A stretch of DNA of 64,000 nucleotides from a phage. Positions 1 to 64,000 of this stretch are shown here, one piece after another. Within the stretch, counting starts at the first letter, position 1. Each line of letters opens with the position of its first letter. The notes under the pieces were generated by a model. That model worked only from the letters and a program-made list of their open reading frames with translations, was not told the origin of the DNA and searched no databases. The position numbers were made by a program, and so were the translations under genes. Where the stretch lies: assembly GCA_024875585.1 (NCBI GenBank), contig GCA_024875585.1_4107.1; one strand, written 5' to 3'.

Positions 1-72
1 AACTTCTATTTCGATTACAGATACGTAAAGAAAGCTATAGATAACGATATTAATAAACCACACGGGGGTTGA
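1..72 (+). CDS. 3' end of an upstream family-A paralog (partial)
   Basis: In-frame translation ...NFYFDYRYVKKAIDNDINKPHGG* resembles the C-termini of downstream paralogs (e.g. SFYFDYEYVEN); stop TGA 70-72. Confidence 0.4.
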   Translation, partial: NFYFDYRYVKKAIDNDINKPHGG

Positions 73-73
73 A

Positions 74-544
74 ATGAGTTTAGAAAGAGCATTAGAGATT
101 GCGAAGTTAATTGATTTATGCAGCAAAGAAATTGTATCAAATTGTCTCAATGGATATCTATTCAAGGAAGGTAAATCATATTGTCGAATGAGATACGATG
201 ACAGTAGTGAGTATATTCACATGTATGAAGAAGACCTTGATGATTCCGAAATAACACTGAATGGGTGTGATGTTAATCTGGAAGATAATTACATTTACTT
301 CAGTCGTGGTGCTGATATTTTAATACAAGAAACATCAATTCAACATGTGAATCCAGATGTATATCTTCCATATTCAGTACTGGATAATGACTGGGGAAGT
401 GAAGAGGTTTACTTTCAGCATAATACTATCTACGATGAAGATGTGCTTGACAAGCTTGTCATTCTGTGGTACTTTAAGAACACTGATACTCCCAACTTCT
501 ATATGGATTTGGATCTACTACGAGTTATAAAAGAGGATATATGA
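74..544 (+). CDS. family-A small acidic protein (MSL..AL N-terminus; PYSVLDNDWG..EEVYFQHNTIY..LWYFK)
   Basis: 156-aa ORF, ATG after GGGGG RBS; shares N- and C-terminal motifs with the next three ORFs; ATGA overlap with next gene. Confidence 0.7.
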   Translation: MSLERALEIAKLIDLCSKEIVSNCLNGYLFKEGKSYCRMRYDDSSEYIHMYEEDLDDSEITLNGCDVNLEDNYIYFSRGADILIQETSIQHVNPDVYLPYSVLDNDWGSEEVYFQHNTIYDEDVLDKLVILWYFKNTDTPNFYMDLDLLRVIKEDI

Positions 545-984
545 GTTTAGCAAGTGCACTTAAACTGGCACACAAAATACATCACTTCCACGATAACATA
601 AAAAGTGGGTTCTATGGTGATAAAGTAAGTGCATTGGGTAATGAGTATTATCTATCAGGTATAAAGACATACTCTGATGATATTTTACTTATGGGACATG
701 ATAAAGACAATACTATACAGTACTCTTCATGTAGTCAATATACTAGTTTTATGGTATATATTCCAGGTACTAAGATTACGTTTGACACATCAAATTCACC
801 TGTTGACTTCGGGGTACTTGATGGCCCGTGGGGTACTGAAGAGTATTACTTCCAACAGAGTCTTATTTTCAACCAAGAAATTCTTGATTCCTTGGTTGTT
901 TTGTGGTACTTTAAGGAATTGAATTTTGAACCATTCTTTCTTGACTGGGGAGCATGTGAGTATTTAAGTACAGGGGATTTGTAA
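541..984 (+). CDS. family-A small acidic protein (EEYYFQQSLIF..LWYFK)
   Basis: 147-aa ORF, start/stop coupling both sides, conserved family motif. Confidence 0.7.
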   Translation: MSLASALKLAHKIHHFHDNIKSGFYGDKVSALGNEYYLSGIKTYSDDILLMGHDKDNTIQYSSCSQYTSFMVYIPGTKITFDTSNSPVDFGVLDGPWGTEEYYFQQSLIFNQEILDSLVVLWYFKELNFEPFFLDWGACEYLSTGDL

Positions 985-1472
985 TGTCGTTACAAAGTGC
1001 ATTAAAAGAAGCAAAGAAAATCCATGAGTACATGATTATGGTACAAGAAGGTTCAGTCCCAGGTGTGTATAAAACATCTGATACTGAATTTTTTGTAAAA
1101 GACCGTGACGATTATGATGAGTCAGAGATATGTGCAGAAACGTTAGTACTGCACACTGATACTGGTGATAGTGATAACTGTGAATATCATATGTACAATC
1201 AGTACATTAGTTATTGCCGTAATGAAGATATTACCATCTACAACACAGATATTGATGCTGATGACACTATCATTCCGTATTCAGTACTGGAAGGTCCGTG
1301 GGATAGTGAAGGGTATTACTTTCAGAATAGTACTATCTACAATGAAGAAGAACTGGATGTTATTGTGATTATGTGGTACTTTAAAAGTATTGACTCCAGT
1401 AGTTTCTATTTTGATTATGAATATGTAGAGAATACAGTAGGAGAAGGTAATGTCATTACAAAGTGCTCTTGA
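984..1472 (+). CDS. family-A small acidic protein (EGYYFQNSTIY..MWYFK)
   Basis: 162-aa ORF, TAATG coupling, conserved family motif. Confidence 0.7.
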   Translation: MSLQSALKEAKKIHEYMIMVQEGSVPGVYKTSDTEFFVKDRDDYDESEICAETLVLHTDTGDSDNCEYHMYNQYISYCRNEDITIYNTDIDADDTIIPYSVLEGPWDSEGYYFQNSTIYNEEELDVIVIMWYFKSIDSSSFYFDYEYVENTVGEGNVITKCS

Positions 1473-1896
1473 AAAAGCAAAAGAAATACATGGATACTTT
1501 GAAGATATAAAGGCAGGAAAGTTCAAAGAAGTATACAAAGCCGAGAACGGTAACTACTACAAAGATGAAATATATAATAATTCCGTTGGTGTAAGGGTTA
1601 TTCTTGAGTTGAATTCCAATAGTCCTGTGTCGTTTTCTGAATACAATAGAGATGCAGAATTCATTAGTTATGTTGAAAATGGTAGCATTCGTTTTATTAA
1701 TAGACAAAAACCATTAATTTTGAATTATGAAGTTCTGGATGGTCAGTGGGATAATGAAGAGTATTACTTCCAAAACAGTACTGTATACGACGATGAAGTA
1801 CTTGAAGCATTAGTTATTATGTGGTACTTCAAGAGTATTAACTGTCCTCGATTTTATTTGGATTTCGAAGAACTTGGTAAAGATCCAGAGGTATAG
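1450..1896 (+). CDS. family-A small acidic protein (EEYYFQNSTVY..MWYFK)
   Basis: 148-aa ORF with conserved MSLQSAL N-terminus and family motif. Confidence 0.7.
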   Translation: MSLQSALEKAKEIHGYFEDIKAGKFKEVYKAENGNYYKDEIYNNSVGVRVILELNSNSPVSFSEYNRDAEFISYVENGSIRFINRQKPLILNYEVLDGQWDNEEYYFQNSTVYDDEVLEALVIMWYFKSINCPRFYLDFEELGKDPEV

Positions 1897-1897
1897 A

Positions 1898-2212
1898 ATG
1901 AAAAACTTATTCAGTGTTCAGTACGTTCCAGGTGAAATTAGTTTATTGTATCTCTTTGACCATGATAATTCATTATTACTAGTAGTAAAGAAATGTCAAG
2001 CTAGTTCGTTTGTTGAATACATTCACGATAATGAATATATACCTGATTTTTTAGAGTGCGATTATTACGATGATCATGAATCATTTATTTTTCAGGAATC
2101 GCTAGTATGGGACAAATCGATTAACTTCTTTACGTTAATTGAATTACAAAAGCAAGTGAAGTATCATTGGGATTATTTAATTACACAGGATTACATTGAG
2201 ATAGAAATATAA
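1898..2212 (+). CDS. family-A-like protein (ESFIFQESLVWD)
   Basis: ORF; ATG at 1898 preceded by GAGG; divergent family motif. Confidence 0.55.
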   Translation: MKNLFSVQYVPGEISLLYLFDHDNSLLLVVKKCQASSFVEYIHDNEYIPDFLECDYYDDHESFIFQESLVWDKSINFFTLIELQKQVKYHWDYLITQDYIEIEI

Positions 2213-2454
2213 TGACTAAAAATGAATTTGATTCACTTTGTACTGTTTATAATTCATTAACAGAAATACCTAACTTTATTAGTTATATTTCAGCTTTAAA
2301 TCACATTATGCATAGTTTTGAACAATCGTTTGAAGAGAAATATGCTGGAAGAAAAGTTCTATGTCATATGCCAATGTACTTAGGAGATGGTGAGCCTTAC
2401 ACTACAAGTACTACATGTGAAATAAAAAATATAATATATTATTGGGTACTATAG
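2212..2454 (+). CDS. hypothetical small protein (family-B-like EKYAGRKV motif)
   Basis: 80-aa ORF, start overlaps previous stop. Confidence 0.5.
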   Translation: MTKNEFDSLCTVYNSLTEIPNFISYISALNHIMHSFEQSFEEKYAGRKVLCHMPMYLGDGEPYTTSTTCEIKNIIYYWVL

Positions 2455-2515
2455 AATTCACAGTATCCAATGGCGGTAGTTATATGTACTTTAGAGATGG
2501 AGTGGTTGAATTATT

Positions 2516-2965
2516 ATGAGTTACGAAAGTGCAATCAAGAAAGCAAATGATATTCTACGCGTCGTTCAATTCTTCAAAGAAAATCCTGAATACGTAGATG
2601 ATAAAAACCAAGAGCACGATGAGAGATTGAGACGAAAAATTATCTCTTTATTTGACACTAATAAAGATAATTGGAGTCTAATTGAGTTAGCATACGATTA
2701 TATTTCATTGAACCGAAATGATGATGTAGTTAAGATAGAAAGGCATGAGTCAGAAGAATCTTTTAGAATTTCAGATATTTTATCCCTGAGTACTGAAGAA
2801 GGGTACTTCCAGGGTAGCACTCTTTATAATGAAGAAACACTTGACAATCTATGCACATTCAGTGTAATATATCAGAAATCTGTACTAGATATATTTTATC
2901 TTGACACTGCTGAACTGCATACCCTAACCAATTTTGTTACTACCGAAGAGGCTACATTCGAGTGA
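2516..2965 (+). CDS. family-A small acidic protein (EEGYFQGSTLY)
   Basis: 149-aa ORF, family motif. Confidence 0.65.
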   Translation: MSYESAIKKANDILRVVQFFKENPEYVDDKNQEHDERLRRKIISLFDTNKDNWSLIELAYDYISLNRNDDVVKIERHESEESFRISDILSLSTEEGYFQGSTLYNEETLDNLCTFSVIYQKSVLDIFYLDTAELHTLTNFVTTEEATFE

Positions 2966-3498
2966 TGAAAGTTAACATTAATGACTTTGATGCATTACAA
3001 GATTTATCAAAAAAGATTCGCACCATCGTACCAGTACTTAAAAAATGCAGTACTGGTTTAATCGATCCTAGTTCTGTTGTCAATGAGAAGTACAATTTTC
3101 ATCGTGTATTACAGGGGACAGGTGCATTTCAGAAGTGTGAGGTACGTGAGAAACATGTAATTGATACATCGTTGTTTTCTATTGGTGCACCTGTGTCAAA
3201 CAATACTATTTTCCTGGATGCCGCTGGAAATATTCAACAATTAACATTTAAGAAAAGGAAAAAGAATAATAACATTGGTGTGTACGAGATGAAGTGGGGA
3301 CAGCCAGAGTTGATGCGTGACATTCACATTCCTAAGTACAATTTCAATGCATTTGAAGAACAGTGTTTTCAACTTTCTTGTACTGACCCTGACTATGCTA
3401 TCATTCAATTCTATATGGAATTGCAGATTGCATTTAATAGTAATTTGTATATTAACTTATTGGCAATGAACATAGATGAAGTATTCAAAAACATTTAA
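2962..3498 (+). CDS. family-A-like protein (EEQCFQLSCTDPDY)
   Basis: 178-aa ORF, ATGA overlap, divergent motif. Confidence 0.55.
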   Translation: MMKVNINDFDALQDLSKKIRTIVPVLKKCSTGLIDPSSVVNEKYNFHRVLQGTGAFQKCEVREKHVIDTSLFSIGAPVSNNTIFLDAAGNIQQLTFKKRKKNNNIGVYEMKWGQPELMRDIHIPKYNFNAFEEQCFQLSCTDPDYAIIQFYMELQIAFNSNLYINLLAMNIDEVFKNI

Positions 3499-3694
3499 TC
3501 GAATTGAATACATGAGAACTGTGAGAGCGGTGTGGAATATATGGTACACTACTAAACCAAAAATGGATTACCATGATTTTAAGCTCTTGTTCTTTGTTGG
3601 CTCTAACAAACAGGATGTTGCAATGAAGGGTTATATTCAGCACTTACAGGAACTAATCCAGAAGAGAATATATGAAAATAATAGACCAAAATGA
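3476..3694 (+). CDS. hypothetical protein
   Basis: 72-aa ORF in operon-like context; no recognisable motif. Confidence 0.4.
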   Translation: MKYSKTFNRIEYMRTVRAVWNIWYTTKPKMDYHDFKLLFFVGSNKQDVAMKGYIQHLQELIQKRIYENNRPK

Positions 3695-3863
3695 CATTGC
3701 TAAACTATTCAATATATATTCTACTAGAATGATGCAAACAGATTCATATAGTACTAAATTCAAAGAGTTGAAAGTACTGATGTACTTGGGAACACAATAT
3801 CAGGAACAAGTTATTTTAGAATATATTAATTCATTAAAGAAGGATATCCGTGATGTACGATGA
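3672..3863 (+). CDS. hypothetical protein
   Basis: 63-aa ORF; overlaps neighbours. Confidence 0.4.
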   Translation: MKIIDQNDIAKLFNIYSTRMMQTDSYSTKFKELKVLMYLGTQYQEQVILEYINSLKKDIRDVR

Positions 3864-4413
3864 TTTAGATCTTGCGTTTGAACGCATGAAAATTTTAATG
3901 CAATGCAATGAAATGCATGAGACAATCCGTCGCACCAAAGGGATTGAATATACAAGTAAACTATTCTCATACGAAAGTCGTCGAGGGATGGATCATTTTT
4001 ACTGCACTGATTGTTCAAAGTTTTCAGTACTGAAATATTATCATCCTACTGTTTCCAATAATAGTTTAATATCCACATATGACGGTGATCTGTTTAGTGT
4101 AATGTATGACACATTACATCCATCAATTTCAATATATAAAGATTGCGATAGTAGTCTATCGTATATAATTGAAGATTACTTATCTCCTAATACTGAAGAG
4201 AATATATTTCAAAACAGTGTATTGCATGATGAATTAAGTATAAAATGCATCTATATGTTCAATAAGTTAAAAGAATACGTTGATAATAATTACTTAATTG
4301 ATGAGTTAGCTGTGTTTTCGGTTTCAGTTTTCAATACAAATGATGTTGATATGAAATACTATAACGAAATTTGTAAAGTACATAACATGTATAAGGAACT
4401 CTTATGCTACTAA
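3850..4413 (+). CDS. family-A-like protein (ENIFQNSVLHDE)
   Basis: 187-aa ORF, motif. Confidence 0.6.
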   Translation: MMYDDLDLAFERMKILMQCNEMHETIRRTKGIEYTSKLFSYESRRGMDHFYCTDCSKFSVLKYYHPTVSNNSLISTYDGDLFSVMYDTLHPSISIYKDCDSSLSYIIEDYLSPNTEENIFQNSVLHDELSIKCIYMFNKLKEYVDNNYLIDELAVFSVSVFNTNDVDMKYYNEICKVHNMYKELLCY

Positions 4414-5006
4414 ATGCCAATAAATGTTGTAGTGCAAATGTGCATTTGTTTTTTAAGAAATTGGCAAATGATATTATATATATGCAGGAAATGATTTACC
4501 ACAAACGAACAGATTTAGAAAAAGCATTAGGACAGTTCTCATTTATGCTTGATGGTGATATATTTCTACATGGTGATACATTGCGAACAGTACTGGACGG
4601 AAATTCAAATAGAAGTTTCATTTGTACAAATAATAAATTTTCTTCCCCGATGTGCCGTACTTTTTATAATCCTGATTCGGACTTATATCAAGTGTCGTAT
4701 TCTAAAGGTGCAATTGAATCATCATATTGTGATAGTTCAGCTTTAGGTAAAAGTCGTCCATATATGCAATCATTTGAAATTGAACTCATCAGTACTGATG
4801 AAGATGCAATGTTCACAAATGATATAACGATGGATCGTGAATCGGCAATGATATATATTACAAATTCTATGCATACATTCTTTCAACGATTAGAATTTGA
4901 TAATGTATATATATCAAATGTAAATATTTTCAATGATCTGTGTCAGTACTTGAAAAGTGTTTGTGATTTTGATGAAAGCTATTGTAAGCTTTATACTGAG
5001 GTATAA
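4404..5006 (+). CDS. hypothetical protein (divergent family-A-like, EDAMFTNDI)
   Basis: 200-aa ORF. Confidence 0.5.
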   Translation: MLLNANKCCSANVHLFFKKLANDIIYMQEMIYHKRTDLEKALGQFSFMLDGDIFLHGDTLRTVLDGNSNRSFICTNNKFSSPMCRTFYNPDSDLYQVSYSKGAIESSYCDSSALGKSRPYMQSFEIELISTDEDAMFTNDITMDRESAMIYITNSMHTFFQRLEFDNVYISNVNIFNDLCQYLKSVCDFDESYCKLYTEV

Positions 5007-5011
5007 AACAA

Positions 5012-5374
5012 ATGAACACATTAAGTATTACATACTATACAACTAAAAAATTAGTTACTTGTTTAATATCATTGAAGTCAAAAAATGATGATATGTTTGA
5101 TATGGCTGCATATGAATTAGAATTATCAGAAGATGGTTTCAAGATCTATGAAGTATATAGCTATGTTCGTGAAGATGTAATTGACACTACACTAATGCAA
5201 GAGGATGAGTTATTCCAAGAAAGTTTAGTATGGGATAATAAGTACGATTGTAACTTTGATTTCTTATGTTTAATCCAAAAAGAAATGAAAAGAATCTTTG
5301 ATAATTATCCAATCAAACGTTTCAGTACTGCACCTGAGCAATATAAAAGGATTATATTCACCTATGAAGATTGA
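5012..5374 (+). CDS. family-A-like protein (DELFQESLVWDN)
   Basis: 120-aa ORF, motif. Confidence 0.6.
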   Translation: MNTLSITYYTTKKLVTCLISLKSKNDDMFDMAAYELELSEDGFKIYEVYSYVREDVIDTTLMQEDELFQESLVWDNKYDCNFDFLCLIQKEMKRIFDNYPIKRFSTAPEQYKRIIFTYED

Positions 5375-5741
5375 ATTTGAAGTTATTACATATAGTATAG
5401 GTGATGGTATCCGTTGCTACGTACAAGCAAGGCATATTGTTCCTGATGATAAACTGTCACCCAAAAGTTTCCTTATTACACAAGAACTCTTAGATATTAA
5501 CAGAGAGAACAAGTATACATATTATCTCACTAAGGGTTATTGTGGTTCGCGTGGATTTAATATTGTAGCTGTTTCTAGAGATGAAATTGATGATTTAACT
5601 GAGTACGGTGAAGAAGAGATGTTCCAGTACAGTACTGTTTTTAATGAACTGGATGTGTTTCTGTTACGAAAAATACAACACATTATGCAAGAATGTTTGC
5701 ATCATAAGAGAGGTATTGTATGCGACGTGAATCTGAATTAG
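5364..5741 (+). CDS. family-A protein (EEMFQYSTVF)
   Basis: ORF; start moved to ATG 5364 (track start 5298 would overlap the previous gene extensively). Confidence 0.55.
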   Translation: MKIEFEVITYSIGDGIRCYVQARHIVPDDKLSPKSFLITQELLDINRENKYTYYLTKGYCGSRGFNIVAVSRDEIDDLTEYGEEEMFQYSTVFNELDVFLLRKIQHIMQECLHHKRGIVCDVNLN

Positions 5742-6061
5742 TTAAAGTAATGTACGCTACTCATATTAAACTACTACTTGTGAAATTTGATTATAATATA
5801 AAACATAATGATTTCTATACGTTGATTCGTGATGAAAATTCATTCTCATTGCGATGCAACAATATACAGTGGACGATAAGTGATTTTACTTCACTTGACG
5901 AGGGTGAATTATTTCAAGAATCATTAGTTTTTAATAGTAATATAAAAGTTGATATAGAAGCAATTAAACAGTATCAAATATTATTAAACAAAATTATTGA
6001 TTGTTATCCATGTGAAATAGGTGGTCATATGCAGTTCAAATCAAAAATGTACGAGTTATGA
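5720..6061 (+). CDS. family-A-like protein (GELFQESLVF)
   Basis: 113-aa ORF, motif. Confidence 0.55.
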   Translation: MRRESELVKVMYATHIKLLLVKFDYNIKHNDFYTLIRDENSFSLRCNNIQWTISDFTSLDEGELFQESLVFNSNIKVDIEAIKQYQILLNKIIDCYPCEIGGHMQFKSKMYEL

Positions 6062-6068
6062 GGTCTTT

Positions 6069-6605
6069 ATGTTAGATAAAAAAATGAACACTGGAACTCT
6101 ATACAATCATCTTAAGTTGGATACTTTCGAATCAGCTATCAGTACTGCACAAGATATTATCGATATTATTAAGTACATTAAAGAAAATAAGTTAAAATGT
6201 GTGAAAACACCCGAACGTACAATGTATAAAGATGACTGTATTCACGTATCTGTTGTTAATCCAAAAGATAAGGATGGTAATAGAGATTTCTATAATAACA
6301 GTGAGCAGTTCGAATGTGAATATGATCCAGAATTCAGAGGTGGTTTCATGTGTTACAGTATGAAGGATACCTCACACATTGAGATACGTTCATCTAAAGG
6401 TGGCATACGTACATTAGAGTTCATTGATATAGTTTTAAATCAGGAATACTACTTTCAACTATCATTATTGTTTCCTGCATACGATTTAGGAGTTCTATTC
6501 ATGTATAAGTACTTTCATGAGCACTGGAATGAAGACTTCTATCTGGACTTAGAAGATTACCAATTAGTTTGGGAAGAAATGGTAGAACTTCGCAACCACT
6601 CTTGA
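6069..6605 (+). CDS. family-A protein (QEYYFQLSLLF)
   Basis: ORF; ATG 6069 after GAGG; motif. Confidence 0.6.
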   Translation: MLDKKMNTGTLYNHLKLDTFESAISTAQDIIDIIKYIKENKLKCVKTPERTMYKDDCIHVSVVNPKDKDGNRDFYNNSEQFECEYDPEFRGGFMCYSMKDTSHIEIRSSKGGIRTLEFIDIVLNQEYYFQLSLLFPAYDLGVLFMYKYFHEHWNEDFYLDLEDYQLVWEEMVELRNHS

Positions 6606-6631
6606 CACCCACCGATTTTTTGTGATATAAT
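6602..6631 (+). promoter_or_regulatory. sigma70-type promoter TTGACA-N18-TGaTATAAT (extended -10)
   Basis: TTGACA 6602-6607, TG 6623-6624, TATAAT 6626-6631, in the intergenic gap before ORF 6665; followed by a 5'UTR hairpin ccctttata...taaaggg. Confidence 0.6.
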
Positions 6632-6664
6632 CCCTTTATATTAATTTTAAAGGGTTATAACACA

Positions 6665-7141
6665 ATGTCCAACGAACTCACATTCACCAATGCACAAAAA
6701 ATAGCAAAAGACATTATCAGGGTTTATAAATTCCTTGCGAATGTTACTGAAGATTTTTTAATTGATAAAAATAAAGTTATTAAGCGAAATGGATACCTTT
6801 CCTTTATGGATGGGTTGCTCTATAGTTCAGATGAGTCAGCTTGTAGTATTAGAGTACTTGATACTGTACCAAGTGGTGATTTTATTTCATACCATTTTCC
6901 AAGTTCAGATAAGTTCAAATACTACAATAGTATTCTCATAGCAGAAGACTTTGATACGATTGTAATTAACACTGAAGAAGAGTTCTTCCAGTACAGTACT
7001 GTGTACCCAGAGAGGATTGTTTTCAGTTCAGTGATTTACACTACCCTTAAAAATGAACTAAATTCCGATAGTGATCATTTCTACTTGGACCTGAATAATA
7101 TCGATTGTATTATTGAGTACATGGAGAAAAATGGTTTATGA
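6665..7141 (+). CDS. family-A protein (EEEFFQYSTVY)
   Basis: 158-aa ORF, motif. Confidence 0.65.
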   Translation: MSNELTFTNAQKIAKDIIRVYKFLANVTEDFLIDKNKVIKRNGYLSFMDGLLYSSDESACSIRVLDTVPSGDFISYHFPSSDKFKYYNSILIAEDFDTIVINTEEEFFQYSTVYPERIVFSSVIYTTLKNELNSDSDHFYLDLNNIDCIIEYMEKNGL

Positions 7142-7641
7142 TTACTACAGAATATGATTACAATAGTGTCCTTGAATTTGCAGAAAATATATATCGTATT
7201 GCAAAGGAGTTCAGAAGTCCTGAGCCGTTTGGTGGTATGTTCGAATACGATGAGTTTAGTTCATCAAAAGGAAGACTTGCATTTACTAATGGTAGAGGTA
7301 ATCAAATCTACACAGAGTACTTTGATGACAATGACTTTCATCACAAAGCCGAATACATTTCATATTGCCCTGGGTCTGATTTGAAGATTCATATTGAAAG
7401 AGATATAGAAAATGTATTTGTTCCATATACTGATTTAGTCTTCATGTCAGAGGAAATGTACTTTCAGGAATCATTGATTCATGATACAAAAGTACTTAAT
7501 ACTATATTATTATATGGTACACTACTTAATCATTACAAATACAATCAAAGATTCTTTTTAGATTTAGTAGTATACCATCAATGTGTGGATTATTTGAATG
7601 CAAAATCAGACAACAATTCAGTACATGACCGATGGTTCTGA
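7138..7641 (+). CDS. family-A protein (EEMYFQESLIHD)
   Basis: 167-aa ORF, ATGA overlap, motif. Confidence 0.65.
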   Translation: MITTEYDYNSVLEFAENIYRIAKEFRSPEPFGGMFEYDEFSSSKGRLAFTNGRGNQIYTEYFDDNDFHHKAEYISYCPGSDLKIHIERDIENVFVPYTDLVFMSEEMYFQESLIHDTKVLNTILLYGTLLNHYKYNQRFFLDLVVYHQCVDYLNAKSDNNSVHDRWF

Positions 7642-7960
7642 ATACTTTGTTTCAAGATATGTAATAAATCACAACCATTATGTAACCTATATTCCAGAGT
7701 ACAATCAATTTTATATCCAGATTTATCAACATAATGGAAAGAGAAATGATATATATTCAGAAATAAAAATCCCTGATTATAGTTCTTTATCAGAAGAGGA
7801 ATTGTTTCAGGAGAGCACTATCAGTACTGAAGATGTGTACGAAATAATGGAGTACCAGAAGGTACTTAAACATTTTCATGAAACAAATGATATACAAATA
7901 GATATTGTTAAACCGTGGTGTTACAATACATATGAGGTAAATTATGTTAGAAATGATTAA
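7625..7960 (+). CDS. family-A-like protein (EEELFQESTIS)
   Basis: ORF; start at ATG 7625 overlapping the previous stop. Confidence 0.55.
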   Translation: MTDGSEYFVSRYVINHNHYVTYIPEYNQFYIQIYQHNGKRNDIYSEIKIPDYSSLSEEELFQESTISTEDVYEIMEYQKVLKHFHETNDIQIDIVKPWCYNTYEVNYVRND

Positions 7961-8357
7961 AATTATGCAACGCTGTCTTATTGACAAATACGGGATATAT
8001 GGATATCGTTTAAGTGCTCCTATTGACAAAAATAAAACAACCTATGTAAGCTATAATGCTGTACAAGGGTTTGATATATTCATTAGTACTAATTATCAAA
8101 TCAAACAAGCTAAAGATGTGTCTATAATGACCCCTGATGAGTTATTTCAGTACAGCTTAGTTCTTCCTACATGTATCGATTTACAACGTCTAGGAGCGAT
8201 ACAGAAGGTTTTACGCGAACATAAAGTACAACCCAATAAAGTCACGCACATTCCAGAAACAATCTTCAAAACTATAGAAGTAGAAACCCCTGATTATATG
8301 TTAAGTGATGATGAATTCTACGAGAAGCACTTCCCTGGTAAAGTTTGGAGAGACTAA
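7944..8357 (+). CDS. family-A-like protein (DELFQYSLVL)
   Basis: 137-aa ORF. Confidence 0.55.
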   Translation: MLEMIKIMQRCLIDKYGIYGYRLSAPIDKNKTTYVSYNAVQGFDIFISTNYQIKQAKDVSIMTPDELFQYSLVLPTCIDLQRLGAIQKVLREHKVQPNKVTHIPETIFKTIEVETPDYMLSDDEFYEKHFPGKVWRD

Positions 8358-8839
8358 TGAACCGAAAGTACAGAGAAACTATGAAGTTCGCTAAGGAGTG
8401 TTTAGAGACATTTGATTTCATTTTCGATAACAAAGACTCACTTGGTCATTACTTCGTAATTACAAAAAAAGAAGATGAGAGATACAAGTGTCAAAGATTA
8501 GGATACAGTATTGAGTTATCCTTAATGAGTGATGGTATGATAAACTCCATATATGAATCTGGTAAGACAGATTACATTTCATTTAGATCATGGAGTGATA
8601 ATATAATGTTCTTGAGTCCTAATGGAAGTAAATATCCATTCATTAATGATTTATCAGAAGAAAGTTACTTTCAAAACAGTTTAATTTATACAGAAAAAGA
8701 ACTCAAAATGTTATTCATAATGTCGTACTTTAAAAAGTACTGTAAATTTAAATCATTATCTTTTGAGATTTCTGCGATGAAAGTATTCATTAAAAATGTA
8801 AAAGAATTAAAGAGGGCTTTTAATGTACATAGAAAATGA
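8357..8839 (+). CDS. family-A protein (EESYFQNSLIY..MSYFKK)
   Basis: ORF; ATG 8357; motif. Confidence 0.6.
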   Translation: MNRKYRETMKFAKECLETFDFIFDNKDSLGHYFVITKKEDERYKCQRLGYSIELSLMSDGMINSIYESGKTDYISFRSWSDNIMFLSPNGSKYPFINDLSEESYFQNSLIYTEKELKMLFIMSYFKKYCKFKSLSFEISAMKVFIKNVKELKRAFNVHRK

Positions 8840-9365
8840 GAATGTAAAATGCATCACTGACATTTGTATAAAATTAATGAAAATTTTCATTAACCCAAAA
8901 TACAAGACTCGTTCTTTACGTCATAATATTGATGAGCATTGTACCATTAATATCCTAGGTAGTATTCTTGATGTAAAATATGATGGTAAACTGTTATTCG
9001 GTATAAGAGAAGAGAAAATGGATGATGCATTCTTTTCTTGTAAAGATAAATTTGAACCTTCTGATTATAAAGTAATTATTCGTGATGATAGCATCTATAT
9101 TAGTAGTGATTATTCAAATTACTTCGATAAAATATACACTGAAAACGTTGATTACCATTATGAAATGCTAGATTTACCAGTAACAGACATTGATATGGAG
9201 AGAATCAAATTTTCATTATCAGATAATGAGTACTTAGGTATACAAACATATTATTCACTACAAGGAAAGATTCCACCTGCTATGTATATAAGGATTGAGA
9301 TTGGTAATGTATTCAATGATAAGGTTATATCAATTGCTGATAAAATATTGAGGGTTGAATTATGA
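8823..9365 (+). CDS. hypothetical protein
   Basis: 180-aa ORF; no family motif recognised. Confidence 0.5.
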   Translation: MYIENENVKCITDICIKLMKIFINPKYKTRSLRHNIDEHCTINILGSILDVKYDGKLLFGIREEKMDDAFFSCKDKFEPSDYKVIIRDDSIYISSDYSNYFDKIYTENVDYHYEMLDLPVTDIDMERIKFSLSDNEYLGIQTYYSLQGKIPPAMYIRIEIGNVFNDKVISIADKILRVEL

Positions 9366-9925
9366 ATGGCCATGATTACCAATTCCATAGACTAGAATTT
9401 AGACACTGTGTTGCATATGCAAAAACATTAATGTGCATCATTGACACTCTTTCATCCGAACAATTTTGTAAGGATAATGATTTATTGCTGAAAAAAGGTC
9501 GTATAACATCATCCGATATCGGTATTGAACTATTTGTTGAAATCAGTGTTGATACCGGAGACAGTACAAGGGCTGGTTGTATAGGTCATATTGGTACACA
9601 TTGTTTCACATGGAATCCAAATACAAGTCAAGTTAGAATTGATTATAGAAATTCACGTTGGGTTGATCTTAGTACTGAATCAGATTTAGAATCAGTTATG
9701 TTCCAGCTAAGTTTAATTCACGATCCTAATGAACTTCTTTATATTATTACTTTCAGTTATCTGTTACAAAACTACGATAGTCCATCAGGGTTTTTCATAG
9801 AATCAGATATAGATGAAATTATGGAAGAGATTCCTAGTTTAAAGAATATTCTGGAAGAAAAAGATTTCTATAAGGACTTCAGAGATTTATACGACATGCA
9901 CTTGGAGTTATTTAAGAATGGATAA
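9362..9925 (+). CDS. family-A-like protein (ESVMFQLSLIHD)
   Basis: 187-aa ORF, ATGA overlap. Confidence 0.6.
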   Translation: MNGHDYQFHRLEFRHCVAYAKTLMCIIDTLSSEQFCKDNDLLLKKGRITSSDIGIELFVEISVDTGDSTRAGCIGHIGTHCFTWNPNTSQVRIDYRNSRWVDLSTESDLESVMFQLSLIHDPNELLYIITFSYLLQNYDSPSGFFIESDIDEIMEEIPSLKNILEEKDFYKDFRDLYDMHLELFKNG

Positions 9926-10436
9926 AGATGATATTCTAATTAGACTAGTTCAGAGTTTGATAAAGTTCGCAAATAATGATATCAATACATACAAAGTAGG
10001 TGATATTGAATTCAAATCATTTGGTATGTACGGTGATGACGAAACATATTATGCTTCAATGAAATTTCAAGAATTTCACGAGATGTTAATATCGTTATCA
10101 TACGAAGATGTTGACCCAAGATGGAGTTCCAGTATTTCACTATCGAGAATGGTAATTCGTAGTAAGCATCGTTACATTTCGTCAAAGAATACTCCTAACT
10201 TGATTAATATTGTGTTGAATGAAAATACAAACCCCCTATCTAAACATGATATCGTACCTTTAACCGATGAAGCAATTTTTCAATTGCGTACTATTTGTGA
10301 TGAAGATGTGATATCATGTATGAAAATTTATGAGAAAGTTGGGGGTGATATTCCCATGAACTATTACCTAACTATAGATGAAACGTATCTCCAAGATGAT
10401 GTTCTGGCGTACATTGACAGTGTTTTACCAAAATAA
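9918..10436 (+). CDS. family-A-like protein (EAIFQLRTICDED)
   Basis: 172-aa ORF followed by a terminator. Confidence 0.6.
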   Translation: MDKDDILIRLVQSLIKFANNDINTYKVGDIEFKSFGMYGDDETYYASMKFQEFHEMLISLSYEDVDPRWSSSISLSRMVIRSKHRYISSKNTPNLINIVLNENTNPLSKHDIVPLTDEAIFQLRTICDEDVISCMKIYEKVGGDIPMNYYLTIDETYLQDDVLAYIDSVLPK

Positions 10437-10460
10437 AGACCCGTTATGGGTCTTTTTGTG
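10437..10460 (+). terminator. rho-independent terminator
   Basis: hairpin agaccc-gttat-gggtct followed by TTTTT. Confidence 0.7.
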
Positions 10461-10468
10461 TTTATGGC

Positions 10469-10497
10469 TTTACAAGAGCATTCAGGTGTGTTATACT
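10469..10497 (+). promoter_or_regulatory. sigma70-type promoter TTTACA-N17-TATACT with upstream TG
   Basis: TTTACA 10469-10474, TATACT 10492-10497, between a terminator and the next ORF. Confidence 0.5.
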
Positions 10498-10524
10498 TGA
10501 TTTCAAATAGAGTTGGAGGAATAT

Positions 10525-11088
10525 ATGAGTACTGAATTAATTAAAGAAGTTACCTTACTTCTGAAGCATTGTTTTAAGTTCATTCCTGATACTGGTTCAC
10601 GCCAGTACATTAAAGTTAATGAGAAATATAACATCAATATCCTTGTATCTGAAACTGCGAGCAGCTATGCTAACATTGAGTTGGATTCTGAAGAAAAATA
10701 TACAGTATTACAAATCATAGCAGATGTACAACGTAAACAAGATTATCGTTCTTCATTTGACAACGATTATCTGTGTGTTTGCTCAAACTTCAGTGAGAAT
10801 AAAATTGTGTATAAGAATTTATACACACATGAAGTGATTGATACATATAATTATAAAATTTCATCTGATGAATACAATGTTCTAATGTTCAACGCAAACC
10901 TTTTGTATGATGCCAGTACTGTACGCTGTTTAGAGTTAGCATATAAAATTCCAAAGATCATGGAAAGAAAAGATTTGATTCACTTTAAAACTATTTTAAA
11001 ATACAGTACAAAAGAATTAGAAGATTTAGTACAGGCTCTTAAGAATTTCATTAATGAACATGTACCTGTTAAATTAGAGGACTTATAA
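10525..11088 (+). CDS. hypothetical protein
   Basis: ORF; ATG 10525 preceded by GGAGGA. Confidence 0.6.
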   Translation: MSTELIKEVTLLLKHCFKFIPDTGSRQYIKVNEKYNINILVSETASSYANIELDSEEKYTVLQIIADVQRKQDYRSSFDNDYLCVCSNFSENKIVYKNLYTHEVIDTYNYKISSDEYNVLMFNANLLYDASTVRCLELAYKIPKIMERKDLIHFKTILKYSTKELEDLVQALKNFINEHVPVKLEDL

Positions 11089-11672
11089 TGCAAGTTGAAC
11101 ACATTCAAATTATGAAATTGATGCATGACATTGCGGAACTATCTGATAAGTACGATATTACTGTTCATGAGCCTATTGGAAATTATCGACTTAAAATTGA
11201 AAACAAATCACCACATCGTTTTGGTTCTGTAACTCTTGAATATTATAAAGTTTACGGTTATGAAACGGCAAAAAAAGGTTTCTGGGATACTATGGCAATG
11301 TATATCCGTACATCAAGACGTAGAGAACAAATCGGTTCAATCACGCCACATATGATATTTGTCAATGCTGTACACAGTGATATTAATCGAATTGTTGAAT
11401 CTAATTTTGGTGACGTTGAGAACGATACATATTTAGAAATTCCACCAGAACTAGATCAATGTGAAGACATTCGTGAAGCATACATTTTCCAGAGATCATT
11501 ACTTGACAACTTCAATGAGTTTGAGTACTTGATGCTTTGCTATGAAACTGCAAAAGCTATTAAGACTGGGGAATTGGTAATGTATAATAATTTCATTAAC
11601 TGCAAATCCGATACACTTAAAGAGTTACACACTGCCATAAAAAACATCAAGGATACATATGAACGCTTATAG
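11088..11672 (+). CDS. family-A-like protein (EAYIFQRSLLDN)
   Basis: 194-aa ORF. Confidence 0.6.
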   Translation: MQVEHIQIMKLMHDIAELSDKYDITVHEPIGNYRLKIENKSPHRFGSVTLEYYKVYGYETAKKGFWDTMAMYIRTSRRREQIGSITPHMIFVNAVHSDINRIVESNFGDVENDTYLEIPPELDQCEDIREAYIFQRSLLDNFNEFEYLMLCYETAKAIKTGELVMYNNFINCKSDTLKELHTAIKNIKDTYERL

Positions 11673-12237
11673 TTACATGACAGAACGTCATCAGATATTA
11701 TATGATATCAGTACTAAAATGTTATCAATTGTTAGTAGTGCGAAAGAAATTGAAAAACAATACCTCATCCGTGATGTAGCAATTTCATCTAAATGTTGGT
11801 CCAATGAATATTACGATCATGGTATTCTTACTATTTCTGGGGCTAGAAATATTTGTATTGTAAAAAATAAGAAAAAATGCAATGAAGAGTGTGAGATTAG
11901 TTCTGATATCCAAATAAAGGATGATGGAAGCTTTTCTCATCATCCATTCCATATTAGTACTATTGGTGTTTTATATAATATTAAAGTACTATTCGGTGAT
12001 GAAGAGTATGTGTTAAAAGCTATCAATCCAGAATCAAGTACAGTTGAAGAAGAACTGTTCCAGATGAGCACGGTTATACCTGAAGAGGTTCTTAGTACTG
12101 TTATTTTTTGTAGTTTAATTTATCATGAATACAAAAAGAACCAGTTCGATTTCCACATGTTAGGAACGTACATCTTCAATAATTTGAGCGTAGATCGTTT
12201 AAAAGCATTAAATTCAGCGATGGATAAGGTTCTATAA
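11659..12237 (+). CDS. family-A protein (EEELFQMSTVI)
   Basis: 192-aa ORF. Confidence 0.6.
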   Translation: MNAYSYMTERHQILYDISTKMLSIVSSAKEIEKQYLIRDVAISSKCWSNEYYDHGILTISGARNICIVKNKKKCNEECEISSDIQIKDDGSFSHHPFHISTIGVLYNIKVLFGDEEYVLKAINPESSTVEEELFQMSTVIPEEVLSTVIFCSLIYHEYKKNQFDFHMLGTYIFNNLSVDRLKALNSAMDKVL

Positions 12238-12665
12238 TGACAAGAGATGATTGTTTGTACATATGGGATGTAGTTGAAAATACACTTTCAAATCCAGAAA
12301 ATTATAAAACACAAAAAAGACAGCGACACAAAACATGGATAGATTTGTTCGTTGAGGACATACATGCAGTGACTATTTGGGATTCACCGAGGGCATCAGC
12401 ATCTACTCTATTGGACAATGAATGCATTGATTGCATTAATTCCACTTTTCATCTACACGGTTCTACAATTTTTGGTACATTTCTGGATATTGAAAATAAA
12501 GATGATATTGATTCACTTGCGTTACAATATCAAGTACTGTATAATACTAAATTAATTTACGATTTAGTACTAGCTTCTTATGTGTATAAATTAATGATGA
12601 AATATAATCACATTTCAGTATCAGTTTATACCAAGGATATTCTTTCATTAAGAGACAAAACATGA
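12237..12665 (+). CDS. hypothetical protein
   Basis: 142-aa ORF, ATGA-type coupling. Confidence 0.5.
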   Translation: MTRDDCLYIWDVVENTLSNPENYKTQKRQRHKTWIDLFVEDIHAVTIWDSPRASASTLLDNECIDCINSTFHLHGSTIFGTFLDIENKDDIDSLALQYQVLYNTKLIYDLVLASYVYKLMMKYNHISVSVYTKDILSLRDKT

Positions 12666-13171
12666 GTTTATTAAATGCACGAGAATTAGTTGAGATGTAT
12701 GAGATCTTATCTTCATATAAAAATTCCCCAAAAGATGTAATTCTCAACAAAAAGTTCCATGTCAATGTTGATCATATGAAAAATATAGATATGATTTCTT
12801 TAGTGGAAAGTAGTAAATCGGGTCTTGAGCGTGATATCATGCGTTTGATTTATATTACCAAACCATCATATACCAATGATAGTTCAATTAGTAATGAGAC
12901 GTTTTTGTACACTCCTTATACTGATTGTACTTTAGTTTCAGTGTCTAATCAGAAACAAGATAATTTCCAATTCATCTATACCAGTACTGACAACATTGAA
13001 GAAGTTGAATTCCAAAACAATACATTAAGTCCATGTGGTAGTGTTATAACTTTTATGTCGTATCTATGGTCATCTAAAACAAGTGCAATTGTATATAGTT
13101 CTAATTACACACAAGATAGTATTGTTGAATCATATAAAGCTCTGAAGGAATACTATGAAAATAACAAATGA
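12662..13171 (+). CDS. family-A-like protein (EEVEFQNNTLS)
   Basis: 169-aa ORF. Confidence 0.6.
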   Translation: MSLLNARELVEMYEILSSYKNSPKDVILNKKFHVNVDHMKNIDMISLVESSKSGLERDIMRLIYITKPSYTNDSSISNETFLYTPYTDCTLVSVSNQKQDNFQFIYTSTDNIEEVEFQNNTLSPCGSVITFMSYLWSSKTSAIVYSSNYTQDSIVESYKALKEYYENNK

Positions 13172-13736
13172 TTTTTTTAAATGTTTAGTACACCCTATGC
13201 TTAGTGTTATGAAAAAATTACAGAATCTACCGGAAGACAACGATTACAAGTTTAATCGTTTTGATTCAGATGTGTTTTGTATTGAAATGGAAATTAATAA
13301 TAATCGTAATTTGCATTTAAAATTCAAAGAATCGTCAAGTCCGTATTACAACTTTGATATGAATTTTAAAATAGATACTGACATTGAAGAAAACGTAATA
13401 TCAAATCATACTAGCAAAAATGGTTTTAAGCATAGAACTACTATGTACAATAATAAAAATAGTATTATATCTAAATGGTTTCACCAATTCACCAAAATTG
13501 GTGAAATTGAATATAGTGATTTTGGTGAAGAGCAATACTTTCAGTTGAGTACAATTCATGAACTTCCACCATATGATTATGTTAAAACATGGTTTGATAT
13601 TCATAATATAATTGATGATGCAATCAAACTTCCATTTGGGGTATCAATATCATATACTGCTCCTAAAACATTTGTTTTTACGGAAGATATGATTATGAAA
13701 AAGATATGGGCAATTATCCCACTTATGATGGATTAA
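13155..13736 (+). CDS. family-A protein (EEQYFQLSTIHE)
   Basis: 193-aa ORF. Confidence 0.6.
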   Translation: MKITNDFFKCLVHPMLSVMKKLQNLPEDNDYKFNRFDSDVFCIEMEINNNRNLHLKFKESSSPYYNFDMNFKIDTDIEENVISNHTSKNGFKHRTTMYNNKNSIISKWFHQFTKIGEIEYSDFGEEQYFQLSTIHELPPYDYVKTWFDIHNIIDDAIKLPFGVSISYTAPKTFVFTEDMIMKKIWAIIPLMMD

Positions 13737-13741
13737 ATTTA

Positions 13742-13768
13742 TACCAGGGGTTGACTCTGGTATTTTTG
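13742..13768 (+). terminator. rho-independent terminator
   Basis: hairpin taccag-gggttgact-ctggta then TTTTT. Confidence 0.55.
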
Positions 13769-13797
13769 TATGATACATTATCCTAAAGGAGAATTTT

Positions 13798-14349
13798 ATG
13801 AACTACAATCATGATCTTTTTACATTATGTGCATCAAAATGTGTTGATGGTTGGGCAGATAAAATCAATACCATAATTCATCGATATCTCGTCTTTAGTT
13901 CCCGTGCACGAAGTGAGGGGGCTATGGATTTCAAATATACACTATCTATTGATGGTGTAACTATCCATGCAGACGAAGAACGTCTGAGCATTAATTTGTA
14001 TGATTCCTGTGTATTTGCTATTCACCAAAAGATGGGGAAAGGATGGGGTTGTAATAACATTAACTCCAAAGCTATCTTTTGGGTTGGTCACCATCAGACA
14101 GTACTTGATCCTTCAATTAAATCTAATCTTTTATCCGATAATATGGTTTATGATTTATTGTACTCCGAAGAACAACATTTTCAATTAAGTACATTGCATG
14201 ATCTGGCACAGTACGAGGATTGTTACAAAACATTAGAACTATGCCATTCCCTTGAACTCAAAGATAAATTGATACAAGTTTACCCTTCATTCTTTCATGA
14301 AGAAGTACAATGCACACTAGAACATATTTTATATGGGTACGACAAATGA
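13798..14349 (+). CDS. family-A protein (EEQHFQLSTLHD)
   Basis: 183-aa ORF with AAAGGAG RBS. Confidence 0.65.
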   Translation: MNYNHDLFTLCASKCVDGWADKINTIIHRYLVFSSRARSEGAMDFKYTLSIDGVTIHADEERLSINLYDSCVFAIHQKMGKGWGCNNINSKAIFWVGHHQTVLDPSIKSNLLSDNMVYDLLYSEEQHFQLSTLHDLAQYEDCYKTLELCHSLELKDKLIQVYPSFFHEEVQCTLEHILYGYDK

Positions 14350-14948
14350 GAAAAAGTTATCAAGAAACTATTGACCTAATTAGAGAAGTTATTAAAGTGG
14401 CTCCTGGTGCGATAGCATTCAAGAAGTCCCTATATAAAAAGTATGGCTCCATGTCAAATATGTGTTGTCAAAAGAAACGTAGTAAATTCACTACGCAGTA
14501 CTGGCATGATTCTATTATCCTTAGTAATGAACATCAGCGTATTTTAACACTAGAATCTGAACCTAATGAGTACGAGGAAGGAAACATTTGTGTACCTGAT
14601 TATGATGAAATTAACTTCAACTGCGGTGATTTTGAAACAACATTATTACTTCACGAGGGTTATCCAGAAGGTGATGTATTAGCTGAGTACAATCCAAAAA
14701 CTAAAATTCTCAAAAGAGGAATCCAGTTCACTATTAATAACAAAGATGATGTTGAAGCAGCACTAATGCAACTGAGTACAAGTGAACCTATTACTATTAG
14801 TGTAGAAGAGTTATGGGGAATTATTTCAGTCCTCAATGAATGCTACAAAGTAAAATCATTGCGTAATCACACCCTTATATTGCATACTAATATGGCAAAT
14901 ATAAAATGTAAGCACATTCAAGAAATGGCGGTTCCAGATGGACTTTAA
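14346..14948 (+). CDS. family-A-like protein (EAALMQLSTSEP)
   Basis: ORF; start ATG 14346 in ATGA overlap. Confidence 0.55.
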   Translation: MRKSYQETIDLIREVIKVAPGAIAFKKSLYKKYGSMSNMCCQKKRSKFTTQYWHDSIILSNEHQRILTLESEPNEYEEGNICVPDYDEINFNCGDFETTLLLHEGYPEGDVLAEYNPKTKILKRGIQFTINNKDDVEAALMQLSTSEPITISVEELWGIISVLNECYKVKSLRNHTLILHTNMANIKCKHIQEMAVPDGL

Positions 14949-15531
14949 AGAAATTGAAAGTAAATTAAAGTACTTCAAAGATATCAAACTTCTTTGGGAA
15001 AAGTATAAAATTGATTACAAATTCAGTGATGATGAGACAATAAAATCCATTGATATTAATATCAAAATCAAGTTCAAGAATAATAATTATGGTGAAGTAA
15101 GCTTAAATCATACTGGTGTATCACTCAGGGACTATGATGGTTCAACACTCGCATATTTCGACTTCATTCCAGAACCAGGTGAAACACTACTTAGTGAGAT
15201 AAATTCCTATGATATGGAAATATTCGGCGGGAATCCGTTACTGTTCCGACTGTCTGAAGAGTGGAGTGAAGAATACTACACTTACAAAGATGGTGTAGTA
15301 CTTGACATTAATGGAGAAGTTGTGAATGACTTGGAAGAACGTTTGTTCCAAGAATTGTGTGTTTCAAATACTTCATATGCATACAATCATATCCTTGACA
15401 TGTTTGATTTATATAGTAAAATAGATGCTGAAATGAATGCACATGGTATTCATTACCTTACAATTAACGACTATGCACAACTCGAAACCGCTGTGACAGC
15501 ATTGTCTAAAGTACTGAAAATAGGAACGTAA
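14938..15531 (+). CDS. family-A-like protein (EERLFQELCVSN)
   Basis: 197-aa ORF. Confidence 0.55.
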   Translation: MDFKEIESKLKYFKDIKLLWEKYKIDYKFSDDETIKSIDINIKIKFKNNNYGEVSLNHTGVSLRDYDGSTLAYFDFIPEPGETLLSEINSYDMEIFGGNPLLFRLSEEWSEEYYTYKDGVVLDINGEVVNDLEERLFQELCVSNTSYAYNHILDMFDLYSKIDAEMNAHGIHYLTINDYAQLETAVTALSKVLKIGT

Positions 15532-15532
15532 T

Positions 15533-15946
15533 ATGAAACTGTACCATGCGAGTACTGTAAAAATTGATAACTTTTATATCCCGTATGGTGGCCTTCATAT
15601 GGGAGGCAAACATAGTGCTTTGGAAGCTGCATTACGCAAGCTAAGAAGCCCACTGAACGTTGTTGATGCTGATACAGTATACTTGCATACCTTAGAAGTG
15701 GACATTGATAACGTGCTTCTGTGTGAAGATTTAGGTAGTGATGATGAGTGGCGTTCACTTATTGAGAATTGCACTGCTCAAGGTTATGATGCTGTTCAGT
15801 ACAAAAATGATTACGAGCCAGACAATGTTCCTAGCTTTATGATTTGGGATGCATCTAAAGTTCGCATCATTGAAGTTGATGCTATGCATATGGATGATGC
15901 TGAAATGATTATCGAAGATTTTCTTGATGAATATGAAGGTGTATAA
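15533..15946 (+). CDS. hypothetical protein (unrelated to family A, locally GC-richer)
   Basis: 137-aa ORF. Confidence 0.55.
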   Translation: MKLYHASTVKIDNFYIPYGGLHMGGKHSALEAALRKLRSPLNVVDADTVYLHTLEVDIDNVLLCEDLGSDDEWRSLIENCTAQGYDAVQYKNDYEPDNVPSFMIWDASKVRIIEVDAMHMDDAEMIIEDFLDEYEGV

Positions 15947-16482
15947 TGTCTGACCCGATGGTAGCACTGGCACGTACTAAATTACTATTAAAGATTGGTG
16001 AGATATTCACAGATCTTCTGTGCAATAAAATTGATATTACCGAGCTAGATATTAAGCAACCGTGGGAAGTGAGTATGTTCTCGGCGTTTCACCGATTGTC
16101 ATATAAAGGTGAAAGTGTTCTTGATTTTAACCCCAAAGCTAAATTCATAGATTATGCCGCGTTGTACAGAGCATTGCACCGAAATAGTTATTCAGGTTGT
16201 ATAACAAATAACTTTGAACGAATTCAAGTTCAAACTGCATCACATGAGTTCAATGATTTACTCTATCCAGAATTTAATCTAACTGAAGAATTACTTTTTC
16301 AGTACTCGTTAATTCTCACAAATCTAGAATCACTCGAGTACTACACAAAGTTAGTAGATATTTTTATGAATACACGACTTTCAAAAGATATTGTGATATT
16401 CTGGTATACAGAGCATGTTACGGAGGAATTGCTTACTGAATTTCTTCTAAATATGACAGCTATAAAGGAGAAGTTATGTTAG
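15946..16482 (+). CDS. family-A-like protein (EELLFQYSLIL)
   Basis: 178-aa ORF. Confidence 0.6.
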   Translation: MSDPMVALARTKLLLKIGEIFTDLLCNKIDITELDIKQPWEVSMFSAFHRLSYKGESVLDFNPKAKFIDYAALYRALHRNSYSGCITNNFERIQVQTASHEFNDLLYPEFNLTEELLFQYSLILTNLESLEYYTKLVDIFMNTRLSKDIVIFWYTEHVTEELLTEFLLNMTAIKEKLC

Positions 16483-16949
16483 ATATTTTAGGAAACATCG
16501 ATACTGCAAATTATTTTATCCAAGACGCACTGTTTAATACACTACAAAAAGGTTTAGAAGTTCGTCACAATGTATACCAAGGTGATGGTTATTTCGTTGA
16601 TATTGTTGAGGCACGAAAGAATACGTTTAATCTTAACATTACGACGCTTGGAAGACAGAACATTGCACGAATTTTAGTAAGTAAAGATGAAATAGTACTG
16701 AGATACAGTGCTAAGTTTATGTTGACGTACAAGAAAAAAACTGACATGTTCAGTACTAATTTATTTGATGAGCCATTTGACCTTGAAGATATTGAAGCTA
16801 CCTTCTTTACTCAAAGTACTATGGTAAAATACACTGATGTTCAATTTTCATCAGACGTTATGTCTGAAACATTACAAATGATCAAGGTATTATTTTATGC
16901 ATTTGAGCAATTCAGAGAAGAAAGAAATAAGGTTAACAACCACAGATGA
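16476..16949 (+). CDS. family-A-like protein (EATFFTQSTMV)
   Basis: 157-aa ORF. Confidence 0.5.
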   Translation: MLDILGNIDTANYFIQDALFNTLQKGLEVRHNVYQGDGYFVDIVEARKNTFNLNITTLGRQNIARILVSKDEIVLRYSAKFMLTYKKKTDMFSTNLFDEPFDLEDIEATFFTQSTMVKYTDVQFSSDVMSETLQMIKVLFYAFEQFREERNKVNNHR

Positions 16950-17310
16950 ACTAATAGAGGCGATCACTAAGGATTCAAAATACCATAAAGGTATTCGTCT
17001 ATACTTTATAGATAATGGTTCGATGGAAGGTACATACATTTATGGTTCACAATCATTGTCTTATGATGCAATGCCAGATAAACATGTTAAAATCTTTCTA
17101 GGTTCAAGTAATAAAACTTTCTTGACAATTAATGATAACAGTGTTATTATGAATTCCCTGGGTCATGACAAAGTAGAAATTGACCTAAACACATTAGAAG
17201 AAATGGATTTTTTTCAATACGAGTGTTTAGGCGTTGACTTACATGGTATCAGTAGTGATATGATAAAATCATTAATTAAATATTTCGAAGGTGTTTATAA
17301 ATGTATCTAA
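16897..17310 (+). CDS. family-A-like protein (EEMDFFQYECLG)
   Basis: 137-aa ORF; start uncertain (overlaps previous by about 50 nt). Confidence 0.45.
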   Translation: MHLSNSEKKEIRLTTTDELIEAITKDSKYHKGIRLYFIDNGSMEGTYIYGSQSLSYDAMPDKHVKIFLGSSNKTFLTINDNSVIMNSLGHDKVEIDLNTLEEMDFFQYECLGVDLHGISSDMIKSLIKYFEGVYKCI

Positions 17311-17807
17311 CTAAATCGATGAAAAATTCATTAGATAATATAAAGAGTGTAATTAGTGGTGAGTATATTGCTAGTGTAACACAAACTGCTGACCAGATAC
17401 AAAGTAGTTCTAGTGATTGTACTGTGATTCTCGGTTTACACAGTCTACGTTTATCAATAGTAAATAATATTGACAACACTGCTATTGTAATCACACCATG
17501 TCATATTCAAAATGAGAATGGTGTATATCTTCATCACATGGGAACAGTATTTTACATTTTCAATACAAACAATACACTCGAAACAATTATCAAAGAATAT
17601 AATACACTTAACATTGATCCGGGTGAATTATTTCAGATGAGTACGTTGTATTCATGTGATTTTACAGATACCTCACATATTTTACCATTTTTCTTGGAAA
17701 TTCTAAAGAAAATGGAAAAATTAAATCGTGAATACAATAAAAAAATGGTTCCAGAAGCTATATTAAATATTACTGATGCTATGAAAAAATATAAAGCAGT
17801 GCCTTAA
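17301..17807 (+). CDS. family-A-like protein (GELFQMSTLY)
   Basis: 168-aa ORF. Confidence 0.55.
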   Translation: MYLTKSMKNSLDNIKSVISGEYIASVTQTADQIQSSSSDCTVILGLHSLRLSIVNNIDNTAIVITPCHIQNENGVYLHHMGTVFYIFNTNNTLETIIKEYNTLNIDPGELFQMSTLYSCDFTDTSHILPFFLEILKKMEKLNREYNKKMVPEAILNITDAMKKYKAVP

Positions 17808-17851
17808 TAAAAAAACGCACATGGAGTGCATATGAAGATCAAGGATAGATC

Positions 17852-18325
17852 ATGGAGATTAAAACTGTTGAAAATGGGAAAATTGATGACATTTTAGACT
17901 TGGACGCATTCAAAGTTCATGATATAATGTTTAATGTGAAGGACATTATTCAATGTCTGTTTTTATGCAGCAAGACTATGCATGATTTTTTTCACAACCC
18001 GAATACTAATGTTTTTATACTTACAATCAGTACTGAAAACTCGTTCATCATGGGTATGCCCATGAGTACAAATGAACAGTATATTGATTGTGTTATTCGC
18101 AATAATGATTGTATTACCCCACAATCTGAAGTTCGCAAAAAGAAAAACACTTACACAATCAAAGATGATAAAATCATGATGTGTTGCAGTAAAGGATTTA
18201 TATTGGACAATTTCATCGTCAAAGATAGTTATCATGACTTTAAAATTTCCGAAAATCAATCCAATGTAGTTCTTTATGCTAGTGATATCGAAAGTTTAAC
18301 AGTCAAAGATCCTAGTTTGGAGTAA
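17852..18325 (+). CDS. hypothetical protein
   Basis: 157-aa ORF with AAGGATAG RBS. Confidence 0.55.
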   Translation: MEIKTVENGKIDDILDLDAFKVHDIMFNVKDIIQCLFLCSKTMHDFFHNPNTNVFILTISTENSFIMGMPMSTNEQYIDCVIRNNDCITPQSEVRKKKNTYTIKDDKIMMCCSKGFILDNFIVKDSYHDFKISENQSNVVLYASDIESLTVKDPSLE

Positions 18326-18327
18326 GT

Positions 18328-18459
18328 ATGGCTAAGAAAGTAAACAATTTCGTACAGAAACACATGAATGAGTTTAACAAGCCTCAGACACATGTGGATC
18401 GTAAAAAAGAAATGAAAAATGGTAAAGTAAAACACAAGTCGAGATTTATTCTCGACTAA
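18328..18459 (+). CDS. small Lys-rich protein (43 aa)
   Basis: ATG 18328 after GGAG RBS; MAKKVNNFVQKH...; below the ORF-track length cutoff. Confidence 0.35.
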   Translation: MAKKVNNFVQKHMNEFNKPQTHVDRKKEMKNGKVKHKSRFILD

Positions 18460-18466
18460 TTTTTTG
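18438..18466 (+). terminator. rho-independent terminator
   Basis: hairpin gtcgag-atttatt-ctcgac then TTTTTTG. Confidence 0.55.
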
Positions 18467-18488
18467 TCTAAATTTTTGAGGATTGTAT

Positions 18489-19337
18489 ATGTTGGACATT
18501 TCAGATTTTCTTAATTTTAAAAAGTATTCAGTACTTGAACATATCAACGAATTTCTGAATTCCCCAACACCATTTGGTATCAGTACATCAGATTCATACG
18601 ATGGATATAGAATCTTCCCATGCAATGACTTTCAAATTTCTGTCAAAAAAGGTTTTACAAAAGAAGTTGCAATTCGTGATGTAGTAATGTATAGCGATTC
18701 TTCTATTTCTTACTGTCATGATGTGAACAATTTTGAATCTCTTTCAACACCTAATTGTTCATACTACAAATCCCATGACACGATGATGTATAAAGAACAA
18801 CATATCAATGGTGTTTCGTTCTACAAAACTAGCAGTGATAAATCATATACATCTAGAGATGATTTTGGAAAATACACATGTACTATGCACACGGATAATG
18901 AAAAAACAAATTACACTCATTCATTCGAGTCCAAATTCCAAGAGAGTGAAGTTTCAAATATCACTATACAAGAACAGGTTTCAGAAGGCATTGTATATCG
19001 TAGTACTGCATTCTTTCGCATGAAAGATGTTGCCACAGGCAGACCAATGATGTACAATATTGACATATACATGAAAGGTGATATATCAGAAGTAGTGATT
19101 AGTACTGGTTATCGTGAAAAATATACAGTTACAATGGAATCACCAGATGCATCGTTAGTTCACCTCTTTAACAATTTATATACATTCCAATTCGAACTTA
19201 GTTTAGACTACAATGAATATCAAATATTCGATATATTAAAAAGTAATATTATTAATAAGTTAGAATATTACTACAAGTTAGGTGGTAAGATGTGCATAGT
19301 TAATACTATGTTACATAACATAAAAGAAACATTATAA
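18489..19337 (+). CDS. hypothetical protein
   Basis: ORF; ATG 18489 after GAGGA. Confidence 0.6.
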   Translation: MLDISDFLNFKKYSVLEHINEFLNSPTPFGISTSDSYDGYRIFPCNDFQISVKKGFTKEVAIRDVVMYSDSSISYCHDVNNFESLSTPNCSYYKSHDTMMYKEQHINGVSFYKTSSDKSYTSRDDFGKYTCTMHTDNEKTNYTHSFESKFQESEVSNITIQEQVSEGIVYRSTAFFRMKDVATGRPMMYNIDIYMKGDISEVVISTGYREKYTVTMESPDASLVHLFNNLYTFQFELSLDYNEYQIFDILKSNIINKLEYYYKLGGKMCIVNTMLHNIKETL

Positions 19338-19353
19338 ATCTGGAGGATTTGGT

Positions 19354-19647
19354 ATGGATACTAAATTCAAAATTATTTTTAAAACTAAGCCGTATATTCC
19401 ACATACAGCAGAACGTTTTATACCACATGATGCAGAGGAAATTATTCATCAAGATGGTACAAAGTTATATCTAGTGCCATGTTCATATGAACGTGCAGTA
19501 GAAATGTTACTCATGAATTCTAAATTATGTACAAACAAGTACATTAGTTACTTATATAATGAACATATTTTAGATTTTAATGATGAAAATATGTTTATTC
19601 TGGCAATTGAAGATTTTAATAATTGGTACAACATTATTAAAATCTGA
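19354..19647 (+). CDS. hypothetical protein
   Basis: 97-aa ORF with GGAGGA RBS. Confidence 0.55.
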   Translation: MDTKFKIIFKTKPYIPHTAERFIPHDAEEIIHQDGTKLYLVPCSYERAVEMLLMNSKLCTNKYISYLYNEHILDFNDENMFILAIEDFNNWYNIIKI

Positions 19648-19654
19648 TAAAATA

Positions 19655-19685
19655 TTGTGAACATATTAAATCTTTATGATATAAT
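19655..19685 (+). promoter_or_regulatory. promoter with extended -10 TGATATAAT flanked by an inverted repeat
   Basis: TTGTGA 19655-19660, TGATATAAT 19677-19685; inverted repeat tgtgaacat / atgttcaca brackets the -10. Confidence 0.5.
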
Positions 19686-19717
19686 GTTCACATCTTTTTT
19701 TGATAATGGAGATATAG

Positions 19718-20104
19718 ATGAATACAAGTTCAATCCTAAAAGCAATTGGTGGTGTTTTACTTATTGAAGTGAAAGGTGAACCAAAACTGTGCTGTTTGGA
19801 AGATATGAAGAATACAAAACACTTCAGTACTGGTCAGATTTTTAATGCCATTCGTGTTCTAAATGATAAATCAATCGCTGATTATGGTAAAGTTTGGCCT
19901 GTATATCAAAACGCAGATGGTGATATCAGTTCTGACTGGAAAACCATTGAAGCAGTCCGACAAAGTTGTGATAGCGACTGGGACTTCATTGTAGAAGTAT
20001 GTGACCAACTTCAAGAAGATGTACCAGAAATTGTGGAACGAAAGGAAGTTCTGGCAAATCTAGAAAAGTTCCGTCATGGAACACTACCATATGATACAAT
20101 CTAA
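19718..20104 (+). CDS. hypothetical protein
   Basis: 128-aa ORF. Confidence 0.55.
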   Translation: MNTSSILKAIGGVLLIEVKGEPKLCCLEDMKNTKHFSTGQIFNAIRVLNDKSIADYGKVWPVYQNADGDISSDWKTIEAVRQSCDSDWDFIVEVCDQLQEDVPEIVERKEVLANLEKFRHGTLPYDTI

Positions 20105-20154
20105 TCTACTTATTAAAAAATAGCTAGTTAACATTATATAAAAAGGAATTTAAA

Positions 20155-20460
20155 ATGGAAGATAATGGAATGAAATTTGATATGTTTGAGGGTGTACCTG
20201 AGTTTGATTTTAACAAACTAGAAAATGGTGAAGAGTCAGAACTCGTTAGTGTTACACTTAAAGCAGATTCTAAAAAGAAATATTCATCAACGGTACGTTC
20301 ACGTTCACAAGAAGAATATGAATCTTTCATTGAAAGTATTCATTATGAAACATTATATCATAAAGATGGAACTCCATATGAAGTACGTGTAACAGTACTG
20401 AAGCCTGAAGTGAATCCAATGGAAAATCTACGTCCTGTTTACTGCTGGGCAAGTCACTAA
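20155..20460 (+). CDS. hypothetical protein
   Basis: 101-aa ORF with AAAGGAA RBS. Confidence 0.55.
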   Translation: MEDNGMKFDMFEGVPEFDFNKLENGEESELVSVTLKADSKKKYSSTVRSRSQEEYESFIESIHYETLYHKDGTPYEVRVTVLKPEVNPMENLRPVYCWASH

Positions 20461-20469
20461 TAAACCAAT

Positions 20470-20498
20470 GGACGGGATTTCATATCTCGTCCTTTTTT
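20470..20498 (+). terminator. rho-independent terminator
   Basis: hairpin ggacg...cgtcc then TTTTTT. Confidence 0.55.
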
Positions 20499-20511
20499 AT
20501 ATGGAGATTTT

Positions 20512-21366
20512 ATGAAACTTTATCTAATAGTTGACTATAATAAAGAATATGCTGGAAATTTTTCTGAAGATTCAGAAGGACATTGTACCTCTACTAATGT
20601 TAATGTGCGTTCCAGTAATACACATGAGCATGAATCAATTACTAATCTAAAAAATTTCATCACATATCGAGCCTTTGAAACCAATTTTTGTCGTTCGAGA
20701 TATTCTAAGTTTGAGTACCCATTAATTGATGTTCCTGATGAATTGATGTTCCAGCTAATGTTAACTGGAGTTCAAGATTATGATTATATTGCTTATAATC
20801 ACATAACAAAGAAGATTTACATTGGAACATCAGTACACGATACTTCCATGTATGCATCATGCCCAGATGATCGAATGAAGCATAGAAATTCATACTATAG
20901 TGGATCAGTTGGTTCAAATAATTCATCAAATAAAAATTCATTCTTTGAGTACGTGTATGATTACCATCACGAGAAAAAAGAACGTGAAGATTACTGTATA
21001 GAGATTGATAGTACTAATGGATATGAAGACGTAAAAGAAGCTCTTATGCCATACATTATAGAAAAATACTACAAAGATTTTCAGTACTGTAGTAATTTTC
21101 TAATCAGAAATTCTATTCAAATCGGTCGTCAATCCACTGCATACGCTATGTACTACAGTGATTCTCCAGTTGTAGCAGGAAATGAAAGGGGTGATATCCT
21201 ACCAATTCCACGTGAAGATATGACATTCATTTTTACATCTTTTATTGAGGATGATGAATTGTACGTTAAAAATAAGCATCGTTTCATGCCAAGTAAAATT
21301 GAGATTATTAGAAGCATCAGTGTTGATATATTAACCAATTTTACTGAAAAAACTGAATATAACTGA
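20512..21366 (+). CDS. hypothetical protein with family-A-like motif (DELMFQLMLTG)
   Basis: 284-aa ORF with GGAG RBS. Confidence 0.6.
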   Translation: MKLYLIVDYNKEYAGNFSEDSEGHCTSTNVNVRSSNTHEHESITNLKNFITYRAFETNFCRSRYSKFEYPLIDVPDELMFQLMLTGVQDYDYIAYNHITKKIYIGTSVHDTSMYASCPDDRMKHRNSYYSGSVGSNNSSNKNSFFEYVYDYHHEKKEREDYCIEIDSTNGYEDVKEALMPYIIEKYYKDFQYCSNFLIRNSIQIGRQSTAYAMYYSDSPVVAGNERGDILPIPREDMTFIFTSFIEDDELYVKNKHRFMPSKIEIIRSISVDILTNFTEKTEYN

Positions 21367-21383
21367 GACAAAATAGAAGTTAA

Positions 21384-21392
21384 TGATATAAT
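21384..21392 (+). promoter_or_regulatory. TGATATAAT extended -10 element
   Basis: same 9-mer as other intergenic promoters; directly abuts a terminator-like hairpin. Confidence 0.3.
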
Positions 21393-21396
21393 GTGA

Positions 21397-21426
21397 GGTG
21401 ACAGTATATACTGTCACCTTTTTTTA
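21397..21426 (+). terminator. strong rho-independent terminator
   Basis: perfect palindrome ggtgacagtatatactgtcacc followed by TTTTTTT. Confidence 0.8.
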
Positions 21427-21994
21427 ATCCTGAAAGGTTCCTATAAGGAAATGATTAAAAGCCTAATCCACTCGAAAATGTAGAGGGTAGATGAGTAGTC
21501 CTTTCAGTACGAACAGCAGATGAAACCCGTTAGATGATGGCATAGTTTGAACCACTCACGGCAATGCGGCTGTATAAAGAACTCCAATAGGATAAAGAGA
21601 GTTCCTAGATAGACATATAAGGATCGCACCTTACCAATTATCTAAGGGAGATTTCATAAGAAATATGCGGTCGGAATTATACAATATAGTTGCGTCCAAA
21701 TTTTGTGAAATCAAATACAAGTACTGGTCATATGGTATTTGTATTATGTGTCGGGATGTTTAAGACCGACGACCGTTGCTACAAGAACCGCGATAGAGAG
21801 AAACAGAGCAACCCGCTTTCGTCTCGTAAGAGAATTCGTGATATGAACTATGTGAAGGCCACCAGCGTCAAACTTTTTTGTTCTTTCCCCTGCGGGGGGG
21901 GATGAAATATGCTCAAGCAAACCTCGTCAATATTAATTAAAAGACTTTATAATACTTGTAGAATTGTACATGCACCGCATGGAGAATTCTACTG

Positions 21995-22591
21995 ATGTTG
22001 ATTACATCAACATCACGTATATTCATTGATGTTTCCATAGGAATAATGATGGCATTTATTAAAAAAGAAAAAACTATTACTTATAAAACTTTGAATTTTG
22101 ATGATTGTATTAATCAATCACAGGACGAAAATATTTTTACTGGATATGTGGTTATTAAAGAAAAAGGATGCATTTCTTATATAAAGGAATTGCAAAATGG
22201 CATTGAAGTCACTTCAGTTAAATTACTTCCTACACAAAAACCAACAATATCAAAAGCCCAGTACGGTAATTATTTCGAGGAAAGATACAGTAATAATTTA
22301 ATAAGTGTTAAAGCTCATATTGTAAAAGGAGAACTAGAAGGAGAATATAGAAAATTCAACCCACAAGGAAAATGTGTTTGGGTTAAATACTACAATTCAG
22401 GTGTTGATATAACATCTGAAATTATAGAGTTCTTAGGGTTGTCATGTACACCTGAAACTCTTCATGACTACAAATTTAATACTGAAGAAGAGTTTAATCT
22501 GATGATGCGTTATGGATCACATTTTAAATTTTTATATGAATATAACGTTGACAGTAGTATTTTTGATAAAATAGTACATAACTGTCTATAA
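21995..22591 (+). CDS. hypothetical protein with MORN-like G.Y..F...G repeats
   Basis: ORF; start uncertain (alternative ATG 22046 has an AGGAA RBS). Confidence 0.5.
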   Translation: MLITSTSRIFIDVSIGIMMAFIKKEKTITYKTLNFDDCINQSQDENIFTGYVVIKEKGCISYIKELQNGIEVTSVKLLPTQKPTISKAQYGNYFEERYSNNLISVKAHIVKGELEGEYRKFNPQGKCVWVKYYNSGVDITSEIIEFLGLSCTPETLHDYKFNTEEEFNLMMRYGSHFKFLYEYNVDSSIFDKIVHNCL

Positions 22592-22607
22592 CAAAAGGAT
22601 TTATATA

Positions 22608-23129
22608 ATGTCGAAGAAGGATACTTCGAATAAGCACTCAGTTCATTTCAGTACTGGAAAAGATAACTGGACAACCCCAAAAGATTTTTTTGAAGATTTA
22701 GATGAGTTATGGGGATTTACACTTGATGCTGCTTGTGTAGATGAGACTGCATTGTGTGATAATTTTTTCACTCCAGAAGATGATTCACTGTCACAGGATT
22801 GGGGAAATAATATAGTTTGGTTGAATCCACCATATAGTGACTTAAAAACATGGTTATCTAAAGCTGTAGATGCATATAATAACGGAGCAACTGTAGTTAT
22901 TCTTGTACCCTCAAGAACCGATACAATTGCTTTTCAGGATTATGCTGCTAAAATATGTGATTGTATTTGTTTTATTAAGGGAAGATTGCGATTTGGTATA
23001 CCAGAAGAACCCGATAAGAAAACTGATTCAGCACCATTTCCTTCGTGTCTGATAGTTCTGGATAAGTACTTAACCACTGCTAAAATCAATTGTCTTAAAT
23101 CTCTCGGATTGGTGATGAAGAATTTATGA
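22608..23129 (+). CDS. DNA N6-adenine methyltransferase (phage Dam family)
   Basis: N-terminal W-T-TP motif (DNWTTPKDFF) and catalytic NPPY (VWLNPPYSD); AAGGA RBS. Confidence 0.7.
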   Translation: MSKKDTSNKHSVHFSTGKDNWTTPKDFFEDLDELWGFTLDAACVDETALCDNFFTPEDDSLSQDWGNNIVWLNPPYSDLKTWLSKAVDAYNNGATVVILVPSRTDTIAFQDYAAKICDCICFIKGRLRFGIPEEPDKKTDSAPFPSCLIVLDKYLTTAKINCLKSLGLVMKNL

Positions 23130-23659
23130 AAGAAACATGTATATTATCATTTATGAGATGTAACCCAGTCCACAATGGACATGGTTTAGTTTTTGAAAAG
23201 GCCAAAACATTACAAGAACAGTACAATGCTGATTTAAAAATTTATCTAAGCACTAGTACTGACAATATAAAAAACCCACTACCACCTGAACTAAAAATGT
23301 ATTATACAGAGGGATTCTATCCTTCAGTGCAAGAGAACATCTACACAGAGGACAATCTATTTGATATAATGAGAGAACTGGATGGAAAGTACTTAGATGT
23401 TCTCTTCATATGTGGTTCTGACCGTATTGATTCTTTTCAGAAAACCCTTGACACTTACAATGGGAAGTTGTATAATTTTTGTAATATAAAAGTAATTCAA
23501 GCAGGTATTGACCGCCAATCAAGTCGATATAGCTCAACACAAATGCGTAAGTTTGCCAAAAATGAAGATTTTGATAGTTTTCGTGAGTTTTTGCCTGGAA
23601 ATGACGAGAACTTAAAAATTCAATTATTTGAAGATGTTATAAAATACATGAGGAAATAA
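23126..23659 (+). CDS. nucleotidyltransferase (NMN/NaMN adenylyltransferase-like, HxGH superfamily)
   Basis: F-x-x-x-NP-x-H-x-GH motif (SFMRCNPVHNGH) and SxTxxR motif (SSTQMR); ATGA overlap with the methyltransferase. Confidence 0.55.
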   Translation: MKETCILSFMRCNPVHNGHGLVFEKAKTLQEQYNADLKIYLSTSTDNIKNPLPPELKMYYTEGFYPSVQENIYTEDNLFDIMRELDGKYLDVLFICGSDRIDSFQKTLDTYNGKLYNFCNIKVIQAGIDRQSSRYSSTQMRKFAKNEDFDSFREFLPGNDENLKIQLFEDVIKYMRK

Positions 23660-23661
23660 TT

Positions 23662-23955
23662 ATGTCAGTACTGTTCAAAACTAATCCAGTACTTTGGGAA
23701 CAAAATGAACAATCAGGATTTCGTTCCATCCATGTTGAATACAAAGGTAATACAGTAGTTGCAATTATTGCTAACAAAACTCTAGGAAAATGGACCGCAC
23801 AGGTTGTTCCTATGGGCTATTCTTATACATCTGATGAGGTTCAATTTTTAGCTGAACTTTATCGTCAAGTTCCTTTTATTATTAATGTGTTAGAAGGCAA
23901 TGATACATTATCACATGAAGATGTGATTGATTTTCTTGGAAACTTACATGTGTGA
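23662..23955 (+). CDS. hypothetical protein
   Basis: 97-aa ORF. Confidence 0.5.
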   Translation: MSVLFKTNPVLWEQNEQSGFRSIHVEYKGNTVVAIIANKTLGKWTAQVVPMGYSYTSDEVQFLAELYRQVPFIINVLEGNDTLSHEDVIDFLGNLHV

Positions 23956-24235
23956 TGAAATAAATCTTACAGGATATTTTTTACAAGAATCTATGATCAA
24001 ATTTAGTGAACATTTCCCAGTACTGGATGGTATCGAAATGTGGCATGTCAAACCACTGTTTCACACTTTCAGTAAAGAGCACAAAATGTTATTGACTGAA
24101 GCGAGTAAATCAAATAACATATGTGAAATCAAAATTGGTGTAAATGTCTATAAAGGGATGGTTATCTTTTTTGACAATAACAGCAACTACTTTTATATTG
24201 TTAAGGAGCAATACGTTGACAAATACAAATACTAA
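23927..24235 (+). CDS. hypothetical protein
   Basis: 102-aa ORF. Confidence 0.45.
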   Translation: MIFLETYMCDEINLTGYFLQESMIKFSEHFPVLDGIEMWHVKPLFHTFSKEHKMLLTEASKSNNICEIKIGVNVYKGMVIFFDNNSNYFYIVKEQYVDKYKY

Positions 24236-24824
24236 TACATACTTCCGTTATCTTCGTTTAGGTCTTTCCCTTCGACCAATCCGTGGAAAGTGTGATTCAC
24301 TCGCAGACCTTGACTATGCATATGCATTACATCATGAGGGTGTACAGTATGTATTGGGTGATTATGGTGAATTTGAAGAAACAAATGACAGTACTGGAAT
24401 TAATGCTGGTGTAGAAAATCTCAACAACATTGCAAACAGTTCGCGTCATGATATTGTGTTACAGATTCAAAACTTTATTGAGCAACACACTGGTAAACGT
24501 GTTTGGTGTTATGTCGGAACTGATGCACAAATGTCTATTTCATTCGGTAATGATGACGGATATGTCGCACAGCTAATTATGGATTTTGAATCTGAAGAGA
24601 AGTTTTTAGAATTTAAAGATAAAATCATCAAATCACTCGTTGATATGGGTATCCCAGAAGATAAAATGCCAGAAGTTCAAAACATTGATGAATTTGTTTT
24701 GATTCCATCTGATGAGAAATACGATGCTATGTTTTCTGCTCTTAATATTCCAGGAGTCATTGTGGAGTACTTTGATGATGGTGATGATAGCATCTATATC
24801 GATTTAGATGACGATGATGAATAA
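24144..24824 (+). CDS. hypothetical protein with acidic C-terminal tail (DLDDDDE)
   Basis: ORF; true start uncertain, probably downstream of 24235. Confidence 0.45.
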   Translation: MSIKGWLSFLTITATTFILLRSNTLTNTNTNTYFRYLRLGLSLRPIRGKCDSLADLDYAYALHHEGVQYVLGDYGEFEETNDSTGINAGVENLNNIANSSRHDIVLQIQNFIEQHTGKRVWCYVGTDAQMSISFGNDDGYVAQLIMDFESEEKFLEFKDKIIKSLVDMGIPEDKMPEVQNIDEFVLIPSDEKYDAMFSALNIPGVIVEYFDDGDDSIYIDLDDDDE

Positions 24825-24828
24825 TATA

Positions 24829-24857
24829 TAGCCCGACATAAGTTCGGGCTATTTTTG
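24829..24857 (+). terminator. rho-independent terminator
   Basis: hairpin tagcccga-cataagt-tcgggcta then TTTTTG. Confidence 0.8.
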
Positions 24858-24868
24858 TAAGGGGAAAT

Positions 24869-25144
24869 ATGAATTATAAATTTCTACAATATACATACAC
24901 AATATTATTTGATTTACATCACAATGGACGATATATCAACACAATACGAGAAAACACATTTACTCATATGTTATGGATTGATTACTTAGAAACGATTCGT
25001 GCATATTTTGTTAATACTGAGATAATCATTCGTGGTAAAAAACAGAAGATTCAACATGTTAATAGTTATGGTGGTAAATTAACTCTAACATTTACCGATA
25101 ATAATACTAATGAAATATGTTGTATCGAGTTGGTGAACATATGA
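24869..25144 (+). CDS. family-C small protein (N-terminal F.QYTYT.L motif)
   Basis: 91-aa ORF; paralogous to the next five ORFs. Confidence 0.6.
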   Translation: MNYKFLQYTYTILFDLHHNGRYINTIRENTFTHMLWIDYLETIRAYFVNTEIIIRGKKQKIQHVNSYGGKLTLTFTDNNTNEICCIELVNI

Positions 25145-25407
25145 ATTATAAAGATTTCCAATTAACATATAAGATTATTCGCAATCTAGCACACAGCAAT
25201 AATAGCCCTAGTCTAGAAGACACATGCACAGAAATGATCCATACGATTCGTGCAAAGATTGAAGAAAATTTCAGTACTGTTATTATTAATGATGACCATG
25301 CAGAATTTTCTGATATAATCATTAGACGTGATGGTAAAGTTGAGGTTCAGTACTACACTGATTTTGGATTTACAAGTGTACCGTTGGAGATATTCCCTTG
25401 GGATTAA
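25141..25407 (+). CDS. family-C small protein
   Basis: ORF starting MNYKDFQLTYKII; ATGA overlap. Confidence 0.55.
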   Translation: MNYKDFQLTYKIIRNLAHSNNSPSLEDTCTEMIHTIRAKIEENFSTVIINDDHAEFSDIIIRRDGKVEVQYYTDFGFTSVPLEIFPWD

Positions 25408-25709
25408 ATTTAAATGATATACAATTCACTTATAAGGTACTATATGATTTGTATGATGCATACCTTGTTAGTAACAAAATAGGTTCACATAACCCAACCA
25501 AAGAACAATCATTTATTGATTTATATATTGAGTACTTAGATTCTATTGAAAACTATCTCAAAAAGAATTACAGTACTTTTATCGATGGAAATGATACATT
25601 CGATTTCTATGGTGTGCAATCATATGATGGTATAATCCATGTTCAATTTCAGGAAAGAACCGATAGGGAATTTATCGAAATTAAAGTTGTGAAGTTGGTG
25701 AATTTATAA
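25398..25709 (+). CDS. family-C small protein
   Basis: ORF with DIQFTYKVLYDL; probable TTG start. Confidence 0.5.
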   Translation: MGLNLNDIQFTYKVLYDLYDAYLVSNKIGSHNPTKEQSFIDLYIEYLDSIENYLKKNYSTFIDGNDTFDFYGVQSYDGIIHVQFQERTDREFIEIKVVKLVNL

Positions 25710-25719
25710 GAGGTTACAT

Positions 25720-26031
25720 ATGTTATTAAATGATATACAATTTACATACAAATTTTTGTATATCCAATTCGCAACGGTTGATGCTGGTGAATATATCTAC
25801 AGTGAAGTTTATCGTTCGATATGGATAAAGTTTTTAGATGAATTACATGAATATTACCATGATTTGCGTATAGTTCGTAATAATAAAATATACAAATTCC
25901 GCGATATTGTTAGTCATAGCGGTAAGCTACGATTGGAATTAAGTACTGATAGTGATGTTGATTGGATTGGTGTAAATTTACTGGAGTTGGAGAATGAAAA
26001 GCAACTTAAAGGAAATACAAGTATTTTATAA
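25720..26031 (+). CDS. family-C small protein
   Basis: ORF MLLNDIQFTYKFLY with AGAGG RBS. Confidence 0.6.
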   Translation: MLLNDIQFTYKFLYIQFATVDAGEYIYSEVYRSIWIKFLDELHEYYHDLRIVRNNKIYKFRDIVSHSGKLRLELSTDSDVDWIGVNLLELENEKQLKGNTSIL

Positions 26032-26278
26032 ATTCTTATACTTGTCATATGTTAAAGATGAGTACTATGAAAGTGTGTATTATTTTTTATGGCAACATTA
26101 CCGTACTATAGTAAGAGATTTATATCTAGGAAAATCTATCATATACAATGGTGAAAAATGTACATGTACGGATGTAGTTAGTTTTAATGGTTCTTTAACA
26201 CTGTGTTTCAGATGCGATAATAATAGTGGGTCATTTTCATTAAACGTATATCAGTTAGAAGGAATAAATTTTGAATAA
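25994..26278 (+). CDS. family-C small protein
   Basis: ORF with EIQVFYKFLYLS. Confidence 0.5.
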   Translation: MKSNLKEIQVFYKFLYLSYVKDEYYESVYYFLWQHYRTIVRDLYLGKSIIYNGEKCTCTDVVSFNGSLTLCFRCDNNSGSFSLNVYQLEGINFE

Positions 26279-26471
26279 GTGTCCATATTGTAACAGTACT
26301 CAATTAGCTCGTTTCCGTTTAGATTCAGACTGGGCAACTGGTGCTGGGGATTTCTTCCCTATTAATGATGATGCGGAATACACCGAAGAACAACACAAAG
26401 ATTTTGATAAATCATGGCGACCGGACATTGAGTGCATTTATTGCCTTAATTGTGAGCGTGTCCATGACTAA
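26271..26471 (+). CDS. small zinc-ribbon protein (CPYC...CIYCLNC)
   Basis: 66-aa ORF with two Cys pairs. Confidence 0.5.
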   Translation: MNKCPYCNSTQLARFRLDSDWATGAGDFFPINDDAEYTEEQHKDFDKSWRPDIECIYCLNCERVHD

Positions 26472-26727
26472 AGCTGAACTAATAGTTCATACATATAAAA
26501 TGATATCAAGTACTGAGTTATCATATAGTGAAGATAATCCGGTACTGGATTATTTTGTGGAATTATTGAAAGACCATTATATTGGTAAATCACTGAATCT
26601 TAATAATATTAATTTCACTGTAAAGGATGTAGCACCAGGTAAAAACGTACTAATAGTATGTGTTACTTCATCTGATAACCCAGTATACCCAATATCAATA
26701 ACTTTTGAGATATTAGGGGATGTATGA
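26464..26727 (+). CDS. family-B small protein (HYIGKSLNL)
   Basis: ORF; start ATG 26464 overlapping the previous stop. Confidence 0.5.
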   Translation: MTKAELIVHTYKMISSTELSYSEDNPVLDYFVELLKDHYIGKSLNLNNINFTVKDVAPGKNVLIVCVTSSDNPVYPISITFEILGDV

Positions 26728-27014
26728 ATATCATTTTAATACAAAAAACATATACTCTACTAATGAAAGAATATGCTAATACTTATGATGAAAGGTGTAG
26801 TGCAATTCATAATATGTATGAATTTATTACTCAAGAGTACAGGGATTATATATATGCTGCGTTAGTGGGTAGATATTTCAGTACTAGAAAATACCCAAAA
26901 CTTCAAATAGTTGATGTTTCTTTTTATTTCAATGGTCATATTACTATTCATAGTTTAGACCAAGATTCAACAACGTACTTAAACTTTTCATTTGATGAGG
27001 TAACATTTTTATGA
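26724..27014 (+). CDS. family-C small protein
   Basis: ORF with IQKTYTLLMKEY. Confidence 0.55.
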   Translation: MNIILIQKTYTLLMKEYANTYDERCSAIHNMYEFITQEYRDYIYAALVGRYFSTRKYPKLQIVDVSFYFNGHITIHSLDQDSTTYLNFSFDEVTFL

Positions 27015-27193
27015 GAACAGTATTTTTTATCTGGAGTCTTTTTTCATTGGCAGTACTGACAGTTTCAGGTGCTTATTCATTTTTAACAATGAACACATGG
27101 TATGTTAATTTACTATTCCCAATTGTTGGTGTTGGTTTAGGATTTAGTTTACATAGTGTATGTAAGGATTACAATGACAAATACAACAAATGA
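27011..27193 (+). CDS. small membrane protein (2 predicted TM helices)
   Basis: 60-aa hydrophobic ORF. Confidence 0.45.
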   Translation: MRTVFFIWSLFSLAVLTVSGAYSFLTMNTWYVNLLFPIVGVGLGFSLHSVCKDYNDKYNK

Positions 27194-27458
27194 AGTTCTT
27201 ATTGCTGAAACAATGAAGATGATTTACTTTATTACTACGGCACAGGATTTGTCTTATCCAGTGAAATCGTTACTTAGGTCAATGTATCTTGATATTGTAA
27301 AAGAATATTATAAATCTAAACACAGAAGCATTATTAGTGTTTATCGTGATTATGAAAGGATTCGTATTTTATTCTGGAACAAGAATCGAGTACGTTCTGA
27401 ATGTGATCTAGTAGATTTTAAATTAGAGAATCTTTATTGCTATAAACAGGAACAATAG
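27174..27458 (+). CDS. hypothetical small protein
   Basis: ORF; start ATG 27174. Confidence 0.45.
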   Translation: MTNTTNEVLIAETMKMIYFITTAQDLSYPVKSLLRSMYLDIVKEYYKSKHRSIISVYRDYERIRILFWNKNRVRSECDLVDFKLENLYCYKQEQ

Positions 27459-27467
27459 TTTAATTCA

Positions 27468-27476
27468 TGATATAAT
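27468..27476 (+). promoter_or_regulatory. TGATATAAT extended -10 promoter element
   Basis: intergenic, upstream of ORF 27517 (AAGGAG RBS). Confidence 0.45.
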
Positions 27477-27516
27477 AAAGGGTAAGGAACAATAATTAAC
27501 ACAAGGAGTGTGTGAA

Positions 27517-28245
27517 ATGCTTGACCGTATCCGTTTCGCTACAGAGATGGCGAATGAATTAAACATGGCAAATTTCCAAATGTTAACATCAGTAATGGCT
27601 GAACATGCATGTGCTTATTCTGTAAGTGGTGTGCAGTGTGGTCAGGAGAATATGTTAGCAGATGTTTATAGTGAAGTACAAAGTAAGCAATATAGTGTAA
27701 AGACTTACAAGGACAAGTTTGTAAGTCTTTACATGAATGAAGATATTAAAGAAGATCGTAAATTCACTGATTTTATTATTGAACGTCGAGTATCGGGTGT
27801 ATCTAATCCTAATGCATCAAGTGATGAAGTCTTTGCGGAAGTACTTCAAGATATATATGAAAATGAATTGAAAAGTAAGAATCATTACAATGTACGTGAA
27901 ACTAGCACAGTGCTCTTGGGATATGATGAAGACGAACAATATTATTATTTCCGTATGACTGAAGTTCCATTTGAATATAAATCACCAAACACCACATCAG
28001 TTAAAGAATTTACTGAAAAAAGTAAAAATTACATGAAACATGAAGGTAATCGCTGTAGTGTGAATGGTTATGATGAAAATGGTGTTCATGTTTACGAGTG
28101 GATTCATCCTAACTGTCAGACATACACCCGTTGCTTGAAAAAACGTTATAATTTAGAAGAGCATGACTCATTCTATTTTAAGGTAAAGAAACAAGATTAC
28201 CGTCGCCCTGATGATTCTGAATTAATGGGGATGGTCTATTTCTAA
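27517..28245 (+). CDS. hypothetical protein
   Basis: 242-aa ORF; ATG 27517 after AAGGAG. Confidence 0.6.
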   Translation: MLDRIRFATEMANELNMANFQMLTSVMAEHACAYSVSGVQCGQENMLADVYSEVQSKQYSVKTYKDKFVSLYMNEDIKEDRKFTDFIIERRVSGVSNPNASSDEVFAEVLQDIYENELKSKNHYNVRETSTVLLGYDEDEQYYYFRMTEVPFEYKSPNTTSVKEFTEKSKNYMKHEGNRCSVNGYDENGVHVYEWIHPNCQTYTRCLKKRYNLEEHDSFYFKVKKQDYRRPDDSELMGMVYF

Positions 28246-28255
28246 AGGAATCGTC

Positions 28256-28540
28256 ATGGATTTATACTCACATGCTTGGACATTCGAACAGTATATTTCA
28301 TTATATAATGAAATTTACAATACTGATATGTCATACTGCAATTATTTTCGCAATATGATCGATGAATATTCAAAGGAATTTAATAGTTTATACCTTTATG
28401 TTAATAAAGAAGTTACACATAAGACTATGAATAAAACAGGTACAATTGATGAAATTTCATTTGATTCCTATGGTGTGTATTTCTATATTACATTTTCTGA
28501 TGATACTTTAGGTATACACACTTATAGTGAGTTAAAATAA
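28256..28540 (+). CDS. hypothetical small protein
   Basis: 94-aa ORF followed by a terminator. Confidence 0.55.
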   Translation: MDLYSHAWTFEQYISLYNEIYNTDMSYCNYFRNMIDEYSKEFNSLYLYVNKEVTHKTMNKTGTIDEISFDSYGVYFYITFSDDTLGIHTYSELK

Positions 28541-28546
28541 AAATAT

Positions 28547-28571
28547 AGGCCAGCGTTTGCTGGTCTTTTTT
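28547..28571 (+). terminator. rho-independent terminator
   Basis: hairpin ccagc-gttt-gctgg then TCTTTTTT. Confidence 0.65.
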
Positions 28572-28584
28572 CGCAGGTACAAAG

Positions 28585-28887
28585 ATGATCAGTATAGATT
28601 TAATTGATAGTACTATAAAAATGTTGGCTGATTTAGTGAGACAATCCAATGAAACTTTATACCAATCAATGTATAAAATGTTTGACCGATACATCAAGGA
28701 TTGTAACATATCATTATATGGACTTGCTGTTGATATAGACGATTACTATGGTATTAATACTTCATATGAAACAGGAATTTTAATTGGTATTAATATAAAG
28801 ATGGGATATTATCCTTATTACTGTATAGGATTACCAGATAATACGTTGGTAGAATATCCAGCCAGTACTATTAAATTAAGAGGATAA
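28585..28887 (+). CDS. hypothetical small protein
   Basis: 100-aa ORF. Confidence 0.5.
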   Translation: MISIDLIDSTIKMLADLVRQSNETLYQSMYKMFDRYIKDCNISLYGLAVDIDDYYGINTSYETGILIGINIKMGYYPYYCIGLPDNTLVEYPASTIKLRG

Positions 28888-28894
28888 AACTAAA

Positions 28895-29473
28895 ATGAAT
28901 GTATTAGAATTAAGTACGAAGCTGATTAGTATGCGTAACGAGTGGTACGATTGGTTTTATAATGGTACTGATATGGATTTTTCAAAATATCCATTTATGG
29001 AATCAGGATGTGATTCAAGATACCGCTGGTTGAGCAAAAGTGGTTCTGGTTTATTCATTCGTGTTGATGATAGTGGTCGAGGAATTATAAAAGATTTCAT
29101 TCAAGTTGAAGAACTCGTCTATGATAATTGGGGTGATAACGATCCATACCTTGGAAATATGATTTATGTAAGTGAAAATGATTGCATATTCGTTATCCAG
29201 CGTCATGGTGATTCTATGTTTTATGTAGCGGACAACAATACACCTGACGGTGCAGCAGCCGATGGACTTATGCCTAAGATTGATATATTGGAATTTGGAT
29301 TACCTGAGCATTTTCAGATTAGTACTTTATACGATATCCCACCACTTGAGTTCTTTGAAGAATTTAAATTATACTACAATGAACTTCAAAAATTGAGTTC
29401 TGAACATCGAATTGAAATAACAGTCAAGTACATAGATGGGACAAAATTAACCGATACGGGGATAGAATTTTGA
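28895..29473 (+). CDS. family-A-like protein (PEHFQISTLYD)
   Basis: 192-aa ORF. Confidence 0.6.
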   Translation: MNVLELSTKLISMRNEWYDWFYNGTDMDFSKYPFMESGCDSRYRWLSKSGSGLFIRVDDSGRGIIKDFIQVEELVYDNWGDNDPYLGNMIYVSENDCIFVIQRHGDSMFYVADNNTPDGAAADGLMPKIDILEFGLPEHFQISTLYDIPPLEFFEEFKLYYNELQKLSSEHRIEITVKYIDGTKLTDTGIEF

Positions 29474-30159
29474 TTAAAGATTTAGATAGAATTTTATATG
29501 TACTAAGGGGTGTAATTACATTACATCCACACATCAATCGAATTGAAAGTACATTTCAGTTGGAGTCAAGAGAAACTCAATATTCACATATATCAAATGT
29601 AGTTGGCTCACTTAGTACTGAAGACTCGCCTTACGATATTTGTGTATGTGAAGTACAACCAAGTTCGGATCTTGGATTTGCTATTTTTGATAAAAATCAA
29701 AATCTCATTAGTATGTTTCAGTGCAATAATCCTTTTTGGAAAACATGCCTGTATCCAGAGTGGGCTATGCTTGATCCAACCAAGAGCACCATTAAAGTTT
29801 ATGACTCTAAAAATGATGAAGTCGTTATTGATTTGGATGAGTCAATGTCCGAGGAAGAACACTTTCAGCTAATGATGATGCGTGCTATGCCTGAATACAA
29901 TGCAATGATTAACACTGTGCAATACATTAAGGATACCATGCCATCATTGCGTACACATGAGTTTTGTCATCCGGTATTGTATGAACATTTAGATTTAGAT
30001 TTCAGTACTATTAAATTTAAAGATAGTGTCATTGAGTATATCCAAGAGGTTACTAAATTCGATTTCATTAGTACAATGAATAATAACCCTGAAACAAATT
30101 TCAGACGACAATACAATGAATCTTTGTCTAATGGACGTGATACAAGTTGGTGGAAATAA
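29470..30159 (+). CDS. family-A-like protein (EEEHFQLMMMR)
   Basis: 229-aa ORF. Confidence 0.6.
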   Translation: MIKDLDRILYVLRGVITLHPHINRIESTFQLESRETQYSHISNVVGSLSTEDSPYDICVCEVQPSSDLGFAIFDKNQNLISMFQCNNPFWKTCLYPEWAMLDPTKSTIKVYDSKNDEVVIDLDESMSEEEHFQLMMMRAMPEYNAMINTVQYIKDTMPSLRTHEFCHPVLYEHLDLDFSTIKFKDSVIEYIQEVTKFDFISTMNNNPETNFRRQYNESLSNGRDTSWWK

Positions 30160-30160
30160 T

Positions 30161-30424
30161 ATGAATATTCAAGATAGATTACAATTACTATACACTATTG
30201 AACAGGCTGCTTTTGAACTTGTTAATAAAATCTCCGAAGAACTTCCCAAAGGAACTATAGTTCGTGTACGTGAGAGGGATTATGAATCTGGAGAAATTGA
30301 AGAACTAGTACTGACCGTGAATAAAGTAACATACTATGAATCTGAGTTGGCTATCCAATGTAGATCGGAAGATGGTAAAATATACTATTATGACACTGGT
30401 GTAGATATAGAGGTAATAAAATGA
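30161..30424 (+). CDS. family-B small protein
   Basis: ORF; ATG 30161. Confidence 0.5.
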   Translation: MNIQDRLQLLYTIEQAAFELVNKISEELPKGTIVRVRERDYESGEIEELVLTVNKVTYYESELAIQCRSEDGKIYYYDTGVDIEVIK

Positions 30425-31563
30425 CCCTTTTGCAAATATATGAAGATTTAATGCACTTGTGCAATACAAACGATGCGTTCTTTTATGTGGATCATAAAAG
30501 TCCTGCTGGTGGAACGTATCGTGTATTCAGTTATCGTCTAGCATCATATACTGATTTCATGCAACCCAATGCATTAGAAACCCGTGGATCTATGTGGGAA
30601 ATTGATGAAGAAGGTAATATGATTCGTTGTGCTGCTCGTACTATGAAAAAGTTCTTTAATGCTTACGAGAATCCTGCTACAATGTTCCCTGCTAACACCA
30701 CATGCGATGACATTGCAGTAGTGATGCCTAAATTGGATGGTTCAGTGATCAGTACTTACCGTGACAATGATGGTGAGATTCGTTGTAAATCACATACTGC
30801 ATTGTATTCTGACCATGCGATTAACAGTACTCGACTTATTAACGAGAACCAGAATCTATATCAGTACATCGATGAAGCTGAACGTTTAGGTTACACAGTT
30901 AATATGGAGTATACAAGCCCAGAGTACCGAATTGTATTACCGTATCAGGTAGAACAATTGTTTGTGCTGAACGTTCGTCATCGTGTAAGTGGTGAGTTGC
31001 TATGTGGTAAAGCATTACGTGATAAGTTTCCATGTCTTTCACAGTACAGCACTAATATGACAGGAAAAGATATTCATCACACTTTTCCTGTGCGAAATTC
31101 ATTCCGTGAAAGCGTTGATGAAGTTCATAAAATGCTTGACATTGAGGGTTTTGTTTGCATTTTAAAAGATGGGACAATGTGTAAAATAAAGACTGACTGG
31201 TACAGTTCATTACATCTTACAAAAGATAGTATTATTATTGATTCTCATTTATATGAAGCTGTATTAAATGGTTCAAGTGATGATTTAAAACAATTGTTCA
31301 GTTCTGACGAATATGCTATGCAAAAGATATTAAGAATGGAACAGTTGGTTTTTTCGTGCTATAATGCATTACAAGATGAAGTAGAAAGCTTCGTCAATGA
31401 ACACAAGCACTTAGAGCGAAAGGAATTCGCATTGAAGGTTCAGACGTGCTTATCTAGTGAACTGAATCGTCAGGGCTTGGCATTTGCAATGTATAATAAT
31501 AAGAAAGTTGATTACAAAGATACACTTATCAAATACATGAAAATTATACTAAAAGATTTTTAG
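30421..31563 (+). CDS. rnlA: RNA ligase 1 (T4 gp63/RnlA-like)
   Basis: 380 aa; N-terminal GGTYRVFSY...ALETRG and KxDG adenylation motif (MPKLDGS), laid out as I recall T4 Rnl1. Confidence 0.88.
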   Translation: MTLLQIYEDLMHLCNTNDAFFYVDHKSPAGGTYRVFSYRLASYTDFMQPNALETRGSMWEIDEEGNMIRCAARTMKKFFNAYENPATMFPANTTCDDIAVVMPKLDGSVISTYRDNDGEIRCKSHTALYSDHAINSTRLINENQNLYQYIDEAERLGYTVNMEYTSPEYRIVLPYQVEQLFVLNVRHRVSGELLCGKALRDKFPCLSQYSTNMTGKDIHHTFPVRNSFRESVDEVHKMLDIEGFVCILKDGTMCKIKTDWYSSLHLTKDSIIIDSHLYEAVLNGSSDDLKQLFSSDEYAMQKILRMEQLVFSCYNALQDEVESFVNEHKHLERKEFALKVQTCLSSELNRQGLAFAMYNNKKVDYKDTLIKYMKIILKDF

Positions 31564-31593
31564 TACTAACTAGCCTAAGCACAAGGAGAAGTG

Positions 31594-31848
31594 ATGGCTA
31601 AACCTAAGTATAAAAATGACGGTTCCCTTTCTCCAACTGAGTTCAGGAAAATACAACAAGAAATCGATGAATTACAGCACAAACGCTCAATGAAAGGTGT
31701 GAAGATAAGTAAGAAGAGAATCGAGAATACTTTCGGATGTAGTAGTACTGAATATAAGAAGAAAAGGAAACCGAAGGGTGTTAAGCCGAGAATACATGAT
31801 GTAACTCGCTATACATCAAAACGTGAAAATAAATTTGATCCACTATAA
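31594..31848 (+). CDS. small basic protein
   Basis: 84-aa Lys/Arg-rich ORF with AAGGAG RBS. Confidence 0.5.
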   Translation: MAKPKYKNDGSLSPTEFRKIQQEIDELQHKRSMKGVKISKKRIENTFGCSSTEYKKKRKPKGVKPRIHDVTRYTSKRENKFDPL

Positions 31849-31857
31849 GGAGTTCAT

Positions 31858-32088
31858 ATGAAAGTTGAAGTTCAGCATAGTATTGTTCAAGATATGTCTG
31901 TAGTTAAATTTCTTTCATTAAAAGATTACTTTAGATGTATCAAGTTCCTAGAAGAATCTCATTTAAAATGGACTCCATTAAAGTACAGTTCATCCAAAGA
32001 CACTGCTAGTATTCGTTGTGATGAAGCTGTACTCGTAAAAATCTCTAAAAGATTTGGGATAGGTAAAGTGAATGAGCACAGTAAATGA
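31858..32088 (+). CDS. hypothetical small protein
   Basis: 76-aa ORF. Confidence 0.5.
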   Translation: MKVEVQHSIVQDMSVVKFLSLKDYFRCIKFLEESHLKWTPLKYSSSKDTASIRCDEAVLVKISKRFGIGKVNEHSK

Positions 32089-32326
32089 ACTAAAATACTA
32101 CAACAAAATTGCGGATACGTTTATTACTCATTTATATGAAGAATTCAGTAGTATCCGCAAGGAATATACAGGTAAATGTATTTTATATAGTTCTTATCTT
32201 AGTGGAAGAATTGAACGTGCTTACATTACTAAAGTGAAGTTTTCTGATGATTATCAATTACTATTTGAATTGGATGATTGTTTAGTCATTGAAGCTGATT
32301 TAATAGTAGATGTGCTGAACAATTGA
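32072..32326 (+). CDS. hypothetical small protein
   Basis: 84-aa ORF. Confidence 0.5.
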   Translation: MSTVNELKYYNKIADTFITHLYEEFSSIRKEYTGKCILYSSYLSGRIERAYITKVKFSDDYQLLFELDDCLVIEADLIVDVLNN

Positions 32327-32332
32327 GGACAT

Positions 32333-32647
32333 ATGAATAAAGAACTTGCATATAAGGGTATCGAAAAGCTAAAGTTCGTTGAAAAGGAACTAATAGAATC
32401 AGTTGAAACAATGGTTGAAGATTACGTTTTTGATTTTAAGAAAACATTAATTGGATGTAAAGTCAAATGCTGGGATCATACCATTAGAGAATGGTTCAGT
32501 GCTATAATTCTTGATGTTAAAGTATCTCGAACTGGTATTGGTAACTTAGTAAATGGTGAATGCTTTGTATACACTGAATACAATAACGGTACAAGACACC
32601 TTTCAAAAGGATGGCACAATCTCGAAGATGTAGAATTCATTGAGTAA
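32333..32647 (+). CDS. family-B small protein (LIGCKVKC)
   Basis: 104-aa ORF. Confidence 0.5.
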   Translation: MNKELAYKGIEKLKFVEKELIESVETMVEDYVFDFKKTLIGCKVKCWDHTIREWFSAIILDVKVSRTGIGNLVNGECFVYTEYNNGTRHLSKGWHNLEDVEFIE

Positions 32648-32659
32648 CAAGGAGTAATA

Positions 32660-33592
32660 ATGCCAACTATCACCTTAACAATTGGGTTGCCTGGGTGTGG
32701 TAAAACTACATGGGCAGTGCAAGAGATTAAAAACGCCAAATCTAAGACTATCAACATCAACCGTGATGATATTCGTGAATCTATGGCGGGGTCACATGAT
32801 GCTTACAAATTCAACGATGCTAATGAGCAGTACGTAACTACTTTACAGTTCAGTGCAGCAAATTTAGCAGCAGAGAATGGTTGGAACATCATCATATCCG
32901 ATACGAACCTTAAACAACATTTCCGTGATCTCTGGAAAGTATGGGCTAAAGATAATGATTATGATTACAAAGAAAAGAACTTCTATGATGATTTTGTACC
33001 TAATGAAGACCGTGGTGCAGATGTTCATGAATTCTTTAAGATTAAAGAGTTCGTAAAACTTTGTAAGAAATATAACCGCCAGCGTGAGCGTTCAGTACAA
33101 GATAATATCATTGACACTATGGCAGATACTTACTATTATAGTAAAGCAATGCACATTGGTTACTATGGTAATTCAAGAGAAGCCGCTGTTATCGTTGATA
33201 TTGACGGAACTCTTGCTCATAAATGGGGTCGTAATCCTTACGATGAAAGTACTGTACTACAAGATACACCAGATGAAGAAGTTATTTTGTCTATTATCGC
33301 TGAAGCAGTTTTCCATAAACGTAAGATTATTGTAATGAGTGGGCGTACTGAAGGGTGTCGTGCAGACACAGAACAGTGGCTTAAGAATTGGGGTGTTCCT
33401 TACGATGCATTGTTTATGCGAGGCATCGATGATAAACGACCCGATGATGTGGTAAAATATGAGTTGTATATGAATAACGTCGTGCATCATTACGATGTTA
33501 AAAAAGTATACGATGACAGATCACAAGTCGTATTCATGTGGCGTAAACTACTTGGATTAAAAGTGATGCAAGTTGCAGAAGGAAATTTCTGA
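32660..33592 (+). CDS. pseT: polynucleotide 5'-kinase/3'-phosphatase (T4 PseT-like)
   Basis: P-loop GLPGCGKTT in the N-terminal kinase domain; HAD phosphatase motif DIDGTLA plus DDR near the C-terminus; AAGGAG RBS. Confidence 0.9.
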   Translation: MPTITLTIGLPGCGKTTWAVQEIKNAKSKTININRDDIRESMAGSHDAYKFNDANEQYVTTLQFSAANLAAENGWNIIISDTNLKQHFRDLWKVWAKDNDYDYKEKNFYDDFVPNEDRGADVHEFFKIKEFVKLCKKYNRQRERSVQDNIIDTMADTYYYSKAMHIGYYGNSREAAVIVDIDGTLAHKWGRNPYDESTVLQDTPDEEVILSIIAEAVFHKRKIIVMSGRTEGCRADTEQWLKNWGVPYDALFMRGIDDKRPDDVVKYELYMNNVVHHYDVKKVYDDRSQVVFMWRKLLGLKVMQVAEGNF

Positions 33593-33597
33593 CACAA

Positions 33598-33628
33598 AAG
33601 GGATCAATGTATGATCCCTTTTTCTTTT
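33598..33628 (+). terminator. rho-independent terminator
   Basis: hairpin gggatca-atgta-tgatccc then TTTTTC. Confidence 0.8.
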
Positions 33629-33640
33629 AAGGTATATTAT

Positions 33641-33817
33641 AATGAATGTAAAAACACAGATGTTATTACAAAAAGAATACTTAGAAAATATAGAAATGTT
33701 CTATAGATTGTCTTTATACGAAAATAAACATAAAAAATATAACTTTTCTAAACAACTAACCACAAGTACTAATGATTATCTATTTTCATCAATGTTTTAT
33801 GTGAGAGGTTTATTATA
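33641..33817 (+). CDS. small hypothetical protein (58 aa)
   Basis: ORF below track cutoff; stop overlaps the next ATG (TAATG). Confidence 0.3.
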
Positions 33818-34075
33818 ATGGATAAATTTCACACAGATATAACACAGATAGGTAATCTTATCAATAGTCTAATTACTGATTTAGAAGAAAAGTACTTAGG
33901 TCGAAATGTATACGTTGAAATGTATGAAACATATGGTGTTATTGATATGATTTATTACAGTGCATTGAAGTGTGAAATACGTTTAACAGTATGTTTGTTT
34001 GAAAAAGATACATTCAACAGAAGTACTGCAATTCGTCAGGTTGGTGTAGATGACATTGAATTATATGAGGAATAA
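33818..34075 (+). CDS. family-B small protein (KYLGRNVYV)
   Basis: 85-aa ORF. Confidence 0.55.
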   Translation: MDKFHTDITQIGNLINSLITDLEEKYLGRNVYVEMYETYGVIDMIYYSALKCEIRLTVCLFEKDTFNRSTAIRQVGVDDIELYEE

Positions 34076-34329
34076 TGATGTTTGAACAGGACGTAGAGCT
34101 ATTCAAAAGACATATTGAATATTTGACTGTTTTAGAGAATGATTTAACCACAAAATACAAAGGAATTAGAGTCCAGTGTTGGTATGATGACTGGGATTAT
34201 AAAAGGGAACTTACTATTGACCGAATTTATTTCAGTGATGGTGTACTGAATGTACATGGTGTAAATGATTTTGGTCATTCATATACATATTCTAATAATG
34301 CTAAATTTAAAAGGATCTGCAATGAATGA
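34075..34329 (+). CDS. family-B small protein (KYKGIRVQC)
   Basis: 84-aa ORF. Confidence 0.55.
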   Translation: MMFEQDVELFKRHIEYLTVLENDLTTKYKGIRVQCWYDDWDYKRELTIDRIYFSDGVLNVHGVNDFGHSYTYSNNAKFKRICNE

Positions 34330-34624
34330 ATATTATCATAATTTATTCGATTACATAAAACTAATAGATGATCTTTCTTTTGAATTTCTCAGTACTGAAA
34401 AAGTTGATGAACCTCTCTATTATGATTGTATTAGTTCACTGTGTTTAGATGAAAAAGAGATATTAGCAAATAACTTACCATCCACGGTCTGTGTAATCAA
34501 TGGTTCCAAGGCTGTGGTGTCTGAGGTTAATTTTCATAAATCACTTAATACAATTGTTTACAAGTTCGATAACACTTGGTTTAATCACGTAACTAGTAAT
34601 ATTAAATCTGTGAGATTTTTATGA
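34322..34624 (+). CDS. hypothetical small protein
   Basis: ORF; start ATG 34322. Confidence 0.5.
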   Translation: MNEYYHNLFDYIKLIDDLSFEFLSTEKVDEPLYYDCISSLCLDEKEILANNLPSTVCVINGSKAVVSEVNFHKSLNTIVYKFDNTWFNHVTSNIKSVRFL

Positions 34625-34917
34625 ATATAAAAAAATTATTTGAACAAGTAAATTTATTGTACTTGTGTTCAGACGGCTCAGATAAGGAATATAGTGAAGT
34701 TTATTTAGAACTATTTAGAACTGAAATACATCTAATTCGAAGATACCTAATTGATAACAAAACTGAAGTAAAAGTTAGATACCATAATGGTACTTTAAAG
34801 AATGGTATAATTATTGGATTGATAGTTACAAGAATGTCCAGTAATATTAAAGTTGCAGTAAGATTAATGACTGATGATGGTGTCTACACAATAGAAGCTA
34901 ATGAGATTATATATTAA
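34621..34917 (+). CDS. hypothetical small protein
   Basis: 98-aa ORF, ATGA overlap. Confidence 0.5.
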   Translation: MNIKKLFEQVNLLYLCSDGSDKEYSEVYLELFRTEIHLIRRYLIDNKTEVKVRYHNGTLKNGIIIGLIVTRMSSNIKVAVRLMTDDGVYTIEANEIIY

Positions 34918-35223
34918 ATGGATATACAAACATTCAATAAACTAAAGTACTATGATAATGGTTTTGTATTAATAATTAACGAACTTGATAGTATACCATA
35001 CGAATATCATAATCAAGTAATGAATATAGTAAAAAATATATGTGAAGAACTAAAAAGTATATTTAAAAATGAATATGTTTATGATTTAGGTAATAATAGA
35101 ACAAAACTATACATAAAGAAATTCTGGGGAACACATTGTGGTTTGATGGTCGATTTGGGTTTAAGTTTAGACAATAATTTCGAATCATGTTCATTATATT
35201 TGGACGAAATGAGAATCTCATGA
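34918..35223 (+). CDS. hypothetical small protein
   Basis: 101-aa ORF. Confidence 0.5.
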   Translation: MDIQTFNKLKYYDNGFVLIINELDSIPYEYHNQVMNIVKNICEELKSIFKNEYVYDLGNNRTKLYIKKFWGTHCGLMVDLGLSLDNNFESCSLYLDEMRIS

Positions 35224-35240
35224 GACATAAGGACATTCGG

Positions 35241-35249
35241 TGATATAAT
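35241..35249 (+). promoter_or_regulatory. TGATATAAT extended -10 promoter element
   Basis: intergenic, upstream of ORF 35281. Confidence 0.45.
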
Positions 35250-35280
35250 TTGATTATATCATTAATAAGGAGAGGTTGAA

Positions 35281-35607
35281 GTGAATGGGTCGTTTTTAGA
35301 AATACTAGAAAAGACAACTGGGATGCTTTCAAGTTCACTAATGCACATTTTCAGTACTAGTAATTTTTACGATTCGCGTGTGTTAGATGTAATTTGTAAT
35401 AGCTATGTTGAATGTGTGTCTAATACAATATGTCCATTTAACGCTTATTCAAATGATGGTGTTGAAAAGTTTATTATATCCAAGATTCAATGTGGTTTTG
35501 GTGATTGGATAGTTCTATGTGAACGTAGTGGTGTGTCTTTATACATCGAAGAAATTGGAAAATTTATATACAAAGGAGTAGAATATGTTAGTCCCAATTA
35601 TTATTAG
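35281..35607 (+). CDS. hypothetical protein
   Basis: 108-aa ORF; GTG start after AAGGAGAGG. Confidence 0.5.
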   Translation: MNGSFLEILEKTTGMLSSSLMHIFSTSNFYDSRVLDVICNSYVECVSNTICPFNAYSNDGVEKFIISKIQCGFGDWIVLCERSGVSLYIEEIGKFIYKGVEYVSPNYY

Positions 35608-36232
35608 TAGTGCATATGTCATCGGTATTATTATTTCTGGTATGCTTGCATATAACTATAACAGAAGTATTCTAGGTTATGCAGTACTTGGTGCAGTTCT
35701 AAGTCCAGTAATTGCAATTGGTGTTCTTATCATCTTAGGTGAGAAAAACACAAAATATTTTATTACTGAAGAACTTGATAAAATCACTCCAGCACCGGAG
35801 ACGGTTATTCCAGAAGTTGAAGAAGAAGTAAAAGAAGTTGAAGTTCAAATGCAAGTTAAAGTACATAATACACTCGAAGAAACTGATCCTAAAGTTGTGG
35901 TGAATGTAGTTCCTGTCGTTGAAGATGTAAAACCAAAAGCCCAAAGATCCAAAAAAACCACTAAAACACAGAAAAATACTAAAACTGCAAAAAAATCACG
36001 TAACACTAAAGGTAAGAATAAAGGGAAATCGACGGATGAACAACAACTAGGTGTTCATAACCATACTGCACAAATTACATCGGCAGCGGCAGCGGGGGCA
36101 ATCGTAACATCACCAATCTACAACAATGATGATTACAGTGATTATAGTCGTCACAGTAGTTCCCCTTCTGATTCTTGTTCTTATGATAGTTCTAGCTCTG
36201 ATTCAAGTTCATCTTCTGGAAGTTGTGATTAA
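35585..36232 (+). CDS. membrane protein with Lys-rich linker and Ser/Asp-rich C-terminal tail
   Basis: two N-terminal hydrophobic helices, then a KTQKNTKTAKK stretch, then SSSDSSSSSGS low complexity. Confidence 0.55.
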   Translation: MLVPIIISSAYVIGIIISGMLAYNYNRSILGYAVLGAVLSPVIAIGVLIILGEKNTKYFITEELDKITPAPETVIPEVEEEVKEVEVQMQVKVHNTLEETDPKVVVNVVPVVEDVKPKAQRSKKTTKTQKNTKTAKKSRNTKGKNKGKSTDEQQLGVHNHTAQITSAAAAGAIVTSPIYNNDDYSDYSRHSSSPSDSCSYDSSSSDSSSSSGSCD

Positions 36233-36561
36233 TGTCAATGAAACCACTAATTCAACATAATATTTTTTATAGTTCATTATTCAAAATACAAGATGATTTT
36301 TATCAGACGTTGAGTAATGATCTTATAGGTAAAACTGTACGATATTCGGACCAATACATCAAACGTATGACAAGTCAGTATATTGACCCTGAATACGAAT
36401 ACGACATTGAACACATTAATCCCAATACTAGAATGAAAATCATTGAGATATTTAAGAATGGGAGAACTATAGGTGCTGAAATTGAGTACTTGAATTGTGA
36501 TTGTTATATAGATACAGAGTTGAGTTTGGATTATCTTGTTTTAGTGGATGATGAGGAATAA
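36232..36561 (+). CDS. family-B small protein (LIGKTVRY)
   Basis: 109-aa ORF. Confidence 0.55.
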   Translation: MSMKPLIQHNIFYSSLFKIQDDFYQTLSNDLIGKTVRYSDQYIKRMTSQYIDPEYEYDIEHINPNTRMKIIEIFKNGRTIGAEIEYLNCDCYIDTELSLDYLVLVDDEE

Positions 36562-36563
36562 TT

Positions 36564-36779
36564 ATGATAACATTTTTCGCAATATATGGATTTGTGGTAT
36601 TTGTCACATTTATAACCAACTTTTTAGTACTTAATTGGGGTTGTTTTAAAGATGAAATCATGATTGCCATGAATCTCCAAACAGCCGCACTAATGGCTAT
36701 TATTTGGCCTGTAACGTTAGTATACCTTTTTATTTCACTTACTCAAGATATTATTAACAAATATAAGAGAAAGAACTAA
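36564..36779 (+). CDS. small membrane protein
   Basis: 71-aa ORF with two hydrophobic segments. Confidence 0.5.
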   Translation: MITFFAIYGFVVFVTFITNFLVLNWGCFKDEIMIAMNLQTAALMAIIWPVTLVYLFISLTQDIINKYKRKN

Positions 36780-37036
36780 TGTTCAAAACCGACTTATCAC
36801 ATTTTCGATATCTTAGGTCTTTGGCTGATGATTTTATAAATGATCTTAAGCCAAAATATATTGGTCAAGAAGTACGATTAATAAACTCCAGAGGGTATGG
36901 AAAGTATATTATATCGGATATGTATATTAGTGCAGGTGAGTGGCGTTTTAAAATTAACACTTATCTTAAAGATGGTTCTTTTGCTGGAACACAAGTTACT
37001 AAACATACTAATATTATATGGTTGGAGCAACAATGA
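36779..37036 (+). CDS. family-B small protein (KYIGQEVRL)
   Basis: 85-aa ORF. Confidence 0.55.
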   Translation: MFKTDLSHFRYLRSLADDFINDLKPKYIGQEVRLINSRGYGKYIISDMYISAGEWRFKINTYLKDGSFAGTQVTKHTNIIWLEQQ

Positions 37037-37776
37037 AACACTTTTTAGAAGTAACCGTGCCTGATGATAAAGATTTATATATTGTAGGTGATTTGCATGG
37101 TAATGGTAAACTATGGGATGCTACAGTAAAAGAATTTGGTATTACACACAATGATTATGTTTTCAGTGTAGGTGATGTTATCGACCGTGGAGAACAAAAT
37201 TCAAAGCTCCTATTTGAATTTTTGTTCGGAGAAAATCGTTACATGATTGCTGGAAATCATGAGATGATGTGTGTTGATTCAGAAACACTTCGAGATTGGT
37301 ATCATTGTTGGATAAGTAATGGCGGTGATAAATTCCTTGATGAAGTTGGGGGAACAGGCATTCAATTCTTTCGTCAGTACTTGAAAGATTTACCTATGAT
37401 TATCCAAATCAACCATAGAGGCTTGAAGATCGGGTTAGTTCATGCTGGAGTTCCTTTGGAATATACAACATGGGAACGATTTGTTAATGGGACAAAATCA
37501 CTTAGTGCTGATATAGTTGATAAGTGTTTGTGGGATAGGAAAACATTCGATTATTGTAGGACAAATAATACTTATTATGCACCTAAGTTAGATGGAGTGC
37601 ATTGTGTCTTTAGTGGACATACAGCAGTTACTGAACCACTCATTTATGGCAATCGCATTTGGATTGATAGTCAGTTCTTGACGGGTGACTTAACTCTCGC
37701 TACTCCACAAAGTGGTGGGATGAGATACTTACGTAAAGAAAAAGATGAGTACTCATTCAGTCGTTTCAAAAGGTAA
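37033..37776 (+). CDS. PPP-family metallophosphatase (Ser/Thr phosphatase or ApaH-like)
   Basis: signature motifs GDLHGN, GDVIDRG, GNHE. Confidence 0.75.
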   Translation: MKHFLEVTVPDDKDLYIVGDLHGNGKLWDATVKEFGITHNDYVFSVGDVIDRGEQNSKLLFEFLFGENRYMIAGNHEMMCVDSETLRDWYHCWISNGGDKFLDEVGGTGIQFFRQYLKDLPMIIQINHRGLKIGLVHAGVPLEYTTWERFVNGTKSLSADIVDKCLWDRKTFDYCRTNNTYYAPKLDGVHCVFSGHTAVTEPLIYGNRIWIDSQFLTGDLTLATPQSGGMRYLRKEKDEYSFSRFKR

Positions 37777-37781
37777 TAATT

Positions 37782-38051
37782 ATGCATGATGTAGTTAAAA
37801 AATATTTGAATGATAGATATATCATGGAAAAATCTATTAATTCTATCCTAAAAGATCATGATAATCAAATACGTGAGATTCTATCAAATAAACTTATTGG
37901 TTGTTCAGTTGAGTTCAACTACAAAAAGAATGTAGTGAAGATTGGAGTTATTAAACGTGTAGTTGCTGTTTATGTCCAAAATGTATATGTTGAAATTGAA
38001 TATGATGGTAAATTATCACAATTAAGCACTGAAGATTTAACATTTTTATAA
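37782..38051 (+). CDS. family-B small protein (LIGCSVEF)
   Basis: 89-aa ORF. Confidence 0.55.
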   Translation: MHDVVKKYLNDRYIMEKSINSILKDHDNQIREILSNKLIGCSVEFNYKKNVVKIGVIKRVVAVYVQNVYVEIEYDGKLSQLSTEDLTFL

Positions 38052-38061
38052 GGAAATAGAA

Positions 38062-38289
38062 ATGAAAGTAATTCAAGTTATGGTAGAAAAATACCAAACT
38101 GAAGATGGTCGTATTTTTGATTCAGCTAAACAAGCTGAACATCATGAACGTATTATTTCGGGTACACGTAAAGTGTGTCCTACATGTAATGGAACACAAC
38201 AAGTGCCGTCAGAAGATTACCGCAGCTTTTATGCTTGTCCATACTGTGATGGGAAAGGCTATGTAGAAAAACAAGAGGTATGGAAATGA
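38062..38289 (+). CDS. small zinc-ribbon protein (CPTC...CPYC)
   Basis: 75-aa ORF with two CxxC pairs. Confidence 0.5.
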   Translation: MKVIQVMVEKYQTEDGRIFDSAKQAEHHERIISGTRKVCPTCNGTQQVPSEDYRSFYACPYCDGKGYVEKQEVWK

Positions 38290-38699
38290 AATTGTATTGC
38301 TTAACTAATATGTACTGTCAAGGTGTCCAAGCTGGTATTCAAGCATTTCATGCTGGTGTTAAACTAATCAAAGAATATGAAGGTACTGCTTTCAGTACTA
38401 TGATTGATGAATGGTATAATGAGCACGAAACTATTGTAGTACTAAATGCGGGTGGACATGATAAATTAAATTCTTATTATAAAGACCTTAACAAACAGGG
38501 AACAGTTCCGTTTGCCAAATTCAATGAAGCTGGATTGAATGATGCTATTACATGTATCGCAGTACTGTGTACATCTGAAATGATTGAAGACATGGCTGTT
38601 ATGCGTATGAATCTTCCTGCTGGTGATCAGCTAATGCAAGTGAAATATGGTGCATTGTTTGACACACTTAAAGCAATCAGTACGATGAGGACAATTTGA
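38280..38699 (+). CDS. hypothetical protein
   Basis: 139-aa ORF. Confidence 0.55.
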   Translation: MEMKLYCLTNMYCQGVQAGIQAFHAGVKLIKEYEGTAFSTMIDEWYNEHETIVVLNAGGHDKLNSYYKDLNKQGTVPFAKFNEAGLNDAITCIAVLCTSEMIEDMAVMRMNLPAGDQLMQVKYGALFDTLKAISTMRTI

Positions 38700-39898
38700 T
38701 GGATTTTCCAGAGAAGTTATTTGTTGCACGTTCCTATGTAAACCACAACCAAGTTGATGGTTTTATCATTGATGCAACCAAATCACACACAAAAGCATTT
38801 GAGACAAAGAAAGAAAGAGCAGAGTATTGGGCAAAGAAGAACAATCTTCCATCGTTGTTTATTGACAACGTTCCAACCACTGGATTTTGTGTAGTTGATA
38901 AATTAACAATTCATGCACGAGAAACATATTTCACAATCCGTCACCCAGAAGGATTTGAATTTATGATTAGTGCAAAAAACATGAATGATTTAATTATCAA
39001 TAATGATATCATTAAAGGTGTTTTTGTAGACCCAATGTTTTTTAACAATAACTTAGAATTGATTAATGGTAAAACAAAAACATTTGCTAAGTTAGTTGAA
39101 AAACAAAATAAAAAAGAACAACAAAAAGAAACTGTGGCAAGTCTTAAAGTTGGTGATGGTTTCACTTATCTTAAAGAAGATTACTATTACTGCGGTAAAG
39201 TACATGCAATTTGTATCAAGAAAACTAAAGAATTTGCATATCCAGATAAAAGTTCAATATATCATTTAGTTTTTAATAGTACTCGTGGAACTTATGCATT
39301 GAATAAACGTTTGGATAATTACAATCTGGAACCTCGTGCACTCTTGAATAAGAAGACTACGACAGATGAAGAAATTAAACTTGCTAATGAATTTTGGCAA
39401 AGCTATAGAACAAACAGACATAACCCATTAGGTGAATCTAACATTCCAGTACTGGTACACAATAAATCATTTAAAGCAAAAGACCTAAAAATTAAATACG
39501 AAGAAATAAATGTTGATGACCTTATGAATAATGGACGTTTTAACGAGAACGTACCATTCATGACTAAAGATAATGAACAATCTTATCGCGTATTTTTTGG
39601 TGTAAGTAATAATACAACGCGTAGTTATTATGGACGTAACGGGGATTATACTATTCATTATATTGATAAATTTGAACGCTTTAGTGCATACCCAGTTCAA
39701 ATTGATGATAATGGAATTATGTCAATGGATGTTGATATTAATGAGCACACATCATTTAGTACATGGAATGGTTATCGTTCTCCATTCTTTCCACCAAATG
39801 AACGCAAAACATCAAGTACTCGTTACTATCAGGATAAACCATCTCACGTCCAATTATCAATTAGCAATCCACTTTTTATTGGAAAGTATTATCTATAA
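38696..39898 (+). CDS. hypothetical protein (400 aa)
   Basis: long ORF with ATGA overlap; no motif recognised. Confidence 0.6.
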   Translation: MMDFPEKLFVARSYVNHNQVDGFIIDATKSHTKAFETKKERAEYWAKKNNLPSLFIDNVPTTGFCVVDKLTIHARETYFTIRHPEGFEFMISAKNMNDLIINNDIIKGVFVDPMFFNNNLELINGKTKTFAKLVEKQNKKEQQKETVASLKVGDGFTYLKEDYYYCGKVHAICIKKTKEFAYPDKSSIYHLVFNSTRGTYALNKRLDNYNLEPRALLNKKTTTDEEIKLANEFWQSYRTNRHNPLGESNIPVLVHNKSFKAKDLKIKYEEINVDDLMNNGRFNENVPFMTKDNEQSYRVFFGVSNNTTRSYYGRNGDYTIHYIDKFERFSAYPVQIDDNGIMSMDVDINEHTSFSTWNGYRSPFFPPNERKTSSTRYYQDKPSHVQLSISNPLFIGKYYL

Positions 39899-39909
39899 AG
39901 GAATATACA

Positions 39910-41328
39910 ATGAGCATTTTAGCAATTCTTGAAAGCATTAAAAATACTAGCAGTACTCTGGGTAAAAAAGCTATCCTTGAACAAAACAAAGATAACCAAA
40001 CATTACAAAAAGTACTGAAATATACACTAGACCCTTCAATTGTAAGTGGGTATAAAAAGCTACCACAAGCTGATGATGTATACCAACATATGACATTAGA
40101 TGAAGCAATTGATAAGCTAGAATGCATTTACAAACGTGGTGTAACCGGAAATGCTGGACGTGACTTCATTGCTTCAGTACTGGGTTCTGTATCTGAAGAT
40201 GATCAGGAAGTTCTACGAAGAATGCTCACTAAGAACCTTGATTGTGGTATTCAAGAAAAGAACTGCAATGATGTGTTCGGGAAAGGTTTTATCAAAGACG
40301 AACCATACATGCGTTGTTCTTTAATTGACAAAAAGACTGCAAAGAACATTAACTTCAAAGATTATGGTTATGCTATATCAGAAGTGAAAATGGATGGTCA
40401 GTACTTGAACCACGTTGTCATTAATGGTTCATTAACTTCTACATCCCGTAATGGTAAACTATACGACTTCCTGGGTTGTCGTGATGGTGAGATGGCAGGT
40501 CTTGCTCACATCATCCAAAGTAAAGATGAACGTTTTAGTAGTGGTGTAGTCTTTATGGGTGAAGGTGTAGTACTGGACAATGATGGAGAAACCATTCTCC
40601 CACGCACTACTGGCAATGGTATAATTCAGAAAGCTGGAAAAGATAGTATCAGTCAGAATGAAGCAATGCGTACTGTATTTGTTCTATGGGATGTTGTTCC
40701 ATATGATGCATTTTGTGAAGGTGTATGGGATGTAAAACGTAAAGAACGTCGCGAGATCTTAGTAGATGCAATTAACGAACTCAGTAGTGATTTTGTTCGT
40801 ATGGTTGGATTCCGTAAAGTTCTAAACATCAAAGAAGCATTTGAGTACAATAGTGAACTAATGAACGAAGGTGAAGAGGGTTCAGTACTGAAATGTGAAG
40901 ATGGTATCTGGAAATCTCACACTTCTCCTAAGCAATTGAAAATGAAACTCAAAATGCAACTGGACTTGCGTATTGTTGGTTTCAATGAAGGTGAAGGTAA
41001 GCGTAAAGGTAGCCTTGGTTCTTTACAACTGGAAAGTGCGTGTGGTACATTGAAAGTTAATGTAGGTACAGGTATCCGTGAAAAAGATGCCGAATGGACA
41101 TTTAAAACTATCTGGGAAAGAATGCAAGAACTTATTGGTAAAGTGGTTACAGTTGAGTGTAATGACATTGTATTCGATAAGCGTACTGGTGAACCATCAC
41201 TATTTTTACCTGTATTTATTGAATTTAGATTTGACAAAAACACTTGCGACGATTATACTCGTATCTTAGAAATTCGTGATAGTGCAGTTGAAGTGTTTTC
41301 AAACAGTATTATTGAAGCATTAGGTTAA
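39910..41328 (+). CDS. ATP-dependent DNA ligase (T4 gp30-like)
   Basis: adenylation motif I KxDG (SEVKMDGQY); N-terminal ILEQNKDN and C-terminal LPVFIEFRFDK match T4 ligase as I recall it; 472 aa. Confidence 0.9.
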   Translation: MSILAILESIKNTSSTLGKKAILEQNKDNQTLQKVLKYTLDPSIVSGYKKLPQADDVYQHMTLDEAIDKLECIYKRGVTGNAGRDFIASVLGSVSEDDQEVLRRMLTKNLDCGIQEKNCNDVFGKGFIKDEPYMRCSLIDKKTAKNINFKDYGYAISEVKMDGQYLNHVVINGSLTSTSRNGKLYDFLGCRDGEMAGLAHIIQSKDERFSSGVVFMGEGVVLDNDGETILPRTTGNGIIQKAGKDSISQNEAMRTVFVLWDVVPYDAFCEGVWDVKRKERREILVDAINELSSDFVRMVGFRKVLNIKEAFEYNSELMNEGEEGSVLKCEDGIWKSHTSPKQLKMKLKMQLDLRIVGFNEGEGKRKGSLGSLQLESACGTLKVNVGTGIREKDAEWTFKTIWERMQELIGKVVTVECNDIVFDKRTGEPSLFLPVFIEFRFDKNTCDDYTRILEIRDSAVEVFSNSIIEALG

Positions 41329-41347
41329 CCATTTATTGGAGGTAATT

Positions 41348-42139
41348 ATGAAATTTGTCGTAACATCTGATGTACACGGTAGCACTGATTACCTTCATAG
41401 TGGGGATTACAGCGATACAGTACTGTTCATTGCTGGAGACTTCGATGAAGTTAAACGCAGTCGTTACCGTACTGGTATCGAATCACTATGTAAGCAGTTC
41501 AAAAATGTAGTGCTGGTTCCTGGCAATCACGAATACTATGGTTCTAATATCCACAAAACGCATAAAGTTCTGTCTGACATGCAAGATGAGATTCCCAATT
41601 TCATCTTTTTGCAAAACAAATTTGTATGGCTGGATGGGGTACTTCTTGTTGGTAGTACTCTGTGGACAGACTTCGATAAAGGTAACTCTTTGACTAAGTT
41701 TGATGCTCGTCAAAAGATGAATGATTATAAACATATCCGTCATGGAACAACATCCGAGCCTTGGCGTAAGAAGTTGACACCAGATGATACGGAGTTCATG
41801 CATTATAAAGATAAACAATTTATTAAAAATTCTATTGACACGGCTCGCTTTATGCATGATAATGATTTCAAGGTAATTGTGATTACACATCACGCACCAA
41901 GTTATCAAAGTGTTTCACCAAAATATAAAAATGATTCCCTGAATGGCTGTTACTGTTCAGATATGGATCAGTACATTGAAGATTTGGGTGCTGATATTTG
42001 GATTCATGGTCATGTTCATAGTAGCTTTGACTACCACATTGGTAAGACACGTATCATTTGTAATCCACGAGGCTATGAATCGTACAGTGGTGCTTGTGAG
42101 AATTTTGATTACAATCCTAAATTAGTATTTGAAATTTAA
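41348..42139 (+). CDS. calcineurin-like metallophosphoesterase
   Basis: DVHG, GDF and GNHEYY motifs; later HH and GHxH; GGAGG RBS. Confidence 0.65.
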   Translation: MKFVVTSDVHGSTDYLHSGDYSDTVLFIAGDFDEVKRSRYRTGIESLCKQFKNVVLVPGNHEYYGSNIHKTHKVLSDMQDEIPNFIFLQNKFVWLDGVLLVGSTLWTDFDKGNSLTKFDARQKMNDYKHIRHGTTSEPWRKKLTPDDTEFMHYKDKQFIKNSIDTARFMHDNDFKVIVITHHAPSYQSVSPKYKNDSLNGCYCSDMDQYIEDLGADIWIHGHVHSSFDYHIGKTRIICNPRGYESYSGACENFDYNPKLVFEI

Positions 42140-42151
42140 TAAGAGGATATT

Positions 42152-42535
42152 GTGTCATTAATTTATTTTGAACTACCCGAATATACCAATTATCCAAGCC
42201 GAGTTATTTGCTCAATATATAGTAATGCATACCATCACTTGTTAGTGAATAGTAATAAAGCTGTGCATTATTATCGAGATAAAGAACCAATTATATTAAA
42301 GAATCGTTATGGATTTAACTCAACTGATCCTGAAGTTAAACTCTGTGATTTATCAGGGGAAGTGTTGGTTGTAATGAAATGTGATACTAATCTTTTCCAT
42401 ACATACAAACTTAATCAGTACTTTATGGAAACACTTTCTATACGTTCCCATGCTCCGATGATTAAAGTTGATTTGAATTATGTTGATGATAAATTAAAAT
42501 ACGATCTCATAAATTCACTTGTTTATTTGGAGTAA
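42152..42535 (+). CDS. hypothetical protein
   Basis: ORF with GTG start after AGAGGA. Confidence 0.45.
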   Translation: MSLIYFELPEYTNYPSRVICSIYSNAYHHLLVNSNKAVHYYRDKEPIILKNRYGFNSTDPEVKLCDLSGEVLVVMKCDTNLFHTYKLNQYFMETLSIRSHAPMIKVDLNYVDDKLKYDLINSLVYLE

Positions 42536-42536
42536 T

Positions 42537-42941
42537 ATGAATATACGTTCAGTACGAATATTTTCATTTGTTGATAAGAATGAAAAACACTCTTATGTGT
42601 TTGAAAATGTCAATAAGTTAAATCCTCATACAGCAAAAATGATTGAAACAATGAAAATCTTTAGCTGGAAGATAGAAGTGTTCCATCTTAATGACGATTC
42701 TGTTTTTATATATGATGATGGATGGTATGACGGTGTATTTTATGAGGACATTTTCACATCAGCAGATTACTACTTTCTAGTGAGTAATCCACTTTTCAGT
42801 ACTAACACGTTGTTTGACATTACCATTTCAAACGCGTATGAAACAAGTCATGTTGAGTTACTTAAGTTTGATCCCGTATTATTCAATAAAGAAACAGCTT
42901 ACTGGATGACTGATTTCTTTTCAAATATTCCAGTAAAATAG
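42537..42941 (+). CDS. hypothetical protein
   Basis: ORF; ATG 42537 after GGAG. Confidence 0.5.
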   Translation: MNIRSVRIFSFVDKNEKHSYVFENVNKLNPHTAKMIETMKIFSWKIEVFHLNDDSVFIYDDGWYDGVFYEDIFTSADYYFLVSNPLFSTNTLFDITISNAYETSHVELLKFDPVLFNKETAYWMTDFFSNIPVK

Positions 42942-42942
42942 T

Positions 42943-42971
42943 TTGGACATTTTAAATCTTAGTGATATAAT
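42943..42971 (+). promoter_or_regulatory. sigma70-type promoter TTGGAC-N17-TATAAT with extended -10 TGATATAAT
   Basis: intergenic, upstream of clpP. Confidence 0.55.
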
Positions 42972-43005
42972 ACTCACAACAACGAAATAATAGAGGAAAT
43001 TAATA

Positions 43006-43701
43006 ATGGTTGAACAATTCAATTTTGGTGGTTATGCTAATGGTGAAGTAAGTAACATTTCTATTCCGTATGTAGTTGAAAAAGTTAATGGTTCAGAGCG
43101 TACATATGATCTAGCATCTCGTATGATGCAAGACCGTATCATTTTCCTTGATACTGATTTCAATGACCAGATGGCACATATCATCAAACAACAATTGGTG
43201 TGGTTAGACTCACAAGGTGATTCCCCTATTACATTCTATATTAGTTCACCAGGTGGTTCAGTACATGCAGGTTTGGGCATCGCTGATATTGCTAAATCTT
43301 GTGTATCACCAATCCGTACTGTAGTAATGGGTTATGCAGCATCAATGGGGTGTTATACACAATCTGTTATTGGGACTAAAGGTTTCCGTTTGGGTGGTAA
43401 ACGTTCCTACTTCATGTGTCACCAAGTAAGTTCTGGTACGAAAGGTCTAATTACTGACCAGAAAATTTCACTTAAACATTCTGATGAACTGAACACGTTG
43501 CTGACGAAAGAAATCGCTGAAGCTGTTGGCGTTTCTCATGAACAACTACTGAAAGATGCAGACCGTGATTTGTGGTTGAATGCTGAAGAAGCACTCGAAT
43601 ATGGTGAAAAAGGATTTATCGATGGTATTATCCTTGGACCACGCAACGAGAAAGGTCAATACCTAGTCAAGCGTCGTGGTGGTGTTGAAGAGTGGGTTTG
43701 A
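43006..43701 (+). CDS. clpP: ClpP-family serine protease
   Basis: strongly resembles the bacterial ClpP core as I recall it: SSPGGSV, GYAASMG (catalytic Ser), MCHQ (His), ADRD (Asp); GAGGA RBS. Confidence 0.85.
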   Translation: MVEQFNFGGYANGEVSNISIPYVVEKVNGSERTYDLASRMMQDRIIFLDTDFNDQMAHIIKQQLVWLDSQGDSPITFYISSPGGSVHAGLGIADIAKSCVSPIRTVVMGYAASMGCYTQSVIGTKGFRLGGKRSYFMCHQVSSGTKGLITDQKISLKHSDELNTLLTKEIAEAVGVSHEQLLKDADRDLWLNAEEALEYGEKGFIDGIILGPRNEKGQYLVKRRGGVEEWV

Positions 43702-43756
43702 TTTAGTGATGATTACACTTTATACCCACATTGTGTGGTATTTCTAAGGAGCAAAA

Positions 43757-44053
43757 ATGACAAAAACTTTAGTTCGTAATAATTCAGCACAAGAGGCTGA
43801 TGTTCTTGAAGATTCAGAATTCATCACTGTTGCACTGGAACAAATTAGTACTCAAGCATTGGCACTAAAAGATACTACACAGTCAGAAGACCTACTGGTT
43901 GGGATGGCTAATATCCTTGAACTAATGCAGGAAGTTCTAGTAAAGAACAATATTACACCAATTGATGCAGTACAATATGCTGCAAATCTACGAGCAGAAT
44001 TCGGTTCATTCTGTGATAAGAAATATATCAGTACTGAAGAGGAAAAAGAATAA
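43757..44053 (+). CDS. hypothetical acidic protein
   Basis: 98-aa ORF. Confidence 0.55.
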   Translation: MTKTLVRNNSAQEADVLEDSEFITVALEQISTQALALKDTTQSEDLLVGMANILELMQEVLVKNNITPIDAVQYAANLRAEFGSFCDKKYISTEEEKE

Positions 44054-44054
44054 T

Positions 44055-44501
44055 ATGTCTAATGCACAATACAAAGAAGGTTCTGCCGCGTTTAAAAACA
44101 AAGTAGTTTTTAACAATGAACAGCTAAAATCACAGCACCCACTATTCCGTCAAGGTTATCGTGCTGCACAAGCTGAAGCAATGAAGAAAAGTAATGTGAC
44201 ATTCCCAACTACATTATATGATATTCCTAAACGTCCACATATTTTTAAAGCAGAATGGACTGATATTATGGCAGCGACAAAGCGACCTCGTTTTGCTAAA
44301 CTTCATACTGATCAAGGACGTTGGCTACTAATTGGTATTATGAAAGCAGTAGAAAATCAATCACATAAGATTTCCCGATATAAAGATGTTATTGCTATGG
44401 TCGATAAAGCATTTGATCTTGTTCTGCAATATGGTTATGACGAAGGTGTTCTAACTGTTGCTGATTGTGAGCAATATCAGTACACTCCATATCAAAAATG
44501 A
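44055..44501 (+). CDS. hypothetical protein
   Basis: ORF; ATG 44055 after GAGGA. Confidence 0.55.
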   Translation: MSNAQYKEGSAAFKNKVVFNNEQLKSQHPLFRQGYRAAQAEAMKKSNVTFPTTLYDIPKRPHIFKAEWTDIMAATKRPRFAKLHTDQGRWLLIGIMKAVENQSHKISRYKDVIAMVDKAFDLVLQYGYDEGVLTVADCEQYQYTPYQK

Positions 44502-44504
44502 TAT

Positions 44505-44543
44505 AAAAAATAGGAATCCCACACAAGGATTCCTATTTTTATT
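44505..44543. terminator. rho-independent terminator (A-run / hairpin / T-run)
   Basis: hairpin taggaatcc-cacacaa-ggattccta flanked by AAAAAA and TTTTT. Confidence 0.8.
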
Positions 44544-44592
44544 ATTGCACGTCAAATTGGATTCATTGATGTTTATAATCTAGAGGGACATA

Positions 44593-45117
44593 ATGAAATA
44601 TACACACCTAAGTATAGATGATACTAATATCTGGTTAGATAACATAATCAAGACATTAGAATTAATTAAGCTTACATTACAGAAATCAATTGATATTGAA
44701 ACTAATATTAAACACGAAATATTAAATTATTATCACAAAAACAAATATTGTAAGTTTTTCTCTAAATTAATTTATGGATTATATGATAGTGAAGATATTT
44801 GTATCGGTTACAGTACTGGTATTTGCTTTACAATTAATGGTCTTATGAATGATTTAAATTTCCGTCTTTCAGAAGAACAGCGAAATTTTCGTCTATTTTG
44901 TAAGGATATTATGGATGAAGATGAAATATCATTTGTTGTTGAATTGAATAGAACATGGTCTACATATGCAGATAAACCATTTGAAATCAATGAAACCGAT
45001 GTGTTAAACTATTTTCGAGTTATGAAAATTCATGATTTGTGTAAAAACGCATTGTTAAGTATTGGAGCTTATAATGAAACATACGACTTGGTTGAAGATA
45101 GCAGAAGTAGTTGCTGA
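44593..45117 (+). CDS. hypothetical protein
   Basis: 174-aa ORF. Confidence 0.55.
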   Translation: MKYTHLSIDDTNIWLDNIIKTLELIKLTLQKSIDIETNIKHEILNYYHKNKYCKFFSKLIYGLYDSEDICIGYSTGICFTINGLMNDLNFRLSEEQRNFRLFCKDIMDEDEISFVVELNRTWSTYADKPFEINETDVLNYFRVMKIHDLCKNALLSIGAYNETYDLVEDSRSSC

Positions 45118-45553
45118 AGAAAGTAAATGTATTTCACAAAAAGTTGGTTGTGTTATTGTTAAAAATAATCGAGTATTGAGTACTGGATATAACGGTACAC
45201 CATCAAAGCAACCTAACTGTTGTGATGTTAATAAACATCTCGTAAACAATGGTCAATTTCAAAATTGGATTGATGACGATGCTAAACACTTACATCACGA
45301 GTGGAGTAATATTCATGAGATCCATGCAGAAATGAATGCATTACTATATAGTTCACCACAAGAACGTCAAGGTGCAACACTTTACACCACACTCCAACCG
45401 TGCTATACTTGTTCTAAGTTAATTGCCGGTAGTGGTATTTCTCGTGTAATTTACGAAAAATCGTATCGTCGTACTCCACCAGAAGCTATTAAAGTACTGG
45501 AAGATGCTGGAATTATTGTTAATTGCATTTATGATAAGGGTCTTGATAAATGA
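45074..45553 (+). CDS. cd: dCMP deaminase
   Basis: zinc-binding HAEMNAL and PCYTCSKL motifs of the dCMP deaminase family; GGAG RBS. Confidence 0.85.
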   Translation: MKHTTWLKIAEVVAEESKCISQKVGCVIVKNNRVLSTGYNGTPSKQPNCCDVNKHLVNNGQFQNWIDDDAKHLHHEWSNIHEIHAEMNALLYSSPQERQGATLYTTLQPCYTCSKLIAGSGISRVIYEKSYRRTPPEAIKVLEDAGIIVNCIYDKGLDK

Positions 45554-45807
45554 CAGTAATAATTATTATTGCTTTTCTAATAACAGTGTTTTTTATTTTT
45601 ATGTTATATATAGTTGCTATGGATGAACCTAATAGTTCTTTTAGAAATTATGAAGTTCGTTTTTCTGCACAAAATAATAAGTACTATATTGTAAACTGTG
45701 TACATTGTAGTGAGAAAAAGGTAACTGGTAGGTTTGGGTTTACAATTTATTATAAAGATCGAGTAGAAGCTGATATGGTTTGTCAAAAACTTAACACAGT
45801 AGAATAA
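45550..45807 (+). CDS. small protein with N-terminal TM helix
   Basis: 85-aa ORF, ATGA overlap with cd. Confidence 0.5.
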   Translation: MTVIIIIAFLITVFFIFMLYIVAMDEPNSSFRNYEVRFSAQNNKYYIVNCVHCSEKKVTGRFGFTIYYKDRVEADMVCQKLNTVE

Positions 45808-45836
45808 AAAAAGGAGCCGCATGGCTCCTTTTTTAT
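45805..45836. terminator. bidirectional rho-independent terminator
   Basis: AAAAAAA - hairpin aggagcc-gcat-ggctcct - TTTTTT; sits between convergent plus and minus transcription units. Confidence 0.8.
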
Positions 45837-46073
45837 GTTTTTACGTAAGATGTATAGATCATTATGTAATTTGATTTTGTTAATCATATACATAGTACAA
45901 AAACCTTCAACATCTGCTTTTTCATCTTTCAATTTAATGAAGAAAGTATCATCTCTTAGACTTTCATCTGAATTTTCGATACTATCAATAGAAAAAGGAA
46001 GTCTTCCGGTTAATGTAATTATTCTTCTCTAAGGAAAGTGCATGATAATTATCATGCACTATATTATTAAAAA

Positions 46074-48746
46074 TTACGCACTGATTGTTACAGTTGCAGT
46101 ATCTTTTTTATTACCATCCACAGTAGTCACTGTAATGATTACAGAACCTTCTTCTAGAGCAGTTACTAATCCATCATCACTAATAGATACTTTAGTAGGT
46201 TCATCTGCACTATAAGTTACTGATTTGTTAGTTGCTTTAGCTGGAAGAACTTCAGGAACTAGTTGAACTGTTTTAGTTCCTGATAGTGAAAGTTCAGTAG
46301 TTTTAGGTGTTAAACTAACACTGGATACTGGAACTGGAATATTAACGATTACTGATGTTTGACCAGTAACATCACTACCATCAGCGGCAGTAGCGATAAT
46401 ATTTGCAGTACCATTAGTTAGTGCAGTTACGATACCAGTATTAGCATCTACTTTAGCAATTTCTGGAGCACTGGATGACCAAATTACTTTTTTATTGGTT
46501 GCATTACTTGGGGTAATTGCAGCAGTCATCTGTTTAGTTGCATTCAATGTAGTCAAAGTTTGATCTTTAGGAGTTACATCAATTGCAGTTACTGGCACTG
46601 GAATATTAACAGTAATAACACCTTGACCTGTTTTACCACTTCCATCAGCAGCAGTTGCGATAATGTTTGCAGAACCGTTAGTTAACGCAGTTACAACACC
46701 AGTACTAGCATCTACTTTCGCTACAGCAGGTTTACTGGAAGACCATGTTACAGATTTATTTGTTGCGTTAGTTGGAAGAACTTCAGCAGCCATTGCTTGA
46801 GTTGCGTTAACAGCAGTCAATGTTTTAGTTGCTGGAGTAACATTAATAGATGCGACTGGAACTGGAATTGCTACAGTTACCGCACATTTTGCAGTTTTTG
46901 CTCCATCAGCAGTTGTTACTGTGATATCAGCAGTGCCATTTGCTACAGCAGTGATTAAACCAGTTGGACTAACAGTTGCCACTCCATCAGCAGAAGTACT
47001 ATAAGTTACTGCTTTGTTGGTAGCATTAGGTGGTAGTACAGTTGGTGTTAGTTGTTGAGTATCACCGACTGAAGTTAATTTAGCACTTGTTGGAGATACT
47101 GATACACTTGCAACAGGAACTGGAATATTAACATTTACCACGCAAACTTTAGTAAATCCACCATCAGATGTGGTTGCTGTAATATTTGCAGTACCGTTTG
47201 CAACAGCAGTGATTAAACCAGTTGGACTTACCGTTGCGACACCCTCAGCAGAAGTAGTGTATGAAATATCTTTACGACGAGCGTTATCTGGAATAACAGA
47301 TGCAGTTAGTTGTTGAGTAGCACCTACAGAAGTTAGGGTTGCTGTCAACGGAGTCATATTAATACCAGTTACTGGGATCGTTACATCAATCACTGATTCA
47401 GCAGTTTTAGCACCATCATCAGTGGTAACAGTAATAGTTGTAGTACCGTTATCAACCGAAGTTACTAGACCAGTATTGCTAACTTTTGCCACGTCTGGAT
47501 ATGAAGAAACATATGAAACTGCTTTATTGGATGCAGTTGTAGGAGCAACGGTTGTTTCTAATTGTTTAGTATCACCTAATGTTGAGAATGTATAAGTACT
47601 AGGAGTCATAGTGACACCAGATACAGGTGTTTTCACAGTGATAGTAGTAGTATCAGTTTTAGCACCATCTTCGGTTGTTGCTGTAATCACCACTGTACCG
47701 TTAGCAACACCAGTTACTAGACCAGAAGTAGGGTTAACAGTTGCTATATCAGGTGTTGCTGAAGACCACGTGACGTTTTTATTAGTTGCATCATCAGGAG
47801 ATATTGTAGCAGTTAATTGTTGAGTACCGCCAACGTTAATTGTTGCAGTTTTAGGAGAAACAACAACACCACTAACTGGAGTTGTTACAGTAACAGTACA
47901 TTTTGAAACAAATATGCCATCAACAGTAGTTGCAATTACATCAGTACTACCATCTGCAACACCAGTTACCATACCAGATGGACTTACAGTTGCGACGCGT
48001 GGTATACTAGATAACCAATTAACACGTTTATCACTTGCATCATCGGGTGATACGGTAGCTGTTAGTTGTTGAGTTTTACCAACACTAAGAGATAGAGTTG
48101 AAGGAGAAACAACAACACCACTAACTGGAGTTGTTACGGTAAATGCACAAACATCAGTGAAACCACCATCATGAGTAGTAACTGTTACATTTGCGTTACC
48201 ATTAGCACGGGCAATTGCTAAACCAGTTTGAGCATCAACTTCAACAATTGTTGGAGCAGAGGAACTATAACTTACTGTTTTATCATTTGCATAATCTGGA
48301 TCAATTGTAGCTGATAGCTGTTGTGTACTACCAACTTTAAGTGCTACTACTTTAGGTGAAATAATTACACCATCAACTGGAGTAGTATAATCACGTTTAA
48401 CCACACGACCATTGTTCAATTTAATAATACGACCCATATAAAGAGTAGTATATCCTTTACTAATCCCATCATCTACATAAATCATGAATGAATTGTCTTG
48501 AACCATATTAATTGCGTCTACTGGTTTAACGGAATTTGGAATGTCGATACCACGGGTATCATACCAACACATGGAAACTTTGTAATAGATATCACCATTA
48601 TCATTTATGAGATCATAAACGTTACTGGAACGTTGACGGTTAATATATAAAGTTTCGGTTAACACCTTACCATCGATTTTAGCGACAGAAACTTTAATAC
48701 CACCAATACCAAATGGCAATTTACCTTCACTAGATATTGCTTTCAT
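46074..48746 (-). CDS. Ig-like (Big_2) repeat virion surface protein, Hoc-like or adhesin-like
   Basis: 890 aa; unique N-terminal ~120 aa followed by about nine ~85-aa repeats (VSGVVVSP...TQQLTAT..PDDA..K.V.WSS...ATV...GLVTGVANGT); only long minus-strand gene; AAGGA RBS. Confidence 0.7.
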   Translation of the reverse strand: MKAISSEGKLPFGIGGIKVSVAKIDGKVLTETLYINRQRSSNVYDLINDNGDIYYKVSMCWYDTRGIDIPNSVKPVDAINMVQDNSFMIYVDDGISKGYTTLYMGRIIKLNNGRVVKRDYTTPVDGVIISPKVVALKVGSTQQLSATIDPDYANDKTVSYSSSAPTIVEVDAQTGLAIARANGNANVTVTTHDGGFTDVCAFTVTTPVSGVVVSPSTLSLSVGKTQQLTATVSPDDASDKRVNWLSSIPRVATVSPSGMVTGVADGSTDVIATTVDGIFVSKCTVTVTTPVSGVVVSPKTATINVGGTQQLTATISPDDATNKNVTWSSATPDIATVNPTSGLVTGVANGTVVITATTEDGAKTDTTTITVKTPVSGVTMTPSTYTFSTLGDTKQLETTVAPTTASNKAVSYVSSYPDVAKVSNTGLVTSVDNGTTTITVTTDDGAKTAESVIDVTIPVTGINMTPLTATLTSVGATQQLTASVIPDNARRKDISYTTSAEGVATVSPTGLITAVANGTANITATTSDGGFTKVCVVNVNIPVPVASVSVSPTSAKLTSVGDTQQLTPTVLPPNATNKAVTYSTSADGVATVSPTGLITAVANGTADITVTTADGAKTAKCAVTVAIPVPVASINVTPATKTLTAVNATQAMAAEVLPTNATNKSVTWSSSKPAVAKVDASTGVVTALTNGSANIIATAADGSGKTGQGVITVNIPVPVTAIDVTPKDQTLTTLNATKQMTAAITPSNATNKKVIWSSSAPEIAKVDANTGIVTALTNGTANIIATAADGSDVTGQTSVIVNIPVPVSSVSLTPKTTELSLSGTKTVQLVPEVLPAKATNKSVTYSADEPTKVSISDDGLVTALEEGSVIITVTTVDGNKKDTATVTISA
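46150..48400 (-). repeat. tandem ~250-270-bp coding repeats (Ig-like domain units)
   Basis: recurring DNA blocks such as actggaactggaat...gcagtaccatt within the Big_2 gene. Confidence 0.6.
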
Positions 48747-48782
48747 ATACTTTCCTTTATAAATTGTATTGTATTGTTATAT

Positions 48783-48790
48783 TATTTATA
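48783..48790 (-). promoter_or_regulatory. T4-type late promoter TATAAATA
   Basis: exact TATAAATA on the minus strand about 40 nt upstream of the Big_2 start codon. Confidence 0.55.
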
Positions 48791-49058
48791 TTATAACAAA
48801 ATTATTTTAGTATTAAAAAGGAGTTCTAATGTTCCTTTATATTTTAAAGGAACATACTGTGTAAATCTGGTTTGGTCAGGTAAATCTTTCGGAGAGAAGG
48901 AAGTAGTGAATGACATTTTATCATTAAAATCATCTCCTTACCTTTAAAATAGAATTGTAAACTGCCTCCTAATATGATACCATAGTTCAAATGGTAAATC
49001 AATGAACTTAACAAAAAAAACACTTGATACTACAGTCATAATTGTTCAGTTTTTGTGC

Positions 49059-49087
49059 TTGACATAATTAATCAATTATTGTACTAT
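49059..49087 (+). promoter_or_regulatory. sigma70-type promoter TTGACA-N17-TACTAT
   Basis: in the divergent intergenic region upstream of ORF 49123. Confidence 0.5.
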
Positions 49088-49122
49088 TAATAATGTTCCT
49101 TAACTCAAATCCGAGGTAATTA

Positions 49123-49728
49123 ATGAAACGATTATTGAAAGAGATTATACAAACCGTTGTTATAATTGCTGCATTAAACTTTCCAGCGGCGGCAGAAGTT
49201 TCAAAAAAAGCATCTGTTTTTCTATTAAATGATCATGTTGGGTCAATTGATGGTGAACTAAATGATAAAACTGTACAAGATGTGGAGCAGTTGTGGAAAG
49301 AAAAAAAATTTAAAATTTTAACAATTACATCACCTGGGGGTGATTTTGATGCTGGTATTAAAATGGGAAATTTTGTTAGAGACAATGGTATAAATTTAAT
49401 TGTTTCTAGATATTGCAATTCAGCATGTACTGTGGTATTCTTTAGTGTGTCCCCTGAAAAACGATATATGACAAATCAATCAGTACTGGGATTACATAAC
49501 ATTTCAATCAAAAGTAACGTTAGAGATAGGGATAATACTTTTGTATCTGTTAGACAATTATCAACATTTACTGAAGAAATGGCAACAAAAGTAGGATTTT
49601 TATTTACACTATATTCAGCTAATGGAATTCCACCTAGCGTTCTATATAGAGTTAGTCGTGCACGTGGTGAAGATGTTGTTATCTTAACAAAAAAAGACCT
49701 AATTCATTACGGTTCGGTAAATCCATAA
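49123..49728 (+). CDS. secreted ClpP/crotonase-fold protein (putative periplasmic protease)
   Basis: N-terminal signal-peptide-like segment (VVIIAALNFPAAAEV); TSPGGDFDAG resembles the ClpP/SppA GG motif. Confidence 0.4.
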   Translation: MKRLLKEIIQTVVIIAALNFPAAAEVSKKASVFLLNDHVGSIDGELNDKTVQDVEQLWKEKKFKILTITSPGGDFDAGIKMGNFVRDNGINLIVSRYCNSACTVVFFSVSPEKRYMTNQSVLGLHNISIKSNVRDRDNTFVSVRQLSTFTEEMATKVGFLFTLYSANGIPPSVLYRVSRARGEDVVILTKKDLIHYGSVNP

Positions 49729-49796
49729 AAATAATTATAATAACAGGATGATTATGTTGTTCTTCCTTTGTTATTAACTATATCGGAAATATAACT

Positions 49797-50057
49797 ATGA
49801 CAAACATCCAGAATTTGACGTCTATTATTTTTTATGCTACAGTGGTGATGTATGCTATTGTACTTATTTTAACAGTTTTTATTTACAAAGATTACAAAAA
49901 AGGCTTTATTAATAGTACAACAATGAAGTTCAATTCTAAATTTGAAGCAATTATATTTTATGTTTTGACAACATCATATTTGTTGTGTATAATGTTACTA
50001 GGGTCATTGATTTATATTTTATATACAACATTATTTGCAATTGGAGCTATTTTATGA
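49797..50057 (+). CDS. small membrane protein (3 predicted TM)
   Basis: 86-aa hydrophobic ORF. Confidence 0.45.
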   Translation: MTNIQNLTSIIFYATVVMYAIVLILTVFIYKDYKKGFINSTTMKFNSKFEAIIFYVLTTSYLLCIMLLGSLIYILYTTLFAIGAIL

Positions 50058-50650
50058 CATGTATTATTGCACACACTGATGGTGTAACTTCATTTATTGC
50101 AGGGGACAAGATGGGGAGTGATGGTTTTACGAAATCAATCCAAACAGAGCCTAAAGTGTTTGAGAAAGAATTTGTAAAGATTAGTGGTGATGACGGCTTG
50201 ACTCGTACAAAAGATGTTATGACAATTGGATTCACTACATCATTTCGTATGGGTCAACTGCTAACTTATAATTTAAATTTACCAGACCAAAATTCAAATG
50301 AGACGTTTCTACAGTATTTAGTACTGAAAGTTATTCCTCTTATTCGTCAAATGTTTAAAGACGAATGGGGTGCACGTGATACAACCCAAGATGTTGGTGG
50401 TGGTCAATTTATTATTTTACACAATCATACGATTTATGAAATTCAGGAAGATTTTTCGGTTCTCCAGTCAAAATCAAGAGTTGCATCTGTTGGTAGTGGT
50501 ACATATCATGCAATTGCAGCTATGCAAGCATATATTGATCTTGAGAAAGAAACTAACGTACAACTACATGAACGTATCAAATCCATTTTCAAAATTGTTA
50601 GTGATAATGTATCGAGTGTAAGCGAAGAGTTTGATGTATTAAAATATTAA
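50054..50650 (+). CDS. HslV/proteasome-beta-like N-terminal nucleophile hydrolase
   Basis: begins M-T-CIIAHTDGVTSFIAGD (Thr at position 2; cf. HslV TTIVSV..IAGD); later GSGTYHAIAAMQA resembles HslV GSGGPYAQAAA. Confidence 0.5.
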   Translation: MTCIIAHTDGVTSFIAGDKMGSDGFTKSIQTEPKVFEKEFVKISGDDGLTRTKDVMTIGFTTSFRMGQLLTYNLNLPDQNSNETFLQYLVLKVIPLIRQMFKDEWGARDTTQDVGGGQFIILHNHTIYEIQEDFSVLQSKSRVASVGSGTYHAIAAMQAYIDLEKETNVQLHERIKSIFKIVSDNVSSVSEEFDVLKY

Positions 50651-50665
50651 AATTATAAGAGAGAA

Positions 50666-50860
50666 ATGATGGCATACACAATTTATGAATGGATTTTGAG
50701 TTTTATTATAGTATTTTTTATGGTTGTAATTTACAATAATGCTAAATGCTTATATAGAGATTTAAAATCCAATGGTTATCATGCAAACAATAATTTAATG
50801 TATGCCTATCATATTGGAATCATTCTATTATTATCAATATATTTAATTGGTTTTATTTAA
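50666..50860 (+). CDS. small membrane protein (2 TM)
   Basis: 64-aa hydrophobic ORF. Confidence 0.45.
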   Translation: MMAYTIYEWILSFIIVFFMVVIYNNAKCLYRDLKSNGYHANNNLMYAYHIGIILLLSIYLIGFI

Positions 50861-50869
50861 GGATTGCGT

Positions 50870-51622
50870 ATGATATCAGAAAAATTTATAAGTAATGAGG
50901 GAAACAAGAGATTACTTATTATCTCAGGAGCAGGTCTTTCCGTTGAAAGTGGGATGGAGCCATTTCGATTTGATGATGGCTTATGGGATACATTTAAAAT
51001 TAATGACGTATGTAATATTGCAAATTTAGATACAAAATATCATGTTGTTCATTCGTTTTATAACACACTGCGTGTTAAACTGGGTCAATGTGAACCAAAT
51101 GCAATGCATTATTTTATAAAATCCTTAGAGGACCAATATGGTGATTGTTTTCTTCATATGACCTCCAATATGGATGATCTTTATACACGTATTGGTGGCA
51201 AAGAACTAAAACTTCATGGTAATTTATGTGAAGTGATAGAAAATTATAGTATTAATGGTGATGATTATAACATTGTTAACTGTGGTTATGAGCCATATAT
51301 ACCAAAACATGATGTTTTTGCTAAACCAAATGTAGTGATGATTGGTGAATATCACCGTTATGTTGATGGTGTTCGTTTGCCAATATATGAAGAAAGAAAT
51401 AATGTTTTAAAAACACTTAATGAAAACGATACTGTGATTGTTATTGGAAGTAGTGATACAGTACTTGTGTGGTCCAGATTAGCTGCGGCATTACCCTGTT
51501 ATAGCGTTAATGTTAACATTCGTAAAAATGATAATGATTTTCTGTTCAATGAAAAAATTATTCAACCAGCTACCAAAGCAATACCACAATTAGAGACTAT
51601 AATTAAGGAACGTATGAAATGA
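50870..51622 (+). CDS. Sir2-family NAD-dependent deacylase/ADP-ribosyltransferase-like protein
   Basis: sirtuin motifs GAGLSVESGMEPFR, TSNMDDL, LHG, VMIGE, VIGSS; AAGGA RBS. Confidence 0.7.
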   Translation: MISEKFISNEGNKRLLIISGAGLSVESGMEPFRFDDGLWDTFKINDVCNIANLDTKYHVVHSFYNTLRVKLGQCEPNAMHYFIKSLEDQYGDCFLHMTSNMDDLYTRIGGKELKLHGNLCEVIENYSINGDDYNIVNCGYEPYIPKHDVFAKPNVVMIGEYHRYVDGVRLPIYEERNNVLKTLNENDTVIVIGSSDTVLVWSRLAAALPCYSVNVNIRKNDNDFLFNEKIIQPATKAIPQLETIIKERMK

Positions 51623-52170
51623 GTGTTAAAGAAGTTCCCTTTGGTGAATATGGTTCACGTGCCAATTTTGTATTTTGCTATTTCTTTGCAAGAAAATGTA
51701 ACCCTTACGAAAATTACGAATTGAATGATATACCAGAAGTAAATTTAGTATTACTTCAATTACGTTGGGATGGCCTTCTAGGGGGATGTGGTGGGACAGT
51801 TGAAAGTACTGATATCTCACTAGAAGATGCGTTACGTCGTGAAATTCAAGAAGAGATGGATTACAATATTTTTGTTTCCCATCTTCGACCACTTAAAACT
51901 TTTGAAATTTACCCAGGTGCAAACAGTCATAGTTTTAGCTATGAAGTAACCTATGATGAGTTGAAACACATTAGAGATGGATACACTAATGCTAAACATG
52001 CGAGTGCTGAAGTGGCTGGTGTAAATTTATGTCATATTTCTCGTTATTCTAAGGGACAAAATCGAGAAGCGGGATATAATAATCTTATGACTCAGAACTT
52101 CATTGGTACAGCAAAACAAGAATTGGAGTATCTGGTTCAAAAAGAAAACTTACTAATTAGTTATCTATAG
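51619..52170 (+). CDS. Nudix hydrolase
   Basis: Nudix-box-like GG..E...LRREIQEEMD (spacing not fully canonical); ATGA overlap with the Sir2 gene. Confidence 0.55.
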   Translation: MSVKEVPFGEYGSRANFVFCYFFARKCNPYENYELNDIPEVNLVLLQLRWDGLLGGCGGTVESTDISLEDALRREIQEEMDYNIFVSHLRPLKTFEIYPGANSHSFSYEVTYDELKHIRDGYTNAKHASAEVAGVNLCHISRYSKGQNREAGYNNLMTQNFIGTAKQELEYLVQKENLLISYL

Positions 52171-52179
52171 GAGTTTAAC

Positions 52180-52500
52180 ATGTCTTACTCAATGTTTTTG
52201 GATGATATCCGTGATGCAAATCTATATTATCCAAACCAAGATATGGTGGTATGTCGTGACTTTAAAAGTGCATGTGAATATGTTATTGAAAATGGAATTC
52301 CAGCATTTGTATCATTCGACCATGACTTGGGTGATGTGAGCGAAGACGAAAAGACTGGATATTCTTTTGCTAAGTTTCTTATTGATTATATGTTTGATAA
52401 TAATATTAAAGAACCGTTTGAGTACTTTGTTCACAGTAGTAATCCTGTTGGTAAAATTAATATTGAAACATACTTAAACAATGGGTTTAACGCATTATGA
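52180..52500 (+). CDS. hypothetical protein (possible receiver-like fold)
   Basis: 106-aa ORF; acidic DD...SFDHDLGD pattern. Confidence 0.4.
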   Translation: MSYSMFLDDIRDANLYYPNQDMVVCRDFKSACEYVIENGIPAFVSFDHDLGDVSEDEKTGYSFAKFLIDYMFDNNIKEPFEYFVHSSNPVGKINIETYLNNGFNAL

Positions 52501-52799
52501 TTCAAACACACATCAAAAGTCTTATTTGTACTGTTCTGTTAGGTGTAGGTGTTCTTTGGTTCGGATATTATCACGAGAACACTAAGCGTACTAACATTCA
52601 CTACAATACCGCAGAAGTTGTTAGTTTAGGGCAATGTAGTGAGTCAAAATGTGCATTTACGTACAAAACCAGTAATGGTGAAATACGTAATGGACTATCA
52701 AGAGAACCAGTTTCGATTGGTCAACTTGTTTACCAGGAGTGCTGGGAAGAAAAGGTTCGAGGTTCACGTTGCTATGTTGAATACGAACCAAATATGTAA
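52497..52799 (+). CDS. small membrane-anchored protein
   Basis: 100-aa ORF with N-terminal TM helix. Confidence 0.5.
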   Translation: MIQTHIKSLICTVLLGVGVLWFGYYHENTKRTNIHYNTAEVVSLGQCSESKCAFTYKTSNGEIRNGLSREPVSIGQLVYQECWEEKVRGSRCYVEYEPNM

Positions 52800-52859
52800 T
52801 AATCCAAGTCAATAACATTAGTCGAGTACAAGGATGTACTCATAACTCAAGGATGTTTT

Positions 52860-54299
52860 ATGAAAAAATATACAATTGACACAAACGTACTACTATCTGA
52901 TCCAAATGCGTCTGTTGCTTTTGATGGTGCTGCAATCATTCTACCATTTACAGTACTGGAAGAATTGGATTCGATTAAGAGTCGCAATGTTGATGTTTCA
53001 CGTGATGCTCGTGTTGCGATTCGTAACATTGAAGCAATTATTGCAGAGGCATCACATAATGAGATTAGTTGTACTGGTGTTAATATTGCTGATGTTCATA
53101 CCAATATGAATCCTGATAGCAAATTGTTTGTTATTACAACCGAAGAAGCTGAGGCACTAATTCGTACTAAAGGTTCAGACGAGAAAGTTCAAACCCTTCT
53201 TAAAAGTACTGTACCTGATGATAAAATTATTCTGGTAGCTTTAGCAACCGAATCAGTACTGGTAACTCGTGATATCAACATGCGTATCAAAGCACTAAGT
53301 TATGGTGTCGAGGTACAAGACTATCGTCATGATATTGTTATTGGTGATAGTGATTTGATGCACATTGGTCAACATCATTTGGAACTCAATTTTTGGGATG
53401 TATATAGCAATTTAGCAAATACAAATATTAAAACTGAACAAATTGGTCGTCGATTGTATCATTACATTCCTAAAAGCTTGATTGGTCATTTACTTCCACA
53501 AAATCTATGCATTGGTGATTATCTATATGATGATGCTGATGTATTATTTGTATATGAAGGCCAATCAGCCATTGAGGAAGATGATGGCACACTAACACCA
53601 GAAGATATTTTGGTATTCCAAGACATTGGTCAATCTGTAGCTTTGCGTGCTAAAGTATGGGATATTAAAGCAAAGAATATTCAACAAGCACTTGCAATCA
53701 ACAGTATTCTCGATCCTGATGTACACCTAACAGTGCTGCTAGGTTCTGCTGGAACTGGCAAAACATTAATTACGATTGCTACTGCACTAGAGTTAGTACT
53801 GGAAAAACGCAAATACGACCGTATTATCTTCTCTAAAACACAAGATTCACAGTTTGAAGATATAGGATTCTTGCCAGGTTCTGAGACAGAGAAAGTTATC
53901 CCATTCTGTGGACCTGCAATTGATGCTCTTGAGTATCTTCATAAAGATGATGTATCACCACAAGGTAGCATCGAAGAGATTCTCAAACGTAACGTGATGC
54001 AATTTAAAGCATTGAACTTTATTCGTGGTCGTTCTTTTGCCAATACAATTCTAATTGTGGATGAAGCACAGAACTTAACACCAGCCCAGTTAAAAACTGT
54101 CTTGACAAGAGCCGGAGAAAACTGTAAAGTAATCATACTTGGTAACCTAGCACAGATTGATAACAAGTTTATCAGTCCAGTAAACAGTGGTTTGACATAT
54201 GTAACTGAAAAATTCAAGGATTGGAGTGGTTGTCGTATCATTGAATTAGAAGGTGTTGTTCGTTCACCACTTGCTGAATTTGCTGAAGAAAATATGTAA
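52860..54299 (+). CDS. phoH: PhoH-like ATPase with N-terminal PIN domain
   Basis: PIN-like N-terminus (YTIDTNVLLSDP...LEELD); Walker A GSAGTGKT and Walker B IVDEAQN. Confidence 0.85.
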   Translation: MKKYTIDTNVLLSDPNASVAFDGAAIILPFTVLEELDSIKSRNVDVSRDARVAIRNIEAIIAEASHNEISCTGVNIADVHTNMNPDSKLFVITTEEAEALIRTKGSDEKVQTLLKSTVPDDKIILVALATESVLVTRDINMRIKALSYGVEVQDYRHDIVIGDSDLMHIGQHHLELNFWDVYSNLANTNIKTEQIGRRLYHYIPKSLIGHLLPQNLCIGDYLYDDADVLFVYEGQSAIEEDDGTLTPEDILVFQDIGQSVALRAKVWDIKAKNIQQALAINSILDPDVHLTVLLGSAGTGKTLITIATALELVLEKRKYDRIIFSKTQDSQFEDIGFLPGSETEKVIPFCGPAIDALEYLHKDDVSPQGSIEEILKRNVMQFKALNFIRGRSFANTILIVDEAQNLTPAQLKTVLTRAGENCKVIILGNLAQIDNKFISPVNSGLTYVTEKFKDWSGCRIIELEGVVRSPLAEFAEENM

Positions 54300-54327
54300 T
54301 ATAATATGGGATGTACTGTCCCATACA

Positions 54328-54336
54328 TGATATAAT
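54328..54336 (+). promoter_or_regulatory. TGATATAAT extended -10 promoter element
   Basis: intergenic, upstream of ORF 54368; preceded by inverted repeat atggga-tgtactg-tcccat. Confidence 0.45.
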
Positions 54337-54367
54337 GTTGTTATCATAATACAAAAGGAGATATAAA

Positions 54368-54556
54368 ATGGCTAAACAACCCAAGAAAAAAGAACCAGTA
54401 GCTAAAGTTAAAAAAGAAAAAGTTATTCAATCCAAAGAACAACGTATGTACGAACAACGTAAGAGTGAAACTCTATCTGGGCTACAAGCTCTACGCAAAC
54501 AAGGTATTCTAACTCGTGCACAATATCGTGAACTAGTATCTATGAAAGGTTTTTGA
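54368..54556 (+). CDS. small basic protein
   Basis: 62-aa Lys-rich ORF with AAAGGAG RBS. Confidence 0.5.
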   Translation: MAKQPKKKEPVAKVKKEKVIQSKEQRMYEQRKSETLSGLQALRKQGILTRAQYRELVSMKGF

Positions 54557-54657
54557 TTCATTTGAAGCAATATTATGGAGTTCTTAATAAATACTTTTAT
54601 AAGAATAATAATACTTTTTATTAAATTAAAAAGAACTCCATGTGTTATTTCAGTTTT

Positions 54658-54688
54658 TTATCCCTGTCAATTGGCAGGGATTTTTTTC
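54658..54688 (+). terminator. rho-independent terminator
   Basis: hairpin tccctg-tcaattgg-caggga then TTTTTTT. Confidence 0.75.
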
Positions 54689-54783
54689 TATCTCTATCTT
54701 GACAAAAGGTTTAAAACATGAGAACATACATTAAAGGTAGAATGACATTCCATTAGGTTATTTTTAACTTAAAGGAGATATAT

Positions 54784-55341
54784 ATGTTTTTTGACCAAAC
54801 ATTTACGTTGTATCACGATTCTGGTAAAGTTGAGATTATTGATAATCTGCTACTGTACATTTCTGAGCATGAAGGGATAGACCGTTTTCATAGTAAGATG
54901 AAATTCGATTTAGCTGAATTCAACAAAAAGAATCGTGAAACTTTTTGGAAGAACCGATTCTATTATGAAATGTTCCCAGAAAGGTTTGTTGGTTATTATC
55001 TTTGTACTGAGAAAGGTTTATTAGTATCTCCAGATTTACTTATGGGTGAATACATGGTTCTCTATAATGAGTACTGGAAAAATAAACGTAACGCTCGTGA
55101 CATTGAATGGAGACACAAGCGTTCGTACATGTACAAACACAACCACTCCCGATACAAACGTCCTAAGACTCAACAAGAGCGTCGTATGGCGTGTGCGGTA
55201 TTGAAGGATGAGGGGGAACCTGATATACGTGGTAAGCGTAAAATGCGTTCAATACCTTCATACTGGGATGATATCAGAACAAGACACAGTACTGGCTGGA
55301 AATACAGTACTAAGCGTAAAAAACAATACAAAGGGAGCTAA
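54784..55341 (+). CDS. hypothetical protein with basic C-terminus
   Basis: 185-aa ORF with AAAGGAG RBS. Confidence 0.55.
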   Translation: MFFDQTFTLYHDSGKVEIIDNLLLYISEHEGIDRFHSKMKFDLAEFNKKNRETFWKNRFYYEMFPERFVGYYLCTEKGLLVSPDLLMGEYMVLYNEYWKNKRNARDIEWRHKRSYMYKHNHSRYKRPKTQQERRMACAVLKDEGEPDIRGKRKMRSIPSYWDDIRTRHSTGWKYSTKRKKQYKGS

Positions 55342-55368
55342 TGCTCCCTATTTTATAGGTTAAACTTT

Positions 55369-55698
55369 ATGAGCAAAATTAATGTTGATGTAGTTATTGG
55401 TTATATTGAAATTGAACCGTGTAGTATTGATACAATGATTGACACTCTTAGTAAGTATCGTTTAGAGTACAGGGGACATATTAGTATTTCGCCCGACGGT
55501 GGTTACGGTGGATTCCATGGATACAATGTAATTTGGACCAGAGAAGAAACTGACGAAGAATATAATACACGAATTGAAGCTGAATCTAAAAGACGTGAAG
55601 AAATTGATCGTCAAGAAATGAAACAATTAATGAACAAGAAATCATTAAGTTCCGAAGAGAAAGAAAAACTTCTAACATACATCAAGGATTACATGTAA
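55369..55698 (+). CDS. hypothetical protein
   Basis: 109-aa ORF. Confidence 0.55.
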   Translation: MSKINVDVVIGYIEIEPCSIDTMIDTLSKYRLEYRGHISISPDGGYGGFHGYNVIWTREETDEEYNTRIEAESKRREEIDRQEMKQLMNKKSLSSEEKEKLLTYIKDYM

Positions 55699-56537
55699 TG
55701 AAAAATGTAACTCAAGAAAAGATTCTGTACCTTGCAAAGTACAATGGTGGTTTCAATATCATTAGCCGTGAGTATCGTGGTAATTTGGCTAAGTTGATTG
55801 ACAGCTTGTTAGAATTCGATTTCATTAAATGGGAAACTAATGAACTTTGGTATGAATATGCTGGTCAGAAATGGGAAAGTGATTATGATAATGCAACACA
55901 TACCTATACTATCACCAAAGCAGGTGAAGTTCGTCTATTGATTTATCGTCTAGCATATGCTTATAAGAATCATAAAGATACTGATAAGCACCAACGTAGG
56001 ATTGATGAATTACAGCAAGCACTTCAACAATATGATTTAGATATTAATAATTTCAAAGATTGTTGTTCTAAGAATGAACTTAAAGCAATTAATGATTTCA
56101 ATAGTAAGACCACAAATGTTGAATTAACTGATTCTGTTGACTTAGAACTTTCACCATACAATACCAATCCTACTTGGGGAAGAACTCTTACTAATATCAA
56201 TGATATTGATTTCAGCCAACCAGCACTGAATAATATGTTCCAAATGAGTTCAATGCTGGGTGCTAAAGGTTTTGATGCGTCAAGAACTGATGATTATGTT
56301 CTTCGTAAAATAAATGAAGAACTTGGTGAAATGACACTTGAAATGAACATCCGTGATGGGTTATCATATAAAGAAGCAGGTAAAGATGGTGTCAAAGGTG
56401 AAGCTGTAGATCTTTGCATTTGTGCACTTGACATGTTCGCTTTGCAATGCGATAATATGAGTCCAGAAGAGATGGAACGTGAGTTCCTTACTTACATGAA
56501 TGTTAAACTAGCCAAATGGCGTAAATCAATTCAATAG
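55698..56537 (+). CDS. hypothetical protein with possible C-terminal MazG-like NTP pyrophosphohydrolase domain
   Basis: EELGEMTLE ... GEAVDLCICALD resembles the MazG EExxE/ExxD pattern (weak). Confidence 0.5.
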   Translation: MKNVTQEKILYLAKYNGGFNIISREYRGNLAKLIDSLLEFDFIKWETNELWYEYAGQKWESDYDNATHTYTITKAGEVRLLIYRLAYAYKNHKDTDKHQRRIDELQQALQQYDLDINNFKDCCSKNELKAINDFNSKTTNVELTDSVDLELSPYNTNPTWGRTLTNINDIDFSQPALNNMFQMSSMLGAKGFDASRTDDYVLRKINEELGEMTLEMNIRDGLSYKEAGKDGVKGEAVDLCICALDMFALQCDNMSPEEMEREFLTYMNVKLAKWRKSIQ

Positions 56538-56545
56538 GTTTTTTA

Positions 56546-57517
56546 ATGAAAACTAAAATTATTTCTGAACAAAAAATCGGCAATACTACAGTACTGAATC
56601 TTGAAGTTCAAGATCTTAGTAATGTTCGTTCTCTTACTGTTTGTACTCAGAGAGATGATTTGACTGATTTTTATAGCTCCGAATACATGTCAGAAGAACA
56701 TTGGGATATGGGATGGTTAGACGGTAGTAGTTATATCAGTTCTCGTTATAGTTTTGGTTCTCATGAAAATATTGAACAAGTAAAAAATGAGTATATTAAA
56801 CTCAGTGATACTATTGAAATGAAAGAAGAAGATTGTGTAGAACTTTTCATTTTTGAATTCGATGCAGGAAATGGTAATTCATTACTAGTAAGTAATATTG
56901 AAGAACATTTAATGTATCATGATATTGAAGATGTAGATTTTAAAAGTATTAAAAATGTTGTTCATATGGTTGGTGGTAGTATTACTGATGATTCAGATAT
57001 CGGTCATAATATTTCACTGTGCTTAATTTCTCATCCAAAAACTCGTGGTTTTAAAGTTCCACAAGATGAAACTTACGTGTTTGAAACTGCTGATGAAGGA
57101 ATTTATCCTTGGAATGATTATGTAGAATACTATGGTCATTTCTGTTCTGATATAAAAGAACTGAAAAAAGGCGAACGATATTTTGATATGTTCCGTGCTG
57201 CACAGCGTTTAGTACTGAATAATACTGAACTATTTCCTGATCGCGGTGAAGAAAATATGATTGATATTATCTTCAAGAACTATGATTATGTGCAGAACAT
57301 TCCTGATAATGTACATTTGGAATATGTTCACGGTTCTTCAAACAAATTCTATAATATTGAATTGAATGCTCCAGTGTGTGAAGTAATCATTGAGTACGGT
57401 GCTATTGGTAAAACCAGTACTACCGATGGTGAAGAATTCGAAACTATTGAAGAAGCACGTAAGTTCTTCGAGAAGAAAGTAATTTCCAAAATTAAAAGTG
57501 GTTATATCCCAAAATGA
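56546..57517 (+). CDS. hypothetical acidic protein (323 aa)
   Basis: long ORF. Confidence 0.55.
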   Translation: MKTKIISEQKIGNTTVLNLEVQDLSNVRSLTVCTQRDDLTDFYSSEYMSEEHWDMGWLDGSSYISSRYSFGSHENIEQVKNEYIKLSDTIEMKEEDCVELFIFEFDAGNGNSLLVSNIEEHLMYHDIEDVDFKSIKNVVHMVGGSITDDSDIGHNISLCLISHPKTRGFKVPQDETYVFETADEGIYPWNDYVEYYGHFCSDIKELKKGERYFDMFRAAQRLVLNNTELFPDRGEENMIDIIFKNYDYVQNIPDNVHLEYVHGSSNKFYNIELNAPVCEVIIEYGAIGKTSTTDGEEFETIEEARKFFEKKVISKIKSGYIPK

Positions 57518-57527
57518 GAAAAATATC

Positions 57528-57761
57528 ATGAAAAATATATTCATTACATTAACAATATTTGTATCCATTATTCTCTGTGGTTGTGCTCCTAAAGTTGATG
57601 AGATGGATGCTGAAATCATCCGTCAAGGTTTAACAAAACTAAATCACCAAGGAACACTATACGCATGTCATACTATGCGTCATGGGCAAGATCTTAATCT
57701 CATGTGCAGGAAGATTGTGAACCGCAAACGTCTTAATACTATTCCGAAGGATGCACAATGA
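57528..57761 (+). CDS. small secreted protein or lipoprotein
   Basis: N-terminal hydrophobic segment ending ILCGC. Confidence 0.4.
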   Translation: MKNIFITLTIFVSIILCGCAPKVDEMDAEIIRQGLTKLNHQGTLYACHTMRHGQDLNLMCRKIVNRKRLNTIPKDAQ

Positions 57762-57928
57762 AAGAAGTAATTGGCTACAAATGTAAAAATTGTGGCAAAG
57801 ATATGGGTAAGCATTCAGTACAAGGTATGGCTTGTCCAAATCCAGGACGTGGTAATTTTAGAGGGTTCAGTACTGAAAAGTCTTATGAACCTGATTATTC
57901 AAAACCAGTGATGGGCTATAAGTTATGA
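57758..57928 (+). CDS. small Cys-containing protein (56 aa, CKNC...CPNP)
   Basis: ORF below track cutoff; ATGA overlap with the next gene. Confidence 0.35.
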   Translation: MKEVIGYKCKNCGKDMGKHSVQGMACPNPGRGNFRGFSTEKSYEPDYSKPVMGYKL

Positions 57929-58284
57929 GTGATTATGTGGCATTTGTTCATCGATTTGGTGAAGCTAAAGAAAAACATATTATTCGTATGCCCGTATATG
58001 GTGAAAAAGACTGGCACAAAAGCACTATCAGTGTAGGTGCATTTCGTGACCGTGAAGCTGAATTCTTTCTTGGTAAGCAACATGAACGCGAGGTACTTTG
58101 CTCACTTTGGCGTTTAGATGAATGGGATAGTGAAAATTCCAGAACGGCTGAATCAATGATGGCTATTGTTGGTATTGCGAACTATCAGCACCCATATGAT
58201 CTATTACCTACATTTGAACATGCTTCTTTGTTTGACTTTTACAAAGCAGTAGGGTATGATTATAAAAAGAAACGTTACATTTAA
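57925..58284 (+). CDS. hypothetical protein
   Basis: 119-aa ORF. Confidence 0.55.
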   Translation: MSDYVAFVHRFGEAKEKHIIRMPVYGEKDWHKSTISVGAFRDREAEFFLGKQHEREVLCSLWRLDEWDSENSRTAESMMAIVGIANYQHPYDLLPTFEHASLFDFYKAVGYDYKKKRYI

Positions 58285-58312
58285 TAACAGCACCTTTTAA
58301 ATTGGAGAAATC

Positions 58313-58927
58313 ATGACTACATCTGAAAAGTACTGGTGGATTTTGGGCCATCCTAAATTCATCAACGGAGATATGGTTCCCCCAAGGATTGATATCGAAC
58401 CACATGATGTGTGTCCAATCACAAACCGCATTGAATCATTTAAAGCTCTGAATACAAAGACACAATTTTGGGTAGAATTCATCTCACCTATGTACGTTGA
58501 GCAAGATGATGAATGGGTACAAGCACATGATTATGAGTTAGATTGCGGTGGTGATACTTATGATGAGGCAATTGACGCACTATACAAAAATGTGCTAAAC
58601 ACTTATGGTGATTACACCCAACAAGAAGCAGACGATACGTTTAATAAGATCCATGCAGCCATTTCTACATCATCAATTTACAATCCAGCAAAAACAGTTT
58701 GGGAAGAACGTCACGGGTGGAGTTCATCTGTAATTGATGCAGAAGCCAAAGAAACAATTCTCGAAGACATAAAAAATATAAAAAGTACAATAGAAGCCTT
58801 GCGTGAATTTATAAAGTCTTGTACAATAGAACAACAGAAAGAGGCAAAGATGCATTTGGAAAGTGAAGAATGTAAACTTTGGGTTCTAGAGAAATCTATT
58901 GAAAAGGGTATAGACTTAGACTTATGA
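58313..58927 (+). CDS. hypothetical protein
   Basis: 204-aa ORF. Confidence 0.55.
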   Translation: MTTSEKYWWILGHPKFINGDMVPPRIDIEPHDVCPITNRIESFKALNTKTQFWVEFISPMYVEQDDEWVQAHDYELDCGGDTYDEAIDALYKNVLNTYGDYTQQEADDTFNKIHAAISTSSIYNPAKTVWEERHGWSSSVIDAEAKETILEDIKNIKSTIEALREFIKSCTIEQQKEAKMHLESEECKLWVLEKSIEKGIDLDL

Positions 58928-59292
58928 ATAGTAAATTGGAGAAATTAATCGAAGAATTACGCCAGATGCCACCGATTGAACAAGTAGGTAATTATAAACG
59001 GTATCGTATTATTGCTCGTGCACTTGATAAAAAAGGTCGAGTACTGGCAACTCGCACCAATTCTTATACACAGACTCACCCTAAGCAGAAAAACTTTGCA
59101 GTTAAAGCTGGAAGAAATGATGCAATATGGTTACATGCTGAAATAAGCTGTTTACTCGCAGCAAGGGCTGATGTTCACACATTATTAATTGCACGGGTTA
59201 GTAAAGATGGAATTCCCGTTTCTGCAAAACCATGTGAAATTTGCTCTTTAGCAATACAAGAATACGGAGTAGTTGAAGTAATACATACATAG
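58924..59292 (+). CDS. CDA-fold zinc deaminase (short)
   Basis: HAE (HAEISCL) and PCxxC (PCEICSL) zinc-binding motifs; 122 aa. Confidence 0.55.
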   Translation: MNSKLEKLIEELRQMPPIEQVGNYKRYRIIARALDKKGRVLATRTNSYTQTHPKQKNFAVKAGRNDAIWLHAEISCLLAARADVHTLLIARVSKDGIPVSAKPCEICSLAIQEYGVVEVIHT

Positions 59293-59305
59293 GTAGAATA
59301 TTTTC

Positions 59306-59596
59306 ATGGAAGAAATAAAAAAAGAATTAAATCAATTTAATGAATACGTATATAATTTGTATTTTAATAAAAATATTATTTTTACTTGGATGAAACCTGA
59401 AGATATAAAGTATATAAAAACATCATCATCAAGTAAATCTCCATTTTACTTTGAAAAATTAATACTCAATAAATCATTTTCAAATTATCATTTTGAATTT
59501 CTTGGTTTTAATATAAAAAAATCAGATGATTGGATAGGAAAGCTTACAAATATAGTAATTAAGTTGAATGATATAATATATATATACGTAACATAA
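59306..59596 (+). CDS. hypothetical protein (very AT-rich)
   Basis: 96-aa ORF. Confidence 0.45.
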   Translation: MEEIKKELNQFNEYVYNLYFNKNIIFTWMKPEDIKYIKTSSSSKSPFYFEKLILNKSFSNYHFEFLGFNIKKSDDWIGKLTNIVIKLNDIIYIYVT

Positions 59597-59610
59597 AATC
59601 TTTTTTGGAG

Positions 59611-60384
59611 ATGCCTGTGACTCTCAAGCGTGTCCCATATGTGATTCATAATTCTAATAATATTAGTTACTATTTAAACAAATACAATAAAAATTTAAAA
59701 TATATAAATTGTATGTATGATAAAATCAATGAAAAAACTTATTTAGATTTACAATGTAAAATATGTGGTTATGAATATAAATCATGTTTAAACAATATTA
59801 AACATAGAAATACAGATTGTCCTGGTTGTATGAATAATGTTGTATTATCTGAAGATGATATGTTATATAGAATAACATTGAAATTATATACACAGCCACA
59901 TATAAAATTATTAAATTTCAACTATAATAACGGTGGTAATAAGAATGCAATAGGTACATATTATTGTGAAATACACAATTATACATGGGATTCTATGTAT
60001 TTTGGGACAATTGCAAAAGATCAAAGTTGTAAACTTTGTATGCAAGGTCAATCTAAAGGTGAAAAATATATCACTGAAATATTGGATAATTTAAAGGTAA
60101 ATTATATAAGAGAATATAAATTTGATAAATGTTTTAATCAAAGAAAATTACCTTTTGATTTTTATATTCCAGATTTCAATTTATGTATAGAATATGATGG
60201 AAGACAACATTTTGAATCTGTGGATTTTTATGGTGGAAACGATGCTTTTTTTATAAGAAAAAAGAATGATGAAATAAAAAATTCATTCTGTGAAAATAAT
60301 AATATTACATTATTAAGATTTAATGATCTCAATTTTTCTCGTATTGAATCAACATTGAATAGAATACTAAAAAGTGTTAAATAA
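59611..60384 (+). CDS. putative freestanding endonuclease (zinc-finger N-terminus, Vsr/DUF559-like C-terminal domain)
   Basis: several CxxC pairs; C-terminal FDFYIP..CIEYDGRQHF...RFN pattern; very AT-rich. Confidence 0.45.
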   Translation: MPVTLKRVPYVIHNSNNISYYLNKYNKNLKYINCMYDKINEKTYLDLQCKICGYEYKSCLNNIKHRNTDCPGCMNNVVLSEDDMLYRITLKLYTQPHIKLLNFNYNNGGNKNAIGTYYCEIHNYTWDSMYFGTIAKDQSCKLCMQGQSKGEKYITEILDNLKVNYIREYKFDKCFNQRKLPFDFYIPDFNLCIEYDGRQHFESVDFYGGNDAFFIRKKNDEIKNSFCENNNITLLRFNDLNFSRIESTLNRILKSVK

Positions 60385-60606
60385 ATGAAAATTGAACGCT
60401 ACCAAAACCATACAGTTGTGGCTGAAGATGATATATTTTATTATTATATTTTCAGACCCACACACTGTTTACAAATAACGACATTTGAGAATGATAATTT
60501 CAAAGATGTCAACTTCCATATAACAGATTTAGCTAAATATTCCAGTACTGAACACTTTAGTAATCTAGTATTTGTGTACTGTATTCCAAACTCAAATAAT
60601 AAGTAG
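60385..60606 (+). CDS. hypothetical small protein
   Basis: 73-aa ORF. Confidence 0.45.
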   Translation: MKIERYQNHTVVAEDDIFYYYIFRPTHCLQITTFENDNFKDVNFHITDLAKYSSTEHFSNLVFVYCIPNSNNK

Positions 60607-60616
60607 GAGATTAAAA

Positions 60617-60976
60617 ATGGCTAAAACAATTTCTTTAAAAAATGAAAAGGTAGGACAACGAAAAGATGGCTTCTATGGTTTTTCTTGGACCACATTATTT
60701 TTTGGACCTTTCCCTGCATTGTTCCGTGGTGACTTTATTACGTTTATCGGTGCATTTGTAATTTACTTCATCCTAAACGCAGTGTCTTTTTGGATTGTAG
60801 GTTCTATTGCCATGATCGTATGGGCATTTCTTTATAATAAGTACTACACAGTGAATCTCATCAAGAATGGGTATAAATTCAATGGTACACATGAAGAAAA
60901 TGCTGAAGCTGCAATGGCTTTGCAAATTGATTTGAATAAAAACAACACAGTTGATAAAAATAAAGATCCTGAGTAA
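60617..60976 (+). CDS. membrane protein (2 TM)
   Basis: ORF; ATG 60617 after AGGAG; hydrophobic helices. Confidence 0.55.
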   Translation: MAKTISLKNEKVGQRKDGFYGFSWTTLFFGPFPALFRGDFITFIGAFVIYFILNAVSFWIVGSIAMIVWAFLYNKYYTVNLIKNGYKFNGTHEENAEAAMALQIDLNKNNTVDKNKDPE

Positions 60977-61195
60977 ATGGAAAAATACGATATAATTTAC
61001 GATTATTATGGTAAGGCTTATATGAAGTGTGGGCGTTATGTTGAACTATCTAATAGAGATTCAATAGATCCTCACACTATTATAACAATTCACAACTCTT
61101 ACTATAAAAAAGTTACAATAGCTAATTTTGCAACATACGTAAATAATCCTTTATTTCCTTACATTATTCAGTACTACTGTCGAGTTATAAAATAA
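60977..61195 (+). CDS. hypothetical small protein
   Basis: 72-aa ORF. Confidence 0.45.
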   Translation: MEKYDIIYDYYGKAYMKCGRYVELSNRDSIDPHTIITIHNSYYKKVTIANFATYVNNPLFPYIIQYYCRVIK

Positions 61196-61206
61196 GGTAA
61201 AAAGAC

Positions 61207-61617
61207 ATGTTAGCCGATGATTTTATGTCTCTAAGTACCAAAATATTTGATATATTAGGAGATGAAATCGATTTTCATCTAAATGATGCAACTATACCGT
61301 TAGAAGATGGTGGTTATTTTTTCGCAATTGGTTATAAGTACAATGTTGATTTTTCAATTCCGATTCCTGATGGAAGTGATTACACATCATCAACATATTT
61401 TGAATTTCAGTTCAGAGGACACAAAGAGCGTTTACTAACATATAGACGTAAAGGTAATTTCAGTAGACCAGAGATTATATTAATGGATATTGAAAAACGC
61501 ATAGAAATTGCAAAGAATAATCCATTCTTCAGTTCTTATGCATTAAACCAACTTATTGAACTATTTGATGGCTATCCAGACAGAATACGAGGGTCGTTAC
61601 GTATAAATGCAGAATGA
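61207..61617 (+). CDS. hypothetical protein
   Basis: 136-aa ORF. Confidence 0.55.
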   Translation: MLADDFMSLSTKIFDILGDEIDFHLNDATIPLEDGGYFFAIGYKYNVDFSIPIPDGSDYTSSTYFEFQFRGHKERLLTYRRKGNFSRPEIILMDIEKRIEIAKNNPFFSSYALNQLIELFDGYPDRIRGSLRINAE

Positions 61618-61792
61618 AATCTTTAAAAAAGAATACGATGGTGAAAGCCTTTATGATATTCAGAGAGATGTTCATGAAGCCTTTGATTCAAAATTTAACC
61701 CATTAGCTGAACAAATCCCACAAGATGAATTTGGTTTTCAGGAAGGCACTTTCACAGTGACTATTACATGGAGTCCAGATGAGACTAGCTAA
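61607..61792 (+). CDS. hypothetical small protein
   Basis: 61-aa ORF. Confidence 0.45.
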   Translation: MQNEIFKKEYDGESLYDIQRDVHEAFDSKFNPLAEQIPQDEFGFQEGTFTVTITWSPDETS

Positions 61793-61894
61793 ACTTGTCA
61801 TAGGGTGTAGTGCAATTGCTGCATATATGATTTTTTCACCTCCAACCAATGTATTACTGCTAATTTGGGCGGTTGTTATATTAGCAGTACTTTA

Positions 61895-61918
61895 AAAGCA
61901 CCTTAGTGGTGCTTTTTA
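61895..61918 (+). terminator. rho-independent terminator
   Basis: hairpin agcacc-ttagt-ggtgct then TTTT. Confidence 0.65.
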
Positions 61919-61952
61919 TATTTGTGCAAATAAAAACCAATGTGACTTTTCC

Positions 61953-61966
61953 TTGATATATATCAA
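61953..61966. promoter_or_regulatory. FNR-type binding site TTGAT-N4-ATCAA
   Basis: perfect TTGATATATATCAA palindrome centred about 41.5 bp upstream of the predicted nrdD transcription start. Confidence 0.6.
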
Positions 61967-61988
61967 GAGAAATAGCCTGTTCTGACGC

Positions 61989-61994
61989 TATAAT
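61989..61994 (+). promoter_or_regulatory. -10 hexamer TATAAT of the nrdD promoter
   Basis: TATAAT with no good -35, as expected for a class II activator-dependent promoter. Confidence 0.5.
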
Positions 61995-62058
61995 ATTGTC
62001 TGGTGATATTAAATATCTTCACCCCCAGATGATTTCAAAATACAAGGAATGTACAATG

Positions 62059-63861
62059 CAGCTAGATAAATTATATAATGACGTAACGAATTTCCTAAAT
62101 CAGAGTAATACAGATCTCACAAATGAAAATGCGAACAAAGATGCGAAGTGCGTCAATACACACAGGGATTTACTTGCAGGTATCCTATCTAAACATTATT
62201 CACAAGATGTTATCCCAAATGAACTAATGCAGTGGCATAATGATGGTTATGGACATATTCATGATTTAGACTACTACATCAGCCCATTAACCAACTGTTG
62301 CTTAGTCAACTACCCAGATATGCTAAAAAATGGATTTACTATTGGCTGTGCTAAAATTGAAGAACCAAAAAGTTTTAGTGTTGCATGTACAGTACTAACA
62401 CAGATTGTACAAGCTGTAGCTAGTTCACAATACGGAGGACAATCGTTGGCTCACATTGATGTCGGGTTGGAACCTTACGTTAAAAAGTCATGGGATAAAC
62501 TATTAGAAAAACAAAAGAAATATAATCTAAGTGATGAGTACATTGAAGAAGAATTACGAAAAGAAGTATACGATGGATGTCAAACATTACTTTATCAAAC
62601 TAATTCAATGATTAGTACTAATGGTCAAGCTGCATTTATTTCTCTTAGTTTAGGTTTGAATACTTCCAAATTTGGTAAATTAATCACCGAACAGTACTTA
62701 AAAGTTCATGAGAATGGTTTAGGTAAAGATAAGATTACTCCAGTGTTTCCTAAAGTGATTTTCTTTTTACAAGATGGTATAAACATGAATACCAATGATT
62801 GTAATTATGACCTTAAACAGTTAGCTATGCGTTGTGCATCAAAGCGAATCTACCCAGACTTTGTTTCAGTTCCATTAAATCACAAAGTGACGGGAAGTAG
62901 TAGTACTGCTGTAACACCGATGGGCTGTCGTTCATTCTTAGGAAAATGGGAAGATTCAAATGGAAATGAACAATATAACGGTCGCTTCAATTTAGGTGTA
63001 GTTTCTATCAATTTACCACTAATTGCTCTTGAAAGTGCTACAGATGGAGAGTTTTTTGATAAGATAGATGAGCATATGAATATTGCATATCGTGCTCAGA
63101 TGAACCGCGTCGAGCGTTTAAAAGGTACAAAAGCGAAACAGAATCCAATTTTGTTTATGGAAGGTGCATTAGCACGTTTAGATGCAGAAGAGACTATTGA
63201 CAAGCTATTTTACAATGGTTATGCTAGTATTAGTATTGGTTATGTTGGACTTGTTGAATGTTCGGAAATCCTCACTGGTTCTATCAGTAAGGAGTTTTGT
63301 ATGTCAGTACTGAATTATATGAAAGTAAAATGCGATGAGTTTAAAAAAGAAAGTAATATTGCTTTTAGTTTATATGGAACTCCAGCAGAGTCACTTTGTT
63401 ATAAATTTGCACGTTGCATTGAAGCAAAGTATCCGTCTGTTCTAAAACGTAATTATATTACAAATTCATTCCATCAACCAGTATGGGTTGAAAGTTCTGC
63501 TTTTGAAAAGTGGGATTATGAGGAAAACTTTGCTTATCTAAGCAATGGTGGTAATATTAGCTATGTCGAAACACCAAACTTAACAAACAACATTCAAGCA
63601 CTTGAAACATTAATCAATTATGCCTATAAAAAAATTCCATATTTTGGAATAAACCAGCCTATAGATCATTGTCATAAATGTAATTTTGAAGGTGAATTCA
63701 GCGTCGATAAAAACGGTTTCCACTGTCCAGTTTGTAATAATAGAGATGAAAAATCTATGTCAGTTATTCGAAGAGTTAGCGGATATCTTAGTGCACCAAA
63801 TAGTCGCCCATTCAATAAAGGAAAGCAAGATGAAGTGATTCAGAGAATTCGCCATTTATAA
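62059..63861 (+). CDS. nrdD: anaerobic ribonucleoside-triphosphate reductase (class III RNR)
   Basis: C-terminal glycyl-radical motif RRVSGYLS and Cys-rich CHKCNFEGEF...CPVCN zinc site; N-terminal NENANKD region; start set at ATG 62059 with AAGGAA RBS (track start 61996 rejected). Confidence 0.9.
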   Translation, partial: QLDKLYNDVTNFLNQSNTDLTNENANKDAKCVNTHRDLLAGILSKHYSQDVIPNELMQWHNDGYGHIHDLDYYISPLTNCCLVNYPDMLKNGFTIGCAKIEEPKSFSVACTVLTQIVQAVASSQYGGQSLAHIDVGLEPYVKKSWDKLLEKQKKYNLSDEYIEEELRKEVYDGCQTLLYQTNSMISTNGQAAFISLSLGLNTSKFGKLITEQYLKVHENGLGKDKITPVFPKVIFFLQDGINMNTNDCNYDLKQLAMRCASKRIYPDFVSVPLNHKVTGSSSTAVTPMGCRSFLGKWEDSNGNEQYNGRFNLGVVSINLPLIALESATDGEFFDKIDEHMNIAYRAQMNRVERLKGTKAKQNPILFMEGALARLDAEETIDKLFYNGYASISIGYVGLVECSEILTGSISKEFCMSVLNYMKVKCDEFKKESNIAFSLYGTPAESLCYKFARCIEAKYPSVLKRNYITNSFHQPVWVESSAFEKWDYEENFAYLSNGGNISYVETPNLTNNIQALETLINYAYKKIPYFGINQPIDHCHKCNFEGEFSVDKNGFHCPVCNNRDEKSMSVIRRVSGYLSAPNSRPFNKGKQDEVIQRIRHL

Positions 63862-64000
63862 TATAGTATAACATGATTACCTCGATTTAACATAAATATT
63901 TAAAATTAAATCGAGTAAACTAATTATGAAATGAAAAATGAACAAAGAATCTAATTTTTTGTTCATTTGTTTATGAAATATCGTTTGATGATAGAATATT

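What the first reader, a model, noticed from the sequence alone, without database searches (positions are those of the whole stretch)
59306..60384. Very AT-rich cassette encoding a zinc-finger / Vsr-like endonuclease candidate
ORF 59611-60384 pairs several CxxC zinc-finger pairs with a C-terminal FDFYIP...CIEYDG..HF...RFN pattern reminiscent of PD-(D/E)xK (Vsr/DUF559-like) endonucleases. It and the preceding ORF are markedly more AT-rich than their flanks, as expected of a freestanding homing-endonuclease insertion.
Basis: partly seen in the sequence, partly recalled or inferred. Interest (0 to 1): 0.45.

Follow-up and report, generated by a model that had tools for sequence, protein, structure and literature searches.

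The report
Frameshifted free-standing Vsr-like homing endonuclease gene
A selfish 1.1-kb gene for a zinc-finger, Vsr-like DNA-cutting enzyme sits between two genes of a giant E. coli phage; it is missing from every sequenced relative and broken here by a two-base slip, which makes it an ordinary though neatly documented homing endonuclease.

Summary
Window 59293-60384 (1092 bp) has GC 0.216 against 0.329 for the rest, the lowest in the window (z = -4.4).

The window comes from an Asteriusvirus, a jumbo E. coli phage of the 121Q/PBECO4 group. The cassette lies exactly between the stop codon of a dCMP-deaminase-like gene and the ATG of a 73-aa ORF. All 36 relatives in the phage collection lack it.

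Four other assemblies carry an intact 358-362-aa ORF at the same site. The window has one extra TA in an (AT)n run at 59576-59586, which splits the gene into 96-aa and 255-aa pieces.

The intact protein has:
- an orphan N-terminal region;
- two homologous zinc-ribbon modules of the CapR/DUF4379/DUF723 type;

A 2025 paper described this architecture as a large outgroup of the EDxHD/Vsr homing endonucleases.

The nearly identical gene, with about 65 bp of divergent left flank, sits in at least three different backbones, which fits homing. Cleavage activity and the target site are untested.

Verdict: a new member of a known kind, of modest interest.

The parts
58924..59292 (+). Left flanking host gene: dCMP/cytidine-deaminase-like (122 aa). 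In genomes without the insert its TGA stop overlaps the next gene's ATG (ACATGA). Here it ends in TAG.
   Evidence: Pfam PF00383 E 2e-5 and phrog_174 E 1e-12. Junction alignment with UE-S1, TH47, ph0011, 121Q, PBECO4 and EC.P1.
59228..59292 (+). Divergent tract of about 65 bp linked to the insert, at the 3' end of the deaminase-like gene. It is a co-conversion or target-immunity tract and the inferred location of, or neighbour to, the cleavage target.
   Evidence: There are 20 mismatches in 63 nt against TH47, although the ~900 nt upstream is 93-100% identical to TH47 in 60-nt bins. Only 4 amino-acid changes result. The tract is identical in the other carriers L002, L024 and L025.
59293..60384 (+). 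Inserted cassette (1092 bp, GC 0.216) holding one free-standing homing endonuclease gene. It supplies the TAG stop for the upstream gene and ends directly before the ATG of the downstream gene.
   Evidence: Absent from all 36 related records. Boundaries. Composition.
59306..59596 (+). 5' fragment of the endonuclease gene: codons 1-93 of the intact 358-codon ORF, then 3 out-of-frame codons and TAA. NCBI EJR1979328.1.
   Evidence: Identical to residues 1-93 of P0001. dN/dS is 0.185 against P0002 over codons 1-100.
59576..59586 (+). (AT)5A run carrying the +2 frameshift. The intact alleles have (AT)4A.
   Evidence: Window versus L002, L024 and L025: a 2-nt gap at 59576-59577 is the only indel in the gene.
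59617..60384 (+). 3' fragment of the endonuclease gene. The frame is open from 59572. A possible restart lies at GTG 59617, 7 nt after GGAG 59606-59609. The 255-aa product is NCBI EJR1979329.1.
59755..59829 (+). Zinc-ribbon module 1 (C150, C153, C171, C174 of the intact protein), CapR/DUF4379/DUF723-like. Inferred to bind DNA.
   Evidence: Cysteine map. Near-invariant cysteines in 45 homologues. Module 1 versus module 2 by hhalign: probability 99.3%, E 5e-20. Of the 45 homologues, 37 hit DUF4379 and 26 hit CapR.
59965..60039 (+). Zinc-ribbon module 2 (C220, H223, C241, C244).
60049..60381 (+). Vsr-like / EDxHD-like PD-(D/E)xK nuclease domain (residues 248-358). Conserved residues: E252, D284 (60157-60159), E295 (60190-60192), D297, H301 (60208-60210), D321 (60268-60270), K324 (60277-60279).
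60385..60606 (+). Right flanking host gene (73-aa ORF of unknown function), present in all relatives. The haplotype linked to the insert ends 13-36 nt into it.

Best explanation
The cassette is a free-standing homing endonuclease gene in an Asteriusvirus (jumbo E. coli phage) genome.

The intact gene encodes a 358-aa protein with three parts:
- an orphan N-terminal region of about 110 aa;
- two tandem zinc-ribbon modules of the CapR/DUF4379/DUF723 type, inferred to bind DNA;
- a C-terminal Vsr-like (EDxHD-type) PD-(D/E)xK nuclease domain.

Inferred mechanism. When a phage carrying the gene and one lacking it infect the same cell, the enzyme cuts the allele that lacks it. The cut is at or near the junction between the deaminase-like gene and the 73-aa ORF. 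Double-strand-break repair then copies the gene, together with about 65 bp of left flank and 13-36 bp of right flank, into the cut genome. The carrier allele is protected because the insertion splits the junction and the adjacent 65 bp is heavily substituted.

In this particular genome the gene is split by a +2 slip in an (AT)n run, so this copy is probably inactive or truncated. That is either an early step of the usual decay of such genes or an assembly error.

Shown: the insertion and its exact site, the polymorphism, the composition, the single-gene structure and frameshift, the domain architecture and fold, purifying selection on the intact ORF, and the same allele in different backbones. 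Inferred: DNA cleavage, the target location, the homing process, and the effect of the frameshift.
For: Insertion and polymorphism:
- The cassette lies precisely between the stop and start codons of two genes that overlap (ATGA) in relatives.
- It is absent from all 36 Asteriusvirus records.
- It is present at the same site in L002, L024, L025 (99-100% aa identity) and in the diverged L003/L004 (70% aa).
- GC is 0.216, z = -4.4.

Single gene:
- The intact 358-aa P0001 equals ORF1 plus ORF2 once one TA is removed.
- dN/dS is 0.22 overall and 0.185 for the N-terminal 100 codons.

Family and fold:
- PHROG 559 E 2e-40; phrog_9084 'homing endonuclease' E 1e-28.
- D284, E295, H301, D321 and K324 are invariant, and E252 and D297 near-invariant, in 45 homologues.
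- The D-to-H spacing is 17 residues, the same as D196-H213 in I-Bth0305I (PMC3239194).
- The two zinc modules are homologous repeats.
- Related zinc fingers (CapR, DUF723) are described as the inferred DNA-binding modules of phage homing endonucleases (PMC10448857).
- The same architecture is described as an outgroup of the EDxHD/Vsr homing endonucleases (PMC12350094).

Spread between backbones:
- Within the cassette the window differs from L024 and L025 by 3-4 substitutions plus the TA indel in 1092 nt. Neighbouring segments differ by up to 37 positions per 200 nt.
- Identity breaks 13-36 nt after the gene's stop codon in both comparisons.
- The 63 nt to the left differ at 20 positions from the otherwise 93-100% identical TH47 backbone.

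Other sites:
- Paralogues occupy different intergenic sites in TH47 and UE-S1.
Against: - No enzymatic evidence exists for this protein or for any close relative.
- The cleavage site is unknown.
- The copy in the window is frameshifted.
- A sequence-profile search of the PDB with the nuclease-domain alignment did not retrieve I-Bth0305I or Vsr at E <= 10. The link to them rests on the predicted fold, weak Pfam hits and the motif pattern.
- Only two zinc modules were detected, whereas the 2025 description gives three to five.
- The N-terminal ~110 aa has no detectable relatives or confident fold.
- The promoter scan found no more promoter-like sites than in shuffled sequence.
- Mosaic recombination is common in these phages and could by itself place a shared segment in different backbones.
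Confidence: 0.85

Rival explanations
1. The frameshift is a sequencing or assembly artefact. The real phage carries the intact 358-codon gene, so this copy is a fully functional homing endonuclease gene.
For: All three indels between the window and the 99.8% identical contig L002 lie in simple repeats: a T run at about 54681-54687, an (AT)n run at about 54778-54783, and the (AT)n run at 59576-59586. Such repeats are where assembly errors concentrate. Three near-identical alleles from other assemblies are intact.
Against: Simple repeats are also where real replication slippage occurs. The two genomes are distinct isolates with 18 substitutions over 10.7 kb. The two other indels are intergenic. 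NCBI annotated the two pieces as separate proteins. Reads were not available.
Confidence: 0.3
2. The frameshift is real but does not inactivate the gene. A 255-aa product restarted at GTG 59617 (GGAG 7 nt upstream) keeps both zinc modules and the nuclease domain. It works as a truncated endonuclease, perhaps with altered specificity or regulation.
For: GGAG at 59606-59609 lies 7 nt before GTG 59617. NCBI's pipeline called this start. All recognisable domains lie downstream of the break.
Against: The N-terminal 100 codons are under purifying selection in the intact alleles (dN/dS 0.185), so that region matters for the normal protein. The GGAG and GTG also exist inside the intact ORF, where they encode LEMPV, so nothing shows they evolved as a restart site. 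No expression data exist.
Confidence: 0.2
3. The gene is not, or is no longer, a selfish homing element. It is a domesticated Vsr-like nuclease that serves the phage, for example in excluding competing phages, countering host defence or satellites, or DNA repair.
For: Domains from phage homing endonucleases have been co-opted repeatedly (CapR and Odn in the ICP1/PLE system, PMC10448857). The fold is shared with the repair enzyme Vsr. The intact alleles are under purifying selection.
Against: - The distribution is patchy: 0 of 36 sequenced relatives carry it.
- The composition is extremely AT-rich.
- Diverged alleles sit at the same insertion point.
- The gene is lost by frameshift here.
- Paralogues sit at other intergenic sites.

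All of these are typical of selfish elements and not of a conserved useful gene. The protein has no Vsr Pfam match.
Confidence: 0.07
4. The two ORFs are expressed as one protein by programmed -1/+2 recoding or by transcriptional slippage on the (AT)n run. That would make the run an on/off or dosage switch.
For: The frames overlap only over 59572-59596, which contains the repeat.
Against: ORF1 contains no X XXY YYZ slippery heptamer before its stop. Polymerase slippage is known for homopolymers, not for (TA)n (own knowledge). Intact relatives simply have one TA fewer.
Confidence: 0.02

Closest known systems
[quoted passage not shown]
   Same: Same architecture: tandem ~60-aa modules distantly related to Pfam CapR, DUF4379 and DUF723, followed by a ~100-aa C-terminal Vsr/EDxHD-like nuclease domain. 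Found in phages and mostly annotated as hypothetical.
   Different: The published examples sit inside group I or group II introns and have three to five modules. This one is free-standing between two genes, has two detectable modules plus an orphan ~110-aa N-terminus, and is frameshifted. I did not compare sequences directly with the published examples.
I-Bth0305I, founder of the EDxHD homing endonuclease family (PDB 3R3P; PMC3239194); per that paper the family also includes the Hef-type homing endonucleases of bacteriophages
   Different: I-Bth0305I binds DNA through N-terminal NUMOD/helix-turn-helix motifs, not zinc ribbons. It is encoded in a recA group I intron. No sequence-level match was obtained, even with a profile. 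The dimeric cleavage of a 14-bp pseudopalindrome leaving 2-nt 5' overhangs is untested here.
E. coli Vsr very-short-patch repair endonuclease (PDB 1CW0/1VSR) and DUF559/NGO0050-like proteins (PDB 3HRL)
   Different: Vsr nicks at T:G mismatches for repair and is a single-domain chromosomal enzyme. Here the domain is fused to zinc-ribbon modules and sits in a mobile, polymorphic cassette. The DUF559 score (15.9 bits) is below Pfam's cut-off (20.6).
T4-type free-standing homing endonucleases (Seg, GIY-YIG; Mob, HNH) and 'intronless homing' (PMC2988022)
   Same: Same lifestyle: an intergenic cassette between conserved genes, no promoter signal above background, AT-rich, with patchy distribution. 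Flanking sequence is co-converted. Family copies occur in a nucleotide-metabolism neighbourhood: this one follows a deaminase-like gene upstream of nrdD, and TH47's paralogue lies next to nrdG.
   Different: The catalytic fold is different: Vsr-like PD-(D/E)xK rather than GIY-YIG or HNH. The host is a jumbo phage unrelated to T4.
T5orf172 (GIY-YIG-related) homing endonucleases of ICP1 and other phages with CapR/DUF723 zinc-finger DNA-binding repeats (PMC10448857)
   Same: The same class of repeated zinc-finger modules, thought to bind DNA. The gene lies at boundaries of sequence exchange between related phages.
   Different: The nuclease domain is T5orf172, not Vsr-like.

Membership tests
CapR-like + EDxHD/Vsr-like HEG outgroup (PMC12350094) | Several (three to five) tandem ~60-aa domains distantly related to Pfam CapR/DUF4379/DUF723 | tested here: met
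   Two modules (C150/C153/C171/C174 and C220/H223/C241/C244) are mutually homologous by hhalign (probability 99.3%). The query alone scores sub-threshold on DUF4379 (E 0.018) and CapR (E 0.028). Of its 45 homologues, 37 hit DUF4379, 26 CapR and 16 DUF723. Only two modules were detected, not three to five. The N-terminal region could not be shown to be a third module (probability about 1%).
CapR-like + EDxHD/Vsr-like HEG outgroup (PMC12350094) | C-terminal ~100-aa domain distantly related to the EDxHD/Vsr endonuclease domain | tested here: met
EDxHD homing endonuclease family sensu I-Bth0305I (PMC3239194) | Composite catalytic motif E-D-x-H-D | tested here: inconclusive
   E252 is near-invariant; D284, H301 and D321 are invariant; E295 or D297 occupies the 'x' region. 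The D-to-H spacing of 17 equals D196-H213. A residue-by-residue structural superposition could not be obtained from the tools.
EDxHD homing endonuclease family sensu I-Bth0305I (PMC3239194) | Detectable sequence homology to family members or Vsr | tested here: not met
   A profile of 25 nuclease domains searched against all PDB sequences at E <= 10 returned neither 3R3P nor Vsr. The only related hit was the Vsr-like domain of AbaSI at E 0.22. The single-sequence search also found nothing.
EDxHD homing endonuclease family sensu I-Bth0305I (PMC3239194) | N-terminal NUMOD / helix-turn-helix DNA-binding region | tested here: not met
   No NUMOD or HTH Pfam hit. The region upstream of the nuclease domain consists of zinc ribbons.
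Free-standing homing endonuclease gene (functional class) | Presence/absence polymorphism at one precise site among related genomes, with flanking genes kept intact | tested here: met
   Absent in 36 of 36 related records. Present at the same junction in L002, L024, L025 and L004. The upstream gene's stop and the downstream gene's start are both preserved.
Free-standing homing endonuclease gene (functional class) | Co-conversion of flanking sequence; the same allele in different backbones | tested here: met
   There are 20 mismatches in 63 nt next to the gene against the otherwise 93-100% identical TH47. Within the cassette the window differs from L024/L025 by 3-4 substitutions plus the TA indel in 1092 nt, against up to 37 differences per 200 nt in neighbouring segments. 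Identity breaks 13-36 nt past the stop codon.
Free-standing homing endonuclease gene (functional class) | Site-specific cleavage of the allele lacking the gene, and super-Mendelian inheritance in crosses | not testable with these tools
   Needs enzyme assays and phage crosses.
HNH endonuclease (the label given to this family by PHROG 559 and RefSeq) | HNH / beta-beta-alpha-metal catalytic motif | tested here: not met
Pfam DUF559 (PF04480) / Vsr (mismatch repair) | Score above the Pfam gathering threshold | tested here: not met
   DUF559 scores 15.9 bits against a cut-off of 20.6 (E 0.012). There is no Vsr family hit. Three of 45 homologues reach E <= 0.01 on DUF559 and six on DUF2726.

The most novel reading that the evidence does not exclude
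The (AT)n run inside the gene might be a slippage-prone switch that turns the endonuclease off and on within phage populations. Alternatively it might yield a truncated 255-aa nuclease that lacks the orphan N-terminal domain and has a different role. Either would limit self-damage while keeping the element recoverable. In that reading the orphan N-terminal ~110 aa is a new regulatory or DNA-binding module specific to this lineage.
Probability: 0.06. Interest if true: 0.5.

Novelty: new member of a known kind. Interest (0 to 1): 0.3.

Why it matters
This endonuclease family is very large. A profile of 45 full-length homologues found 86,170 cluster representatives at E <= 1e-3 and 25,715 at E <= 1e-30. 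That profile includes the zinc-ribbon modules, so some hits may share only those modules.

The family is mostly labelled 'hypothetical' or, wrongly, 'HNH endonuclease'. In the papers I read, none of its zinc-ribbon members has been characterised biochemically.

This locus is a convenient natural test case:
- an intact allele (P0001);
- a natural frameshift allele (this window);
- a diverged allele at the same site (P0002);
- 36 sequenced phages with the empty site;
- a 65-bp tract that probably marks the target or immunity region.

Together these would allow direct mapping of the recognition site and homing crosses in an E. coli system.

For annotation, the two NCBI proteins EJR1979328.1 and EJR1979329.1 should be merged as one disrupted homing endonuclease gene. 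Otherwise this is an ordinary selfish element and changes no concept.

Tried and rejected
1. Sequence searches of the PDB. The single protein gave nothing relevant. The full-length profile gave only DUF4379 zinc ribbons of mitoribosomal proteins. The nuclease-domain profile gave only a weak AbaSI hit. The link to Vsr and I-Bth0305I therefore rests on the predicted structure.
2. NCBIfam: no hit.
3. Homologue search with the N-terminal 137 aa: nothing found, not even P0001, which contains that sequence. I treat this as a tool limitation, not as evidence.
4. hhalign of the N-terminal region against the zinc modules: probability about 1%. The idea that it is a degenerate cysteine-free third repeat is therefore unsupported.
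5. Rfam on the window and L002: no group I or group II intron or any other RNA family, so the gene is free-standing rather than intron-borne.
6. Promoter and terminator scan: 15 promoter-like sites against 15.9 expected. The one terminator-like site is on the opposite strand, inside the deaminase-like gene, upstream of the cassette.
7. Palindromic target at the empty site: TTCATACATGAA is a perfect 5+5 palindrome only in TH47. Such palindromes occur 1.4 times per 100 nt in the background, so this is not evidence.
8. IMG/VR scan: only distant relatives (33-45% identity), with no further copies of this allele.
9. Programmed frameshifting: no slippery heptamer in the 59572-59596 overlap.
10. Second copies in the window: a profile search of all six-frame ORFs found only this one.
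11. Supplementary files of the I-Bth0305I paper are not held. I therefore could not run a direct profile-to-sequence comparison.

Full report

Yes.

The second ORF contains CKIC...CPGC and CEIH...CKLC, followed by LPFDFYIP...CIEYDGRQHF...LLRFN.

The AT-richness is strong. The segment 59293-60384 has GC 0.216. All other 1092-bp windows of the 64-kb sequence have mean 0.3285, sd 0.0255 and minimum 0.270, so z = -4.4. The flanks are 0.364 and 0.310.

**2. Genomic context and the insertion**

The window is from an Asteriusvirus, a jumbo E. coli myovirus of the 121Q/PBECO4 group. A megablast of 57500-62500 found 36 records: 32 Escherichia and 4 Salmonella phages. Most of these genomes are about 350 kb long. 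The best match is UE-S1 at 95%.

In the 33 records that span the site, the match is split in two and the record interval is about 1.09 kb shorter than the query. No record of the collection matches the first 1088 nt of 59293-60620, apart from 67-71% matches to paralogues in unrelated phages.

The junction alignment shows the following.
- In relatives, the stop of a dCMP-deaminase-like gene overlaps the start of the next small ORF (...ACATGAAAAAAATTGAACGC).
- In the window, the deaminase-like gene (58924-59292) ends in TAG.
- The 1092-bp cassette follows.
- The 73-aa ORF starts directly after the cassette's TAA, at 60385.

Both neighbouring genes stay intact.

**3. One gene, not two**

The homologue search returned P0001, which is 100% identical over the second ORF but 358 aa long. 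It also returned P0002, at 69% identity and 362 aa.

P0001 reads ...KLNDIIYIRNIKSFLEMPVTL..., which is ORF1 joined to ORF2. Its contig (L002, ERR13936577) is 99.8% identical to the window over 10.7 kb. Inside the cassette it differs only by two synonymous substitutions and a 2-nt gap at 59576-59577. The window has (AT)5A and L002 has (AT)4A.

Exact-sequence look-up gave these results.
- The window's two pieces are in NCBI as EJR1979328.1 (96 aa) and EJR1979329.1 (255 aa, starting at GTG 59617). They lie on a 348,506-bp contig labelled Escherichia coli.
- Two further assemblies carry intact 358-aa alleles: P0272 (EMR6007922.1) and P0273.

Both intact alleles lie at the same site and have (AT)4A.

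Between P0001 and P0002, dN/dS is 0.22 overall and 0.185 for the first 100 codons. The full 358-codon ORF is therefore the selected unit, and the window's allele is a derived disruption.

I cannot tell whether the disruption is a real mutation or an assembly error. All three indels between the window and L002 lie in simple repeats. That is where both slippage mutations and assembly errors occur.

**4. What the protein is**

*Profile matches.* PHROG profiles match strongly: phrog_559 at E 2e-40 and phrog_9084 'homing endonuclease' at E 1e-28. Pfam gives only sub-threshold hits: DUF559 0.012, DUF4379 0.018, DUF2726 0.024, CapR 0.028. NCBIfam gives nothing.

*Conservation.* An alignment of 45 homologues shows invariant D284, E295, H301, D321 and K324. 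It also shows near-invariant E252 and D297 and near-invariant cysteine pairs. Of the 45 members, 37 hit DUF4379, 26 CapR and 16 DUF723. A few hit DUF2726, DUF559 or the PvuRts1I N-terminal domain; I recognise these three as Vsr-like nuclease families (own knowledge).

Other PD-(D/E)xK nucleases follow. Foldseek agrees, with probability 1.00 for 3r3p and 1cw0.

*Active-site pattern.* The conserved residues fit the composite E-D-x-H-D motif of I-Bth0305I. The D-to-H spacing is the same: 17 residues, D196 to H213 (PMC3239194).

*Zinc modules and N-terminus.* The two zinc modules (C150/C153/C171/C174 and C220/H223/C241/C244) are homologous repeats by hhalign, with probability 99.3%. The N-terminal ~110 aa has no detectable relatives.

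*The 'HNH' label.* No HNH motif or Pfam HNH hit is present, so the 'HNH endonuclease' label in PHROG and RefSeq is a misnomer for this protein.

**5. Evidence of mobility**

- The window's backbone is TH47-like: 93-100% identical in 60-nt bins on both sides. The last 63 nt before the cassette, however, differ from TH47 at 20 positions, and only four amino acids change.
- This 65-bp tract is identical in L002, L024 and L025.
- Within the cassette, L024 and L025 differ from the window by 3-4 substitutions plus the TA indel in 1092 nt. Neighbouring segments differ by 7-29 positions per 200 nt, and by 23-37 in the bin just after the gene. In both comparisons identity breaks 13-36 nt after the stop codon.
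- A diverged allele (70% aa) occupies the same junction in a more distant relative (L004).
- Paralogues sit at other intergenic sites in sister phages. TH47 has a 328-aa copy between a DUF4326 gene and nrdG; that site is empty in L002. UE-S1 has UES1_575 upstream of an exonuclease X gene.

This is the pattern described for free-standing homing endonucleases in T4-like phages (PMC2988022) and for nuclease genes at exchange boundaries (PMC10448857).

**6. Mechanism (inferred)**

In a mixed infection, the enzyme cuts the allele that lacks the gene. The cut falls at or near the junction between the deaminase-like gene and the 73-aa ORF. Recombinational repair then copies the cassette and the adjacent ~65 bp.

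The carrier allele is immune because the junction is split and the adjacent tract is substituted.

Cleavage chemistry is expected to follow Vsr and I-Bth0305I: a metal bound by D284, with H301 as general base. The zinc ribbons would supply DNA binding. None of this has been measured.

**7. Comparison with what is known**

The closest description is in a 2025 paper on group II introns in phages (PMC12350094). It reports three to five CapR/DUF4379/DUF723-like domains followed by a ~100-aa EDxHD/Vsr-like domain. [quoted passage not shown]

The present gene fits that kind, with three differences:
- it is free-standing rather than intron-borne;
- it has two detectable zinc modules;
- it has an orphan N-terminus.

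It is not a member of the EDxHD family in the narrow sense. It has no sequence-level match and no NUMOD or helix-turn-helix region.

The family is huge. A full-length profile found 86,170 cluster representatives at E <= 1e-3, and 395 phage records match the nuclease domain at E <= 1e-8.

**8. Verdict**

The one correction is that the cassette holds a single gene, frameshifted in this genome. It is a new member of a recently recognised kind. The locus would make a good experimental entry point into the family, but it is not conceptually new.

Noticed in passing
whole window; NCBI proteins EJR1979328.1 and EJR1979329.1 (59306-59596, 59617-60384): The window comes from a 348,506-bp contig deposited as 'Escherichia coli' (locus tags N0S44_...). 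It is in fact a near-complete Asteriusvirus (jumbo phage) genome inside a bacterial assembly. The disrupted endonuclease gene is annotated there as two hypothetical proteins, not as a pseudogene.
   Followed up: partly
L023 1847-2833 (phage TH47); the equivalent site in L002 is 11090-11873: TH47 carries a 328-aa paralogue of the same endonuclease family (three zinc modules plus a Vsr-like domain). It lies between a DUF4326 gene and nrdG, about 4 kb downstream of the studied site. That site is empty in the window's sister contig. The family therefore occupies different intergenic sites in different Asteriusviruses.
   Followed up: partly
L022 2096-2815 (phage UE-S1, UES1_575): Another paralogue (52% identity over the nuclease domain), annotated as hypothetical. 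It lies between annotated terminators, upstream of an exodeoxyribonuclease X gene.
   Followed up: no
L002 10731-11090 and L023 1161-1520 (starts about 37 nt beyond the window's end): A stand-alone 119-aa ORF with a glycyl-radical domain (motif RVSGYAVRF) follows nrdD, which has its own RVSGY motif. It resembles the GrcA/YfiD 'spare part' glycyl-radical proteins (own knowledge). It might rescue oxygen-damaged anaerobic ribonucleotide reductase.
   Followed up: no
window about 54681-54687 and about 54778-54783: The two other indels between the window and the 99.8% identical contig L002 are also in simple repeats. One is T7 versus T6 after a terminator-like hairpin. The other is an (AT)n run between a GGAG and the ATG at 54784, which changes the Shine-Dalgarno spacing from 8 to 6 nt.
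   Followed up: partly
60385-60606: The 73-aa ORF downstream of the cassette is unusually variable among otherwise similar genomes: 23-37 differences within 60406-60605 between the window and L024/L025, and 65-83% identity to PBECO4 and 121Q. Its function is unknown and it has no family hits.
   Followed up: no
L003 about 1190-1299: The 3' end of the Logan contig DRR173101_7201 switches to GC-rich sequence unrelated to the phage right after the endonuclease gene. The sister contig L004 continues into the expected downstream ORF. L003 is probably a chimeric assembly.
   Followed up: no
56546-57517: A 323-aa protein with a C-terminal WGR domain is encoded a few genes upstream (annotated as such in UE-S1). 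In L024 this region is replaced by unalignable sequence.
   Followed up: no
tool behaviour: The homologue search with the first 137 residues of the intact protein returned no hit at all. P0001 and P0002, which contain or closely match that sequence, are in the same database. The negative result for the N-terminal region is therefore unreliable.
   Followed up: no

Follow-up and report, generated by a model that had tools for sequence, protein, structure and literature searches.

Upstream of nrdD, the gene for a class III anaerobic ribonucleotide reductase, the jumbo phage DNA analysed here (the window, 64,000 nucleotides in full) carries a perfect FNR consensus palindrome followed by a TATAAT hexamer, an arrangement that appears to place a phage gene under the oxygen sensing of its host. 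The observation is real, each part of the earlier interpretation that could be checked computationally was upheld, and the site is probably functional. That the palindrome at 61953–61966 serves as a host FNR site, making phage nrdD anaerobically inducible, is judged likely, with roughly a one-in-four reservation; binding by FNR, the positions of the starts and the dependence of nrdD on oxygen are predicted from the sequence, its geometry and conservation, motif statistics, and the lack of an FNR homologue in these phages.

In the proposed mechanism, dimeric [4Fe-4S]-FNR would bind the box in the anoxic cell and, from −41.5, recruit the host sigma-70 polymerase to a promoter with a perfect −10 and no −35 (P1; class II, start ~62001). 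In air, FNR would be monomeric, the −35-less promoter weak, and the oxygen-labile reductase not made from P1, on which nrdD would be made to depend by an upstream terminator (61894–61916). A TAAATA core, 21 bp downstream of the hexamer, probably provides a second start at ~62021, for which the same FNR dimer would lie at −61.5.

The nrdD gene and its promoter region

The window derives from an Asteriusvirus jumbo coliphage, with 99.4% identity to UE-S1. The elements in and around the nrdD upstream region are:

61894–61921, plus strand: intrinsic terminator of the upstream gene cluster, stem AAAAGCACC/GGTGCTTTT plus T-run
61920–61931, unstranded: conserved upstream element ATTTGTGCAAAT, core TTGnnCAAA, in fixed register in 20 relatives
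61953–61966, unstranded: FNR box TTGATATATATCAA, perfect 14-bp consensus palindrome, centre 61959.5
61989–61994, plus strand: sigma-70 −10 hexamer TATAAT, putative P1, 6/6 match, predicted start ~62001
62010–62015, plus strand: TAAATA, T4-type late-promoter core, putative P2, context ATTAAATA
62044–62049, plus strand: Shine-Dalgarno sequence AAGGAA of nrdD, kept as AAGGA/GGAG in relatives
62056–63861, plus strand: nrdD, class III anaerobic glycyl-radical ribonucleoside-triphosphate reductase, 601 aa

The product of nrdD matches the Pfam families NRDD (E=4.5e-166) and Gly_radical (E=6e-23); its start codon is the ATG at 62056–62058, a small correction to the earlier note, and its stop codon lies at 63859–63861. 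The downstream cluster of this phage type also encodes a GrcA/YfiD-like glycyl-radical protein. Upstream, the terminator stem (61894–61916; −12.2 kcal/mol, z −3.77) is followed by a U-run, and the same terminator is annotated in UE-S1 and G17 and conserved in Asterius-, Alcyoneus- and 7t3-like phages. A terminator of this strength would block read-through, so that nrdD needs a promoter of its own. Canonical sigma-70 promoters are present elsewhere in the window, indicating that the host polymerase transcribes this region.

The exact FNR consensus claimed for 61953–61966 is borne out by direct reading of the window, TTGATATATATCAA matching TTGAT-N4-ATCAA at 10/10 positions. The box is separated from TATAAT by 22 nt, and its centre lies 29.5 bp upstream of the hexamer, in agreement with the ~29 bp proposed, and thus at −41.5 when +1 is the predicted start at 62001. 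The −35 had been described correctly as missing: at a 17-bp spacer, its position (61966–61971) is occupied by AGAGAA, a 1/6 match to TTGACA, and a consensus promoter scan of the window called no promoter at the nrdD box and hexamer. The ATTTGTGCAAAT element, whose centre lies 34 bp upstream of the box centre and at about −75.5 from the first start, could be an alpha-CTD contact, an UP-like element or the site of a second factor.

Several other assignments for the palindrome were considered and rejected. FNR sites are separated from CRP sites by one base of the half-site core, TTGA as opposed to GTGA, and both arms read TTGA/TCAA, not GTGA, in 20/20 relatives, which excludes a CRP site. A divergent promoter on the minus strand sharing the palindrome was discarded because, on reading the sequence, it has neither a −10 nor a leftward gene. 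An NrdR box was likewise set aside: the central GATATATATC, although similar to the host CTATATATAG, has C and G exchanged, and it is confined to the spacer of this phage, being absent in relatives.

In the 64-kb window, the exact FNR consensus is seen twice against 0.33 expected, with the second copy inside an ORF at 29687, and sites with at most one mismatch are not enriched (15 against 11.3 expected). The composite of box, N20-24 and TATAAT is found once, where 0.01 would be expected. Within ~114 kb of this phage type the nrdD box is the sole exact FNR box, and a search of the same ~114 kb for further FNR-controlled genes found none, the other boxes with at most one mismatch being intragenic.

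Conservation across Rak2-like jumbo phages

Phylogenetic footprinting was performed on 20 distinct nrdD upstream regions drawn from each of the sampled lineages of Rak2-like jumbo phages, spanning Asteriusvirus, Alcyoneusvirus, 7t3-like phages, Mimasvirus (GAP32), Erwinia Kaldavass, Eneladusvirus (Yen9-04) and IMG/VR jumbo contigs, with hosts that include Escherichia, Klebsiella, Salmonella, Cronobacter, Erwinia and Yersinia. The motif TTGAT-N4-[A/G]TCAA is kept at −90 to −105 from the ATG in all 20 regions, and the relatives' boxes carry 0–1 mismatch to the FNR consensus. The half-sites are essentially invariant (1.91 bits per column, against ~0.9 for the flank background), while the 4-nt spacer and the flanks drift; eight different spacers occur among the 20 regions, and this combination is expected of a palindrome read by a protein, not of an RNA stem. 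Rak2-like IMG/VR loci carry the box in 13/13 cases, at −90 to −103 relative to the start codon; in coding DNA, boxes with at most one mismatch arise at a background rate of 0.024 per 360 nt. Footprinting thereby gives strong support to a functional site, in line with the earlier proposal that phage nrdD may have been placed under host oxygen sensing. Counting against an FNR reading, the right half-site is GTCAA rather than ATCAA in most Asteriusviruses.

The −10 is less constant. TATAAT follows the box at an offset of 23 or 24 in 13/20 relatives, and in the remaining 7/20 the −10 is degenerate (TATTTT, TATTAT, TTGAAT, TTTTTT) and overlaps a terminator-like hairpin; the GAP32/CBB/Yen9-04 subgroup has such a hairpin together with a degenerate −10 there. 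Conservation of the class II reading therefore does not extend to the whole clade, unlike that of the distance from the box to TAAATA. An extended −10 (TGATATAAT) is present in RaK2-like and 7t3-like promoters and could permit activator-independent transcription.

Outside this clade, the nrdD genes of T2, T5, rV5-like and FelixO1-like phages are without an FNR box. A comparable order, from terminator through FNR-like box and −10 to nrdD, recurs in unrelated lineages of phages, namely Nernie-like phages, L035, and two GC-rich ones, L080 and L089.

The reader of the box and the TAAATA element

A tblastn search of 50,697 phage records, using E. coli FNR as the query, returned a single FNR/CRP homologue, a fragment from a Listeria phage, and a phage-encoded FNR-like reader was rejected at the sensitivity of that search. 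The reader of the box would thus be a host protein, with host FNR the likely candidate. The closest relatives of the window phage infect E. coli, of which strain K-12 carries fnr (b1334), and the hosts of all named relatives are Enterobacterales, in keeping with the facultative anaerobe host that the earlier note had proposed. Its statement that host nrdDG operons are activated by FNR is upheld by the literature (PMC2892513, PMC1805755), this control being conserved in E. coli, Yersinia and Vibrionaceae. Among E. coli promoters that FNR activates directly and whose start is known, 19/23 have the site at −41.5 ± 4 (PMC3688515). Related phage CBB encodes its own sigma factors, which was counted against a sigma-70/FNR reading of the nrdD promoter. 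A literature search for an earlier report of an FNR site before a phage nrdD, or for transcriptomes of these phages, found none.

It is very unlikely that the palindrome is instead read by another protein, such as a phage repressor or activator or a different host factor, with the likeness to FNR incidental. The many uncharacterised small proteins of these phages, the annotated transcriptional regulator of CBB, and the second fixed-register element TTGnnCAAA 34 bp upstream, which has no known reader, would be compatible with such a protein; however, conservation falls on precisely the ten bases read by FNR, with variation in the spacer that it does not read, the tblastn search found no FNR/CRP-family protein in these phages, nrdD is a gene that host FNR controls in bacteria, the box lies at canonical FNR activation distances from both promoter cores, and similar boxes arose before nrdD in unrelated phages. 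There is barely a chance that the box has no regulatory role at all, being an AT-rich palindrome arisen by chance, part of a terminator or an RNA structure, with nrdD expressed constitutively from TATAAT and/or a late promoter. The genome is AT-rich, a second exact box sits within the ORF at 29687, and single-mismatch sites show no overall enrichment, but the box is invariant in at least six genera while its flanks diverge, and the composite occurs once where 0.01 would be expected. In the window the box is downstream of the terminator and hence not part of it. The arms show no compensatory changes; RNAalifold found no consensus structure in the 5′ leader of the relatives, and single-sequence leaders fold no better than shuffles except for Kaldavass-type sequences, so a leader structure was rejected as a general explanation. 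A known RNA family was rejected as well, since an Rfam search of the region gave sub-threshold chance matches only.

A second invariant element, TAAATA, was overlooked by the earlier note and lies 21 bp downstream of TATAAT. Inverted repeats such as GGTGA..TCACC flank it; these were dropped as a general trait of TAAATA promoters, being present in three inspected cases and missing from most of the 34 structural-region copies. TAAATA is invariant in 20/20 relatives and starts exactly 44 nt after the box (44–49 nt), although the intervening sequence is unalignable between subgroups and the gap between TAAATA and the ATG ranges from 27 to 41 nt (41 nt in the window). An element tied in this way to the box, rather than to the start codon, is unlikely to have a translational role. 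In an IMG/VR scan for box-N43-TAAATA, the matches listed were for the most part unrelated and due to chance. Its fixed distance from the box suggests that nrdD may have two starts, and that it is perhaps not silent in air late in infection.

TAAATA is depleted 4–5-fold in the window on both strands, with 14 copies against 55–75 expected, and 18 of TATTTA against 65–70; TATAAATA occurs once against 14.6 expected. In the structural region (L224), 13/34 TAAATA copies lie 28–49 nt upstream of CDS starts, where ~1 would be expected, and TTAAATA variants are found upstream of structural genes in UE-S1. For the related phage CBB, a gp55-like late sigma has been reported (PMC5259590) and predicted late promoters read [A/C/G]TAAATA.

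These observations bear on the strongest alternative to FNR-activated P1, namely that FNR binds but the promoter it serves clade-wide is TAAATA (62010–62015), not TATAAT. FNR would then act from the class I position through an alpha-CTD contact, on polymerase with a gp55-like late sigma or sigma-70, and the TATAAT of the window would be additional or lineage-specific. This is regarded as unlikely, at about one chance in five. In its favour, the box distance of TAAATA is exact in 20/20 whereas the TATAAT offset shifts between 23 and 24 and the ATG distance ranges so widely; the motif behaves as a genuine signal, both in its depletion and in its placement before structural genes, and matches the predicted CBB late promoters. 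The T4 late motif spans −13 to −6, so that TAAATA at −11 to −6 would give a start at ~62021 and place FNR at −61.5. On the other side, T4-type late promoters require no upstream element, and ATTAAATA deviates from the T4 late motif at 2/8 positions (−13/−12 being AT, not TA). Class I FNR promoters are rare (1/23), and TATAAT at the exact class II distance in 13/20 relatives would become a coincidence. To our knowledge, no activator-dependent late promoter of the T4 type has been described. The more specific notion, drawn from the invariant 44-nt spacing, that polymerase carrying the phage gp55-like late sigma is activated by host FNR in class I fashion from −61.5 is similarly doubtful. If true, a transcription factor of the host would work together with a phage sigma and oxygen control of nrdD would outlast the displacement of sigma-70, the tandem −41.5/−61.5 design letting nrdD respond to oxygen throughout infection.

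Class III ribonucleotide reductases are very common in phages, with nrdD homologues in 2,908 phage records, and promoters are not analysed in the main survey of phage reductase genes; how phages choose between aerobic and anaerobic reductases has so far not been addressed. A clade-wide FNR site, as favoured here, would mean that enterobacterial jumbo phages sense host oxygen via the host's own sensor in place of blind expression, which bears on how phages replicate in the anoxic gut and on their therapeutic use at that site. Such a site would also supply a natural FNR promoter with a perfect consensus, and possibly an example of a host activator at a phage late promoter; the approach extends to other host sensors and phage auxiliary genes.

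Comparison with known systems

The closest parallels are the class II FNR promoters of E. coli (dmsA, narG, nirB, nrfA and ydfZ, and yfiD/grcA at −40.5), which, like the putative phage promoter with its predicted start, have a single FNR site at −41.5. In both, the box overlaps a non-consensus −35 position, the sigma-70 −10 is good, and the gene has an anaerobic function; GrcA/YfiD, the host counterpart of the glycyl-radical protein in the phage downstream cluster, is itself FNR-activated. Unlike these promoters, that of the phage belongs to a virulent jumbo phage and has TAAATA at a fixed 44-nt offset, and its box fits the consensus perfectly, as few natural E. coli FNR sites do.

With the host nrdDG promoter of E. 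coli and Salmonella, phage nrdD shares gene function, proposed regulator and physiological logic. The construction differs: in E. coli, a pair of imperfect FNR boxes spaced by 31 bp (TTGAGCTACATCAA, TTGATGCAAAGCAC), placed reportedly by Roca et al. 2008 at −64.5 and −33.5, is accompanied by NrdR boxes, whereas in the phage a lone perfect box stands without any NrdR-like box. No obvious resemblance between the two upstream regions is apparent by reading, as distinct from alignment. The phage NrdD is of the 601-aa phage type, with 44–46% identity to T2/T4-like proteins, against 712 aa for E. coli NrdD. The single-box build and the phage-type protein point to independent recruitment, and capture of the promoter from a host together with the gene was rejected, as the E. 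coli nrdDG upstream region is differently built.

Host-regulator boxes before auxiliary metabolic genes are known from cyanophages, in which PhoB pho boxes occur upstream of pstS/phoA, as do NtcA sites. There, as proposed for nrdD, a gene of a virulent phage lies under a host global sensor and is expressed only in the matching host state; signal (oxygen), regulator (FNR), gene (nrdD) and phage group (enterobacterial Rak2-like jumbo phages) all differ in the present case. Finally, T4-type late promoters (TATAAATA at −13 to −6, read by gp55) find a likeness in the phage TAAATA core, 41 nt before the ATG, avoided genome-wide and enriched before structural genes; yet T4 late promoters are without an upstream activator site, whereas phage nrdD has a candidate host activator site at an invariant distance.

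FNR box, -10 hexamer and nrdD neighbourhood

The window derives from an Asteriusvirus jumbo coliphage, with 99.4% identity to Escherichia phage UE-S1 over 61000–64000 and ~90% identity to 121Q, PBECO4, G17 and phAPEC6; Klebsiella RaK2-like phages give a 73% alignment, beginning exactly at the terminator/promoter region.

Features of the nrdD region (positions in the window)
61894–61916, upstream of the FNR box: strong intrinsic terminator, then U-run (-12.2 kcal/mol, z = -3.8)
61953–61966, palindrome: FNR box TTGATATATATCAA, 10/10 specified positions of TTGAT-N4-ATCAA
61989–61994, + strand: TATAAT -10 hexamer, beginning after a 22-nt gap from the box
62010–62015, + strand: TAAATA, overlooked in the earlier note
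62044–62049, + strand: nrdD Shine-Dalgarno AAGGAA
62056 (ATG) to 63861 (ORF end), + strand: nrdD (Pfam NRDD, E=4.5e-166, and Gly_radical)

Reading of 61500–62500 bore out to the base the exact FNR consensus previously noted at 61953–61966, together with the TATAAT at 61989–61994 and the position of the box, whose centre (61959.5) lies at -41.5 from a predicted start at 62001, 7 nt past the hexamer. The proposed lack of a good -35 also held, the sequence at a 17-bp spacer being AGAGAA (1/6 match), and a generic promoter scan calls no promoter at this site. An FNR site at -41.5 +/-4 is found in 19 of 23 directly FNR-activated E. coli promoters with known starts (PMC3688515). The nrdD ATG is well downstream of TTG 61996, which heads the listed ORF and is the start annotated in UE-S1; the Pfam matches mark its product as a genuine class III reductase.

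The window contains the exact consensus twice (0.33 expected) and the composite box-N20-24-TATAAT once (0.01 expected). One-mismatch boxes are not enriched (15 vs 11.3 expected), so FNR sites are not scattered across the genome in general; another 50 kb, from the almost identical UE-S1, contains no exact box, and six with one mismatch, all deep within genes. The second exact consensus, TTGATAAAAATCAA at 29687–29700, lies 217 nt into ORF 29470–30159 (gene calls in the window come from a crude script), with only a weak AATAAT 25 nt 3', and is probably a chance match.

The gene order in UE-S1 is terminator, nrdD, GrcA-like glycyl-radical protein, DUF4326, NrdG activase, terminator. The gap that separates nrdD from the grcA-like gene (63862–64000) contains a hairpin, CTCGATTTAA (63881–63890)/TTAAATCGAG (63906–63915), whose loop holds cATAAATA (63892–63898), an AT-rich terminator-like hairpin (63938–63966) followed by TTGTTT, and an extended -10, TGATAGAAT, at 63989–63997; the grcA-like, DUF4326 and nrdG genes of this phage may thus be served by promoters of their own. 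In RaK2, Muenster and 7t3, ~10 nt separate nrdD from the grcA-like gene that follows it. The alignment of most Asteriusvirus genomes to the window stops at ~63770, and the nrdD 3' end and grcA-like cassette are common only to the window, UE-S1 and TH47 (ph0011 partly), which suggests mosaic replacement of ~63770–64000. TH47 has ~1.16 kb of additional DNA inside the 61000–64000 stretch, and nrdD is annotated in pieces in Phage 203, WPEC5 and CMSTMSU, probably owing to introns or homing endonucleases.

Conservation among Rak2-like phages

GenBank phages, IMG/VR jumbo contigs and the window yielded 20 distinct nrdD upstream sequences, the GenBank regions representing six lineages (G17, PBECO4, ph0011, JNE01, A4; RaK2, Muenster; Salmonella 7t3; Cronobacter GAP32; Erwinia Kaldavass; Yersinia fHe-Yen9-04). 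The records name Escherichia, Klebsiella, Salmonella, Cronobacter, Erwinia and Yersinia as hosts, all of them Enterobacterales. Every sequence (20/20) carries TTGAT-N4-[A/G]TCAA at -90 to -105 from the nrdD ATG. In an ungapped, register-aligned comparison the ten half-site columns average 1.91 bits, vs ~0.9 bits in the flanks, while the four-base spacer takes eight forms (ATAT, ATAG, TCAG, TTAG, TTAA, CTAG, CCAG, TTAT), and no compensatory changes between the arms were found in the 20 sequences. Because the arms are conserved and the spacer is free, without such changes, the pattern is the one characteristic of a protein that binds DNA as a dimer, not of an RNA stem. Among 80 diverse IMG/VR nrdD loci, all 13 Rak2-like ones have the box at the expected position; the coding-DNA background is 0.024 boxes per 360 nt. 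We consider this comparative evidence the decisive part of the case for an FNR site, and that the box is without function seems scarcely credible.

A palindromic element, ATTTGTGCAAAT (core TTGnnCAAA; 61920–61931), is also held in fixed register, 34 bp 5' of the box centre, in 20/20 relatives, and reads TTGAACAAACGTTAA in the GAP32 group.

A perfect TATAAT stands at offset 23 (Asterius-, Alcyoneus-type) or 24 (7t3-type) after the box in 13 of the 20 sequences in all, and promoters of the RaK2 and 7t3 types have the extended -10 TGATATAAT, at offsets 23 and 24 respectively. The GAP32/CBB/Yen9-04 subgroup has TATTTT, TATTAT, TTGAAT or TTTTTT where others have TATAAT, immediately preceded by a terminator-like hairpin, ACCCC-N7-GGGGT. 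Across this subgroup (L010, L011, L012 and IMG/VR relatives) the hairpin and a T-run are conserved between the box and TAAATA, in place of the Asterius-type upstream terminator, and the box is TTGATCTAGATCAA, with two GATC (Dam) sites.

TAAATA and the candidate regulators

TAAATA forms a second invariant block, at offset 44–49 past the box in 20/20 sequences (2.0 bits per column), with a distance to the ATG that ranges over 27–41 nt. Its position is thus fixed relative to the FNR box and not to the ribosome-binding site, which favours a part in starting transcription over one in translation. The window holds 14 copies on the + strand (55–75 expected) and 18 of the complement (65–70 expected), and a single TATAAATA (14.6 expected); TATAAT and TTGACA show no depletion there. 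That TATAAATA (48783–48790, minus strand) precedes the only long minus-strand gene (46074–48746) by 37 nt, and sits within an 8-bp inverted repeat, TTGTTATA..TATAACAA. Of the 34 + strand TAAATA in the structural region of UE-S1, 13 lie 28–49 nt before a CDS start, vs ~1 expected, the preceding base being A, C or T. This avoidance and placement resemble a T4-type late-promoter signal, a class inferred from motif statistics and one paper's predictions: in the related phage CBB, which has a gp55-like sigma, three promoter classes were reported (sigma-70-like early; TGAAAC/extended -10; late [A/C/G]TAAATA, like T4 TATAAATA), and nrdD has no listed promoter in that catalogue (PMC5259590). As the T4 late motif occupies -13 to -6 (PMC2988020), TAAATA at 62010–62015 predicts a start at 62021, which would put the centre of the FNR box precisely at -61.5, the canonical class I position. 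The TATAAT and TAAATA cores are 21 bp apart, therefore on nearly the same helix face, and the predicted starts 20 bp apart.

The principal arrangement across the clade could be FNR acting on the late-type TAAATA start, which would be a variation on the known kind of promoter if FNR worked with the phage late sigma; since the box keeps its distance to TAAATA better than to TATAAT, we grant this reading some weight, but think it unlikely. That another protein reads the box is much less probable still. The gene fnr is present in E. coli K-12, and tblastn of E. coli FNR against 50,697 phage records returned no homologue but one Listeria phage fragment; the sole FNR-family protein in the infected cell would be that of the host. 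FNR activation of host nrdDG operons, as previously invoked, is documented in E. coli and Salmonella (PMC2892513; PMC4009431), and this control is inferred to extend, by conservation, to Yersinia and the Vibrionaceae (PMC1805755).

We therefore favour, with reasonable confidence, a functional FNR site controlling nrdD mainly as the earlier note proposed, with binding, start sites and oxygen response predicted from sequence. In the anoxic cell, the host [4Fe-4S]-FNR dimer would bind the box and direct host polymerase to the TATAAT promoter, which lacks a -35, for class II activation of nrdD from a start at ~62001, with TAAATA probably adding a late-type start. Ordinary sigma-70 promoters occur in the window's other intergenic regions, so this stretch of the genome is transcribed by the host holoenzyme. 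At 10437–10524, 19648–19717, 21367–21400, 44502–44592 and 48948–49122, a terminator precedes a sigma-70-type promoter whose -10 is often extended (TGTTATACT, TGATATAAT, TGTTTATAAT; also TTGACA-N17-TACTAT), as is usual in early regions transcribed by host polymerase.

Other phage lineages and known systems

Full-text literature searches turned up neither a description of an FNR site at any phage nrdD nor a transcriptome for these phages, and promoters are not analysed in the main survey of phage reductase genes. The box is absent upstream of nrdD in T2 (T4-like), pangalan (rV5-like), T5, which has a strong constitutive sigma-70 promoter instead, and mio (FelixO1-like). Similar arrangements are sporadic elsewhere, which suggests repeated independent recruitment: Nernie-type phages have TTGACTAAGATCAA with TAAAAT at offset 23, phage locus L035 has TTGATCCTGAACAA with TAAAAT at offset 22 before nrdD, and two unrelated IMG/VR contigs of 56% GC (L080, L089) have a terminator, an exact TTGAT-N4-ATCAA at -73 or -79, and nrdD, which may represent FNR/Anr-type control in another phage lineage. 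The latter two share a leader, TCAGTAAA..CTTAATGA, between box and nrdD. The unrelated Nernie (L018) and mio (L022) share AAAAAGATTTAAAAT[AG]AAAG upstream of nrdD, followed by a terminator-like hairpin directly 5' of the ribosome-binding site; the FNR-like box is in Nernie only.

Lytic phages that place an auxiliary metabolic gene under the control of a global regulator of the host are already known, as is the class II FNR promoter. The host nrdDG promoter (MG1655) has two imperfect FNR boxes, TTGAGCTACATCAA and TTGATGCAAAGCAC, 31 bp apart, and NrdR boxes (PMC2892513), and on reading bears no resemblance to the phage region; the phage NrdD is of the 601-aa phage type, with 44–46% identity to T2/T4-like NrdD. 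By this comparison, the phage nrdD promoter would work like a textbook class II FNR promoter without having been copied from host nrdDG.
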